This document shows positions 1 through 64,000 of a DNA stretch of 64,000 bases, in pieces (the stretch's first letter is position 1; every line of letters starts with the position of its first letter). The DNA is from Octopus sinensis (taxonomy: Eukaryota). The stretch lies in NCBI RefSeq assembly GCF_006345805.1, contig NC_043004.1:99572001-99636000 (forward strand). Reading direction: 5' to 3'. A model generated the notes under the pieces. The model did not search any database. It saw only the letters and a list, made by a program, of their open reading frames with translations, and was not told where the DNA came from. The translations under genes and the position numbers were made by a program.

Positions 1-918
1 TGCCGTGAGGTAGGTTCATCTGGGACTCTTGACAGGAAGATGTCCAGCTTTGATTTAAAAACCGCGACGTCTACTTTGTGCAAGTTCCTCAGACTTTTTG
101 GGAGAATATTAAAAAGCTGTGGTCCTTGAAACCCAGGCTGTTGCAGAAGCTGGTCCTGAAGCGTGATGGCATTGCTGGGATCTTTGGCACTATGCAGTGT
201 CGTCCCGTTCTAGCATTGGTGTAGCTTACAATGCCAAATTTGGCACAATTCCTTCCAGGATCTTCCAGACATATATTACTGCATACCTCTCCCGTCTTCT
301 CTCCAGGGAGTAGAGTCTTAGCTGTTTCAACCTTTCCCAGTAGCTGAGCTGTTGCAAAGAGACGATCTTCTTTGTGAATCTTCTCTGGATTGCTTCAAGG
401 TCTGCTGTTAAGTTTACACTGGTGGGTGACCATAGATGTGAGCAGTAATCCAGGCGACTGAGGACGAATGACCGCCAGAGGACCATCATGGTTTCCTTAT
501 CTCTGGTTCTGAATGTTCTTAGGATCCACCCAGCCAGTCGTCTGCACTTTGTCGCCATCCTGGTAATGTGCGCTTGGAAAGAGGTATCATCACTCATGTC
601 GTTACCCAGGTCCCTCACAGACTTAGGCTTTGGGATTGAAATTCCCTGTGGACCGGTGTATCCTGTAAGTTTAATATTCAGTTTTGGATGCTGGTAGCGC
701 AGGGCCTGGAATTTTTCAGCATTAAACTGCATATTATTATCCTCAGCCCATCTGTAGATTGAGACCAACTCCTGCTGCAGGTGTGCAACATCGCTGGGGT
801 TCTGTATTTTCTGCGAGACTTTCGTATCGTCTGCATAGCTGGCCAGAGTGGCTATCCGGGCATTTGAGGGCATATCTGAGAGGGCCACTATAGAAAGCAG
901 TGGTCCCAAGACAGTGCC
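1..918 (-). mobile_element. CR1-like LINE relic, C-terminal part of the reverse transcriptase ORF, 5'-truncated
   Basis: ORF 226..981(-) has GTVLGPLL, YADDTK, VRDLG, SRLDYCSHLWSP, LEAIQRRFTK and LSYWERLKQLRLYSLERRRER, all CR1/Jockey-group RT motifs. LINE sequence stops at 918 against (TA)n; the first ~21 aa of the ORF are not LINE. Confidence 0.9.
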
Positions 919-930
919 TATATATATATA

Positions 931-1092
931 GGGAGAGTTTACGAAAAAACAAAAGACGAAGACAGGTCGTGTACAAAACAAACAGATAACGTACAGGAAT
1001 AGAAAAAGTCGTTTACGTTTCGAGCCTACGCTCTTCTACAGAAAGGGACACAGAAAAAACAAGAAGAGAAAAAATGTGTGTAGTGGCTAATA
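931..1092 (-). mobile_element. Hammerhead-bearing short repeat, family A, copy 1
   Basis: Similar to 13657-13934, 43714-43877, 49099-49433 and 50363-50551. The 3' end (hammerhead sense) abuts (TA)n. Confidence 0.8.
1010..1045 (-). ncRNA. Minimal type I hammerhead motif (family A, variant core)
   Basis: Minus strand reads cttt-CTGTAGA-A-GAGC gtag GCTC-GAAAC-GTA-aacg, with one stem I mismatch. Confidence 0.55.
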
Positions 1093-1987
1093 GATAGAGA
1101 GAGAAAGAGAAAGAAAAATGAAGAGACTGGCAGAAGCAATATTAATACCAAATGGTAAAATATTAACTAACTGTCAGGTACTTACCATTGGAAAGGTAAA
1201 AAGAGACCAAAGTCACGTGATCTGGTGGTTTTTGCTGCGGGACTAGTGGTGATTATCTGCTGATGGTGATAGCTATGACATGCTTTTATGCACCAAAATA
1301 ACAATATCAGAGCTTTTCTCTCGATAAAATTCAGGAGTGTGTTCTAGCCTACCATACACTTCTATGTGGTGAATATTTGAACCTGTATACATACATATGG
1401 AAGAACAGTGTACGCACATATATATGTGTATATACGCATGTATGGTTGTTAGTTTGCATGCATTCATGTTTGTATGTAGGCATGTAAGTATGTATATAAC
1501 ATAGATTCTAAAGTTTATATTCCGGTTGTTGACATACATATTCTAGATGAAACAATCCGGCTGATTTTAATTAGATTCAAGTAAACACTGAAATAGAATA
1601 TCTATTTTAGACATACGTGCATTATATGCAATAGAGGTAGTGATGAGAAATAATAATTTAGATGTAGACGTCGATAAATTTGGTGGCGTTGAAATACAGA
1701 AATACTTTAAATTATAGAAAAACAATTCGAATACTATCAACAGGAAGCAATAACTGATAATTACTAGTGCTGGCATAATTAATTGATGAAGCTTTAAAAA
1801 ACTAATTAGAGACCACTCTGAGATGACAGAAAAAATATTTCCCAATAAAAATATTCATTTTTCAGGCAAATATGCGACACATCTGCGGATATGTTTAGGT
1901 ACTATTATGAACTCACCAGATCAGTCATCCCTTAGTCATGTTTCACAAACTAATTATTGATGCATTACTAAGTATATATATATATAT

Positions 1988-2320
1988 CGTGACACTCCGT
2001 CGGTTACGATGACGAAGGATCCAGTTGATCCGATCAACGGAACAGCCTGTTCGTGAAATTAACGTGCAAGTAGCTGAGCACTCCACAGACACATGTACCC
2101 TTAACGAGTGTGAAAAGGGTGGCCCTTCGAAATACTGGTACAACAGAAACAGTAAGAAAGGGTGAGAGTATGTTGTGGTGAAAGAGTGCAGTAGGGTTCG
2201 CCACCACCCTCCTGCCGGAGCCTCGTGGAGCTTAAGGTGTTTTCGCTCAAAAAACAATCACAATGCCGCGTGTGGGAATCGAAACAGCGATCCTATGACC
2301 GCGAGCCCGCTGCCCTAACC
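1988..2320 (-). mobile_element. tRNA-derived SINE, family 3
   Basis: Minus-strand head has ggttagggcagcgg and a B-box-like gtttcgattccc. Body is similar to 41818-42123, 45387-45680 and 42988-43310. Confidence 0.75.
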
Positions 2321-3319
2321 AGGCAAGTCAACCGATATTTGAACTCAGAACGTAAAGATGATCGCAAAACCGTTGTCTTAATGATTCTGCCAGCTCGCCA
2401 CCCGAGATACCTGTAACATAATGAGAACACGATTCAATTGATTACAAATCTGTCTTGGAATCTCTTCTTTGTCGATTTTTTAAAAAATGTTTTGAGCTAC
2501 AAGAATATTTTCGTCTTTAGTGTGTATTCTATGAATTGACAAAGTCCAAATTTTGCAATAAAAAAGACGTGTTTGGCGCAGTGAAACTGTTTTGGTTAGT
2601 TCAGCAATAAATCTTCCAGTTTCATACAATGTAGCATCATTGCTATTAATTTTCAAGTATATATTTCATATAAGTATTCTCAAGCATAAAATAGCTTCAG
2701 AGGTGGAAATTGTTATGAAAGATTGTGATTGGAATTAGGAGAAAACACATTCAAGATTATGGAATAAATATTCCGTTTTCCAAAATTTATTGTTTTTCAA
2801 ATTGGTAAGATTTATAGACTGTATAAATGCTTAGATATTTTTTTTTAAATTGCGCAATAGTGGGCATCAGCTGACGTAAGGTGATCCATTATATCTATCA
2901 TAAAAGACCTTGTAAATATCTTCAAGTCATGACCCACAGATACAGTAACATGAAACAGCGTCAAGAAGTCAATTTTAAGCATTAAACGCATACATTACCA
3001 AACTCATTCCAGTTGGGTAGAATTCACATGAAAATATTCGTTCATTGTTTGATTTCGCAAGTTCTAATAATCACTAGAGAGGAACTCTTCAGAGTTCTTT
3101 AAAAATATTTTTATATGGTATTTTCAGAGGGGGAAGGGCATTGCCATGAACATTTTACAGAGTCACAAGTGCACCAGTGAACTACTGACGGACGCCACAT
3201 GAAATCCTGGTATTGGAGTCCAACATGACGAAAAATCCATTCTTGCACCAAGAGCAAAAATGTTTCAATACGATAAACATTTTAAATATTTTTTAATCCA
3301 AGACCATGAAAGTTATAAA

Positions 3320-3396
<77 letters not shown>

Positions 3397-3400
3397 CAAC
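3320..3400. repeat. (AAT)n microsatellite
   Basis: Direct reading. Confidence 0.95.
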
Positions 3401-4383
3401 ACTGACAGATGGTTAGTATTATTTATCTGTTATTTCAATATTTCATAGATATGACTCCTTCAGCTATCAACAACGTTTCTCCGCAAATTTCTTGAAGAAA
3501 GGATCCTAACCCTCATATATTGAAATATAAAGTTATAGAAATACCCTTCGCCCTGTAGTTTACATTTTACCTCACCTGTTTTATTTTGATTTGTACAGAA
3601 AATATTTCAAACATTTGCGAATGTTAGAAAACGCTTCAAGTAAGCTATAGTACAGTTCTATCCGAAAAGCTGCCACAAAGTTTGCTGTCTAGAAAGATCC
3701 AGAATTTATACAGTCCGATGTTATAATAGAAAGACATTTTTCAAAGGAATCCCACAATGAAATCGAACCCGAAGAAATCTACTGGAATAATGAATTGTTC
3801 CAATGTATGGCAACGTTTCCTTTTAGCATAAACTATAACAAAAGTAAATTGGTATATATTTCCAGAAAATACTTCTCTAAAGAGACGCCACCAATCTTAT
3901 GAGGCAGATATTACGTACAAATAAATTAAGTCGATAAATTAAGTCCCAGTTGCGTACTGGGGTCAATCTAATCAACTGCCCCGTCTCCAAATATTTCGGG
4001 CCTTATGCCTAAAGTAGAAATGAATATACGTTAAAATGATAATAACAGAGGATCCGTGCTGAGACTATGTCACTTTAGAATATGCTGGTCGTTTTACATG
4101 ATCAGTATTAAACTTTAAAATAAAGTCTCAAATAAATATTTCATTTGAAAAATAAAAAACATTATCGGTTTCTCATGGAAACAATACATGTTAAGTGTTT
4201 TGATAAGTTAATTGCATGAGGAATGGTAAATACTTTTAAATGTTTTTAGATGTTATTATGAAATTAGTTTAGAATGTTCCAGTTTCTCTGACTTTACCTT
4301 CACTGAAAATGTGTTCATTAGTTGATACTCTCGTTTATAAAAACCTAACACTCCTCCCCGAATACAATGATTTCACAACGTTT

Positions 4384-4822
4384 GGATCTTTTCGATTTGA
4401 ACGGCAGTTTTTAACATAATTTCTAGGTAACTAAAAAAATTTTAAACTTCGTATACTGCTAGAATGTGTTTATAAAACATCTTTTTCTCTTGGCTTTATT
4501 GAGAAAATTCTATAGTTTGTAAGGTATTTGTTGTTTTTTTTTCTTCAATTTCTGCAATTTCAACAAATCAGTGACGTCTATTGAGTTAAAAAGCATTCTG
4601 TGCCGTATGAATATGTCCCTAGTTTAAGAAACAGATTGGGTTTATTTACACTTGTGAAGAAAAAATATACCCTTCCCTCACTGCTAACCCTAACCCTAAC
4701 CCTAACTAACCCCAACCCTAAAAGATATTGAAATGCAATAGATCGATTCTAGAGTTATAATTATGGGTGACAATTTCATATGACACCGCTAGAAAAAACT
4801 GCCGTTCAAACCGAAAAGATCC
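4384..4822. mobile_element. MITE with ~29-bp TIRs and internal telomere-type (CCCTAA) repeats
   Basis: TIRs ggatcttttcgatttgaacggcagttttt and aaaaactgccgttcaaaccgaaaagatcc. Flanks caacgttt and aaacgttt form an 8-bp TSD with 1 mismatch. ctaaccctaaccctaaccctaa lies at ~4684-4720. Confidence 0.85.
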
Positions 4823-5850
4823 AAACGTTTTCCTGTTTAAATGTACAATTGTCTCGGATCTCTTCAAGAATCGAAGAAATCTATTTGGGACAACTTCATA
4901 AAAATTTTCTCTGCTATTAAGATCGGTTGTTTAAAACTTTTGTATTTACTGCGTAATCCAGTCAGTGAACGCTACAGTCTGAAATGCTTGAATCTTGTTA
5001 TAGAATGATATTGCAATATATCTATGTTGGGAATTTAACTGTTTTACCATTTACTCAGAAATTAGGAATCCCGTTTTCCCTAGGTGCTCCCCAGTTGGTG
5101 TGTGAAGTTACCACCTCCTTAACTCACTTTCTCTTATTTAGCTATTTCCTTCCATCATCCCCTCTTTTCTGTACATTCGCATTAAGCTTTCCATTCACAA
5201 CATGTAACGATTTTGATTTATCGTTTTGCCTCGGATTCTCCCTCTACCCATAATTCTTTTCTAAAAGCTTCTAACATATCTTTCATCTGGGGAGTCATTA
5301 ACGTATTTTTCGATGTCTTAACGTTATAGAAAGGATATTTTATTATGTGCAGCGAACTTCTTTCCATCCACATAACTTCCAAATTAATGGTTCTAAACTT
5401 GGATTGTTGCTCAATCATTTTAGCTATTACTATGAGGACTACAATCTTATCATGACACTCATGTTTCATTATCAGCATTAATATTAATCTGAAGATGAAC
5501 AACCAAAAACTATGGCTGGCAAATGTGCAAGAGACTCTTGGTTGATAATGGCGATGACTAGGTGTGGCTATCATTTATACCTTGCATCTCTCTGCTCTTT
5601 TCCTTTCGATTATTTAACCGAGTTACTGTCCAAGGTCAAGTGAGGTCGAATGGAGTGTTCGGTATTTGAAATGCTGTCACAGTAATATACCAGATAGACA
5701 ATGCAAACGTTAAGCCAAACGACTCAATCTTCAAAGAAAAGAAGGTATGAGTGACAATGAACAGCTATTGATTCCAGGTGTCAACGTAGAGAAGTCATCA
5801 ACACTTTTCTGGAATATATCCATTGGAGAGAACATAGATTATCATTAAAT

Positions 5851-6276
5851 TTAAGACGTCGAGTTGGCAGAAACGTTAGCACGCCAGGCGAAATGCGTAG
5901 CCGTATTTCGTCTGCCGTTACGTTCTGAGTTCAAATTCCGCCGAGATCGACTTCGTCTTTCATCCTTTCGGGGTCGATAAATTAAGTACCAGTTACGCAC
6001 TGGGGTCGATGTAATCTACTTAATTCGTTTGTCTGTCCTTGTTTGTCCCCTCTGTGTTTAGCCCCTTGTGGGTAGTAAAGAAACAGGTATTTCGTCTGTC
6101 TTTATGTTCTGAGTTCAAATTCCGCCGAGGTCGACTTTGCCTTTCATTATTTCGGGGTCGATAAATTAAGTAGTACCAGTTACGCACTAGGGTCGATGTA
6201 ATCGACTTAATCCCTTTGTCTGTCCTTGGTTGTCCCCTCTATGTTTAGCCCCTTCTGGGCAATAAAGAAATAACTC
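5851..6276 (+). mobile_element. tRNA-derived SINE, family 1, dimeric copy
   Basis: Head gagttggcagaaacgttagc...gagttcaaattcc. Core ctttcatcctttcggggtcgataaattaagtacc occurs twice (second copy slightly diverged). TSD tcattaaat at 5842-5850 and 6277-6285. Confidence 0.85.
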
Positions 6277-6593
6277 TCATTAAATCTATGCCATCGCTAC
6301 AACGTGGAGGTGGTACCTATCCACGAAAATGGCTATTGATTTTGGGCACATTTCTTTTCTCTAGAAAGCACCAATGGGTAGTTTTCTACTTCCTGGTTAC
6401 TATTACTCAGTGAAATATACGGTGGACAGAGTTTTCCTCTTAGTTCAGCACTGAACAATTCTCTCAAGTAACACTTTGCATTGCAATAGACGTATGCGTT
6501 GAGGAAGGTGCTTCATTATAGTAAATTTCAAGGCAGGTCGGTAAGAATTATCACATTGCCATAGGCAATTGTTATAGGCAAATTTATTCCAAA

Positions 6594-6987
6594 CTAGCAG
6601 TATCGCCCGGCGTTGCTCGGGTTTGTAAGGGAAATAACTATATAAGCATTTTTAGAGATCTAAAGTATAATAGCCATCTCAATATGGCTAACCACAAAGC
6701 GGGGTGTTACTGTAGCTTTTTACGTTCTGAGATTTAATAATAAATTTTTAGAGAGTTACTTCCCTTATATATGCCAAAAATGCATTATAAAATGGGAAAA
6801 ATTGATGGTAATTTTTTTTAAATTGTAGACTCATCGTAGACGCGCGCTAATACCCAGAAGGGCTCGATATGAATCACGACTATAAGATACCCGGTTTTGG
6901 TTAAACTGCACCGCAAAATGTGGGAGTAGTTTGGAATCTAAATCGTAGGAGATAGACAGCACACAACCTCTCTTTTATATATAAAGA
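6594..6987 (-). mobile_element. Non-autonomous Helitron, copy 1
   Basis: Minus strand starts A|TCTTTATATATAAAA and ends with hairpin CCCGAGCAACGCCGGG then CGATACTGCTAG|T. No TSD. Close match to 15629-16029. Confidence 0.88.
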
Positions 6988-8926
6988 TATGCTGCTTGAC
7001 GTTACCATCAAAACTAGGAAGAGAAGATTTACTTACGAGCGTCAGAGAAATACACATCTGAGTAAAGTGACTACAAATGCCAAAGACGGTTGAGATTTTG
7101 CATAACAAACATTCCCAGAAACTTGTACGAAAATAATTACATTGAGAGGTATAACTGAACAATGGAGGTAAAAGATGTTTGTTGCGTCGTTGGCCCTTGG
7201 TCTATATTTACTTTTGTTGCAGATTGAATGTAAGAATTAAGCGTCGAAGCAACAAAAGGTATGATACGTAGACTATGGTGTCAAATGGATATACTAGCCC
7301 TAATAAACCTCAACGACAATCCAGGTTTATACCCGTCATGTGTGTAAAAGTGGTACTTCTAGTATACTAGAACTGAACTTCCAGTATAATGCGTCATACA
7401 GAGCGACTTGGTTGATTTCCGCTCAAACGAAATCGAAGTGGAAGGAGAAAACCGATCGCTGTTCAGAAGATGTCCGGAAGACGGATGTTCTACATAAATA
7501 AACGAACAAGAAACCAGGAAATCGAGGAAACCTTCCCTCTAGTAAGGTCTGCCATCTTGTGGTGTAGAGAAGAAACGAAAAAGGAACAGAGGGGAAGGAA
7601 AATCCCCATTATCACTATGAAAAATGTATTTTAATGCAAAAATATGAACACCTGAAGGCCAAATCCACCTCCAACTCCATAAAAGTGGTATTTCAACGAA
7701 AACCTGGTACATCCTTTAAGCATTCTACATGAGCTTTTAGGCATAGATGATGTGCAGAATAGCGTCTGCTATGCAAGGCATGCAAAAGGTAAAATATTGC
7801 TGAAAAATATTTTGATATTGACAGAGAACAGCATTTAAATTGCCATGAATTGATGATTTCATTCTTGCTTTCTCTGATACCCGAATTGATCACGGACACG
7901 TTCAGGACGATTTGATCACGGGCACTTTGCGCCCAATAAAAAAAGGATGGCGAATGGGAAAATGATCAGCCTTCTGTATTTACATATATATTTAGTTGCT
8001 TTGCGTAATAAAAAAAAAGAATATTTTTAAGACGTTTTAATATAATGCCTTTTCAACGTACCCCATATTGATTCGTTTATTCCTACATATTTTCTAGTTC
8101 TTTTTCTGTGTGTTTTTATTGCAGGACTAAACGACAAGGATACGAAGAAAACATTTGTCAGATCAGGGTAACCCATGATTTTGTGTCGGACTGCTTCACT
8201 CACTTTATGTGCTTCTTTCTTTATGCTAATGAAACCTTTTTATTCCTAATTTGTTGTGAAGAATTAGCTCCAACTTTTATTACTTTGTTTCTTAAAAGGT
8301 CATTATTGTTATTACTAATCTGTCTCTTTTATTCGGTGTAAAAATCTCAGCTTCCTATGTGCTTTTTTTCTTTAGTTTTTAGTTGCTTCGTTTTTTAATA
8401 TATGTATTCTCCACAGCATATTGAACCCTTGGAGCTCAATTATGGTTCTACATTCGGAGCTCAAATCCCGAAATTGTATTCAAATTTAATAGTCTTAATT
8501 TTATTGTGCAACATCACTGCCCTACTGGGTATAGCTCTTTCTGATTCATGTACACGCACTGTTAGTTTTGTGTTTATGCTTTTCATTATATCAATGACTC
8601 TATGATATGTGTGATAACATATCTCTTCTAATACCAAAGACTGTGTGTTGTGAATGTACTTAAGATGGAGATATTACGCATTTTTATGCAAGTGTCATTA
8701 AAAATTGCAAAGGCATATATTATCATAACATGAGTTGTACCTGCTTTTAGTCCTCACTTCCTGGTAGTCAATATTTCACGATCTTTACGCTTGGGTAATG
8801 ACTTTCTCTCTCTTGTAGAGATACATTAAATTGCACGGGGACAGGGACATCGATTGGCAGGTTTTTATTTTCTGATAATCAATTGACAACAATATCCGGC
8901 CGATTATAAAATATTTTGATATTCTT

Positions 8927-8996
8927 GTGATGATGACGATGACGATGACAACGATGATAATGATAGAAATGATAATGGTTGTTGTTATAGTTATTG

Positions 8997-9072
<76 letters not shown>

Positions 9073-9095
9073 CATTATTATTATTATCATTATTA

Positions 9096-9145
<50 letters not shown>
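8927..9145. repeat. (GAT)/(ATT)n microsatellite
   Basis: Direct reading; explains the poly-Ile ORFs. Confidence 0.95.
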
Positions 9146-9784
9146 TTATCTGAGATTTTGTTGAAGCTTCGGGAGTCTTGCATGCGTAGCTGTCTTGCTA
9201 TGTGCAATGTACAGTACTATGCTATCTGCTCTCTAATACTTTCCAGATTATTCTGGTATTGTCAACGAGACAAATCTTTTAGTAACAGTTCTGCTTTACA
9301 TTCGACACTAATAAATTCCAATAAATTCGTCTTGATGACTCATGGTATTGTCCCCAGGGACCCAACATAAATTTATACTGTCTTTACCTTCTTAGTTTTT
9401 TTCACACTCAAGATATTTCCTATTAAAGAGGGCTGTATATGTCCCCTCTTTCTTCTTGACTATTCGTGTATCAATGGGGTACGCAACATCAATTATAGAG
9501 AACTTGTGGTTCCCTTTGCCCACTACCACTAGTTCCAGCTTATTGTTCTCAAGCACTTTGACTGTTTTAATTGAGAAATTCCACAGAATTCTGCAGGTCT
9601 CCGACTCTGCAACTCTCTGTGGTTTGTGTTCATATTACGTCTTGCCTCGCTCTAGAACTCCACAACATTAGATTTTGTTGGTATTATTTTTGTACCAGTT
9701 ACAGCATTAGTATTGCTACTAAGATTGCTGTTGCTTCTACTGCTTCTGCTACTACTACGAATGCTGTTGGTGTTGCTGCTTCTT

Positions 9785-9820
<36 letters not shown>

Positions 9821-9941
9821 ACTGTATATATTTTGTCATCAAGATCTTTCTATGCGATTTTAATGGTAATATCATCATATGAACAAAATACGCGTAGTTT
9901 ATGAATACGTAATGTATCTTATACACACACTGCCATTCAAG

Positions 9942-9980
<39 letters not shown>

Positions 9981-10689
9981 GCGTGCAGACCGTCATACAT
10001 ATACACACACAAATTCATATTCTATATACTTTGTTTGGTAAAATATATATATAAATATTGAAAAACAATTTCATTGGAGATTAATAAACATCAACAACAA
10101 CAACAATAACAACAACGGGAAAAGTAACAACACGAGCAACAAAAGCAGGAGCATTAAAAAAAAATCAATACTATCACCACCACCACCACCACCACCAGCA
10201 CAACAACAACAAAAACAACAACCGCAACAATTACAATTATCAGCATCATCGTCATCATCACCATCATCCTTATCATTCAAAACACCGACACCATTATTAC
10301 GAACAACAACAACAACAACAGCAACAACGATGCAAACAAACAACATCAGCGATAAACAGTTTCAACATTAACAATACCAAGACAAAATTCAGGTAATAAT
10401 TTTAAATCACAACAACAATGAAGCCATGAAGAAAAAAAAAATTTATTTTATTTATTTTTTTTTTTTCAATATTCAAATTCCAATGCAGATTCAATGAAAC
10501 GTATTGGAGAATGCAACATGTGTCCTGCAGTGGAGTTTAATTACTGTATTATGCTGTCAATGTCGCTAGACACATTTGTCAAATACCTATTGAATATATA
10601 TGAATGTATGTATATATTTAAGATTTTAAGTAAGCGTATACGTTTCTATCTATGAATCGTTACATACACAGAAACGTACTTCCACCTTC

Positions 10690-13260
<2,571 letters not shown>

Positions 13261-13361
13261 TAGAAGGTTGAAAAGTAACTTAAGATTTGATACGTATAAG
13301 GAAAATAAGACAAGGTAGAAAATGCTAAAATAATTTTATCATGAAATACATTTTGTAACAG

Positions 13362-13399
13362 TTAGTACCGGTTTCAGACTTTTCGACATTTTCAACTAA
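13362..13399 (-). ncRNA. Degenerate minimal hammerhead, U3-A8 core
   Basis: Minus strand reads ttag-TTGAAAA-tgtcgaaaagtct-GAAAC-CG-GTA-ctaa. Stem I is 4 bp, helix III is the palindrome ACCGGT, stem II is imperfect. Confidence 0.55.
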
Positions 13400-13603
13400 G
13401 AGCAAAACCAAGATGGTTATTAATTAATACGATAAAAAAAATAAATTGAAGAAAAAATTAAATGAAATATTTTGAAAATATTTCTGTAGATAAAATAGGT
13501 AGGATCATTTCCTTTTTTCTTCTCTCTCTCTCTCTTCCTTAGAAAAGGCTCGGTAGGTACTTGTATGTATGTATGTATATATATACATATATATATGTAT
13601 GTG

Positions 13604-13656
<53 letters not shown>

Positions 13657-13658
<2 letters not shown>

Positions 13659-13932
13659 CGGGAAGGTTTACGAAAATAAACAAAAGACGAAGGCAGGTGG
13701 AGTACAAACAAACAAATGTATTAGTATGGCGCTCAGGAATAGAAATAGAACAAGTCTTTTACGTTTCGAGCCTACGCTCTTCGACAGAAAGATACACAGA
13801 AAAAAAAAACAAGAAGAGAAACAAGGAGAGAAAAAAATGCGTGTAGGAGCTAACGATCTATCATGGCGTTCTGACTTCAGGCAGAGGTCAGAGGTCAGAT
13901 GTCAGACGTTAGACGCTAGAAGGACAGTAGGG

Positions 13933-13934
<2 letters not shown>
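13657..13934 (-). mobile_element. Hammerhead-bearing short repeat, family A, copy 2
   Basis: Similar to the other family A copies. Lies between (TA)n and (GT)n. Confidence 0.8.
13755..13792 (-). ncRNA. Minimal type I hammerhead motif (family A)
   Basis: Minus strand reads tcttt-CTGTCGA-A-GAGC gtag GCTC-GAAAC-GTA-aaaga. Confidence 0.65.
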
Positions 13935-14000
<66 letters not shown>

Positions 14001-14056
14001 CAGAATGCGATAAATATCTAGGGCCGTGAAAGAATTCAGAAAATTTATAAAGAGAA

Positions 14057-14106
14057 TGTCTTACAGTTGTTTCCGGGATATTTTATATATCACTTCATCG
14101 GAGACA
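14057..14106 (-). ncRNA. Type I hammerhead motif, partly degenerate
   Basis: Minus strand reads tgtct-CCGATGA-a-gtgatat ataaa atatccc-g-GAAAC-aact-GTA-agaca, with a perfect 5-bp stem I. Confidence 0.65.
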
Positions 14107-14209
14107 GTGCGACAGAAGGTTGAGCAATAGTTAATCTAGAGAAGATATGAAATAGGGAGTGAAGTGGAGGAATGAAAACAGACGTGAGATATGCAGGGAT
14201 ACTGCACCT

Positions 14210-14438
14210 GACAGGAAGAGGTCCAGCTTTAATTTGAACACACCTACATCCATCCCGTGCAGGTCTCCTAGGTCCTTCGGAAAGATATTGAAGAGCTGTG
14301 GACCTCAGACGCCCAGGCCATTGCAGTATCTTGTTTTACATCTTGATGGCATGTTTGGAGTCTTTGGCACTATGCAGTGGCGCCCAGTTCTAGTATTTGT
14401 GTAACTCTCGATGCCAAAGTTCGGGACAAGTCCTTCCA
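14210..14438 (-). mobile_element. CR1-like LINE 3' fragment (diverged copy)
   Basis: Aligns by eye to 31-257, for example tctttggcactatgcagt and gacaggaaga.gtccagcttt. Confidence 0.8.
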
Positions 14439-14491
14439 TGTATATATATATATATGTGTGTGTGTGTATACACACACACACACACACACAA

Positions 14492-14533
<42 letters not shown>

Positions 14534-14536
<3 letters not shown>

Positions 14537-15085
14537 AACCAGAAACTTTGTTGTAGAAACACGAAAAAACACAGAACCATCGTAGGCTTGCAACGACGCA
14601 GATAGAGAGGAAGGAAAAGGGAGACCCCCAATATGTAACAAATGTAAATGTAGGGGACACATGCAAACAGAGTGCCCCCTAAAAGTATCACTGGTTGAAG
14701 AGATAGAGGTGTGCAACGACGCAGAGAGAGAGGAAGAAAAAAAAGAAGGAAAAAGAAGAAGGAAAGAAAGAAGAATTAACTGTAGATAGAAAGAGAACGC
14801 TTGTGGAATCACCACCAAAAAGTCCGAACAAAAAAGAAAGGTAAAAAGAAATTAACGGAAGAAATGGAAACGGCAGAACATCGAACCCGAGAAACGGAGC
14901 AAACAATGACTAGTGTAAATGCAGAGGAAATGGAAGTCAGAATTGAGCAGGGAAAGGAGAGACTTACAATGCAACTTGAATATGTAGAACGAGAAGGGAG
15001 ACCAAAAGGAAAGAATTTAAGATTGTTGGTGTTTTACATGAAGAAGATGGAATTAGAAAAGAGGTTGGCAAAAATGAAGGGTTGA
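14534..15085 (+). pseudogene. Relic of a retrotransposon ORF1/gag-like sequence with a CCHC zinc knuckle
   Basis: Frame +3 reads GRPPI-CNKCKCRGHMQTECP (CX2CX4HX4C at 14634-14675), followed by E/K-rich sequence broken by stops. Not in the ORF track. Confidence 0.6.
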
Positions 15086-15575
15086 ATTGGATCCGAACAT
15101 GTTTTATAGTGATCAGAAAGCTGTGTTATTGGACAAAGACCGAATGGAAAGAATGGAAGATTTGTTTCCTAGAAGTATAATGGGATCAGGAATATACGTC
15201 GTTATGAGAGTCTGCCGAATGTTGTGGAGTTTATAACAGATGAGGAATTAAAAAAAAATTATAAACTGTATAAAAGAACAGTAAAATGAAACTGTGAGCT
15301 TTGGGGGCTTGTAAGCCATTCCATTCTATTCCTTATAAATATTCCATTTCATAGTTATCCTTCGTTACATGTACCCCATGCTTTGTGTTGTCTGTCCTTG
15401 TTATGTACATTCTTTGTTCAGGCTACATGTCTATAATAAAGATTAAAGTGAGTTAATATAACTGTTCTATAAGAGGGGATTACTGAATTATCAATAGGAC
15501 ATTTTGAAATTGGCTAGACTGTAACGAAGTAAGTTGTCCTTTTATATGCTGCTATCATTGTGTCTTGTTGTGAAG

Positions 15576-16063
15576 CATCCTGATGAGGGGTGTATCTGTC
15601 TCATTAAGAATATTAAATTTGTATCATACTAGCAGTATCGCCCGGCGTTGCTCGGGTTTGTAAGGGAAATAACTATATAAGCATTTTTAGAGATGTAAAG
15701 TATAATAGCCATCTCAATATGGCTAACCACAAAGGGGGGGGTGTTACTGTAGCTTTTTACGTTCTGAGATTTAATAATACATTTTTAGAGAGTTACTTCC
15801 CTTATATAAACCGAGCGAAAATGTATTAAAAATGAGGAAAAAATTATGGTAATTTTTTTTTAAATCGTAGAATCATCGTAGACGCGCGCTAATACCCAGA
15901 AGGGCTCTATATGAATCACGACTATAAGATACCCACTTATGGTTAAACTGCACCGCAAAATGTGGGAGTAGTTAGGAATCTAAATCGTAGGAGACAGATA
16001 CCACACAACCTCACTTTTATATATAGAGATTATCGGACACATCTCCGAAACAGCCCGTTGATG
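15576..16063 (+). ncRNA. Hammerhead motif split by a Helitron insertion in loop II
   Basis: catc-CTGATGA-ggggtgtatctg ... [Helitron 15629-16029] ... cggacacatctcc-GAAAC-agccc-GTT-gatg. Confidence 0.65.
15629..16029 (-). mobile_element. Non-autonomous Helitron, copy 2
   Basis: Minus strand reads A|TCTCTATATATAAAA ... CCCGAGCAACGCCGGGCGATACTGCTAG|T. Matches 6594-6987. Confidence 0.88.
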
Positions 16064-16560
16064 GAACGTTATCTTTGTGTATTATTATATCATGTTAATG
16101 CTGTGTAATTTGAAATTTTCCACCGGACTCTGTGTAGTAACTAGTGAAGCGTTATTACCTTGTATCTTATCGTGTGAATTAATAATTCTCGTGTGAATTA
16201 TTAATTTCATAAATCTTATATTATGTTGATGTTTTATATTTTGCCTGTGTATTTATATATGTGAGCATTTTTGAATGTTTTAAATACCTACGAATTTTAT
16301 TTATATCATCTCGACGTTTTATACATATTTTTATATCTATTTGTATATCTATTTATGCATTTATATATTTATAATGCCAACGAATCTCTAATTTTTTTTT
16401 TTATATTTTTAAATATTTGAGTATTTTTAAATATTAAATACTTATATGTTCATATACTTCTGTGTTTTAGTGCTGTATTATCTGGAACTTTATATTGATT
16501 TATTAATGTCCAATGAAAGTGCACATATATATTGAATATTCTATTGGATGATAGGTCATG

Positions 16561-16785
16561 ATAAGGCGGCGAGCTGGCAGAAACGTTAGCATGCCGAGTG
16601 AAATGCGTAGTCATATGTTGTCTGCCGTTACGTTCCGAGTTCAAATTCCGCCGATGTCGACTTTGCCTTTCATCCTTTCGGGGTCGATAAATTAAGTACC
16701 AGTTACTCACTGGAGTCGATGTAATCGACTTAATCCGTTTGTTTGTCCCTTCTGTGTGTAGCCCCTTGTGGGTAGTAAAGAAATA
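16561..16785 (+). mobile_element. tRNA-derived SINE, family 1, full length
   Basis: Family head and core present. 19-bp TSD tattggat(g/a)ataggtcatg at 16542-16560 and 16786-16804. Confidence 0.9.
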
Positions 16786-16942
16786 TATTGGATAATAGGT
16801 CATGTTCCTCTAGTTTTCTGCTAGTTTTGCCTCAATTGATATCATAAATTGGAAATTAGCTCAATTAGAGCACTTTATTTCTAGCCTGTTTCTGGGTATT
16901 GTTAAAGTTAACAATCTCTACTTAAAATTGTATAATTTATAT

Positions 16943-16983
<41 letters not shown>

Positions 16984-16985
16984 GT

Positions 16986-17028
<43 letters not shown>

Positions 17029-17594
17029 GGATGGATGGATGGATGTAAATTAACACCAATATTCACATATTCAGTAATACAATTATATACATCATACACA
17101 AGCAGGTATTCGCATGAGCACATTAGCAGACATATTAGTCATCCTCTGCTGAGTCTGTGGAACTACTTGAAAGACAAGACAGAATCTACTTCAAATCATA
17201 CCCTCTGCAATGTTATAAAGGGAAGACGCATAAGATGCATAAAAAATGTAGTTTATAATATACAAAATACTGGAAATCTCATGGCTGGACGTACTTTACG
17301 ATTGTTCTAATTAAATACGACTGAAAGCAACTCCAGTATATTGTAAATGTATAAATCATAAATTTACTTGCTTTCCACCCGAACTTATTTCCTAAGGTAC
17401 TGCAGCTTTCAGAAACAGACAGTGAAAAGTTGGAAAGAAGTAGCAAAAGACATAGATTGTCTGAGACTAAATCATAGTAGAGTTGTGTGAGAAGTTGTAT
17501 GAGAACCTGCAACAGGACAGCCAATTAGAAAGAAAAGGGTGGCGTTAAATACATTCTATTCTTACCAACTGATGTTAAGACCAGAATAATGAAA

Positions 17595-17995
17595 TCCTTT
17601 CTACTATAAGTACAAGGCCTTAACTTTCGGGGGAGGGGACCAGTCGATTACATGGGCACCAGTGTCTCACTGGTACATAATTCATTCACTCCGAAAGGAT
17701 GAAAGGCATAGGTGACCTCGGTGGCATTTGAACTGAGAACGTAAAGACAGGTGAAATACCTATTTCTTTATTACCCACGAGGGGCTAAACATAGAGGGGA
17801 CAAACAAGGACAGACAAACGGATCAAGTCGATTACATCGACCCCAGTGCGGAACTGGTACTTTATTTATCGACCCCGAAAGGATGAAAGGCAAAGTCAAA
17901 CTCGGCGGAATTTGAACTCACAACGTAACGACAGGCGAAATACCGCTAAGCATTTCATCCGGCGTGGCTAACGTTTCTGCCAGCTCGCCGCCTTC
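17595..17995 (-). mobile_element. tRNA-derived SINE, family 1, dimeric copy
   Basis: Two copies of the reverse-complemented core (ccgaaaggatgaaaggca). Head tctgccagctcgccgcc at the right end. Confidence 0.8.
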
Positions 17996-18806
17996 CAGAC
18001 CAATGAAATCAATTACACATGTGAAATAAACTTTATTTTCATTTACGTATTTTGCACGTTACCTCAATAACCAGCTTCAGTTATTTCAAATACACTTCTC
18101 TACAACGAACAGGTTTCATTATAAAATAAAAAATAGTTTCACACATTCAATTTGAACCACATTTACAAAGTGTTGCATTACGAGAGTGACGACGTGTGAA
18201 TAATGAAAGTAATCTTTCTCCGAATTAGTCACATGTGTATTATAATAAAGAAAGCTGCTTATTATCGATCTACCAAATGGACTATTTTTTTTCACACAAC
18301 AATTCTTTTTTGCAACTAAAATAATATCAGTAACTAGGTTAAGTCGCACAATTTTGAGGTCATTTTCAGACAATATTTTGATTTGCGTCTAATGAATCAC
18401 TTTCACCCCATGTTTCACACATGCGAAGAATTCTACTCAGACATACATTTAGGAAAATGTACATATAAATATTGTATTAAATTAAGCCACAACCCAAAAA
18501 ATTAAGAAATTGTGGTGAGGACGAGGGAAATTACAATTTTGAAAACGTGATTTCTGGACAAAATCGTATTAACCCCCTTTTATATGATGACACAATACAC
18601 AGTTTCTGATTCTTCTTAAGAACAGAAAGCACTTTCAGGCAAACCCATGTAAATTATACACTCGCCCTTCACTATTAAACAAAAAATAACTTCCATTATT
18701 CCATAAATTATATATCAGCTGTGCCGATTCTGCCCATAAGAAAGGAGCAATTAATAAAATGTGCTTATAAGTCATAACACCAGGGCAACCCCGGGATGCA
18801 TTGGTA

Positions 18807-18892
<86 letters not shown>

Positions 18893-19108
18893 ACATACAT
18901 ACATATATGTGTGTGTGTGTGTGTGTGTGTATGTCTGGCTGCTGTTTGTCGATTTTATATCCTCTCCATTTTCTTATTTGCCCTATATGTATACATATGC
19001 ACATATTTCAAACTAATCTATTTGATATATTCAATATATTTGGTGTATTTAATTTCTTTATCTGCATAATTGCGTCTCTCTCTCCACATGCGTTCTTGTC
19101 CCATTTTG

Positions 19109-19149
<41 letters not shown>

Positions 19150-19151
<2 letters not shown>

Positions 19152-19353
19152 GTGACCACGTGTGTACCGTTGGCGATTTTTTTCCCTCTGTCTACTCTTC
19201 TCTGGATCTTTCCTTCTCCTATGTTTCCGACGAAGAGCTCTGCTCGAAACGTTAAACCCTCCTTCTTTCCTTCTTTCCTGAGCGTCCAATAATAATATAT
19301 TTGTTCCACGACCTCGGGTGTTGTGTTTTTTTGTGCTTTCTTGTTGGATTAAC

Positions 19354-19357
<4 letters not shown>
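19150..19357 (+). mobile_element. Hammerhead-bearing short repeat, family A-related (diverged), copy 3
   Basis: Lies between two (TA)n tracts. Shares gaagagc..gctcgaaacgt and ttcctgagcg with family A. Confidence 0.7.
19223..19257 (+). ncRNA. Minimal type I hammerhead motif (family A-related)
   Basis: gttt-CCGACGA-A-GAGC tct GCTC-GAAAC-GTT-aaac. Stem I covaries with the cttt/aaag of the other copies. Confidence 0.7.
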
Positions 19358-19410
<53 letters not shown>

Positions 19411-20439
19411 GCGGCGTGCGTACACTTTAGACTCTTATATGTAAGTATACATTTTTCAAAATATTGTACGACTCTATTTCTGTCTATCAGCTCTTTCACA
19501 CTCAGTCGTTCATTCCACTCTTTGTTCTTTCGTTCCCTCTCTCTCACATTTCTTTGCCTTCTTCTCTTGCTCACTTTCCCTCCACTTTTCACTTCACTGT
19601 GTCTCTGTCATTTTCTTCTCCCACCTCCTTAATTCTTCTGTCCTTCTGCCTCTACCTCTCTCGCTTCTCTTCCCACGTGACCGCCATTCGGCCAAGTCTG
19701 ATCTCTCTTTGTTTGTCTGACTGTCAATATTCCACCCTGTGCCTGTGAAATCTTGTATCCCTGCCGTAAAGCTTTATTTCCACACACGCCAGCTTAATGT
19801 AATTCGTTCTTAATGTAATCCGTTTTTCCCGTACTTGTTTTTGTATACGTTCGCTGCTTTCTTTCAAGGAATCTATGCTCTTATCTTAGTTTTTTCTTGG
19901 GGCTGGCCATATTGGTGCAATCTCGACTATAATCAGCCGAAATTGCGAAGATAATCTCGTATTCGACTGAGGAAGGAAAACTTAGATTGACCCGTCCTTG
20001 TTTTCTTTGTATCGTCTATCTGGATGTTTTTTGTCTCATTTTTGTATCACCTTACTGTCCGGATATGTTGCCTTCTTAACCCATTTCGTATACACACACA
20101 CACACACACACACATATACATACACACACACATCCGGAGTGCCTCTGGCGCACAGCAATCACAGGAGCAACAATCCTTTCTGAATTAAATTAAGAATGGA
20201 TTGGACATTTCATATCAAATTAAATAGTGTGTGCGTCTGTGTGTCTGTGTGTGCAAATACAATTATGAACTTTATGCATATATGTCTGTATTTATGCGTA
20301 TATCTATCCATGCGTATATACGTAGAATTACATAAGACGTGTTTGAGTGTGAAATATACAGCTATACTGATCATTCTATAAATAACCAAAATATTATTCT
20401 TCTAATAGAAAGTTACTGGCTGCTATTGAATTACAAATC

Positions 20440-20753
<314 letters not shown>

Positions 20754-21044
20754 TAAATGTCTATCTATCTCAATATCAACCCATCAATCTTTATATCTCC
20801 GATACCTTCTATATAAACGAATATCATCTTATTAGACAAATCAATCAATATGTATGCGTAGATAGATGTGATTGTTCCTGTATGTACGGATTTACGCACT
20901 CACACACATACACACACACACACACATACACACATTCACACGCACGTATATATTTATATATTGTAGATAAGTCGAAAGATATACAGACTCACATGTCTAT
21001 ATATGTGTATATATACATAAATATAGATATGCATATATATATTT

Positions 21045-21110
<66 letters not shown>

Positions 21111-21166
21111 CGACAGATAGATAGATATACATATAAATATATGTCTGTGTGCATGTGTGCGCATGA

Positions 21167-21229
<63 letters not shown>

Positions 21230-21759
21230 TATTACACAAAGGACGTACAATAAAACCAGAACTTAAATTGTGTTGAGATACCATACGTTACTTTGTGAGT
21301 TGGTCCATATTAATATAAATATGTATATATTCATACTTAAAATTCATCATCTGAAAGTCTCCACCTTTTACGTCACTCGATCATGACACAGATATTTGCA
21401 TATATATATTTTGTCAACGTATTCTAATTCGAGGAACACCTGAGCTTACACAAATATTCTACCATATGTACAAAGACAGTAAATGATTGCGTAACTATGC
21501 GTTTGGTAGCCATACTAGTGAAAGCCTGCCAGAGATGCCAGTTAAACAGTTACGTTCTATTTATCTTTGATGAAGAATGAAAATAAAGATTATAATTTCG
21601 TCCTACGCACACAGAAATACAGGATGATTACGACCTGAATACTGCTCATAAAAAGCTTGTTGTTTTACGGAGTTTAACGTAGGACTAAGCAATAACTATT
21701 ACAACTGAATACAAGCCATCATATCCCAAAAAGTACAGTACCACAATGATAAGACGTAT

Positions 21760-21975
21760 TGGTTTCAAATTTTGTTACAAAGCCATCGATTTAGGGAGAG
21801 AGGGTAAGTCAATTACATAATCCTCAAAATCCAACTGTTATTTATTTTATCGACCACCGAGAGTATGAAAAGTAAAGTCGACCTCGGCGGAATTTGGGCT
21901 CAGAAAATAAAGAAGGGCGAAATACCACTTAGCTTTTTTCCCCGCGTGCTAACGATTCTGCCAGCTCGCCGTCTT
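21760..21975 (-). mobile_element. SINE family 1, old copy
   Basis: aaagtcgacctcggcggaatttg...ttctgccagctcgcc. Confidence 0.75.
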
Positions 21976-22482
21976 AAAATGCTAATAAATATAGCTACAC
22001 ATAAATGATTCAGCATAGAAACAGTTAATTAAAAGTTCGACTGCAAGAAATAAACAAATCTATAGATACTCACTTAGTAACTTCAAAAATCTCTAGTATG
22101 GAGGATAAACTAATAGTGAATGTAATATTTGGGAAAAGAAGACAGGACAATCATTACAAAAATGCTAAAGATCCGATGTTCTTCCTCTGCGGAAATTTTC
22201 TTTCTATGAGTGGATACTGTAAGACTAACGAAAGAATCCACTTTGACAGACACTGCCGATTTCCATTATAAAATTTGTGGTGGAAATAAACACATCAATG
22301 ATGAAAGTGAAAAGGAAGAGAAAGTACAACACGAATAACATCCCAGACACAGTTATCCTCATAAAAATCACACAACACCAATAGAAAAACAGCTAAATTG
22401 CACAATAGTAATGAATCGGAACTTGAAATGTCTGATAGACAAAGATGATTGTATAATAATTATCAAAAATATAGTGAATATA

Positions 22483-22662
22483 GGCGCAGGAGTGGCTGTA
22501 TGGTAAGTCGTTTGCTTACCAACCACATGGTTCTGGGATCAGTCCCACTGCGTGGCACCTTCGGCAAGTGTCTTCTATTATAGCCTCGGGCCGACCAAAA
22601 CCTTGTGAGTGGATTTGGTAGACGGAAACTGAAAAGAATCCCGTCGTATATATATATATATA

Positions 22663-22703
<41 letters not shown>

Positions 22704-22953
22704 TGTGTGTGTGTATGTGTGTATGTATATGTATATGTATGTGTGTTTATATGTTTGTGTGTCTGTGTTTGTACCCCGAACATTGCCTGAAAACTGATGC
22801 TGGTGTGTTCACGTCCCCGTAACTTAGCGTTTCGGCAAAAGAGACCGATAGAATAAATATTAGGCTTACAAAGACCTGAGGTCGATTTGCTCGACTAAAG
22901 GCGGTGCCCCAACAAGGCCGCAGTCAAATGACTGAAACAAGTAAAAGAGTAAA
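22483..22953 (+). mobile_element. tRNA-derived SINE, family 2, with internal (TA)n(GT)n tract
   Basis: Head ggcgcaggagtggctgt...cagtcccactgcgtggcacct, tail gactgaaacaagtaaaagagtaaa. Several copies in the window. Confidence 0.85.
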
Positions 22954-25900
22954 TTAACCATCAAGGGTATTATAGAGCAACATTTTTGAGAACGCATATG
23001 ATGTTAAATATAAAGAAACTCATAAGAATAAGGAAATTGGTAATATTTTTATTGGTGTTAACCCAGGGTAGGTGAGCCGGTTCCAGTCACTGAATGTAGG
23101 TCATCGCAAAGAGAAACGTATTTCGAGGGATACTCACCGATAACTAATGAAGATATAGTAACTCATTCGCAATTCAAAGGAGGACACCATACATATGAGG
23201 ACCAGCTACTGATTTAAAATCTCGATAGTTTATACTAATCCACGTTCTGTCTCTCTTCTCACTGTTTGCACCATCTCGGGAGAAGCTCTGGGGGGGGGGC
23301 AGTTTCAGGGCCGATTTCACGTTACATATTACAGAGTGTATTAGGAAATTAGCAAAGTCACATTTTTGAGAACGTTTTGTTGAGGGGAATCGATGCGATA
23401 ACATGTTGAAGTTCGGTGTTTGATACAAAATTTGAAACCAAATCTAAAAGCACAAACATGGAAAATTTTAGAAGTGAAAGTAGATGAATGCTTGAAGATT
23501 GAGTAAATTTACCACTTGCATTGGCTGCGTCTCCCAGCTGAACGCGCGAAAAAGTAGCGGCGCATGCAAATACGGCTAAGATATATTCCGTCTTTCAATA
23601 AGACAGAGCTCAGTTTGTGGGCAGAGAGCATGCGAAAAACTTTACTTTATCCTCATCTACAACACGAAAAGTAACGCCAATTTACTTGAAATTATTGACT
23701 TCGTCCACAGTATTCACACTGTGCATAAAGTGAGAAATAGAAATAAAAGACTTTTGAGACTCAATCAAACACAATTTCTGTCTCAATTGAGTGGATTTTT
23801 ATACCCATAAGTGACATGCAGCATGCATTTAGACATGCACAGGAGCCAGGGCATTTGCGTCTTTATGTAATAACTTATTAATTATTGGTGGCTGTAACCC
23901 AATTAAAGGTCGCTAACCCTGGGATCACGTCCTTAACGACACCCAAGAAATCCTCTAAAGCAAGTTTGTGCTGAAATATAACATCATTATATCTTTCCAT
24001 TAGTTAAAATTAACAATTAAAATCAACGGTTCAGGGATATAAGAACATTTCATAACACTATATTTATCGCTTTTGCTGCGAGATTTCCATTCCGGATGAA
24101 GATTATTTCTCTACGACGTTTGAAGCTATCAAGGAAATGTTATTAATTCACAAGTATTCCTTTTTGAATCGCAAATAGGATTTGCTTTCAGCGTAGCAGT
24201 GAATATTTTAGAGAGAATTCTCACTCCTAACTTCTAGAGAGAAATTTTCATACAGATTTGAGAGAGAAATTCTTACATCATAGATAGTGGTGGTATGATT
24301 AAAGAGGAACATGTTTGGAATCTCAAAAATCTTTCAGATGCTGATAATGAATCTAGTTTCAAGTTAAAAGATAGCAAGAATAGTATACCGATAGTAAAGA
24401 ATTTATTGTTGGATGAATTTTTTCCCCGGGACATCTTCATTTCATTGATAAAGGCGGAAACTGTTGAAGGAAATGCTGGTACCTTATCGTACTGGATGTT
24501 TTCATTTTTCTACTCAAATCGCTTGAATTAAAACTCCAAACGAATAAATAAGATTTCTGATGAAATTCTTCCCTCTAAGGGCCATCTTTGAAAATAAGAT
24601 ATTTCCCTGATACTAAAACTTTGCAGAACATGCTTTGAAATGAAAAGGAAATTTAAAATCCGCCTCTTCTGTCCCTTGATGGGAACATAGAATTTGTTTC
24701 TTAGACAGATACCTCACAAAACTCTATTGCAGATACTTTGGTGCAAAAATATGTAGTTATGTGAGCAAATAAAAAAGAAACCTCAGCGATAAAGAAAGAA
24801 AACACAAAGGCATTACTTTTACAATAAAGAATTTTATTTTCATAAATAGCGAGGCGTTGAGAATTTCATAAGTACGATATTTTGAGATTTTCGAAAATAT
24901 GACAAAATCCTGTCGTACTCGCTATCTCTTTTTCTCTCTCACATTTTCTTTCTCTCTTTCCCTATCTTTCTTTCTCTGCCTTACTCTGAGTTTGTGTAAC
25001 TGTTGATTTTTATGTAACAAACTGTTATCTTTTCTGGTAAAGCTAGACGTTTTTATATTCTAGAAATATATCGACTGTAAACATTCTGTCGTATTGCTAA
25101 TTTTTTTTACTCCTTCAGAAGTGCCGGTGAGTTTTATCAATCAAAGATTCTTTTGGAGGGTAACATCTCAGCTTCTTAAATCTATTCATTTATTAGGCAG
25201 ACAATATCTCAGATGCAAAACTAGTCGTAAAATACTTGGTGGCAATTTTTCTCCATATGAACGAGTGCCTCACATATGCAGATAATACTAAAAAAAATCT
25301 CTATTTGCACTGGAAGAAATGAAAAGACGTAAAAATAACTGCACCCTTACTCAAAAGTAACACGTACCTCTCAGTATACTACAGAGAACGGTTGGTGTTA
25401 GTGTGACATATTACAGGCATCCTATTACTTTGAATTTGTTGAGTTAATCAGTGGAAGTGCCCCAAAGAAAAACATATTTATCAACCCCATCAGTATGTAT
25501 CTTATAGTAGTTAGGAATTGAACAAAAGGTCTGGCCATCGTTTAGCTAGCAACATTTCTATGAAGTGATATGATGGTAAAAGCTCATCTAAATATCAACT
25601 TGTTAGAAAATAAAACATTCAACATACTATATAAACCTGTTTCTCGCCGAGACATTATAATTTGATTAGAATTTTGATCGGTTTTGATTAATTAATTATT
25701 TTGAAATATTTATGAGTGTGTGCAGGAAAGCAAGGAAAATTATACTATCATGTGCTAATATTCCGTTTGTTTTAAAATTATGAAGTCGTAAATGTTGGAT
25801 AACTGAGTTTGTGTGTGTTAATATTTCATAAATACGTATATGTTTTAGCTTACACATCTATAAACAGATTTGTGTATGTGTGCCACGGAGTGTGCAGTGT

Positions 25901-26306
25901 AATAAGTATAATCGTTTCTGGTTTTACAGAAACAGCAAGAAAACATTTCTGAAGTTGTACGAAGTCTTACATAAAGTGAACGAATTTCCTTTAAAAACAG
26001 GAAGGACATACAGGAAAATGAACTGGATGAGTACGAAAAGCAGAATGGTGGTGTCTAGAATAAGTTCAACCAGAGACTTACTCTATCAGCGCTGACCCCA
26101 ACCCCAACCCCAAACATCACCATCATCAACAGCACTACAACAACCACGACCAACACCAACACCACAACTATCAATACAATAACGATTTCGTGTCTTAGAG
26201 TCAATACATTTGGATAAAAAGTTTTCAAATATTTTGGCTAATCCAGTGATTTTTATTCCAAACAGCACAAATTTATTATTGAGCACGGATTTTTAGTTAT
26301 TTCCTA

Positions 26307-26509
26307 TACTCTTTTATTTGTTTCAATCATTTGAATGCGGCCATGCTGGAGCACCGCCTTTAGTCAAGCAAATCAACCACAGGACTTATTCTTTGTAAGC
26401 TTAGTACTTATTTTATCGGTCTATTTTGCTGAACTGCTAAGTTACGGGGACGTAAACCCACCAGCATCGGACGTCAAGCGATGTTGGGGGACAAACAAGA
26501 CACACAAAC

Positions 26510-26566
<57 letters not shown>

Positions 26567-26570
26567 ATAT

Positions 26571-26604
<34 letters not shown>

Positions 26605-26767
26605 CGACGGGTTTCTTTTAGTTTCCGTCTACCAAATCCAATCACAAGGCATTAATCGGCCCGAGGCTATAGTAGAAGACACTTGCCCAAAGTACAACGC
26701 AGTAGGACTGAACCCGGAACCATGTGGTTTGTAAGCAAGCCACTTACCACTCAGCCACTCCTGCGCC
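26307..26767 (-). mobile_element. SINE family 2
   Basis: Reverse complement of 22483-22953, including the internal microsatellite. Confidence 0.85.
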
Positions 26768-27339
26768 TATACTGAGAATAATTTGAACTTCTGTGTACGT
26801 ATATCAACAGCTGTATCTGAAGTCTTTTCACATTACTTTTATTTTCATCGAGCAGTTTGTCACATGATCCTTTTAATCAAGATATACACCTTGCTTTATA
26901 TCACATAAGTACTTTTTACCGTATTGATTGACTTACAAAGGCTAAAATCGTTTATAATGGTATCTGTGTCGTCCAAAGTATGTTACTAGAGGCGTTCAAG
27001 AAACTTTAGTGCCCAAAAGTCTAAGAACTAGCCCAGGCAGCTTAATAAAGCTTTATAGAGAGTTAGTGATTAGTTAAGATCAAGTAACCTTTAACCCTGG
27101 AGAAAAGTTTGTGCGGTATTGGCTGCGGTGAAGTACTTCCTGTCAAATTCTTTGGAAGGGATTTGTGATAGCTGTAGTGTCATGGATCATAATAGTTCTC
27201 TTGTAGAGATTATGATGAGGGAGAGGGAGATAGAGAGAAAGAGAGAAAGAGAGAGAGAGAGAGAGAGAATTGTTGGTTGAGGAAATGGTGGCAATGAATA
27301 TGATGACAACAGTATCAATAGAGAATAAATTAAAAACTG

Positions 27340-27750
27340 TTGATGACGATGATGATGACAATGATGATAATGATGCCGATGATGACGATGATGATGATGA
27401 TGACGAGGACGACGACGACGACGATGATGATGATGATCGTGATGGTGATGATGATGAAGATGATGATGAAGATGATGATGAAGATGATGATGACAATGAT
27501 GATAATGATGCCGATGATGAAGATGATGATGATGATGATGCCGATGATGATGATGCCGATGATGACGATGATGATGATGATGACGACGATGACGATGATG
27601 ATGATGATGATGGTGGTTATGATGATGATGATGATGATGATGACGATGACGACGATGACGACGACGACGACGACGATGATGGTGATGGTGATGATGATGA
27701 TGATGATGAGGATGATGAGGATGATGATGATGATGACGATGACGACATTA
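27340..27750. repeat. Long (GAT/GAC)n trinucleotide array
   Basis: Direct reading; gives poly-Asp, poly-Met, poly-Ser and poly-Ile ORFs. Confidence 0.9.
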
Positions 27751-28230
27751 ATAATAAGAAAATATGATAACAATATTAGGGATAATATTGATAAGATTCC
27801 CGTTCGAGAGGAAGGCGACAGTGACGATAATGATGTTGATGATGGTGATACTGGTGAACAAAATGGCGATCAATGTGATGGATACAAGGTTTATGGTGTT
27901 AGTGATGTCAGTGATAGGAATGAGGATGAAAATATCTGTGATGACGGTAAGGCCGCTGCAGAACCGATTGCTGCTCATGCTTCTGCTTGTAGTACTTTTA
28001 ATACTGCTGCTGCTGCTGATGATGTTAACAGTGACAATGGTGGTGGTGGTGGTGGTGGTGATGGTGGTGGCCCATTAATATTGCTAGTGATGATGTTACT
28101 CAATAATGAGGCTGATGAAAACGGTGTTGGCCATAAGTATCAGTGAAGAGCAATCAGGAGAGCCAATTAAGAAAATATGAGCAAGAGAAAGAGAGATTAA
28201 AAGAAGCTACGGGAGACAAGAGAGATAGAT

Positions 28231-28274
<44 letters not shown>

Positions 28275-28972
28275 AGGAAAATGGAGTGTAAGAGAGACAG
28301 AGAAAAAGATGGGTGAGAATACGAAGAAAGAATGAGAGCATTGGCTAATGAACAAATTCACGTGTGTAGTCGTTATATTAGATGACACAATAAAGAGGGA
28401 AAGCAATGCCTTCCTACACAGCCCCGACCATAAATGCGTGTATGTGTGAATGTATATATATATATATGTATATATATATATGCACATATATTTGTGTGTG
28501 TGTCAGTGTGTCTGTCTATGTATGTATGTATGTATGTATGTATGTATGTATGTATGCATGTATGTGCATAGCATGATGTAAATACAAAACAGAATCGCAT
28601 GTGTATGCGCGTGATGAAGACCTCTGGAATTCAAGACCTAATTTGATCACATTAAGCAGATATCAAGCATTGCTTGATATAAACTTTATGAATCTGTTAA
28701 GCGAAACTTATACCGAACACGCTCGGGTGCATAGTCCATGTAAAGAACTAGTTTTATGAGACACTACGCATAAGCTATGCCTGTGTGGTCATTACGAAAA
28801 ATTGTCGGCACCGATTAAAATTGTGACTTGAATAGCACGTTTCGCCGATCGGAGAACTGAGGGTAAAATGCAACCTACATGTACATATGCATATATAAGT
28901 TAAGGAATGGAGTAGATAATATCCGAGCTACATATGTTTCACAGCATACATACACTGACAGGGCCTGTAGTT

Positions 28973-29171
28973 TCACTGGACTAGAGTAGTTTCGCTTATC
29001 AGTTGTAGGTTCGTCAGAAGTTACTTCTCAATCGTTCGCTGGTTTGGCTAAATCAGCCTGTCAGTATATACATTTTTACCATATAAATTTATGGTTGACT
29101 TAGCGAAATACTAATGAGTATATTAGCTGACGAGCCAACAACTGATAAGCAAAACTAGTCTAGTCCAGTGA
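28973..29171. repeat. ~45-bp inverted repeat pair with decayed hammerhead-like cores
   Basis: 28973-29017 is the reverse complement of 29127-29171. Consensus CTGACGA-gcc..gc-GAAAC-TA-GTC. Confidence 0.6.
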
Positions 29172-30275
29172 TTCTAGAGTCACTCATAGGTGGTTATTTT
29201 CCCTGTCTTAATAAAATGAATGCCACTGAATTTGGCGAGCTATCAAAAACATATTGCGTTGCATATCTCAAGATTCAGAGCGCTTTAAAAAGTAATAAAT
29301 AAAATCTGTGAAGAATGTTTTGCTTTATTTGAGAAAGGGCTGCCTATGATACCAAAGAAATCGTAATGCATTTCAGAAACACCTGAGCCAACAAGGTAGG
29401 CCATGAAGTTGTATGATCTGCTAGAAATTGAATGGAAATCTTTGAATTACAAGCTACTATCTTAAATATACACAGTCGATGTAGTACCTGATATAAAAAA
29501 TATGAAGAATTGTCATTGTTGGATCAGAGGTCAACTCAGTTTGCGTTGACCTTTGGGTAAACAGCAGCAATATTAACAAAAATTATAACAACATATAGAC
29601 AACGTTTCATTTGACGTTTGATAGTGTGCCCTTTAGACCCCTAATGGCTAGCTCCTCAAAATAGCATTAAATTAATACTTTAATTAAATAAATGGTCTTT
29701 TATTATGGGAGATGATACCCCGTCATGGAAGGGTTAAGCTATATGTTCTGTATGTTAAAGAAGTTAAGAAGGACGTCTGACTGCCATATTTAGCGGGTTC
29801 GCTATAACTACTGAGAAGGCTTCTCCTTGATTTCACTACCTAATTAGGAGGCTTCTACGTGGTCATTGGTAATGGTAAAAAGGGCAGCTAAATTCCTAAG
29901 AAATAACACTTCAACATATAAGACAATTTAATTTGCTTTAAAATTAGGTGGGGTGCCCCAGAACTTTATGAAGATCATACTCTCTAATGTGTTCTTCTGT
30001 TTATGGAATGGCACGATGTTGTTTGAAGAGAATTTAGCTGCTATTTCTAGCCATTCTAATATACTGCTCGCTGTAGACGTATTATGTTGTACAGTATTAT
30101 CTGAATGTAGGGCATGGGTTACGTATCAGTCTGCAATGGACAGACATAAAAGCACTATTTCAGTAAATGTGGCTACATCATCCATGGCAGTGTTGAATAT
30201 AAAGCTGACAACGATGCTGATGCCTAATGGGTAATATGTTAATAATACTGAAGATGATGGTGATGGACATAGTTA

Positions 30276-30322
<47 letters not shown>

Positions 30323-31313
30323 ATGATATTCACGATGACGACAGAAATACATAACGCCAACAAAGACGAACAATGGACAATGGATATTTACTGCAGTAGT
30401 AATAGCGGTTGGCAATGCTGATGTTCTTGTTGTCGGCGCTTTTATAGTTGGTGTTGTTGTTGTTGTTGTTGTTATTGCTAATATTGGTATTGGCAGTAGT
30501 TTTGGTAGTGGTGGCGGTGGAGGTGATGGCACAGGCGATGGTAGAAAGTGTGGGTGGCAGTGGTGATTTCGAGTTAGTGATTACAGTGGCGGTGAGACGG
30601 TGGATTTGCGAAGTCTTTAAATGGCCTAATATACAGATTATATCGGATGGAGATTTTATTCGACTCATTTAGACTGATACATCGATGTGTCTATAATAAG
30701 TACTTATTGCATTAGCAGATTCCATCGAACCATTGTCATCAACGAAGAAATCAGAATGCCTCTTCTGTAGACGTTAATGATAATTGAACGTCATGAAAAG
30801 GAACCATCAATGCAAGAAATTCCTCAGAATGCATTAGGGAGTTTTTCAATATAGCTGTGTATATTGTATAGAAGTATGAATGAGTGTATGTGTCCGTATA
30901 TACATACAAATATACATTCATACTTACGTTCAAATATACAAACACAAAAGAAGACATACGCATATTCATATATCTGTGTATAGAGACAGATGGGTGGGGA
31001 GAGAGAGAGAGAGAGAGAGAATATTTGAGAATAGAGTGGCGACGTTTCTAAGTATGCGCTTGTGAATGTAAGCATGTTATATTAATATGAATATGATACA
31101 CGTAGCTGTCCTTACATATATACACGCAGACGCACATACATATGCAAGTGATATAGATGTATATATATATATTCTTAGAGAAGATTTATGTAGGTATACA
31201 TAGATTTTTAGTATATAAACACACATACACGAATACATATTAGTAGACATATATGTATGCATACATATATTTATATGTATATGCTAATATAGCTATATCT
31301 ATATATACATATG

Positions 31314-31347
<34 letters not shown>

Positions 31348-31385
31348 CATATATGTAACGATATATATATATGCATATATATATG

Positions 31386-31427
<42 letters not shown>

Positions 31428-31461
31428 TATACATATACACACCTATATATATACATATATA

Positions 31462-31505
<44 letters not shown>

Positions 31506-32494
31506 ATGCCTGCATGTATGTATCTATGCATGCATGCATACATGTATGTATGTATAAACACTGCACATACATATCTTTTTTTTCCATATAATAACACTCG
31601 GCATTCTCATATTTCTTTACTCGCTTCATATTTTTATAGCATTCTTATTTCCTTTTCTCTGCTCTCTCTTTCCTTTTTATTGTCGTTGTTTACGTCTTTC
31701 TTACTATTTGTATTTGTTACCGAATCTTGTTACCGGATTCTTTCAGCAGACATCTTCAGTCAAATACAACTTTGCAAAGACGACAATTTTTTTTCCCAAT
31801 GCTGCTATATAGCTTTATTTAAAAGCTGTTTTGTGAAGTTCACAACTCAATTAACAAGTTTCTAGTTTAGTAAACACTTAGAACATATGTAATATAAAAT
31901 CCAGTAATAGACCACACATATACCTCTATTCTGTCCATACATCTTCCTTCATAAGTATATGAAAAATGGAATGAAACTAAACACTCTACTTACATCTGGT
32001 GTTTGAAAGAATATGATACAGCTTCCGATATCATTGGGAAGGTCATCAAGAGATACATACTATACAGAAATAGTTCAATATTGATCCTCCAACTGAGTAT
32101 CTCTCAGAAAGTTACATAATATGTTGAGTCTTCGATATGTAATTTGTGATTCATTAGAAGATTAGCTTGGGAAGATTACCTCATGATACATGAAAGCCCT
32201 AGTTAAGTAATTCAGAAGAATCCTCGTCTTTTTATCACTCTACACTTGTTTAAATAGTGACTTCCCTTCGTGTAGTCTAAGAGATTATATTTATCGGTAC
32301 CTTACAGTTTTATAAACCTTATATCTCCATTCGCATTTGGATATAGTTTCTTTTCTTTTTTTTACTGTGGAGATGTACTTGCATAGCTAGTATCTTGATG
32401 CGAAATGTTTTGCTGAAACTAACTAATTAGCTGAAAAAACATTAGTTAAGCATTCAAAAACACACAAAGACCGTCACCTTTACTTAAATATTTG

Positions 32495-33792
32495 CGAAAG
32501 GGTACCCAAACGTAACCGAAAATGTTCTCTGTGGAACAACCTCATTCTAGTTCGGGTTTCAGCCGCTACAAGCCACTTGATGCAACCCTCAAGCCTCAGT
32601 GTGACGACCTGTTTCGTCCGGACATTATAGTGCTATGTGGTGCATCTTTGTTTTGCAGTCGTTCTCCTCTGTTTGTCAATTTTTGCGATGGTTGAAACGA
32701 AGGAACAGCGTGCTTTAGTGAAAGTCTGTTTTCTGCTGAGGAAAACGACGGTTGAAGCAGTGTTTATGCTTCAAACAGCTTACAAGGAAGCTGCCTTGAG
32801 CAAAAGAAAGTTTACAAGTGGTTTCCACGTTTTAAGAATCATCACTTGCCATTTGAAAACTGACCTCGTTCTGAACGACCGTCGACCTCGCAAACGAATG
32901 AAACATTATGAAAATTGATGAATTGATCTTTGAGGATCGTCACCCGACCAACTGACGAACTTGTTGACATGACTAGTGTGTCCTTTAGCTCATGCCAACG
33001 AATTTTGAGCAAGGAATTGCGAATAAAAAGAGCGGAAGAAAAATATGAAAAAAACAAAGCGGAAGAACAAAAGCAGTCACGACTGAATGCCTGTATTGAA
33101 GTGAAAAGGCAGTTGGAAGTTGACCCGGACGATCTTTCGAAGGTCATTACAGGTGACGAAAGCTGGTGTCACGGCTACAACCTGGAAACGAAGCAGCAAG
33201 CAAGTCAATGGCAACATTCGAGGTCACCACGGCCCCCCAAAACCCCGCCAAATCCAACGTGAACTTGATGTTGATATGTCTCATCAATGTGAAAGGAATT
33301 GTCCACTAACAATTTGTTCCTTCTGGTCAAACTGTTAACAAGACATTTTACTTGGCAGCTCTGAAGCGTTTGCAAGACGCGATGAAACGAAAAGGCTCCA
33401 ACCTGTGCCAAAATGGGGAGTGGTCGTTTCATCACGACAATGCACCTAATCACACCACCTTGTGTGTGAGACAGTTTTTGACCAAAAATGGTATGATATC
33501 GCTTACCCACTCTCCCTATTTGCCCGATCTTGTTCTCTGCGACTGCTTTTTGTGCCACGAATAAGAAAAGTCGCTTTGCAGATGTGGAAGAGGTGGAGGA
33601 AAAGACGACAGAGGCGTTAAAAAGAATCACTTCATAAGAGTCCCAGGACTGCTTCGAACAGTGGAAAACTCGTCCGGACCGATGCACTGCTTCAAATGGA
33701 GAATACTTTGAAGGCGATAAAAGTACAAACATGTACATCGAAGTGAATAAAACAATATTGCAAAAATTACGTTTTCTTTTGGGTAACCCTCG
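32495..33792 (+). mobile_element. Mariner (DD34D) transposon, ~1.3 kb, decayed
   Basis: TIR-like ends cgaaagggtacccaaacgtaac and gttttcttttgggtaaccctcg|TA, with transposase fragments inside. Confidence 0.92.
32688..33720 (+). pseudogene. Mariner transposase pseudogene
   Basis: EQRALVKVCF, VITGDESW and HHDNAPNH...HSPYLPDLVLCD (34 residues between the last two catalytic D). Split over several frames. Confidence 0.92.
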
Positions 33793-35077
33793 TATTTGTA
33801 ATATGGCGACGAATTTTTCGTCGCTCGAAACCGCGACCGGTTCACTGAGGAGAAACAGAAAACTTTTTGCCAAGGAAGAGTTCGAGGTTTGAGCAACGAA
33901 AATTTTGTCACCATATTACAAATAAATGTTTAAGTGAAGGTAGCGGTCTGTGTGTTCTGAATGGCAATCGCGTCGTTTTTTTTCCTATTCATTAAACATA
34001 TAATTTTAGGTATTTAATCGTTCACAGACCAGTGAAAATGAATAACAATCAGCAATATTTATATATAATGAGCAGTACTGTGTATAACATAATGTAACCT
34101 ATAACGCAATAGAGAGGAATTTACATGATAAATCGAACTAGGCTTATATATATATATATATGAAAAACTGTTATACCGATGATTGCTTAGCAAAAGCTCT
34201 TAGCATAATATTGTGTGTATGTGTTCGTGTGTGTGTGTGTGTTCGTGTGTGTGTGTGTGTGTATGTGTGTGTGTGTGTGTGTGTGTGAATGAGTATGTGC
34301 ATAAATGTGCTGCGCCTATGCTTATGAATCTATGTACACTTAGAACAATTTCATCCTTTGAAGTAAAGATTATTTTTACTTAGATTCTATTATCTCAATA
34401 TCTATGTGGTCATTCTCTGTGTTTCTGTTTATAAACCTATCTAACATACGAACACATACACAAATTCTAACCCATACTACACTTACATACATACATACGT
34501 ACATACATATATACATACATGTACGTGTGTGTTAGTGTGTATGTGGGGTGGGGTGCTTAGATTGGCAATACTTGTACTTTTGAGCACATCGTTGTAGAAG
34601 ATTACAGATATTCATTTATTCTGAATCTTTGAACAGTATGAGTCATAAATTAATTATTTGTGGTTGGCGTGGTTGTTTCTATTGGATAGAAATGAAAATA
34701 TTGGGGTGGCATGAGATGTGCCACATTTTTTTAGCCCATTCACATATATGACCCAGAGAAAGAGAGAAAGCGAGAGAAAGCGAGAGAGGAGAATGTGAGA
34801 GAATTGGAGAAAGCGTTTGAGAGGGAGGATGAGACAGATTAGTTACAGTACTTGACTGGTACGTTATTTATCTAACAACAAGCGGATGAAAAATAATTTT
34901 GGTCTAGGTGGGATTTGAACTCAGGTTACATGGATCAAGATCACATAATGCAAAGTGTTATATGCGGCAAAGTATCATATGCGGCTTTGTTGTGAATTGA
35001 ATAACTTAATTACTGAACGGAAACATGCACAAACAGAGACGTCTTTTCCCTTTCATACACATATATATATATATGAA

Positions 35078-35200
35078 TCTGAATGTTCTTAGAATCCACC
35101 CAGCCAGTCGTCTGCACTTTGTCGCCATCCTGGTAATGTGCACTTGGAAAGAGGTATCATCACTCATGTCGATACCCAGGTCCCTCACAGACTTAGGCTT
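35078..35200 (-). mobile_element. 123-bp internal CR1-like LINE fragment between (TA)n tracts
   Basis: Matches 508-630 with 3 differences counted by eye. Confidence 0.85.
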
Positions 35201-35216
35201 ATATATATATATATAC

Positions 35217-35284
<68 letters not shown>

Positions 35285-35355
35285 ATACACATATAATATA
35301 TATGTATACATATATATATATATACACATATAATATATATGTATACATATATATA

Positions 35356-35408
<53 letters not shown>

Positions 35409-35949
35409 TACATATATACACATATATATACATATATATACATATATACATATATATATATGATTGATTGATTGATTCTAGTTTCAGCTCATGAGCTGTG
35501 GCCATGCTAGGGCACCGCCATTTGCGCAAGAATGTGAGTGCGTATTTATTTGCAAGTAATTCGAATGCATCTCAGTGTCTGTTTGTATCCACCACAAAAA
35601 CTTCAAGCTCTCTCTTTCACCATACATGCGCGTAAAGAAATTCCAATGGCTGGAAACTTAGCTGAAAAATCACTGGGTCTCGATCGTATACCCTACGATC
35701 TTTACTGTTTCAAGCCAAACTTTCTCACTAATGTCTTGACAGTTATGTATTAAAACTGATGATAGACTTGGAATATTTTACATTCTTTGTTTCACATAGA
35801 TTCTGTTTAAGTTCCTCAACAAGATTTTGGCACTTAACGCCAGTAGTTTAATCGGAGTAAAAAAAAAATGTGTTGAATTCGAAATTTCACCTCATGTGAT
35901 ACATATCAGAAAGGACCAGTACGTCTTTGTTAGAATTCTGATAAATTAA

Positions 35950-36155
35950 AGTGGCGAGCTGGTAGAAACACCGGGCGAAATGCTTAGCGTTGTTTCGTCT
36001 GTCTTTACGTTCTGAGTTCAAATTCTGCCGAGGTTGACTTTACTTTTCATCCTTTCGGGGTGGATGATTTAAGTAGTAGTTGCGTACTGGTGTCGATCTA
36101 ATCGACTGCTCCCCTTCCCAAAAATTTCGGGCCTTGTGCCTAGAGTAGAAAAGAA
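35950..36155 (+). mobile_element. SINE family 1 (alternative 3' tail)
   Basis: ggcgagctggtagaa...gagttcaaattctgccgagg...aaatttcgggccttgtgcctagagtagaaaagaa. Confidence 0.8.
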
Positions 36156-38751
36156 CTCTAATAAATTCAGAGCAGAGTAAACTGTATTACAGGTACTACA
36201 GGTTCCTTTTCCGCTATCTATGAGGTACCTTCATGCCATAGAAGATACAGTTTGTATTTGTATTATACTGCTATGGTATCGAAGACATCAAAACTCAGGA
36301 TGATCACCTTTTTCGGAGAATCGACGAGAAAGGTCTGAGCCATTCATAGAAGACCTTCAGATCGAGTATTCTGACTAATTTCCAAATATCCTTGATCTGA
36401 AAATGCTTCAAAGGAGTATTGCCTTATCGGAATAAACTCTACAGGCAAGGCCGTGTTAGACCCTCCACTCAATGTACCAGAAAGTAACAGGAGCATGCAT
36501 TAGATTCGATAAATGAGTGCTCTACTGTCCCTGAATCTAAGGTCTGGTTAAAGCGTTTGGGATCTACTTGAAACCATATCATTTGATGTATAAAACATTC
36601 TTGATGTTGTGAGAAAGATGGCTATCCTCATTGCAACGTTGGGTGCAACCTGTCTTTATATTGACCACCCGTCTTAGTTTTCCTAGACAAGATATGCCTA
36701 AATTTGAAAGTATTGTATTCCGCTTTTGGGGGAAGGGCTAGATTTCGCTGGTCATGTGTGGCCAGCTCTCGATAAAATCGAAAATGGGGTGATACAAATT
36801 GATACACGAGACATGCATCGAGGCTAGCACATCTACGAGATTCCTTGACAAGAACGTATACGTTGAACAAGTGTGTCACCAGTCATCATATTTCCCCATG
36901 TGTGTGTGTGTGTGTGCGTATGTGTATTTATGTCTGTGTGCACGCACACGCGTGAGAATGCTTGTGTATATATAAATGTCACAAGGAAATTCAGCTTCAT
37001 CTCTTCCAGACGTGGGATATCTCTAATGGTAGTATATCTCCAGCGCCTTAGAAAAGTGTTGCGTTGAAGCAATTTAAGGTCTTAATAATGGCGATATCAT
37101 TATCATCATTAGCATTATTATCAGAATTCCCTCGTCCTTATTAAGTTATTATAGTTTACATCTTACTGCAATTCAATCAATTCATGTTAAGTGCTATATG
37201 ATAAAACAATAGTAGTTGGTGGAGGTTTTCTCAGTTAATCTTATTATAGATAGTTTGAGAAGTCTTGTTACACTATAATATATTTAATCAGCTTAGTGGA
37301 TATTAAGATAGCTTTTTGGAACAAACATTAAGATTCGCATAACTTTTTCTTGTTCTTTTTCGTTTCTTATTTTTTTTCAATATAAAGCTGCTATTTAGAT
37401 GATTTACAATTGAATATCAAAAGAGGTTTCATATAATTTTAAGCAGAACTACACACCAATAAACACATATACGAATTTATTGGAATACTCAGATGAATTC
37501 AGATAAATGTATCCAAAAATAAAATACAAAGACTTGAAAACATTTTGAAATAAAAGTAAAATAAAATGAGAATAGAATGAGAATATATCCTATAAAATAT
37601 AAAATGCATAAATATTGCCGAAGTACTTAGTCTAATTATGTATAGGCCAAAGAAAATAACGGACCTGAAATAGCAACATTGCAGTTTAGCTACTAATTCA
37701 ATACAAACTATCTAGTAAGTTGCCCGCATGACTGTTAGCAACGTCATAACATCATGAAGAATGGGAAACATTTACATCTTCAGAATTTCCTTAATAATAT
37801 TCTTGCAATGTATACTTCACTTTATACATGTGTCAGTGTTCGTGTGAGAGATGTATAATATACAAACCGTTGTTCAAGAACTGTATGTAACATTTTAGTT
37901 TAGGGTAGATTTTTGTTTAGCCTTCTCATTATGTAGCAGTGTAGTTTGTTTTGACCATTGTGAGCTGGAGTTAATATATACAATCTGAGCACTAACTTTC
38001 AATGCTGCCTGAAAGGAGATTATTTTTCCGTAAAATGATAAGTATCATTATCAACACATGCCCATTACAACGTTGCATAACCTTTGCTATCGTACCTCGA
38101 GATCCGGTACTAAATAGGTACGATGTATAGAACAGGAAGAGCATGGGAGTATGGATGTGATCTTTGATTATTTGCGTTACATTCAAGCCTTTCTATGAAC
38201 CCCGCGAAGTATCAATATGAAATTTAGAATTTCTTTAGATTTCCTTTTATATATATCCTGGACAATGATTTTTTTAGGTACATGTTTGCTAGATTTGAAG
38301 GTGTTTCTCCTCTCCTAGAGTTTCCTCCTAGAGTGTCCGTGTGAGATCATTATACAGAGAGATCTCCCTGGCTCTAACGCATTATATTTTAAACGAAGAA
38401 GCCACACTGACTTTACCTACTCCCAAGACTGAGATGCTTTCAGAAATGAAAACAAAAAACTATAAATTTGTGTGCACAACAGATATGAAGGTTCTGATTT
38501 GTAAACTCTGATGCATTCTTCTCTATGACACTCTATGAAACTCTAAGGTTTCATCAATCCCATTATACGTTTGTTTATTAGAGATTCACTCCATGATCCA
38601 CCATAATCTGGTACATCGCCAGCTGTTAGTCTTGCAGAACCTGCTCCACTGCAATATCCACCTGAGGAATTGAACTTACACAGAAAACTAATATAATCCT
38701 CATTATTTTTATATTATAACCATTTCTTATTATAACACAGATATTTTCGTA

Positions 38752-39168
38752 TACTCTTACTCTTTTACTCTTTTACTTGTTTCAGTCATTTGACTGCGGC
38801 CATGCTGGAGCACCGCCTTTAGTCGAGCAAATCGACCCCGGGACTTATTCTTTGTAAGCCCAGTACTTATTCTATCGGTCTCTTTTGCCGAACCGCTAAG
38901 TGACGGGGACGTAAACACACCAGCATCGGTTGTCAAGCAATTCTAGGGGGACAAACACAGACACACATACACGCACACACATACATATATATATATACAT
39001 ATATACGACAGGCTTCTTTCAGTTTCCGTCTACCAAATCCACTCACAAGGCATTGGTCGGCCCGGGGCTATAGCAGAAGACACTTGCCCAAGGTGCCAAG
39101 CAGTGGGACTGAACCCGGAACCATGCGGTTGGTTAGCAAGCTACTTACCACACAGCCACTCCTGCGCC
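38752..39168 (-). mobile_element. SINE family 2, young-looking copy
   Basis: Full reverse-complement match with a (tactctt)n tail. Confidence 0.88.
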
Positions 39169-40594
39169 TATGTTGCATTTCAGTAACACTTCTGCAACTC
39201 CTTCGCCTAAAATAGCATTAGAGTTAGATTGTAGGGCACAGATATTCTGTCTGGTAGTCTGATGCCTTGTCAAGTTAATATTTGGCATGATGTCACAATA
39301 TCTGGACGTAAAATAAATGAAGGACTCGTCGCTGCAAAATTTATAAAACTGTGTTGCCATTTTAACAACAAAACATGACGAAGCTTAAAATTATTTACAA
39401 AGTCATCAGCTCATAGGATCCATAAAATATGACTCGTTTAATTTTATAATTAGAATATTAAGTAAATATACTTTGTAAATATGTTTAGAGGCGAGATGCT
39501 ATGTTTGCACACTAATATTACACAAACAAAATTCCCTCATTAAAAGATACCGTCTTGTGTCTCATTCCCCACTATTACTGTGATCTCTGAAAAATATTAA
39601 CATCAAACTCACTTTCCATAATTTTATTGGTCGCAAAATATAGTTTTATCTATTGATCCTGTTCGTCACGCCTCAACTGAATTATTGAAATGATAACGGT
39701 TTCAAATTTTGGCATAAAACCTATATTTTTAGGTGAATCGGATAGTCAGTTGCTTCAACATCAGTACTTGACTGGTACTTTATTTCATCAACCCCGAAAG
39801 GATGAAAGACAAAGTCTACTTCCTAGGTGGAATTCAGAACGTGAAGATTCACTACAGATTTTGCTCAACTTGCTAACGACCTTGCCAGCTCTCTGCTTTG
39901 ACTATAAGAATGAAAATGATTACATTCTTAATATTAAAATTGCTATTACATGGATAATTACAAATAACACCTTTCATGAGTGACAAATTGTCTTTAAGAA
40001 TTTTAAAAAGCAGAAAAATCCTAGGTATAATGATGAAGATACCAAGAAAATGAAAATGATGCCATGCCAATGATAGTGTTAATAAGCTGTGAACGAGTCA
40101 TTCTACGTTGATTTCCCCTTAATTAATTATGGTGTTTATGGGTAATTAGTATATTTGACTTCGAAACTTTTACAAAGTTAGCTTGAACACGTCACTATCT
40201 ACTAGGTATAAATGTCCTTTGATCGAGTTTATTCTTTTGCAAATTATATGAGAAAACTTCTAGTTCCTTCCCAATGACGTCTGTGCTGGCCATTAGCCGC
40301 TTCAGATTTATCAGTCTAGAAGAGATGGTGCATGACGTAGATGCTGCTATTCTTCTGGTGACAATTTTCATTAACAATAATGTTTAATTAGAAGATCGTT
40401 TCTTCTTGTCATCGTCAGTCTTTCGAGTCATTCTTAATTTATCAGCTCTTTGATATTTCATATTCTGGCATTTAACACCTGGTCTTGAATATATTTACAA
40501 GTGCAATTTATAATTTAAAGTGTATGTTGTAGGTGATGTGTTATTGTTTAAGCCCATTATATTTGGAATAGTAAAAATGTATGCTGAAGTAATT

Positions 40595-40998
40595 GTTGGT
40601 CCTTATATTCATAAGCACAACTTCCAAATAGAGTTTTACCATGTAGTACCTTGGGCAAGTGATTTCTACTCTAGCCCCAGGCTGACCAACGTCTCATGGG
40701 TGTATTTGGTAGACGGAAAAGGAAAGAAATCCGCCGTATTAAAATATACATACATACATATATATATACATGTGTATGGGGATGTTTGTGCATGATTTTA
40801 TTTTTTTGTCAGTCCTACACCGCCAGTTGACAACCTGTGATGGTTTGTTTACCCCCAGAGTCCTTGCGGTTCTGTAAATATACCGACAGAATATGCACCA
40901 GGCTTAACAAATAAGTACTGGGGTAGACCAGCTCAAATAAAACCGTCCAAAGTAGTGCCCCAGCATGGCCGCACTTCAATGACTGAAACAAGTAAAAG
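40595..40998 (+). mobile_element. SINE family 2, old copy
   Basis: accttgggcaagtg, tttggtagacggaaa, cagcatggccgca, gactgaaacaagtaaaag. Confidence 0.7.
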
Positions 40999-41817
40999 CT
41001 AAATATTTTACAGTTGATGTTGAAAGCCAATTATGAAAGCATTGCAACCGTCAATGGCTTCTCTTTGGCGTATTTAAGTTTAAATTTTTAAGATGATGTA
41101 TATGATTTCAGGAAATTTGGCTTCACTTTCTAGCAAACCGAATGGACACCTTAAGGCAATATCGGTGATGTGTAGGTTGTCGCGCTTCTTTTTCTAGTCA
41201 GTGTACAACGATTATAATATCCAATGTATGCTTCTTTCTTTTTTTTTTTCGAAACCTGTGGGGTGTGATTTCAGCGAATTTGGTTGGCATTTCTGACAAG
41301 ACAAGCGACTACGTTGAGGTAACTTCGTCGTAATGTTATTTGTCACAGAATACTTATGATGTTATGATATACTCCATATATACTTTTTAAAAATGTTTTC
41401 AAGAATTATCTTTGTTAACCTACAACCCCTGACTACATTCGTACATTTCAAAACAGGATCTAGACCGACAAGGATTACACATTAATATTCATGAGCTTAG
41501 ATATGATTACCTCTTTCTTTGCCTGAGTAATAAACAGTGAGCGATGTATTTTTGCACTTAGCTCAATAATAGGGATTTGTATTTGTTTTAGTGGAGAAAT
41601 AGCAAGTGGCATTTCATTTTGCCTCTGTTGTGAATAGTAGGAATTCAACTGAGAAAATATATTACTAGTTTCCCGATTTTTTAATATGTAAAGGTAAAAC
41701 TGGCCTTGCTAGAATTTGAACTCAGAATATAAACGTATGTAAATAGATATTATAATGAATTTATATTGCACTCTAGGGTTATAAAAATAATATAAAATGT
41801 TATACATTTCAATATAT

Positions 41818-42123
41818 GGAGGCACATGGCCTAGTGGTTAGAGCAGCGGTCGAGGGATCGTGGGTTCGAATCTCAGACCGGGCGATGTGTGCGTTTATGA
41901 GCGAAACACCTAAGCTCCACGCGGCTCCGGCAGAAGGTAATGGCAAACCTCTGCTGACACTTTCTCCCCAAATTCCTCTTACTCTTTCCTCCTGCATCTT
42001 GCGGCTCACCAGCAACGGACCGGCGTGCCGTCCAAGTGGGGAATCTATACGCCAAGGAAACCGGGGGGAAACCGGCCCTTACGAGCCAGGCGTGACACGA
42101 GAAGGAACAAACAACAACAACAG
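41818..42123 (+). mobile_element. tRNA-derived SINE, family 3
   Basis: A box tggcctagtgg, B box ggttcgaatct, (caa)n tail. Possible TSD ttcaatat at 41808-41815 and 42124-42131. Confidence 0.85.
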
Positions 42124-42700
42124 TTCAATATTGAATTGCTATCATTATTATCATTTACGCTATTCGATCAAAGTTTTAAACGTCATCAATTATTTCATTT
42201 CGTTTCGGCTATTGTAGGATTTTAAAAAAAAGGATTCAAATTGTGACTTTTTAAAGGTAGTAGGTGAGATGAGCGGAAATTGTTTGCTATTTGTACCAGA
42301 TAGAGCGTTCGCATAAATACAGCTCGATGTTTAATTTAGTACAGTGTAAGGGATACACTAAATAAATGGTACCCTATTTAATAGGTTTGCTTCTTGGTTA
42401 TGCATTATAACCTGATCTATGATTTATTATCCTTTTTGGCTGAAAAAATTTGCGTTGTTTCTTTGGGCATGCGATGCAGTAAATGAGAACTTTTTGTTTT
42501 GCAATTTATATTAAATTTAAGATTTCATTCCTTCCGCTTCTTGAATGATTTCAAGTAACTCAAACGTCTCCCGTCAAAGATTACCACATTTTGTTACATG
42601 CACGGTCTCATGTTCTACCCTTGACAAAACAAAAGTATTTTCCTATTTCCGAGCGCGCCCGAGCATGTGTGCGTGCGTATGTGTATTTGTGTGTGTGTGT

Positions 42701-42732
<32 letters not shown>

Positions 42733-42987
42733 ATGTTCGTGTGTGCGTATGTGAGTAAATTAAGAGATCTTAATATAATTAATAATTATTAATTCAAGAC
42801 AATAGTTCTTCAGATATTGTCACACTTTCAAGAATTTCACCAACAACATTTCCCATAACACTAAGAAAGAGATACTAGGTATATACACACGTGTGCGTAC
42901 AGGCACACATACATGCCTTTATATGTGTGTGTGTGTGTGTGTATGTGTGAGCAAGCGCGGGTATGTATATGTAATTTTCTTCTTAAG

Positions 42988-43310
42988 GAGCCCTCTGTCG
43001 GTTACGACTGTGAGGGTCCCAGGGGATATGATCAACGGAACAGTTTGCTCGGGAATTTAACGTGTAAGTGGCTGAGCAATCCACAGACATGTGTACCCAT
43101 AACATAGTTCTCGGGGAGATTCAGAGTCACACAGATTGTGACAAGGCTGGCCCATTGATATACAGGTACACCTCAGTTTGGCCAGCTGAGTGAACTGGAG
43201 CAACGTGGAATAGAGTATCTTGCTCAAAGGCACAATACGTCGCCGGGAATTGAACTCACGACTTTACGATCATGAGTCGAATGCCCTAACCACTAAGTCA
43301 CACACCTTCA
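42988..43310 (-). mobile_element. tRNA-derived SINE sharing its 3' part with 1988-2320
   Basis: gtcggttacga...gatcaacggaacag...ccacagacatgtgtaccc, with head ccctaaccactaag. Confidence 0.75.
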
Positions 43311-43380
43311 CTATATGTATATATATACATATGTATATAATGGATATGTATGTGTATGTATATATACATACATACATATA

Positions 43381-43411
<31 letters not shown>

Positions 43412-43436
43412 CATATATATATTATACATATATATA

Positions 43437-43660
43437 GGCGTGGGAGCGGCTGTGTGTAAGTAGCTTGCTTACGAACTACATGGTTCTACAAGTGTCTTCT
43501 ACTATAGCTCGGGCCGACCAAAGCCTTGTGAGTGGATTTGGTAGACGGAAACTGAAAGAAGCTCGTCGTATATATGTTTATATATATGTATGCATGTGTA
43601 TACGTTTGTGTGTCAGTGTTTATTCCCCCACATCGCTTGGATTGAAACAAGTAAAAGAGT
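43437..43660 (+). mobile_element. SINE family 2, internally deleted
   Basis: gggccgaccaaagccttgtgagtggatttggtagacggaaactg, tail gaaacaagtaaaagag. Confidence 0.75.
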
Positions 43661-43675
43661 ATATATATGTATATA

Positions 43676-43713
<38 letters not shown>

Positions 43714-43717
<4 letters not shown>

Positions 43718-43873
43718 TCTCTCTCCTTTTTTTTTCTTTTTTCTGTGTCCCTTTCTGTAGAAGAGCGTAGGCTCTAAACGTAAAAGACTTTTTCTATTCC
43801 TGTACGTTATACTAATACTTCTGTTAGTTTTTTACACCACCTGTCTTAGTGTTTTGTTTTTTTCATGAACTCT

Positions 43874-43877
<4 letters not shown>
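43714..43877 (+). mobile_element. Hammerhead-bearing short repeat, family A, copy 4
   Basis: Lies between (TA)n tracts. Motif 43751-43786 reads cttt-CTGTAGA-A-GAGC gtag GCTC-TAAAC-GTA-aaag; catalytic G12 is T at 43775. Confidence 0.8.
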
Positions 43878-43932
<55 letters not shown>

Positions 43933-44011
43933 ATTCGAGACAAAACCACTATTTTAAAATCAACAAGGAAAGACTTAATACATAAAATTTTAATATAAAT
44001 TAAATAAACCG

Positions 44012-44055
44012 CCACTACAATTGTTTCATGTCTGCTACCGACATTCTTCAGGTGA
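44012..44055 (-). ncRNA. Minimal type I hammerhead ribozyme (family B, left arm)
   Basis: Minus strand reads tcac-CTGAAGA-ATGTC ggtagca GACAT-GAAAC-AATT-GTA-gtgg. Canonical core with a palindromic loop III. Confidence 0.85.
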
Positions 44056-44122
44056 ATTTCGATCTTCTAATCAGTATCAAATTATGACTTCATAATTTGA
44101 TACTGATTAGAAGATCGAAAAT

Positions 44123-44165
44123 CCACCTGAAGAATGTCGGTAGCAGACATGAAACATTGTAGTGG
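44123..44165 (+). ncRNA. Minimal type I hammerhead ribozyme (family B, right arm)
   Basis: ccac-CTGAAGA-ATGTC ggtagca GACAT-GAAAC-ATT-GTA-gtgg. Predicted cleavage after 44161. Confidence 0.85.
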
Positions 44166-44615
44166 CGGTTTATTTAATTTATATTAAAATTTTATGTATT
44201 GATTAAGTCTTTCCTTGTTTGATTTTAAAATAGTGGTTTTGTCTCGAATTATATTATATAATACTTTACTATAAAATTGGATTTAACCCTAACTCTGATT
44301 TTTCCCTGTAAATTTGGATTCATTCCCTAATATTTATTATTATTTATATATATATATATATATATATATCAATTAAGGACAACTTCTTAATAAGGAAAAC
44401 TTAACAAGAAATTATCAGGTAGATAGCGTGAAAGACCTCATAAGAGAAAAAATTTCGAAAATAATTCTTTCTTATTGAACATATTAATTTATATATAGAG
44501 GGCATTATTATACATACATGCCACACGCTAAGAGGGACAAAATTAGTCATTTCTACCAAAAATTTTACTAATCCCACCGAATGCAATTTTTCAAAGTAAG
44601 ACATTTAAAAATATA

Positions 44616-44662
44616 GACTTGTATCACCTGTGATTTCATACCTCTGTATTCATCAGCAAGCC
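44616..44662 (-). ncRNA. Type I hammerhead ribozyme (family C, left arm)
   Basis: Exact reverse complement of 45008-45054. Confidence 0.85.
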
Positions 44663-45007
44663 TGGACGTATCATAAATAAACGACCGTACCTCGTCTAAG
44701 CCGAGCAGCTAACTGATCAACATCAACGAAGCACATGGGTGAGTTTACATATATTACATCCGGTAAATGGCAGACTTTTACGAATTGCATTTCTTGTTAA
44801 TTTCTTGTTAAGTTTTCCTTATTAAGAAGTTGTCCTTAATTGCTAAATTTTTATTCCGAAAAAACTTTTCTTCCCCGAAATGCAATTCGTAAAAGTCTGC
44901 CATTTACCGGATGTAATATATGTAAACTCACCCATGTGCTTCGTTGATGTTGATCAGTTAGCTGCTCGGCTTAGACGAGGTACGGTCGTTTATTTATGAT
45001 ACGTCCA

Positions 45008-45054
45008 GGCTTGCTGATGAATACAGAGGTATGAAATCACAGGTGATACAAGTC
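45008..45054 (+). ncRNA. Type I hammerhead ribozyme (family C, right arm)
   Basis: ggcttg-CTGATGA-ATAC agag GTAT-GAA-ATCAC ag GTGAT-A-caagtc. All three stems and a canonical core are present. AUA triplet, predicted cleavage after 45048. Confidence 0.88.
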
Positions 45055-45301
45055 TATATTTTTAAATGTCTTACTTTGAAAAATTGCATTCGGTGGGATT
45101 AGTAAAATTTTTGGTAGAAATGACTAATTTTGTCCCTCTTAGCGTGTGGCATGTATGTATAATAATGCCCTCTATATATAAATTAATATGTTCAATAAGA
45201 AAGAATTATTTTCGAAATTTTTTCTCTTATGAGGTCTTTCACGCTATCTACCTGATAATTTCTTGTTAAGTTTTCCTTATTAAGAAGTTGTCCTTAATTG
45301 C

Positions 45302-45379
<78 letters not shown>

Positions 45380-45386
45380 AGCGACT

Positions 45387-45680
45387 GGAGGCGCAATGTC
45401 CAAGTGGTTAGAGCAGCGGACTCGCGGTCGGAAGATCGCAGTTTAGATTCCCGAGTATTGTGTGTGTTTATTGGGCCAAAACGCCTAAAAGCTCCACGGT
45501 GCTCCGGCAGGGGGTGGTGGCGACCCGTATTGTACTCTTTCGCCACAACTCTTCCTGTTTCTTAAGCAACGCTGCGATGGATCGGCGTCCAGTCCAGCTG
45601 GAGGAACACATACGCCAAAGAAACCGGGAAACAGGTCCCATGAGCCTGGCTAGGCTTAAAAAAGGGCGACGTTTATCGTT
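45387..45680 (+). mobile_element. tRNA-derived SINE, family 3
   Basis: Head ggaggcgcaatgtccaagtggttagagcagcgg. 13-bp TSD tatataagcgact at 45374-45386 and 45681-45693. Confidence 0.88.
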
Positions 45681-46094
45681 TATATAAGCGACTGACGCTG
45701 AAAGGAAACCGAATAGAAATAACACTGGTGACAGAGATGATGAAAATTATGATAATCATGAGAGGAAGGAGGAAATCGTGTATCATTCTAGCGATGATAA
45801 GCAGGAACAGCATCTTATGTAAATACGTTCACACATGTTGAAGTTGGTTTTATTTTTGTTATAATTATATTAGTAGTGGTAAAATTAGTAATCGTTGTGG
45901 TGGTGGTGGCGGGGTTGTTGTCTTTGTCTGCTGCTAAAGTAATACCGACTTCATTGTTTGCCAGACAAGTAATTAAAATGTCATTATCAGTTTAGAGACG
46001 CTGCAATGTGTTGCATTGTTCTATCAACCATAGTCTATTTGTGTGAGCGCGTGCATAGTCGTACAAACACGTATTCACGTATACGCGTATTTTT

Positions 46095-46152
46095 AATTAA
46101 GATATATATATAAATAGGTATACATACACACACACACACACACACACACACG

Positions 46153-46247
<95 letters not shown>

Positions 46248-46307
46248 CCTGTATATATATATATATGTACACATATATGTACATATACGTATTTGCATAT
46301 ATATATA

Positions 46308-46365
<58 letters not shown>

Positions 46366-46736
46366 ATATATGTATGTACACACAAATATATATACATATA
46401 TACATATATATATATACTTATATATAAACATGTACTTTTGTACATAATATATATATGTATGTGTATATATACATGCATATAAATGTATGTATGTATCAAA
46501 GTATCAAAGTATCAAAGTACCAAAGTATGTATGTGTGTGTGTGTGTGTGTAATTCTAAGCTACATGTTTATAGACATATATGCACGCATAAGGCACACAT
46601 GTATAACTTATAGCATGCTTATAGAAAATATCTACATAGAGAAAACAACGGCTCTTGCAGAAACAATATATTAAACAAGTGACAGGGTCATGAACATGCC
46701 ATACACAATACCATCCGTACAAAAACTGTTTTCTGC

Positions 46737-46803
<67 letters not shown>

Positions 46804-46828
46804 ATATAATATATATATATATCTACAT

Positions 46829-46879
<51 letters not shown>

Positions 46880-46890
46880 TACATATATAC

Positions 46891-46947
<57 letters not shown>

Positions 46948-46957
46948 CATACATACA

Positions 46958-47010
<53 letters not shown>

Positions 47011-47025
47011 CACTTTATACATAAT

Positions 47026-47079
<54 letters not shown>

Positions 47080-47090
47080 TATATACACTT
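46095..47090. repeat. (TA)n/(CA)n microsatellite field
   Basis: Direct reading. Confidence 0.9.
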
Positions 47091-48056
47091 GTATGTAGAC
47101 AGATATGTAGATACGCAGACATAGTGTGAAAAATGTAAGGCTTCGCGATACTTGTTGTGGTGATTTTCAGCAGATATGTATCACCAGTATTTATCCACAA
47201 GTGTACTAAATATGTTTAACCTAAAATGTAATGTTAAATTAAACTATTTATACTAATTTGTGTACTTTACACATACAAGGTTGCAATGAGGAGCATTTAA
47301 TTATTCTTGTCTTAGTGTTTCGTTTCGTTACTATAGGGCAAAATTATTGCTTTTCCTTGTATAACGGGGAAGAAGGGAAAAAGCGATACGATTTCAGTAA
47401 GTTGAACAAGCGGCGATTTCTTCCTCTCGTTATAAAAATAGAAGATTGCCAAAGCGAATAATGTTAATATAACAGTCTGTTACAAACATTCAAGGAACTT
47501 CACTTCTGCAACGTATGTTAATGTGGTTATGGTCTGCTGTCTGTTGCTGCAACGATGAAGGTAGGCGACGGCTGGTTGAAGAATGCTGTGAAACCGGCTG
47601 GTGTGTGGTTCATCGGCTCTGGTCAGATAGAGAAGAGGTGTGTCTTCAATGGCTGCTTCCAAAGACAAACAGAGTCAGAATACAAAGGCTTTTAGTACCT
47701 TAGGCAGGCTTCAAAAATAAAGTGGTTTTTCTCGCGTTGAAAACAAATTCTTACAAACATGTGACTGGACAGTTAGTAACCGACAAATACATGCAACAAA
47801 TATGGCAAGCCATTGGATCATTGGAGCTTAACAACCAAACATGATAAAAGCATTGTCCACTTCTACTAGACTTGTTTACTAAACACATACAAATTAAAAC
47901 TATGCAAAGTGTACGAGCATATAACATCTATGTATACACATATGCACACACACAATACACATATAATGCAGAGAAACACGCACCATACACAACACAGATA
48001 CACAAGCACACACATACATACAAGCACAGACATACGTGTGTATATATGTATGCATA

Positions 48057-48860
48057 CAGGGTGCAATTGGTAAATTGTCGCGAGATTAAATTTTTCATTT
48101 CGCGCTTGTGCATTGCTTTTTTTTTTTGGTGGGGGCGGGAATTTTGATACACATTATAGTAGGGTCAGTTGGGCACCATTTGTGAAAAATACAGAACAAT
48201 GACACAATTCACTCTGCCGGAAATTTGGAAACGATATGTGATACTGCTTCGCATTCGCGCTGGAATCTCCAGTATGAACATTTGGGTGTTTTGGTGTCAG
48301 TCTGAGGACAGTGCTGTTACCGAGTGTGATGAAAATCAAACCAGTCAACACCCATTTTGGAGTGATCACTAGTGAGGGCAACGTTATGCCTCCATTCGTC
48401 TTCCCACACAGCCTCAGACTCAACACAGAGGCCTACATCAAGTGCCTGGAGGAGGTTGTGCTGCCCAGGGTCAAGAGGGTGGCTGCTGGAAGACCTCATG
48501 TCTGGCAATAAAACTCTGCAGCAAGCAACACAAGGAGAACCCAGTCATGGCTGTCAGACAATTTCTGTGACCACATCACACCTAACATCTGCCCACCTAT
48601 CTCCCCAGACTCCCTCTCAACTGGTTATTATGTGTAGTGCACAGTTGAACCGAAAGATCAACAGCACTCCTTGTAACACCTTGTAACACCTTGTAACTGA
48701 AGGCACGGATTATGGCAGCATTCACCAACAAGGAGACCGTCCAGAAGAGTTGCAGGAGATTCCAAAGTCGTCTGGAGGCCGTGGTTGAAGCCAATGGCGA
48801 TTTTCTTGAATAGATCTACTCTTTAGTATTTCAAGATATTTTTATGTAATTTTGGTAAAT
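48057..48860 (+). mobile_element. Tc1/mariner-superfamily relic (maT-like), internally deleted
   Basis: Left end TA|CAGGGTG. Peptide fragments FGVITSEGNVMPPFVF, EEVVLPRVK, GRPHVWQ and a decayed PP.SPD motif. No right TIR seen. Confidence 0.75.
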
Positions 48861-48875
48861 ATATAGGGGCATATA

Positions 48876-49037
48876 GGGGCAGGCGTGGCTGTGTAGCATG
48901 AAGATTGCTTCCCAACCACATGGTTCCGGGTCCACTCTCTCTGCGTGGCACCTTGGGCAAGTGTCTTATACTTTAGCCTCAGGCCGACCAAAGCCTTGTG
49001 AGTGGTTTTGGTAGATGGAAACTAAAAGAAACCCGTC

Positions 49038-49089
<52 letters not shown>

Positions 49090-49672
49090 TATATATATAC
49101 GGGAAGCTTTATGAAAATAGACAAAAGACGAAGGCAGGTTTACGGAAATAAACAAAAGACGAAGGCAGGTGGAATACAAACAAACAATTCTATTAGTATG
49201 GCGCTCAGGAAATATAAATAAAACAAGTCTTTAACGTTTCGAGCCTACGCTCTTCAACAGAAAGATACACAGAGAGAAAACACAGAAAGAAGGAGAGAAA
49301 AATATATGCGTGCAGAGACTAGCGAATCAACATGGCGATCTGATTTCGGCCAGAAGTCGAAGATCAAACGTGAGACGCAAGAGCGAAATTAGGGGAGATA
49401 ATGGGGTTAAATGAGCTCGCTCCAACATTAGAGTGTGTGTGTGTGTGTATGAATGTGTATGTGGGTGTGTGTGTGTATACTTGTCTTCCCTCAACCATCT
49501 CTTGACAACTGCTATTGGTGTGTTTACGTCCCCCGTAACAGCGTTTCGGCAAAAGAAACCGATAGAATAAATACTCGGCTTACAATGATTAAGTGCTTGG
49601 GTCGATTTGTTTGACTGAAGGCGGTGCTCCAGCGTGGCCGCAGTCAAATGACTGAAACAAGTAAAAGAATAA
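48876..49672 (+). mobile_element. SINE family 2 interrupted in its internal (TA)n tract
   Basis: 5' half 48876-49038 and 3' half ~49480-49672, with a family A element in between. Confidence 0.85.
49099..49433 (-). mobile_element. Hammerhead-bearing short repeat, family A, copy 5
   Basis: Motif 49228-49265(-) reads tcttt-CTGTTGA-A-GAGC gtag GCTC-GAAAC-GTT-aaaga. The terminal ~30 bp are tandemly duplicated. Confidence 0.8.
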
Positions 49673-50295
49673 AATAATATCTGTTAAAGTGTGATATGCG
49701 TGTGTTTGTTTGCCTATTTCTGAAAAGTGAACTCTGTGGGTAAATGAGAGTATTACACACGCTAGATCCTAAAGTAACCACGATCAACTATCGCCGAGTT
49801 TCAGTTTTATTTGCAAACATCTTCCAGTTTCGCCTGTTCACTCAAACCAAGTGTTTGCAACACTATTTTTTTTATTTACATACAAATTTATTATGATAAG
49901 TATAGGTTGAAATTTCATAACATGGTGGTGTAAATCTTTCAATACGTATTAATTAAAAGTAGCATTTTTGTGCGTATTTGACGAAGATTAAGTGCGTATC
50001 CTTCGTATGAATATTCTTAAGATCTGGAATGAGTGAGCATGTTATGGCGATCACATTAATAAAAGTTGGAATTCGTCAATATCTATCTTTATGTCAGTCT
50101 TTAGTTGGAGAGACCACTGCGATTTAGTTACTGTGCTTTTTTTCCCAAGGACGTGTTAAATATGTTTGTTAAACTTCATTGTAATTTTTATTTTGTATGT
50201 TTTATAGTCATTCTCATCAAAATTATAGTCACTTTAACACTATACTGATCAGCTTTACATTTTCTATATGTGATATATATGATACACACACACAC

Positions 50296-50362
<67 letters not shown>

Positions 50363-50366
<4 letters not shown>

Positions 50367-50551
50367 CATGATAGGTCGTTAGCCACTACACACAATTTTT
50401 CTCTCCTTGTTTTTTTCTGTGTCCCTTTCTGTAGAAGAGCGTAGGCTTGAAACGTAAAAGACTTTTTCTATTCCTGAGCGTTATACTAATATATCTGTTT
50501 GTTTTGTACACCACCTGTCATCGTCTTTTGTTTTTTTCGTAAACACTCCCT
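50363..50551 (+). mobile_element. Hammerhead-bearing short repeat, family A, copy 6
   Basis: Motif 50425-50460 reads cttt-CTGTAGA-A-GAGC gtag GCTT-GAAAC-GTA-aaag. (TA)n on both sides. Confidence 0.8.
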
Positions 50552-50589
50552 ATATATTTATATATATATATATCATATATGTGTATCAT

Positions 50590-51460
50590 ACCAAACGAAC
50601 TTAAAAACCAGAAAAAAGAAACAGAAATTATCTGATTGGCAGGAGGTGTTGCTTGGTAGATTCCCAATGATAGTTGCAGCAAAAAGTAGTAGTGAGACAG
50701 AGTTATGGCTACAGAAAGGACACCGGAAGAGGGAGACAGGAAATGTGTTAGTAGCTGTAAAAGATCAAGCATTAAGGACTAATTGGATAACATCTATGAT
50801 ATACACAGGCCAAGTAAATTTCCAATGTAGATAATGCAAATCAAAAGAAGAAAGTTATACTCATATAGCAACTGAATGTAGCATGCTGGCGCCGAAAGAA
50901 TACAAGAAAAAGACATGACAATCTAAGAAGAGCAATCCAGTGGGAGGTATGAAAAAGCTAGGATTTGAACATACTGATAAATGGTATGAACATGAACCTA
51001 GTAAAGTAGTAGAAAGTGTGGGGCTTTCACATTCAGACTGACAGGGTAATAGAAGATAGAAGGCCTGATTTGCAAGTAGTAGATACAGAGAATGGAAGAT
51101 AATTGACTTTACATTGCCAAATGATGATACAATTAAAATGAGAAATATAGAAAAAATAGCAAAGTAACAGGACCTAGCTATTGAATTACAAAGTCTATCG
51201 AAAGTGTGGGTAAAATGTATCACCGTATTTATAGGTGCATTGGGAGTTATCCCTAAAGATCTGAACACATGGGTAGAGGAAATAGGCATAAAACCCATTT
51301 TGCAGAAAACAGTGTTATTAGGGAGAGCAATGATACTTAGGAGGGATTTCGGTATCCACGGTTACGTGCTGTAACTCAATAGGAGGGTTCTTGGCATCTA
51401 AGGCTAATTGTTCGAGCCCGATGTTCGGATTCTTTTCTTTTCCAACAGTCTAATCTGTTG
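50590..51460 (+). mobile_element. R4/Dong-like non-LTR retrotransposon 3' relic (zinc motif and restriction-like endonuclease)
   Basis: Fragments WLQKGHRKRET..DQALRTN, CR*CKSKEESYTHIATECSMLAPKEYK, RPD, WKIIDFTLPND, EKIAK*QDLAIELQSL, FIGALGVIPKDL and LQKTVLLGRAMILRR. Followed by (AAT)n. Confidence 0.85.
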
Positions 51461-51495
51461 AATGTATATGAATAGCAATTATGATGATGATGATG

Positions 51496-51601
<106 letters not shown>

Positions 51602-51611
51602 TAATAATAAA

Positions 51612-52166
51612 TGCCCTGATGCAGTACTAGGCAGTGGCTCTCATGGCTTCTGATCTTAACTGATTGGAGGTGTTATAATGTACATTGTTTTGTCTTGGTA
51701 TAAAAGATGGGCTACAGCAAATATTCTGCTCAATACCACAGATTTGCTTGTCAGTTGTTTGACCGTAACCAGTTGAGCATGTCCCTTAGTGGCTGACGAT
51801 ATGTGCGTCTCTGATCACAAGCAGAAGTAGTGGGGGGGCATCATAGCCATGTGTTGAGAGGAATTCTTTGGGGTTTGAATAATTCACCTCTGGAAACATG
51901 GGTGGTTCTTTCAACATCCTTAAACAACCCTTATTCAGGGACCCTTTGAGCGGGATGGGCTACTCAACCTGAAGAAAATTCTAACTGGGCCCCACCTGCA
52001 AGGTCATGTGCTGTTTATCTTGATATGAGATCACCATGTCACGCACATATGGTTGTGTTGCATGTGCCTGGTGTACCCTTATCAGACGGGTAGTCATGAT
52101 GGGCATATTGGGCTTCGTATATTTTACCCCAGTGTCACTTTGATGGCATGAACTGCTCTCTAATTC

Positions 52167-52168
<2 letters not shown>
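51612..52168. mobile_element. Probable non-autonomous element inserted within an (AAT)n array
   Basis: Sharp-edged, more GC-rich non-coding block with (AAT)n directly on both sides. Single copy in the window. Confidence 0.55.
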
Positions 52169-52200
<32 letters not shown>

Positions 52201-53261
52201 GACTGTCAGTTACGTAAATCGCTATATTTTAACCGAAACTGATCCAATATATATATCAACTCATCGTAGCAGAGAATATTCAATTCCTATTAAAAATGTT
52301 CATACCATTGAATAAGATGCTCTATTAAATCTGAATGCATCAAGAAGAAAATCTCGTCATTTTGATATTATTCCAAAAACATTTGGGCTAAATTCCTAGA
52401 TTTATGTTCACTACTGAGAACAAATTCTTGATCATTACTTCTTCATAGTCACTCTCCCATATAATGTTAAAATTTTCTCTTAAAACTTTAATTCTTCTCC
52501 TATTTTCATATCAGCTAAATGCAAAGAGAATATTATACATAGGCTTAACGTTGTAGACAGTAATTTATAGATTTACAAGAATATATATTAACAATAAAGA
52601 ATTGAATAGAAAACACGATAACTGATAAATATACGCACACACTGTGGGATGCAGTTAACACACAATTATTATTATTATATATTATATATATATTTATATT
52701 ATATATATATATATATAATATATATATATAATAAAGGTAAGCTCCAAGGATCAAGCTGTAGGGAGATATAAAGCTTTAAGCAGTCCATAGAAGGTATAGA
52801 AAACAACTTCAGGAACAATAAGCTTTATTGACGTAGAATGTTGTTTTTCCCTTATCGACGTTTGAGAAGTTGCAAAAGTTGTTTAATGGCCTAGGATTAG
52901 CAGTAAGGGTTGCTGTATATAAAAATACAAATCCAAAATTAAGGAATAGAGCAGATAAAATCCAGGCTATATATGGGTCATAGCTAGCAGAACCTCAGAA
53001 GTAAAACTTATCCTAACGCGGGTTAATCCGCTTGCTACTCAACGGGCCAACAATACCTAATCAAAAGAAATTAATATTGTCGTCAAAGGATCTTATGTTG
53101 ACTCGCAAGAAGGGATGCTGAAATCCAGTGATCCATCTTGTGAGAGATAAATAATGTTAAAATTACTGTCTTGCATGCTCTCAGCACATGAAACTAATAG
53201 TAACACGTAAAAATGTATTATGCATATCTATATATATAGCTATATATATATATCAATATAG

Positions 53262-53303
<42 letters not shown>

Positions 53304-53671
53304 TATGATCAAAATCGAAAGCATAATGGGGGGGAAAGCGTGCGGTACAAGCCAGACAGAAAAGAAGTATAAGAACTCGTATGGAATGGAATGCTGGTGT
53401 GAGATGAGTTATTTTCTGCAAAAGCGACAGAATGTACATATATGTAAATCGAATGACAGGTGGGTAACGGGATGTGGATGATGTAATCAATATGCCAATA
53501 CAGATCAACTACTCAACTAACAAACAAGGACGAAAAAAAAGCAGAGAAATGTACAAAAATACAAATACATATACATATATATGTATATATATATATATAT
53601 TATATATATATACATATACATATATATATTATATATAATATATTATATATATATATAATATATATATTTGT

Positions 53672-54180
53672 AACAGGTAACTCAGTACTACCTGTTGCAC
53701 GGTCGGGTCGTCGGCGACTAAACGGCAACCCCACCAAGCTCGCTTGGTGAGAAGGGTGTTTATCGGTCACCCTGCAGGATGAAAAATAAAACCCGTCAAA
53801 GGGCGGAGGAACTCTTGAGAGTCAATGGTCATCCAATAAATGTCTTCGGGGACATAGAAATAATCGGATTGAATACCCGATCGCGCAGTTAAACCATTGG
53901 GAGTGAAGGACTCCTAGCCTTTGTCAGGGCATCCTTCTAGGAGAAGGCAACTCAGGTAACTGGGATAACTCCGATATAAACTGCGGCTCAGTGGTTACCG
54001 ATGATGTTGACTTGTTCTTCTTTTCGGATTATGGCTGCTGTTGCTTAGTGAGTGGGATTGACTCAGTGCACAGCCTTTCCTCACTTAAAAAAATATCTTG
54101 CACAGGCATTGCACGATAACAACATTGATTAAGCTTCGTGCAATGGCCATACTCGATAACGAGGGGGCAGCCACCATGTA
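53672..54180 (+). mobile_element. Structured non-coding block resembling an RTE-type retrotransposon 5' region
   Basis: GC-elevated block between TA tracts with many hairpins. gggcatccttctaggagaaggcaactc resembles RTE 5' UTR sequence from memory; not verified. Confidence 0.45.
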
Positions 54181-54532
54181 TATGCATATATATATATGTG
54201 TGTGTGTTTGTGTGTGTGTGTAACAATAGCAATACGGAATCGTATATAAAATTTCCAATCAAGTGTGGCGTCACATACGGGACAGTGCTACTAGGGTTTA
54301 TAACCCCAGGAAGACATTTCCTCCAGCTCGCTAACGACACACACTCTGTGTCCGATCATTAGCTGCTGATTAACACTCGCTGAAGATGGATAACCACCTA
54401 GAAAATCGAGTCCGTGTGTATCACGTAAGGCTAGAGATGAGAACGATGCTCTCCTCTTGCAAATACTAATCGAACAAAGAAAGTGTTTCGTTAGCCAGAT
54501 GGAAGAGATATACCGATACATGTACCTGTATA

Positions 54533-54534
<2 letters not shown>

Positions 54535-54618
<84 letters not shown>

Positions 54619-54652
54619 ATATAGATAGATAGAGAGAGAGAGACAGACAGAG

Positions 54653-54683
<31 letters not shown>

Positions 54684-54684
54684 A

Positions 54685-54755
<71 letters not shown>

Positions 54756-54800
54756 GATAGATAGATAGATAGATTGATTGATTGATAGATAGATAGATAA
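54535..54800. repeat. (TA)n and (GATA)n microsatellites
   Basis: Direct reading. Confidence 0.95.
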
Positions 54801-56693
54801 ACAGAGACGATACTGAATAAATGGAAATGAAACAACGTTATAAAACATTTGCTACACGTATACCGAAAATAGGTAAGGCAACCTTCACAGACACATAACG
54901 GCCCCTTCGCGCACACATATACAATTACACGTAAGCACAGAATTTCTTGCATACATCTAATTACAGGTATACAGTGTTAGCTAAAACGCATTCACTTATA
55001 TACACTTATATAAACCGATGCACATAATGATAGACACACACATAAGTATACGACGGTAAGGACAGACGTGACTCACTAAGATACATGTATCAGGCATCCA
55101 CTATTATCGACAGAAGAATATTTCACCTTCATGTTTGTCAGTGTCATTCGTTATTTTCAGTTTGTATGAACCCCAATCATCATCATCATCATCATCATGA
55201 TTATCAACAGCAGCAAAAACAACGTTTTCATCATCATTGTCGCTACCATTGTCATTCTGGTGTAACGTATAGATGAAATGTTGGGCAACAGAAAAATAAG
55301 TAGACAAAGAATGTATTAAAATTAAAAGAACTATGAAAAAAAAAAAACGAAAGGCAAAATTATATATTCAGGTTTTGATTGACTCTGGTTTGGATCTCAT
55401 TCGAAGGAACACTCCTTCAATTACAAACCTTATGTCATCTTTGAGGAATCTTGTCTACATAGTACGCTTTTGCTGACAGTTAGAAACTTCTGCTCGCTCG
55501 CAGTAGCTATCGTCAGTATAAAGTGACTGACATATCTTTAGCTGAAGCAATCACTAAGATTTGCTGCCGTTTTGGTTCGAACTAATGATCATCAGCAAAG
55601 TACATACAACAAAACGAGTTCATATCCAACGGCAACGATCAAGAAACTTATTCGGTAGCTTCTCACCGTAATAGAATGAGGTTTGAAATGTTAAACTTAA
55701 AGATCTTGGTTGAGTAGAAGGTCAGCAGTTATTAACATTTGTGTTCAAGTCACTTGGAATGAAATTATCAAATGAGAAAAGAAAAATAGGAGAAAATAAT
55801 GTTTAATGTTGCAAATAATTCTTTCTCATCGTAACCTACTCCATATCGAATCTTGGAATCTCAGACCAATTATATCATTTGCTGCGTTAATGTCAGTAAG
55901 TCTTAATATTAATCAACTATGAAACACTGTCAGCCACGTAAGCATTCATTTTAAATTGAAGAGGGATATTTTCATAAAGAAGATGACACTTAATTTCCTT
56001 CACAAGTACGTTGATTAAATCTCCAAGAAAATTGGTGAATCAGTAATTAGCACGATGTTCTTGTATTAAATATTGGCATCAAATAAAAACAAATGTCTGC
56101 ACTGATCACAATGAGATATCGTCATTGTAAGTCACTTGAGATACACTGAAAAATTAAGCACTGTTCTTGTAGAACTACTTGATGCAAAAACTTTACTTTC
56201 GAAGAAAGATACATTTCTGTATGGGGTCTACATGCGTAACAGAACTTGCGGGTGTAGCCGTTGAATATTGAATTTTGTGTTGGCTTAACCCTTAATCATG
56301 GACTGTTGCTTTATATTAACACATTCCTTTTATATACTGAGATATACTTAGACTTGCTATATATTAATTATACTGTTACAGTCCCAGGAGGTTGTATGTA
56401 AATCTGACAACTGAAATGACAGGATTTTAACAGTGTTTATTTCCATCGGCTTCAACATATTTATTATTACGTTTACTTTTCTTCATAGCACTACAAACAA
56501 TATATAAATATAGAATTATATCACACTGGTTTTCGCCTTAGAACCTCGCAAACAAATTATAAGCGGTGACATGGAATTAATTCATTTATTGATTTATATG
56601 TTTGTTGTATAGTTCATTGCGAAATTATCGTTACATACACTAATGTTTTTTATACCTAGAAAAACAATGCTTTTGTTTTTCTTTTATCAGTTC

Positions 56694-56729
<36 letters not shown>

Positions 56730-56762
56730 TGTCTGTGTGACCGTGTATATATGTGTATATAT

Positions 56763-57077
56763 ATATAAAATAGTAAAGAGTGAAAAAACTACAGAAGACT
56801 TGTTTTAAAAGTTTAAAGAATATATTAAATCGTTATGTTAGAAAAATGTTAACGAAGACATGACACGATGTAGGTAAATAAATTTGAGAAATTTGAAAAG
56901 CTTACACGAAACCGGTTATTTCTCCAAAAACTAGTTTACTATTTTATAACATTTTTCTAACATAACGACTTAAATATATTCTTTAACCTTTTAAAACAAG
57001 TCTTCTGTAGTTTTTTCACTCTTTTCTATTTTTTATACATCCAACCGCGTGCTTTCACACACCAACTTTCTCACCTG
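56763..57077. mobile_element. Fold-back element (~88-bp arms) with a hammerhead in the spacer
   Basis: 56763-56850 is the reverse complement of ~56948-57035, followed by a short unpaired tail. TA-rich repeats on both sides. Confidence 0.8.
56886..56924 (+). ncRNA. Minimal type I hammerhead, U3-A8 core
   Basis: gagaaat-TTGAAAA-G cttaca C-GAAAC-CG-GTT-atttctc. 7-bp stem I, 1-bp stem II, palindromic ACCGGT. Confidence 0.75.
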
Positions 57078-57714
57078 TATATATATATATATATATATAT
57101 ATACTTTAAATTACTTAAAATATCTTACATGCAACCTCTTGTTGCAAATTTCCCAAAGAAACAGACGTAGAGAGAACTTTCGTGTAAAAATGACCACTGC
57201 AATATAACAGCAATTTGTCTCTTACACAAATCTGCAATACTTTCAACTGAACTCCCTTGACTCTGGATTCCGTAACGAATATGGCTATAAAGGGAAAGCT
57301 GGCAGTGGCGATTTCTCTGTTCGGATTCTCAGAAGTCATTGGGACATATACCACTTCATGCTAGTATTCCCAAGTGAACAAGAAATCAGAACCAATAATT
57401 TTCGGAAGATTCTCGAAGAATCATTCAGGATGCCAAGACGAAACAATTAAGAAGTAAATTCATAGGCAACTTAAATGTATCGCCTGAAAATATAGCTGGA
57501 TGTGATTATACGAAGACCAAATATGCAACTAAATATACACTATTATATCTGTCTATATTATGCACTTATACGTGCGCGTGTATGTGCGAGTGTTTGTATA
57601 ATTTGTGTGTGTGCGTGTGTTTGTGTGTGTGTGTTTATGTGTGTGTGTGCTTGGGCAAAAAATAATATATGCGGACGCAAATCACGGTAGATATTGGTGT
57701 CGGATTGTAGCACA

Positions 57715-57895
57715 ATGTCAACAATTTCGGGGGAGGAGCTAAGCCAATTACATCGAAGCCAGTGCTCAACTGGTACTTATTTTATCGACACTGAAAGGAT
57801 GAAAGGCAAGGTCGACCTCGGTGGAATTCGAACTGAGAAAATAAAGACGGACGAAATGCCACGAAGCTAGCGATTGTGCCTCCTTCTCACCGCCT
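57715..57895 (-). mobile_element. SINE family 1, old copy
   Basis: actggtacttattttatcgac..gaaaggatgaaaggcaaggtcgacctcgg. Confidence 0.75.
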
Positions 57896-58264
57896 TATTC
57901 TCGGTAGATATTGAAATTTATTCAGTCTCTATGTCAACCCATATACAATTCGCATGTATCAGAAAGCTTAACAATACTTTAAATGTGAACTGGACCAGTT
58001 CAACGGAAATATTACACAGAATAGAGAAATTAGAAAGTGTGAGAGTACTAGTTTCTGCCGCAAACATTACTTATAAATGGTAGAATTGGATAAAAATGAA
58101 TGCAAGAGCATTGAAATATATCAAATCTATTAGTAAAACCGAATGCCATCAAAATTTCATTAAAATTTTCAATGGCTGCGAAGATGTATGTATCTCGAAA
58201 CTAGTTAACTATCTACCCAGCTGTCAACAGAAATATATGTACTTTTATCCATACATACCTATGC

Positions 58265-58395
<131 letters not shown>

Positions 58396-59350
58396 TATAT
58401 TATATACACACACACTCAGAAAGATATTTCTACAGACATATAGACACACGTAAACTCGCGCGCACACACAGACATACACACATACATACATACATAAATA
58501 CCTACATACATACATAAGGTGTTTGTGTGTATGTGTGTGCGCGTATGTGTGTGTGCGTGCGTGCGTGTGTGTGTGTGCTAAGATAAATTAAGTCTATTAC
58601 ATTTACATAAAAACCTTATCCTAATCCGATTAATTTTCTGTAGCTAGGTGTACAATATCTTCCACTTAATAAACGTACACTTTTTGTTTATTCAATTAAT
58701 TAACTAATTTGTTTTTATTCCTTCTTATTTCATTATATCTTGCGCTTACTTCCATCCATGTGTACACAAAAAAAATTATACACACATACAAACACATATG
58801 CATATATATAATATATAATTTAATTAATATCTACTTCAACATCCAAATACATACTATCTAAACATGACATAATACGTTCTCCTTTATGTGTTATATACGT
58901 AAACCAGTATAGAACACTTATCTCAATTTCTTCGATTATATAAAAATACAGCATCAGTATGGAACCCATCAATCACGAAAAAATATAAGCGTTGATGATG
59001 TAATTATCTTTCTTCAATATACGAAGAAAATTAATGTCATAACATTCATCAAAAACTGTAAATCTATCCGCGAAACAAAAATTTCTATGCTCCTTTGCAG
59101 ATATTTTATCACAGCGAATTGTTACAACAAAAAGTATGTATAATGGTAAGAAAATTTCACTCATTTAACTAATGTTTATCTTTAAAGACGTGTTTGAAGT
59201 ATTAAAATGAGTCTAGCCTAATTGAATTCAGTCACATATACATTTATAATGAACGGTACTAAAAAAATTCTTTTAGCTTTTCTCAAAATATTTTCAAAGC
59301 ATTGGAAGACAAAATTAATTTTTAGAAATACAGCGTGTAGGTATATATAC

Positions 59351-59382
<32 letters not shown>

Positions 59383-59739
59383 CAATGAACTACTTGTAAA
59401 TATTGATCCGTATGTTTGGGATGTAGTGTAGAGTATGTAAATGCACTACACTACACAGAACAGCATTTAAAGTTACGTGAGTTATTGATGGTTATGATAG
59501 GATTTTCCGCCTCTCCTCCGCGCTGCCGTGCGTCGCCTGCATCTGGCCGAGAGCTCCGTGCTCTCGTGCTCGCGATCGTCGGTAAAGCACGAAAGCGCGT
59601 CGATGTAGAAAGGATACGTATTATGCATTATGTGTGGGTAAATAATGCACTGCTAATTATGCAGAATGACCCAAACATTAAATCGAGTGGTAAAGCATTA
59701 CCACAGAATGATACCATTAGACTGCTCTGAAATAAGAAT

Positions 59740-60041
59740 GGATTCAAGTACCTAGGGGCACAGTAGAAAGGTAAGGTAAGGGAAGAGAAACGAGAGAAAA
59801 TTTTCTAATGGGATACAAGCAATGAACTGGGCAGATGCCCGAGGAAAATATAAAACTAAAGTAAGGAGGTATTATCGAATCAATGAATACATGGTGATTC
59901 CAATATTAAGTTGCTCGGCTTCTTTTTCTAAAATGGTTAAAAGGTGAACCACAGTAATTAGATAGAAAAACCAGAACGTTCCTCTCAATGCACAAGGTGC
60001 ACTATCCTAATAGTAAAGTCGACAACCTCTGCTTACAGAGC

Positions 60042-60072
<31 letters not shown>

Positions 60073-61040
60073 GAGCCAGGATAATGCTCAATGCAGAATA
60101 CGCCTTTTGTACTGTAATATTAAGTTTGGAAAACTATTTTGTGCGTAGTCTTATCTACGACTAGAAATATACAAAAGCATTCTGAAAGTGTGGAAAATTC
60201 AAGAACAGAATGGGAAACAAGAAGTCAAATAACTAGAGAGTGAATGAATTAAGTGGCCATTTCCCGCAAAAGCAAAATTGACGACATTGGAAGCTGGTCG
60301 TGGTGCACAGGTGGTGCATTAGAATGATTTAGTTAAGGGCAAAAACTTGATAAAACTAAGAGAGGAAATTCTCTAAGAAAAGCGATGCATTAACTCTCAA
60401 CTAACTGAATGCAGTATGCTAACACATAAAGAGTATAAATGCAGGCGGACTGTGTCTTTAAAAAATGCATTCAGATGATAGCAGAATGCATGTATTTAGA
60501 GTGGTAAGAGTACGAATATGACACTATGTTAGTGGATAATAATTACAGTGTGTTATTTGATTTCTCCATAAAGAGTGGGGACAGCTTTGAAGCGAGGACA
60601 CCACATATGATGGTAGGGAAGACGAAAAAACGGTATAAAACTATAGACTTTGCAATTTCATATCATAATACAGTGGATGCCTAATAAATTGAGATGAAAA
60701 GATTGTGGAGGACAACGTGATCATTGTTCCTGTGGTATTCTGTGCACAGGCGAGCTGGCAGAAACGTTAGCACGCCGGGCGAAATGCGTAGCCGTATTTC
60801 GTTTGCCGTTAAGTTCTGAGTTCAAATTCCGCCGAGGTTGACTTTGCCTTTCATCCTTTCGGGGTCGATAAATTAAGTACCAGTTACGCACTGGGATCGA
60901 TATAATCGACTTAATACCTATGTCTGTCCTTGTTTGTCCCCTCTATGCTTAGCCTCTTGTGGGTAATAATGAAATAGGTATTCTGTGTACTTGTAACGAA
61001 CCACAAGCTGCTACGTAAGAGACTAAAGAATTTTGGAGAA
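59740..61040 (+). mobile_element. Highly decayed R4/Dong-like RT-RLE relic
   Basis: Ordered fragments GFKYLG, NGIQAMN, MHKVHYPNSKVDNL, ECSMLTHKEYK, LFDFSIK, TIDFAISY, IEMKRLW and IIVPVVF, collinear with 50590-51460 where they overlap. Confidence 0.65.
60748..60976 (+). mobile_element. SINE family 1 nested in the RLE relic
   Basis: 14-bp TSD ggtattctgtg(c/t)ac at 60734-60747 and 60977-60990. Confidence 0.9.
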
Positions 61041-61419
61041 GAAATAGGGGAAGGAGAAAGATGATAATATAAATGATAATATTAACAAAATCATTCTTGT
61101 CCTCATATTCATCGTAATCATCATAAACGTGAGCTTCTTAATCATCATACACCTAATTATCACAATCATAATCAACCTATATCATTACTGCCGTCAATAT
61201 CACCAACCTCAACCACATGACCATTGTGATCATTATAACCGTCATTGCTATTTCCATGATTATCACCACAACCACAACTGCTATCCCTTCGGCAACTCCG
61301 TTGTTACTACCAAAATTTGACACCACTGTCGTCACCCTCTTCTCCATCATTCATCTTTGGTGTAATATTCAATATCGTTGTTGATGTAATTATCTTGACC
61401 ACCAACATTATGAACTGCA

Positions 61420-61600
<181 letters not shown>

Positions 61601-62460
61601 CTAACATTCCGATCATGTTAATCAGCATAATCAACATCATTATGAAATTAAGTAACATACGCGTCACTACTAATAGCGCTTACGCAAGCACCGCCATTTC
61701 GATCTCCACCACCGCCCGCCATAAACACTATCATCACCAAGTGCATTATCAACACCTCGACCACATCACCATCGCAAATACCAACAGAATTATGTCTCCA
61801 CCTTGAGGTGACGCATAATTCGTTTAATAAATTCCGCCAAAATGTGTTATACTGTTTTTATTAGCAACGTAATGTCTCACACGTTGTTTTCACAAATTGG
61901 TACTTATTGCGGTAGCAATTAGGACCACATAGTGGCATAGAAGTTAAGACGCTAATCTATTTGCAATGAAATCTTAGGAAATTTAACCCTTCACAATAGC
62001 TCTATTCACCACATGTTACCTTATTTCATTGAGCGATTCAATTGAGTTCATTGTCACTGTCATCGTCATTGTTTCGATAATACAATGAAAAGTGGACTGC
62101 AGCTAAGCTTCGAGGTAGAATTTATACGAAATCAAACTACAGAAATAGAATACAATGATACATTTAAAATAACATGGTTAATACAGTGTTAATTCAATAG
62201 CAATTTCAAACATAAACAAAAACCACTGCCTTTTGTTGGGGTGGGTAAAATCGATTAAATCAACCCCTGCTGTTTTACTGGTAGCTTATTCATCGATTAC
62301 GAGGTGACGAAATGTTATGATCACGTGTAAAGTATTTGAAGCCACAGTAGAAAGAGATTAAATTTTAAAACATATGGCATTTTGGCTGACAATCTTACGA
62401 TTCTATAGTATATTTACTTTGATAATAAATATGGAGATCATTATCAGATAATGATATAAA

Positions 62461-62612
62461 GGCAGTGAACTGGCAGAATCATTTGCTGTATTTCGCCCGT
62501 TGCTATGGTATGAGTTCAAATTCCGCCGAGGTCGACTTTGCTTTTTATCTTTTGGAGGTCGATGAATTAAGCTCCAGTCAAGTACTAGAATCGATGCAAT
62601 AGACTATTCCCT
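62461..62612 (+). mobile_element. SINE family 1
   Basis: ctggcagaatc...gagttcaaattccgccgaggtcgactttgc. Confidence 0.8.
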
Positions 62613-62622
62613 CCTTGTGTTT

Positions 62623-62889
62623 TTTTTTCTTTAATAAAGGTGCCCTTTTAAAGCCTAGCAAAGCTCATGGGCCCGGTTTCTATGGCGTATGTGTTCCCAA
62701 GCTGGACGGGACGCCAGTCCATCGCAGCGTTACTCATTTTTTCCAGATGAGGGGACTGGAGCAACGTGAATTGAAGTGTTTTGCTCAAGAAAACAACGCG
62801 TAGCCCGGTCCAGGAATCGAAACCACAATCTTACAATTATGATGCTGACACCCTAACCACTAAGCACTAAGACACGCCCCCCCCCCCAC
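62623..62889 (-). mobile_element. tRNA-derived SINE nested in the tail of the preceding SINE
   Basis: Minus-strand head tagtggttaggg...ggtttcgattcctggaccggg. TSD ccttgtgttt at 62613-62622 and 62890-62899. Confidence 0.8.
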
Positions 62890-64000
62890 CCTTGTGTTTA
62901 TAGTAAAATATAATGATATATTGGTAACAAGCGAAATCTTGAATGTAGATTCATAAGTTAATGAATATCAAAATGATATCAAAAATTATCCTTTTTTCAT
63001 CTATCCTGCAGAAAAGGATGATAGACATATTGGCCTCAGATTTGTGTATCATTAGTTGGAAAAAATGTATATATTGTTAACACATGGAGTTGAATTTAAA
63101 TCATGGGGAACGGTTGTTTCTACTCTATTGACCATAGTACAGGATTGATTTTCCACGTTACGGGCCTCAGAGAGGGGTAAGCTTTGAACGCAATTCGTAA
63201 ACAGCAATAAACTATAAGTCACTGTTACGAGTTCTATGATTTTATCGCACATATTCCATGCATACACTCAAGGTAAAAAAAATAATAACAATGTTGAAGT
63301 TGATTGTATAAGCCCTCATTATTTGACTAATACTTTATTTTAAGGACCCAGAACGGTGAAGCTCAATTTTAACTTCGACGCTATTTGAACTCGGGAAGTA
63401 AACGAATGCACTAAATAACACGGAACAAGTTGACCGATGTTCTACCATTTCTGCTACTCTAACTCTCTTAAATAATTACGATGATAAAACTAATGATGAT
63501 TTCTGAGTTATCTGAATAATAAAAATAATAATGATAATGATAATAGCCAAAGCACGAAGAACATACTCAACTACAAAGGATTAAAAATAAAAGAAACCAG
63601 TAAGTGCAAAACAAGACGAAATACTATAACAATATTGAAAGAAAAGGAGTAAAAATAATTTTTTAAAAGAACAACAACAACACAAACCAAGGCACACACA
63701 AATTACGATACATCATTGCCAGGCATTGCTATGGCAGGTTCCATTCATAAAATGCATTCTTGATTAATTGCCGATGATTTAGAGGATAACATCTAATTAT
63801 CTAAGTACGCGTTCTGTTCTCTGTCCATATTCTTTGAGTTCGTTTTCTCACAACATCTTTGAATTAGTTTTGAAGAACGTCTCCGGTCTCTCCTTTGTGT
63901 GTTTTTAGTTTTTCGTTTTCGTTTAAGGAATCATCTAACGGCATTCACGAATAATGGAGTTATTCATTATCATTCATTCATTCATTTATTTTTATATTTT

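Follow-up and report, generated by a model that had tools for sequence, protein, structure and literature searches.

A young head-to-head insertion of a retrozyme unit with a predicted hammerhead and Penelope-type ends in Octopus sinensis

Animal non-LTR retrozymes are non-coding tandem units of low GC content with one type I hammerhead each (PMC7229834; bioRxiv 10.64898/2026.07.22.740005; here and below, comparisons refer to the parts of the cited papers considered in this work). They are strongly self-paired, range from monomers to multimers, and co-occur with Penelope-like elements. That Penelope-like elements move them, with circles as the template, is proposed but not demonstrated in those parts of the two papers, and local amplification has been suggested for the arrays (bioRxiv 10.64898/2026.07.22.740005). 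Penelope-like elements, in turn, can carry an inverted 5'-truncated copy and a tail on one end (PMC8557442; PMC3846280), and PMC11167929 describes initiation at two internal sites, each strand being first cut and then extended.

The element considered here lies in a 64,000-nucleotide stretch of Octopus sinensis DNA (the window), and its unit resembles the animal retrozymes in all of the above features. It is slightly larger than the 170-400 nt retrozymes of Cervera and de la Pena 2020 (PMC7229834) and has a size covered by the 51-972 bp range of Li, Clavereau and Pollet 2026 (bioRxiv 10.64898/2026.07.22.740005). Our main reading, to which we give a probability of about 75%, is that the element arose by recent insertion of a non-coding tandem unit that has a high copy number and a predicted hammerhead, and that a Penelope-like reverse transcriptase (RT)-endonuclease likely inserted this unit in trans into (TA)n.

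The insertion consists of two arms joined head to head, with (TA)n adjoining both outer ends (Table 1). The 51-nt direct repeat at an offset of 458 nt that the first-pass annotation had reported is exact (44798-44848 = 45256-45306), and the inverted arm is the perfect reverse complement of 44877-45300. Its 3' end points outward into (TA)n and stops 6 nt short of the main-arm end. The 11-nt duplication claimed for the junction is likewise present, the 11-mer at 44790-44800 being repeated at 44801-44811. The hammerhead motif lies in the middle of the unit, as had been noted, and the window copy contains one per arm. The unit has a GC content of 33%, and the longest stop-to-stop frame wholly within the element is 67 aa, in agreement with the earlier statement that there is no credible ORF.

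Table 1. Features of the window copy (positions in the window)
Feature	Position	Strand	Remarks
Main arm	44798..45306	+	one 458-nt unit + 51 nt; 3' end = site B, 5' end variable
Inverted arm	44370..44793	-	unit positions 80-503; 424/424 identical
Head-to-head junction	44790..44811	+	4-nt microhomology 44790-44793 + 11-nt tandem duplication; read from sequence
Type I hammerhead motif	45008..45054	+	predicted cut after 45048 (unit position 251)
Second hammerhead copy	44616-44662	-	within inverted arm; core on minus strand at 44656
Predicted long stem	44871..45098	+	44871-44906 with 45063-45098; encloses hammerhead, keeps both cut sides together
Site A	45174..45182	+	short TA run after hairpin; putative reverse-transcription start; unused as end in window copy
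Site B	45300..45306	+	fixed 3' end, ~124 nt beyond site A; putative reverse-transcription start
Left (TA)n target tract	44345..44369	.	common to end of adjoining Penelope-type element
Right (TA)n target tract	45305..45379	.	

The lack of any difference between the arms (0/424) bounds their divergence at <0.7% and supports the recent insertion proposed in the first-pass annotation. With the figure of 0.09 distance per 25 My that PMC13282606 quotes, the insertion would be less than ~1 My old, an estimate made less secure by the possibility of polishing or gene conversion. Between the window copy and its nearest counterparts there are 4/424 differences, and the median over other loci is 20/363. 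Arms that are 100% identical could also point to a chimeric read or an assembly artefact, and short-read polishing might erase differences between arms. However, the flanks of the window copy are not mirrored, and the head-to-head layout, the fixed ends and arm differences of 0-9 recur on many chromosome-sized contigs. The inversion is therefore taken as real, and the probability of an artefact as negligible.

The hammerhead motif is composed of a 6 bp stem I, the core CUGAUGA, a 4 bp stem II, GAAA, a 4 bp stem III and the triplet AUA. In an alignment of 21 units, its stems are paired in 98.6% of 294 cells. Compensatory changes are found in stems I and II, with 2/14 pairs altered on both sides (12 cells; 0/500 shuffles), the 12 cells tracing back to a small number of events passed on within subfamilies. 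Variation among the units is seen at core position 7 and in the loops. A search of Rfam returned no hammerhead, either at the gathering score or at E<=5, and only hairpin-type miRNA models below the cut-off. Folded in isolation, the motif favors a blocking fold at -10.2 kcal/mol over the active fold at -5.2 kcal/mol, a gap of 5 kcal/mol. The call of a predicted hammerhead ribozyme is based on the motif and its covariation. Judged from the sequences, the predicted hammerhead is under selection in the family, and the unit length is kept.

The circular consensus fold of the unit contains the hammerhead. For the circular fold of the unit, z = -5.7 on the hammerhead strand, with 67% paired, and z = -2.4 on the opposite strand (40 shuffles). 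The topology of the long stem in Table 1 is predicted alike in a sister family with a 494-nt unit. For the other helices of the unit, 96.7% of cells hold and 3/101 pairs are altered on both sides, figures that lend weak support because the structure was derived from one of the tested sequences. When the whole predicted fold is projected onto the sister family, 31/74 changed pairs stay canonical, where the null is 29 (p = 0.35), while among the 43 base pairs predicted in both families 5 are altered on both sides and none is altered on a single side. Since the whole-fold projection does not exceed the null, real covariation support is confined to the hammerhead and a few helices.

Searched as an exact pattern, the 3' half of the hammerhead is found 2,008 times in the 2.72 Gb genome, and the reversed-pattern control 0 times. 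Among the first 100 matches listed, many lie one unit apart and switch from the minus to the plus strand, as in head-to-head arrays, so that the tandem arrays for which a genome search had been suggested were indeed found. The family occurs in (TA)n as monomers, arrays and head-to-head pairs, with units of 458-480 nt. When the genome was searched with the main arm, 2,297 candidates came up, of which the best 39 were scored; the family loci are mostly best matches to the queries, with 39-40 scored of 1,124-2,673 candidates per search. Sequencing runs labelled as four other organisms contain 30-56% of the sampled words of the unit, and the family may be common to related species.

The 3' ends of the arms are fixed at two internal sites of the unit, 134 nt (A) and ~258 nt (B) past the predicted cut. 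In 46 loci, 76/81 arms end at one of these, 45 at B (unit 38-66) and 31 at A (360-400); the remaining 5 end elsewhere, and one of them, seen at greater length, ends at B. This mapping considers arms of at least 40 nt and leaves out overlapping loci, the near-identical duplicates L014, L017, L023, L027-L029 and repeats from later searches. The 5' ends are scattered over the unit, with none at unit positions 234-258. Arm lengths span <100 nt to 4.6 kb, up to ~10 units per arm, and the flanks are mostly (TA)n, a few ends adjoining (GA)n, (CT)n or unique sequence. Two parts of the first-pass annotation have to be revised on these grounds. Instead of a permutation that varies from copy to copy, the 3' ends lie at the two fixed sites; and the 51-nt redundancy, which had been read as slightly more than one round of copying, marks the stop point of the cDNA of the window copy. 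Because the 5' ends vary, the overlap is incidental and a property of that copy alone.

Short duplications are present at or just before sites A and B in L026, L131, L158, L018 and L054, and look as if reverse transcription had restarted after a few dozen bases. One of this kind, ~23 nt in length, occurs in many units of the main subfamily.

The pairing of the ends is the most informative on how the two arms arise. In 58 loci with 60 insertions (L057 contains two near-identical ones and is counted twice), 37 insertions are two-armed. Of these, 33 are A+B, 2 are B+B (the window copy and L058 only), none is A+A, and 2 have one odd end, an excess of A+B with p = 2e-8 against an expectation of 0.5 and p = 1e-4 against 0.67. 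The 23 single-armed insertions end at B (12), at A (10) or elsewhere (1). A hammerhead-centred query, which carries no bias to B, gave 5 A+B and 5 single-A insertions in nine loci.

The first-pass annotation had explained the inverted arm by a strand switch, with a monomer circle copied slightly over once and the cDNA then folding back. For the window copy this fits well, as the junction has a microhomology of 4 nt, both arms end at B, and the shorter arm lies inside the longer one without a single difference. In the family, one arm is contained in the other in 26/33 A+B insertions, which is also what a fold-back would give. In the other 7/33, however, neither arm is contained in the other, so that one arm is not a fold-back copy of its partner. 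The fold-back is also contradicted by L002, where the inverted arm has alleles in common with the 3'-most unit and not with the adjacent one. It predicts neither the A+B rule nor single arms that end at A (10/23), and the wide variation in arm length speaks against it as well. As a model for the whole family, we thus consider it improbable. Arms of the same insertion have 62 differences in 7,576 positions (40 pairs, leaving out L051, L052, L053 and L057), and we infer that they are primed at two ends from the same or near-identical RNA. The window copy, a rare and atypical B+B case, is explained equally well by the fold-back of one cDNA.

In the mechanism that we propose, a Penelope-like enzyme would nick both strands of (TA)n, each nick would prime cDNA synthesis at either of the internal sites A and B, and microhomology would then join the growing cDNAs at their 3' ends. 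The distance between A and B (~124 nt) argues against this proposal, as it far exceeds the published 30-40-nt tail. A more specific version, in which an enzyme dimer primes both nicked TA strands from two start sites on one circular retrozyme RNA and multi-unit head-to-head arrays are born in one step, is put forward tentatively, with odds that we place well below even.

The template can be narrowed down from the arms that run through the predicted cut, since it must have been joined there, either as a circle or as an uncleaved multimer, and not a cleaved linear monomer. Such reverse transcription through the cut site, which the first-pass annotation had expected from a circle or a tandem precursor, is seen in 59/81 arms crossing unit position 251, a share inflated by the loci being mostly picked as long matches. 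We lean slightly toward a contribution of a ligated circle, monomer or multimer, as template; uncleaved linear tandem RNA alone falls just on the other side of even. An account in which Penelope-driven insertion has only the uncleaved linear transcript of a genomic tandem array as its template, any circles being dead ends, is a serious competitor, although we would not bet on it.

The multi-unit insertions bear on this point in both directions. Nine were compared, among which only L266 and L267 were picked regardless of similarity. Structured unit differences are present in 6/9, in the form of alternating unit types in L053, shared substitutions in L051 and L002, and the ~23-nt duplication in some units only in L054, L159 and L023. 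These do not stem from one homogeneous circle, unless template switching or later conversion took place, and they favor the linear template. So do the hammerhead core changes in most L053 units and, in the in vitro work of PMC11167929, the findings that unprocessed RNA is the main substrate and that ribozyme mutants are still inserted. On the other hand, internal substitutions common to several units are lacking in 3/9 (L052, L267 and the 7-unit L266), the predicted hammerhead appears selected at a constant unit length, and mussel and coral retrozymes produce abundant circles (PMC7229834). Furthermore, copying of linear arrays would only shorten them, so that long arms would need a route of regrowth.

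The L053 array alternates units of 458 and 485 nt with different substitutions; a dimer circle was considered as its source and set aside because both alternating unit types carry core changes. Differences within tandem pairs recur in at least 2 other loci in 12/66 cases, versus 11/62 for opposite-arm pairs, which does not discriminate. The 2-kb gaps between hammerhead matches hold more units in L266 and an unrelated 1.7-kb insert in L267, and no Penelope-like ORF was found in either. None of the sequencing runs that contain sampled words of the unit is recorded as RNA; fourteen guessed to be RNA contain 16-42% of these words. Contigs assembled from three guessed-RNA runs and one unlabelled run cover parts of it; strand, ends and circles are not readable from them.

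A GIY-YIG profile search of the genome identified intact RT + GIY-YIG ORFs of 775-781 aa, whose families end in (TA)n. Further Penelope-like sequences comprise a third, older family and 218 matches to a Hydra-type motif, and several of the Penelope-like families in the genome have two 3' ends and terminate in (TA)n. From their motifs, families among these are provisionally labelled Neptune-like and Nematis-like. A young family at L087:674-4374, L090 and L089 has a 781-aa RT + GIY-YIG ORF, overlapped in L087 and L090 by an upstream frame of 479 aa; a scan of its 3' region found no canonical hammerhead core. In the Hydra-like family (L247-L250, L265), the 3' hammerhead core is often CCGAAGA instead of CTGAAGA, and the 3' end lies in (TA)n at two or three different positions.

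No convincing sequence in common was found between the unit and the sampled GIY-YIG, third-family or Hydra-type elements. Local alignment of the 3' part of the unit with five Penelope-like 3' ends gave z values of -1.0 to 3.9, the best being a gappy AT-rich match that falls to 3.0 over the whole 3' region and to 1.6 for the sister unit. Apart from matches that are short and weak, the unit is absent from 25 GIY-YIG loci, 12 long ORF loci, 30 third-family loci and 20 longer Hydra-like stretches.

We have also considered whether the unit is the pseudo-LTR of a longer coding Penelope-like element, the copies being its 5'-truncated remains, a possibility that the first-pass annotation had raised against its own reading. 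The ends and the target do resemble a pseudo-LTR with a tail, and retrozymes have been proposed to derive from pseudo-LTRs (bioRxiv 10.64898/2026.07.22.740005). However, no RT/GIY-YIG is fused to the unit in 58 loci of the family, 29 of the sister family or 2 others, and what lies upstream of the unit is more unit, an inverted arm or flank. The translated RT/GIY-YIG matches present in 8 loci fall outside the element, and the one of them that was followed up, a decayed Penelope-like ORF beside L054, is a separate insertion. In all sampled loci, the unit is thus not the terminal repeat of a coding element, and we regard this explanation as very unlikely. An ORF-linked ancestor could be the origin of the unit without being its present vehicle.

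Several groups of Penelope-like elements can be compared with the octopus unit. Like the canonical EN+ elements (PMC8557442, PMC3846280, PMC11167929, PMC4209133), it has partial tandems, an inverted 5'-truncated copy, a tail on one end, an AT or (TA)n target and start sites downstream of the hammerhead; unlike them, it has no ORF, its tail is ~124 nt rather than 30-40, and the whole unit has the size of a long pseudo-LTR. With the Hydra-clade elements (PMC8557442) it has in common the (TA)n target and, by eye, a hammerhead with a longer stem III and a 1-2-nt loop, although its stem III motif is absent from the part of the PMC8557442 supplement considered. The Hydra-like family of the octopus genome has two 3' ends, and its 3' end compared with the unit gives a z of 0.8, which is not significant. 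The non-autonomous Chlamys elements, e.g., MRC1 (PMC8557442), are similarly non-coding, form pseudo-LTRs and occur as multicopy head-to-tail insertions. They are algal, and have 3' sequence in common with autonomous partners (PMC8557442), whereas no convincing partner of this kind was found among the five 3' ends compared here.

Taken against the retrozyme definition, the family has arrays, a type I hammerhead motif whose core is conserved and whose stems pair, no coding capacity, GC below 45-50% and a highly self-paired monomer. As in non-autonomous Penelope-like elements, there are fixed 3' ends, an optional tail, 5' truncation, partial tandems, an inverted 5' copy and a microsatellite or AT-rich target; the RT + GIY-YIG ORF of the autonomous elements was not found within the unit in the sampled loci. 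On every feature testable here, the window unit is an animal non-LTR retrozyme, i.e., a non-autonomous Penelope-like element. The retrozyme-like character assigned to it in the first-pass annotation is thereby borne out.

The sister family mentioned above was found beside L008 (unit at L195:6892-7385), with 2,673 candidates and 590 motif matches. Its unit is identical to the window unit at 297/503 aligned columns; stem III is retained, stem II is longer, the predicted topology is similar (fold z of -3.2), and the two ends are as in the main family. In 28 of its loci, a sample biased to copies with B, 18 insertions are two-armed, with 17 A+B, 0 like-with-like and 1 odd. L247:3480-3795 probably represents a third, more distant sister family with a hammerhead-like core, its 3' part having a z of 8.0 versus the sister unit and 3.2 versus the window unit.

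Directly left of the window copy lies a second palindromic, Penelope-type non-coding element (43928-44345; 1,272 candidates). It has a minimal hammerhead core at 44127 (+) and 44051 (-) and two 3' ends, at about 44250 and 44340. In 20/20 loci its match stops within ~10 nt of one 5' point, ~35 nt before the hammerhead, which suggests a defined short element and not random truncation. To the right of the TA tract, 45385-45700 is a dispersed repeat whose start also flanks L002. We take it to resemble a tRNA-derived SINE; ARAGORN found no tRNA in it.

The retrozyme class is already known, as are the inverted arm and the one-end tail as Penelope traits. What is new is the family itself, its tail of 124 nt and, counted on whole arrays of a retrozyme, the pairing of A with B. 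The anatomy of the insertion resolved here (two fixed 3' ends, head-to-head arms, A+B pairing, TA target) is not described in the sections of the retrozyme papers considered. A literature search, outside of which lay most subscription journals and the repeat databases, returned nothing on the family of the window unit or on cephalopod retrozymes; the family may already have a catalogue entry, as a Penelope repeat or one without a name.

The family thus presents Penelope-type ends on whole arrays, with thousands of fairly young copies, two related families and an A+B rule that can be counted. If the model of a dimer acting on a circle is true, it would provide direct genomic evidence for retrozyme circles as a transposition intermediate in animals, and the near-strict pairing of A with B would reveal the way in which Penelope-like elements build inverted ends. 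As the RNA is small, its start sites are defined and intact candidate enzymes are at hand, the question of circle versus tandem template becomes testable in vitro.
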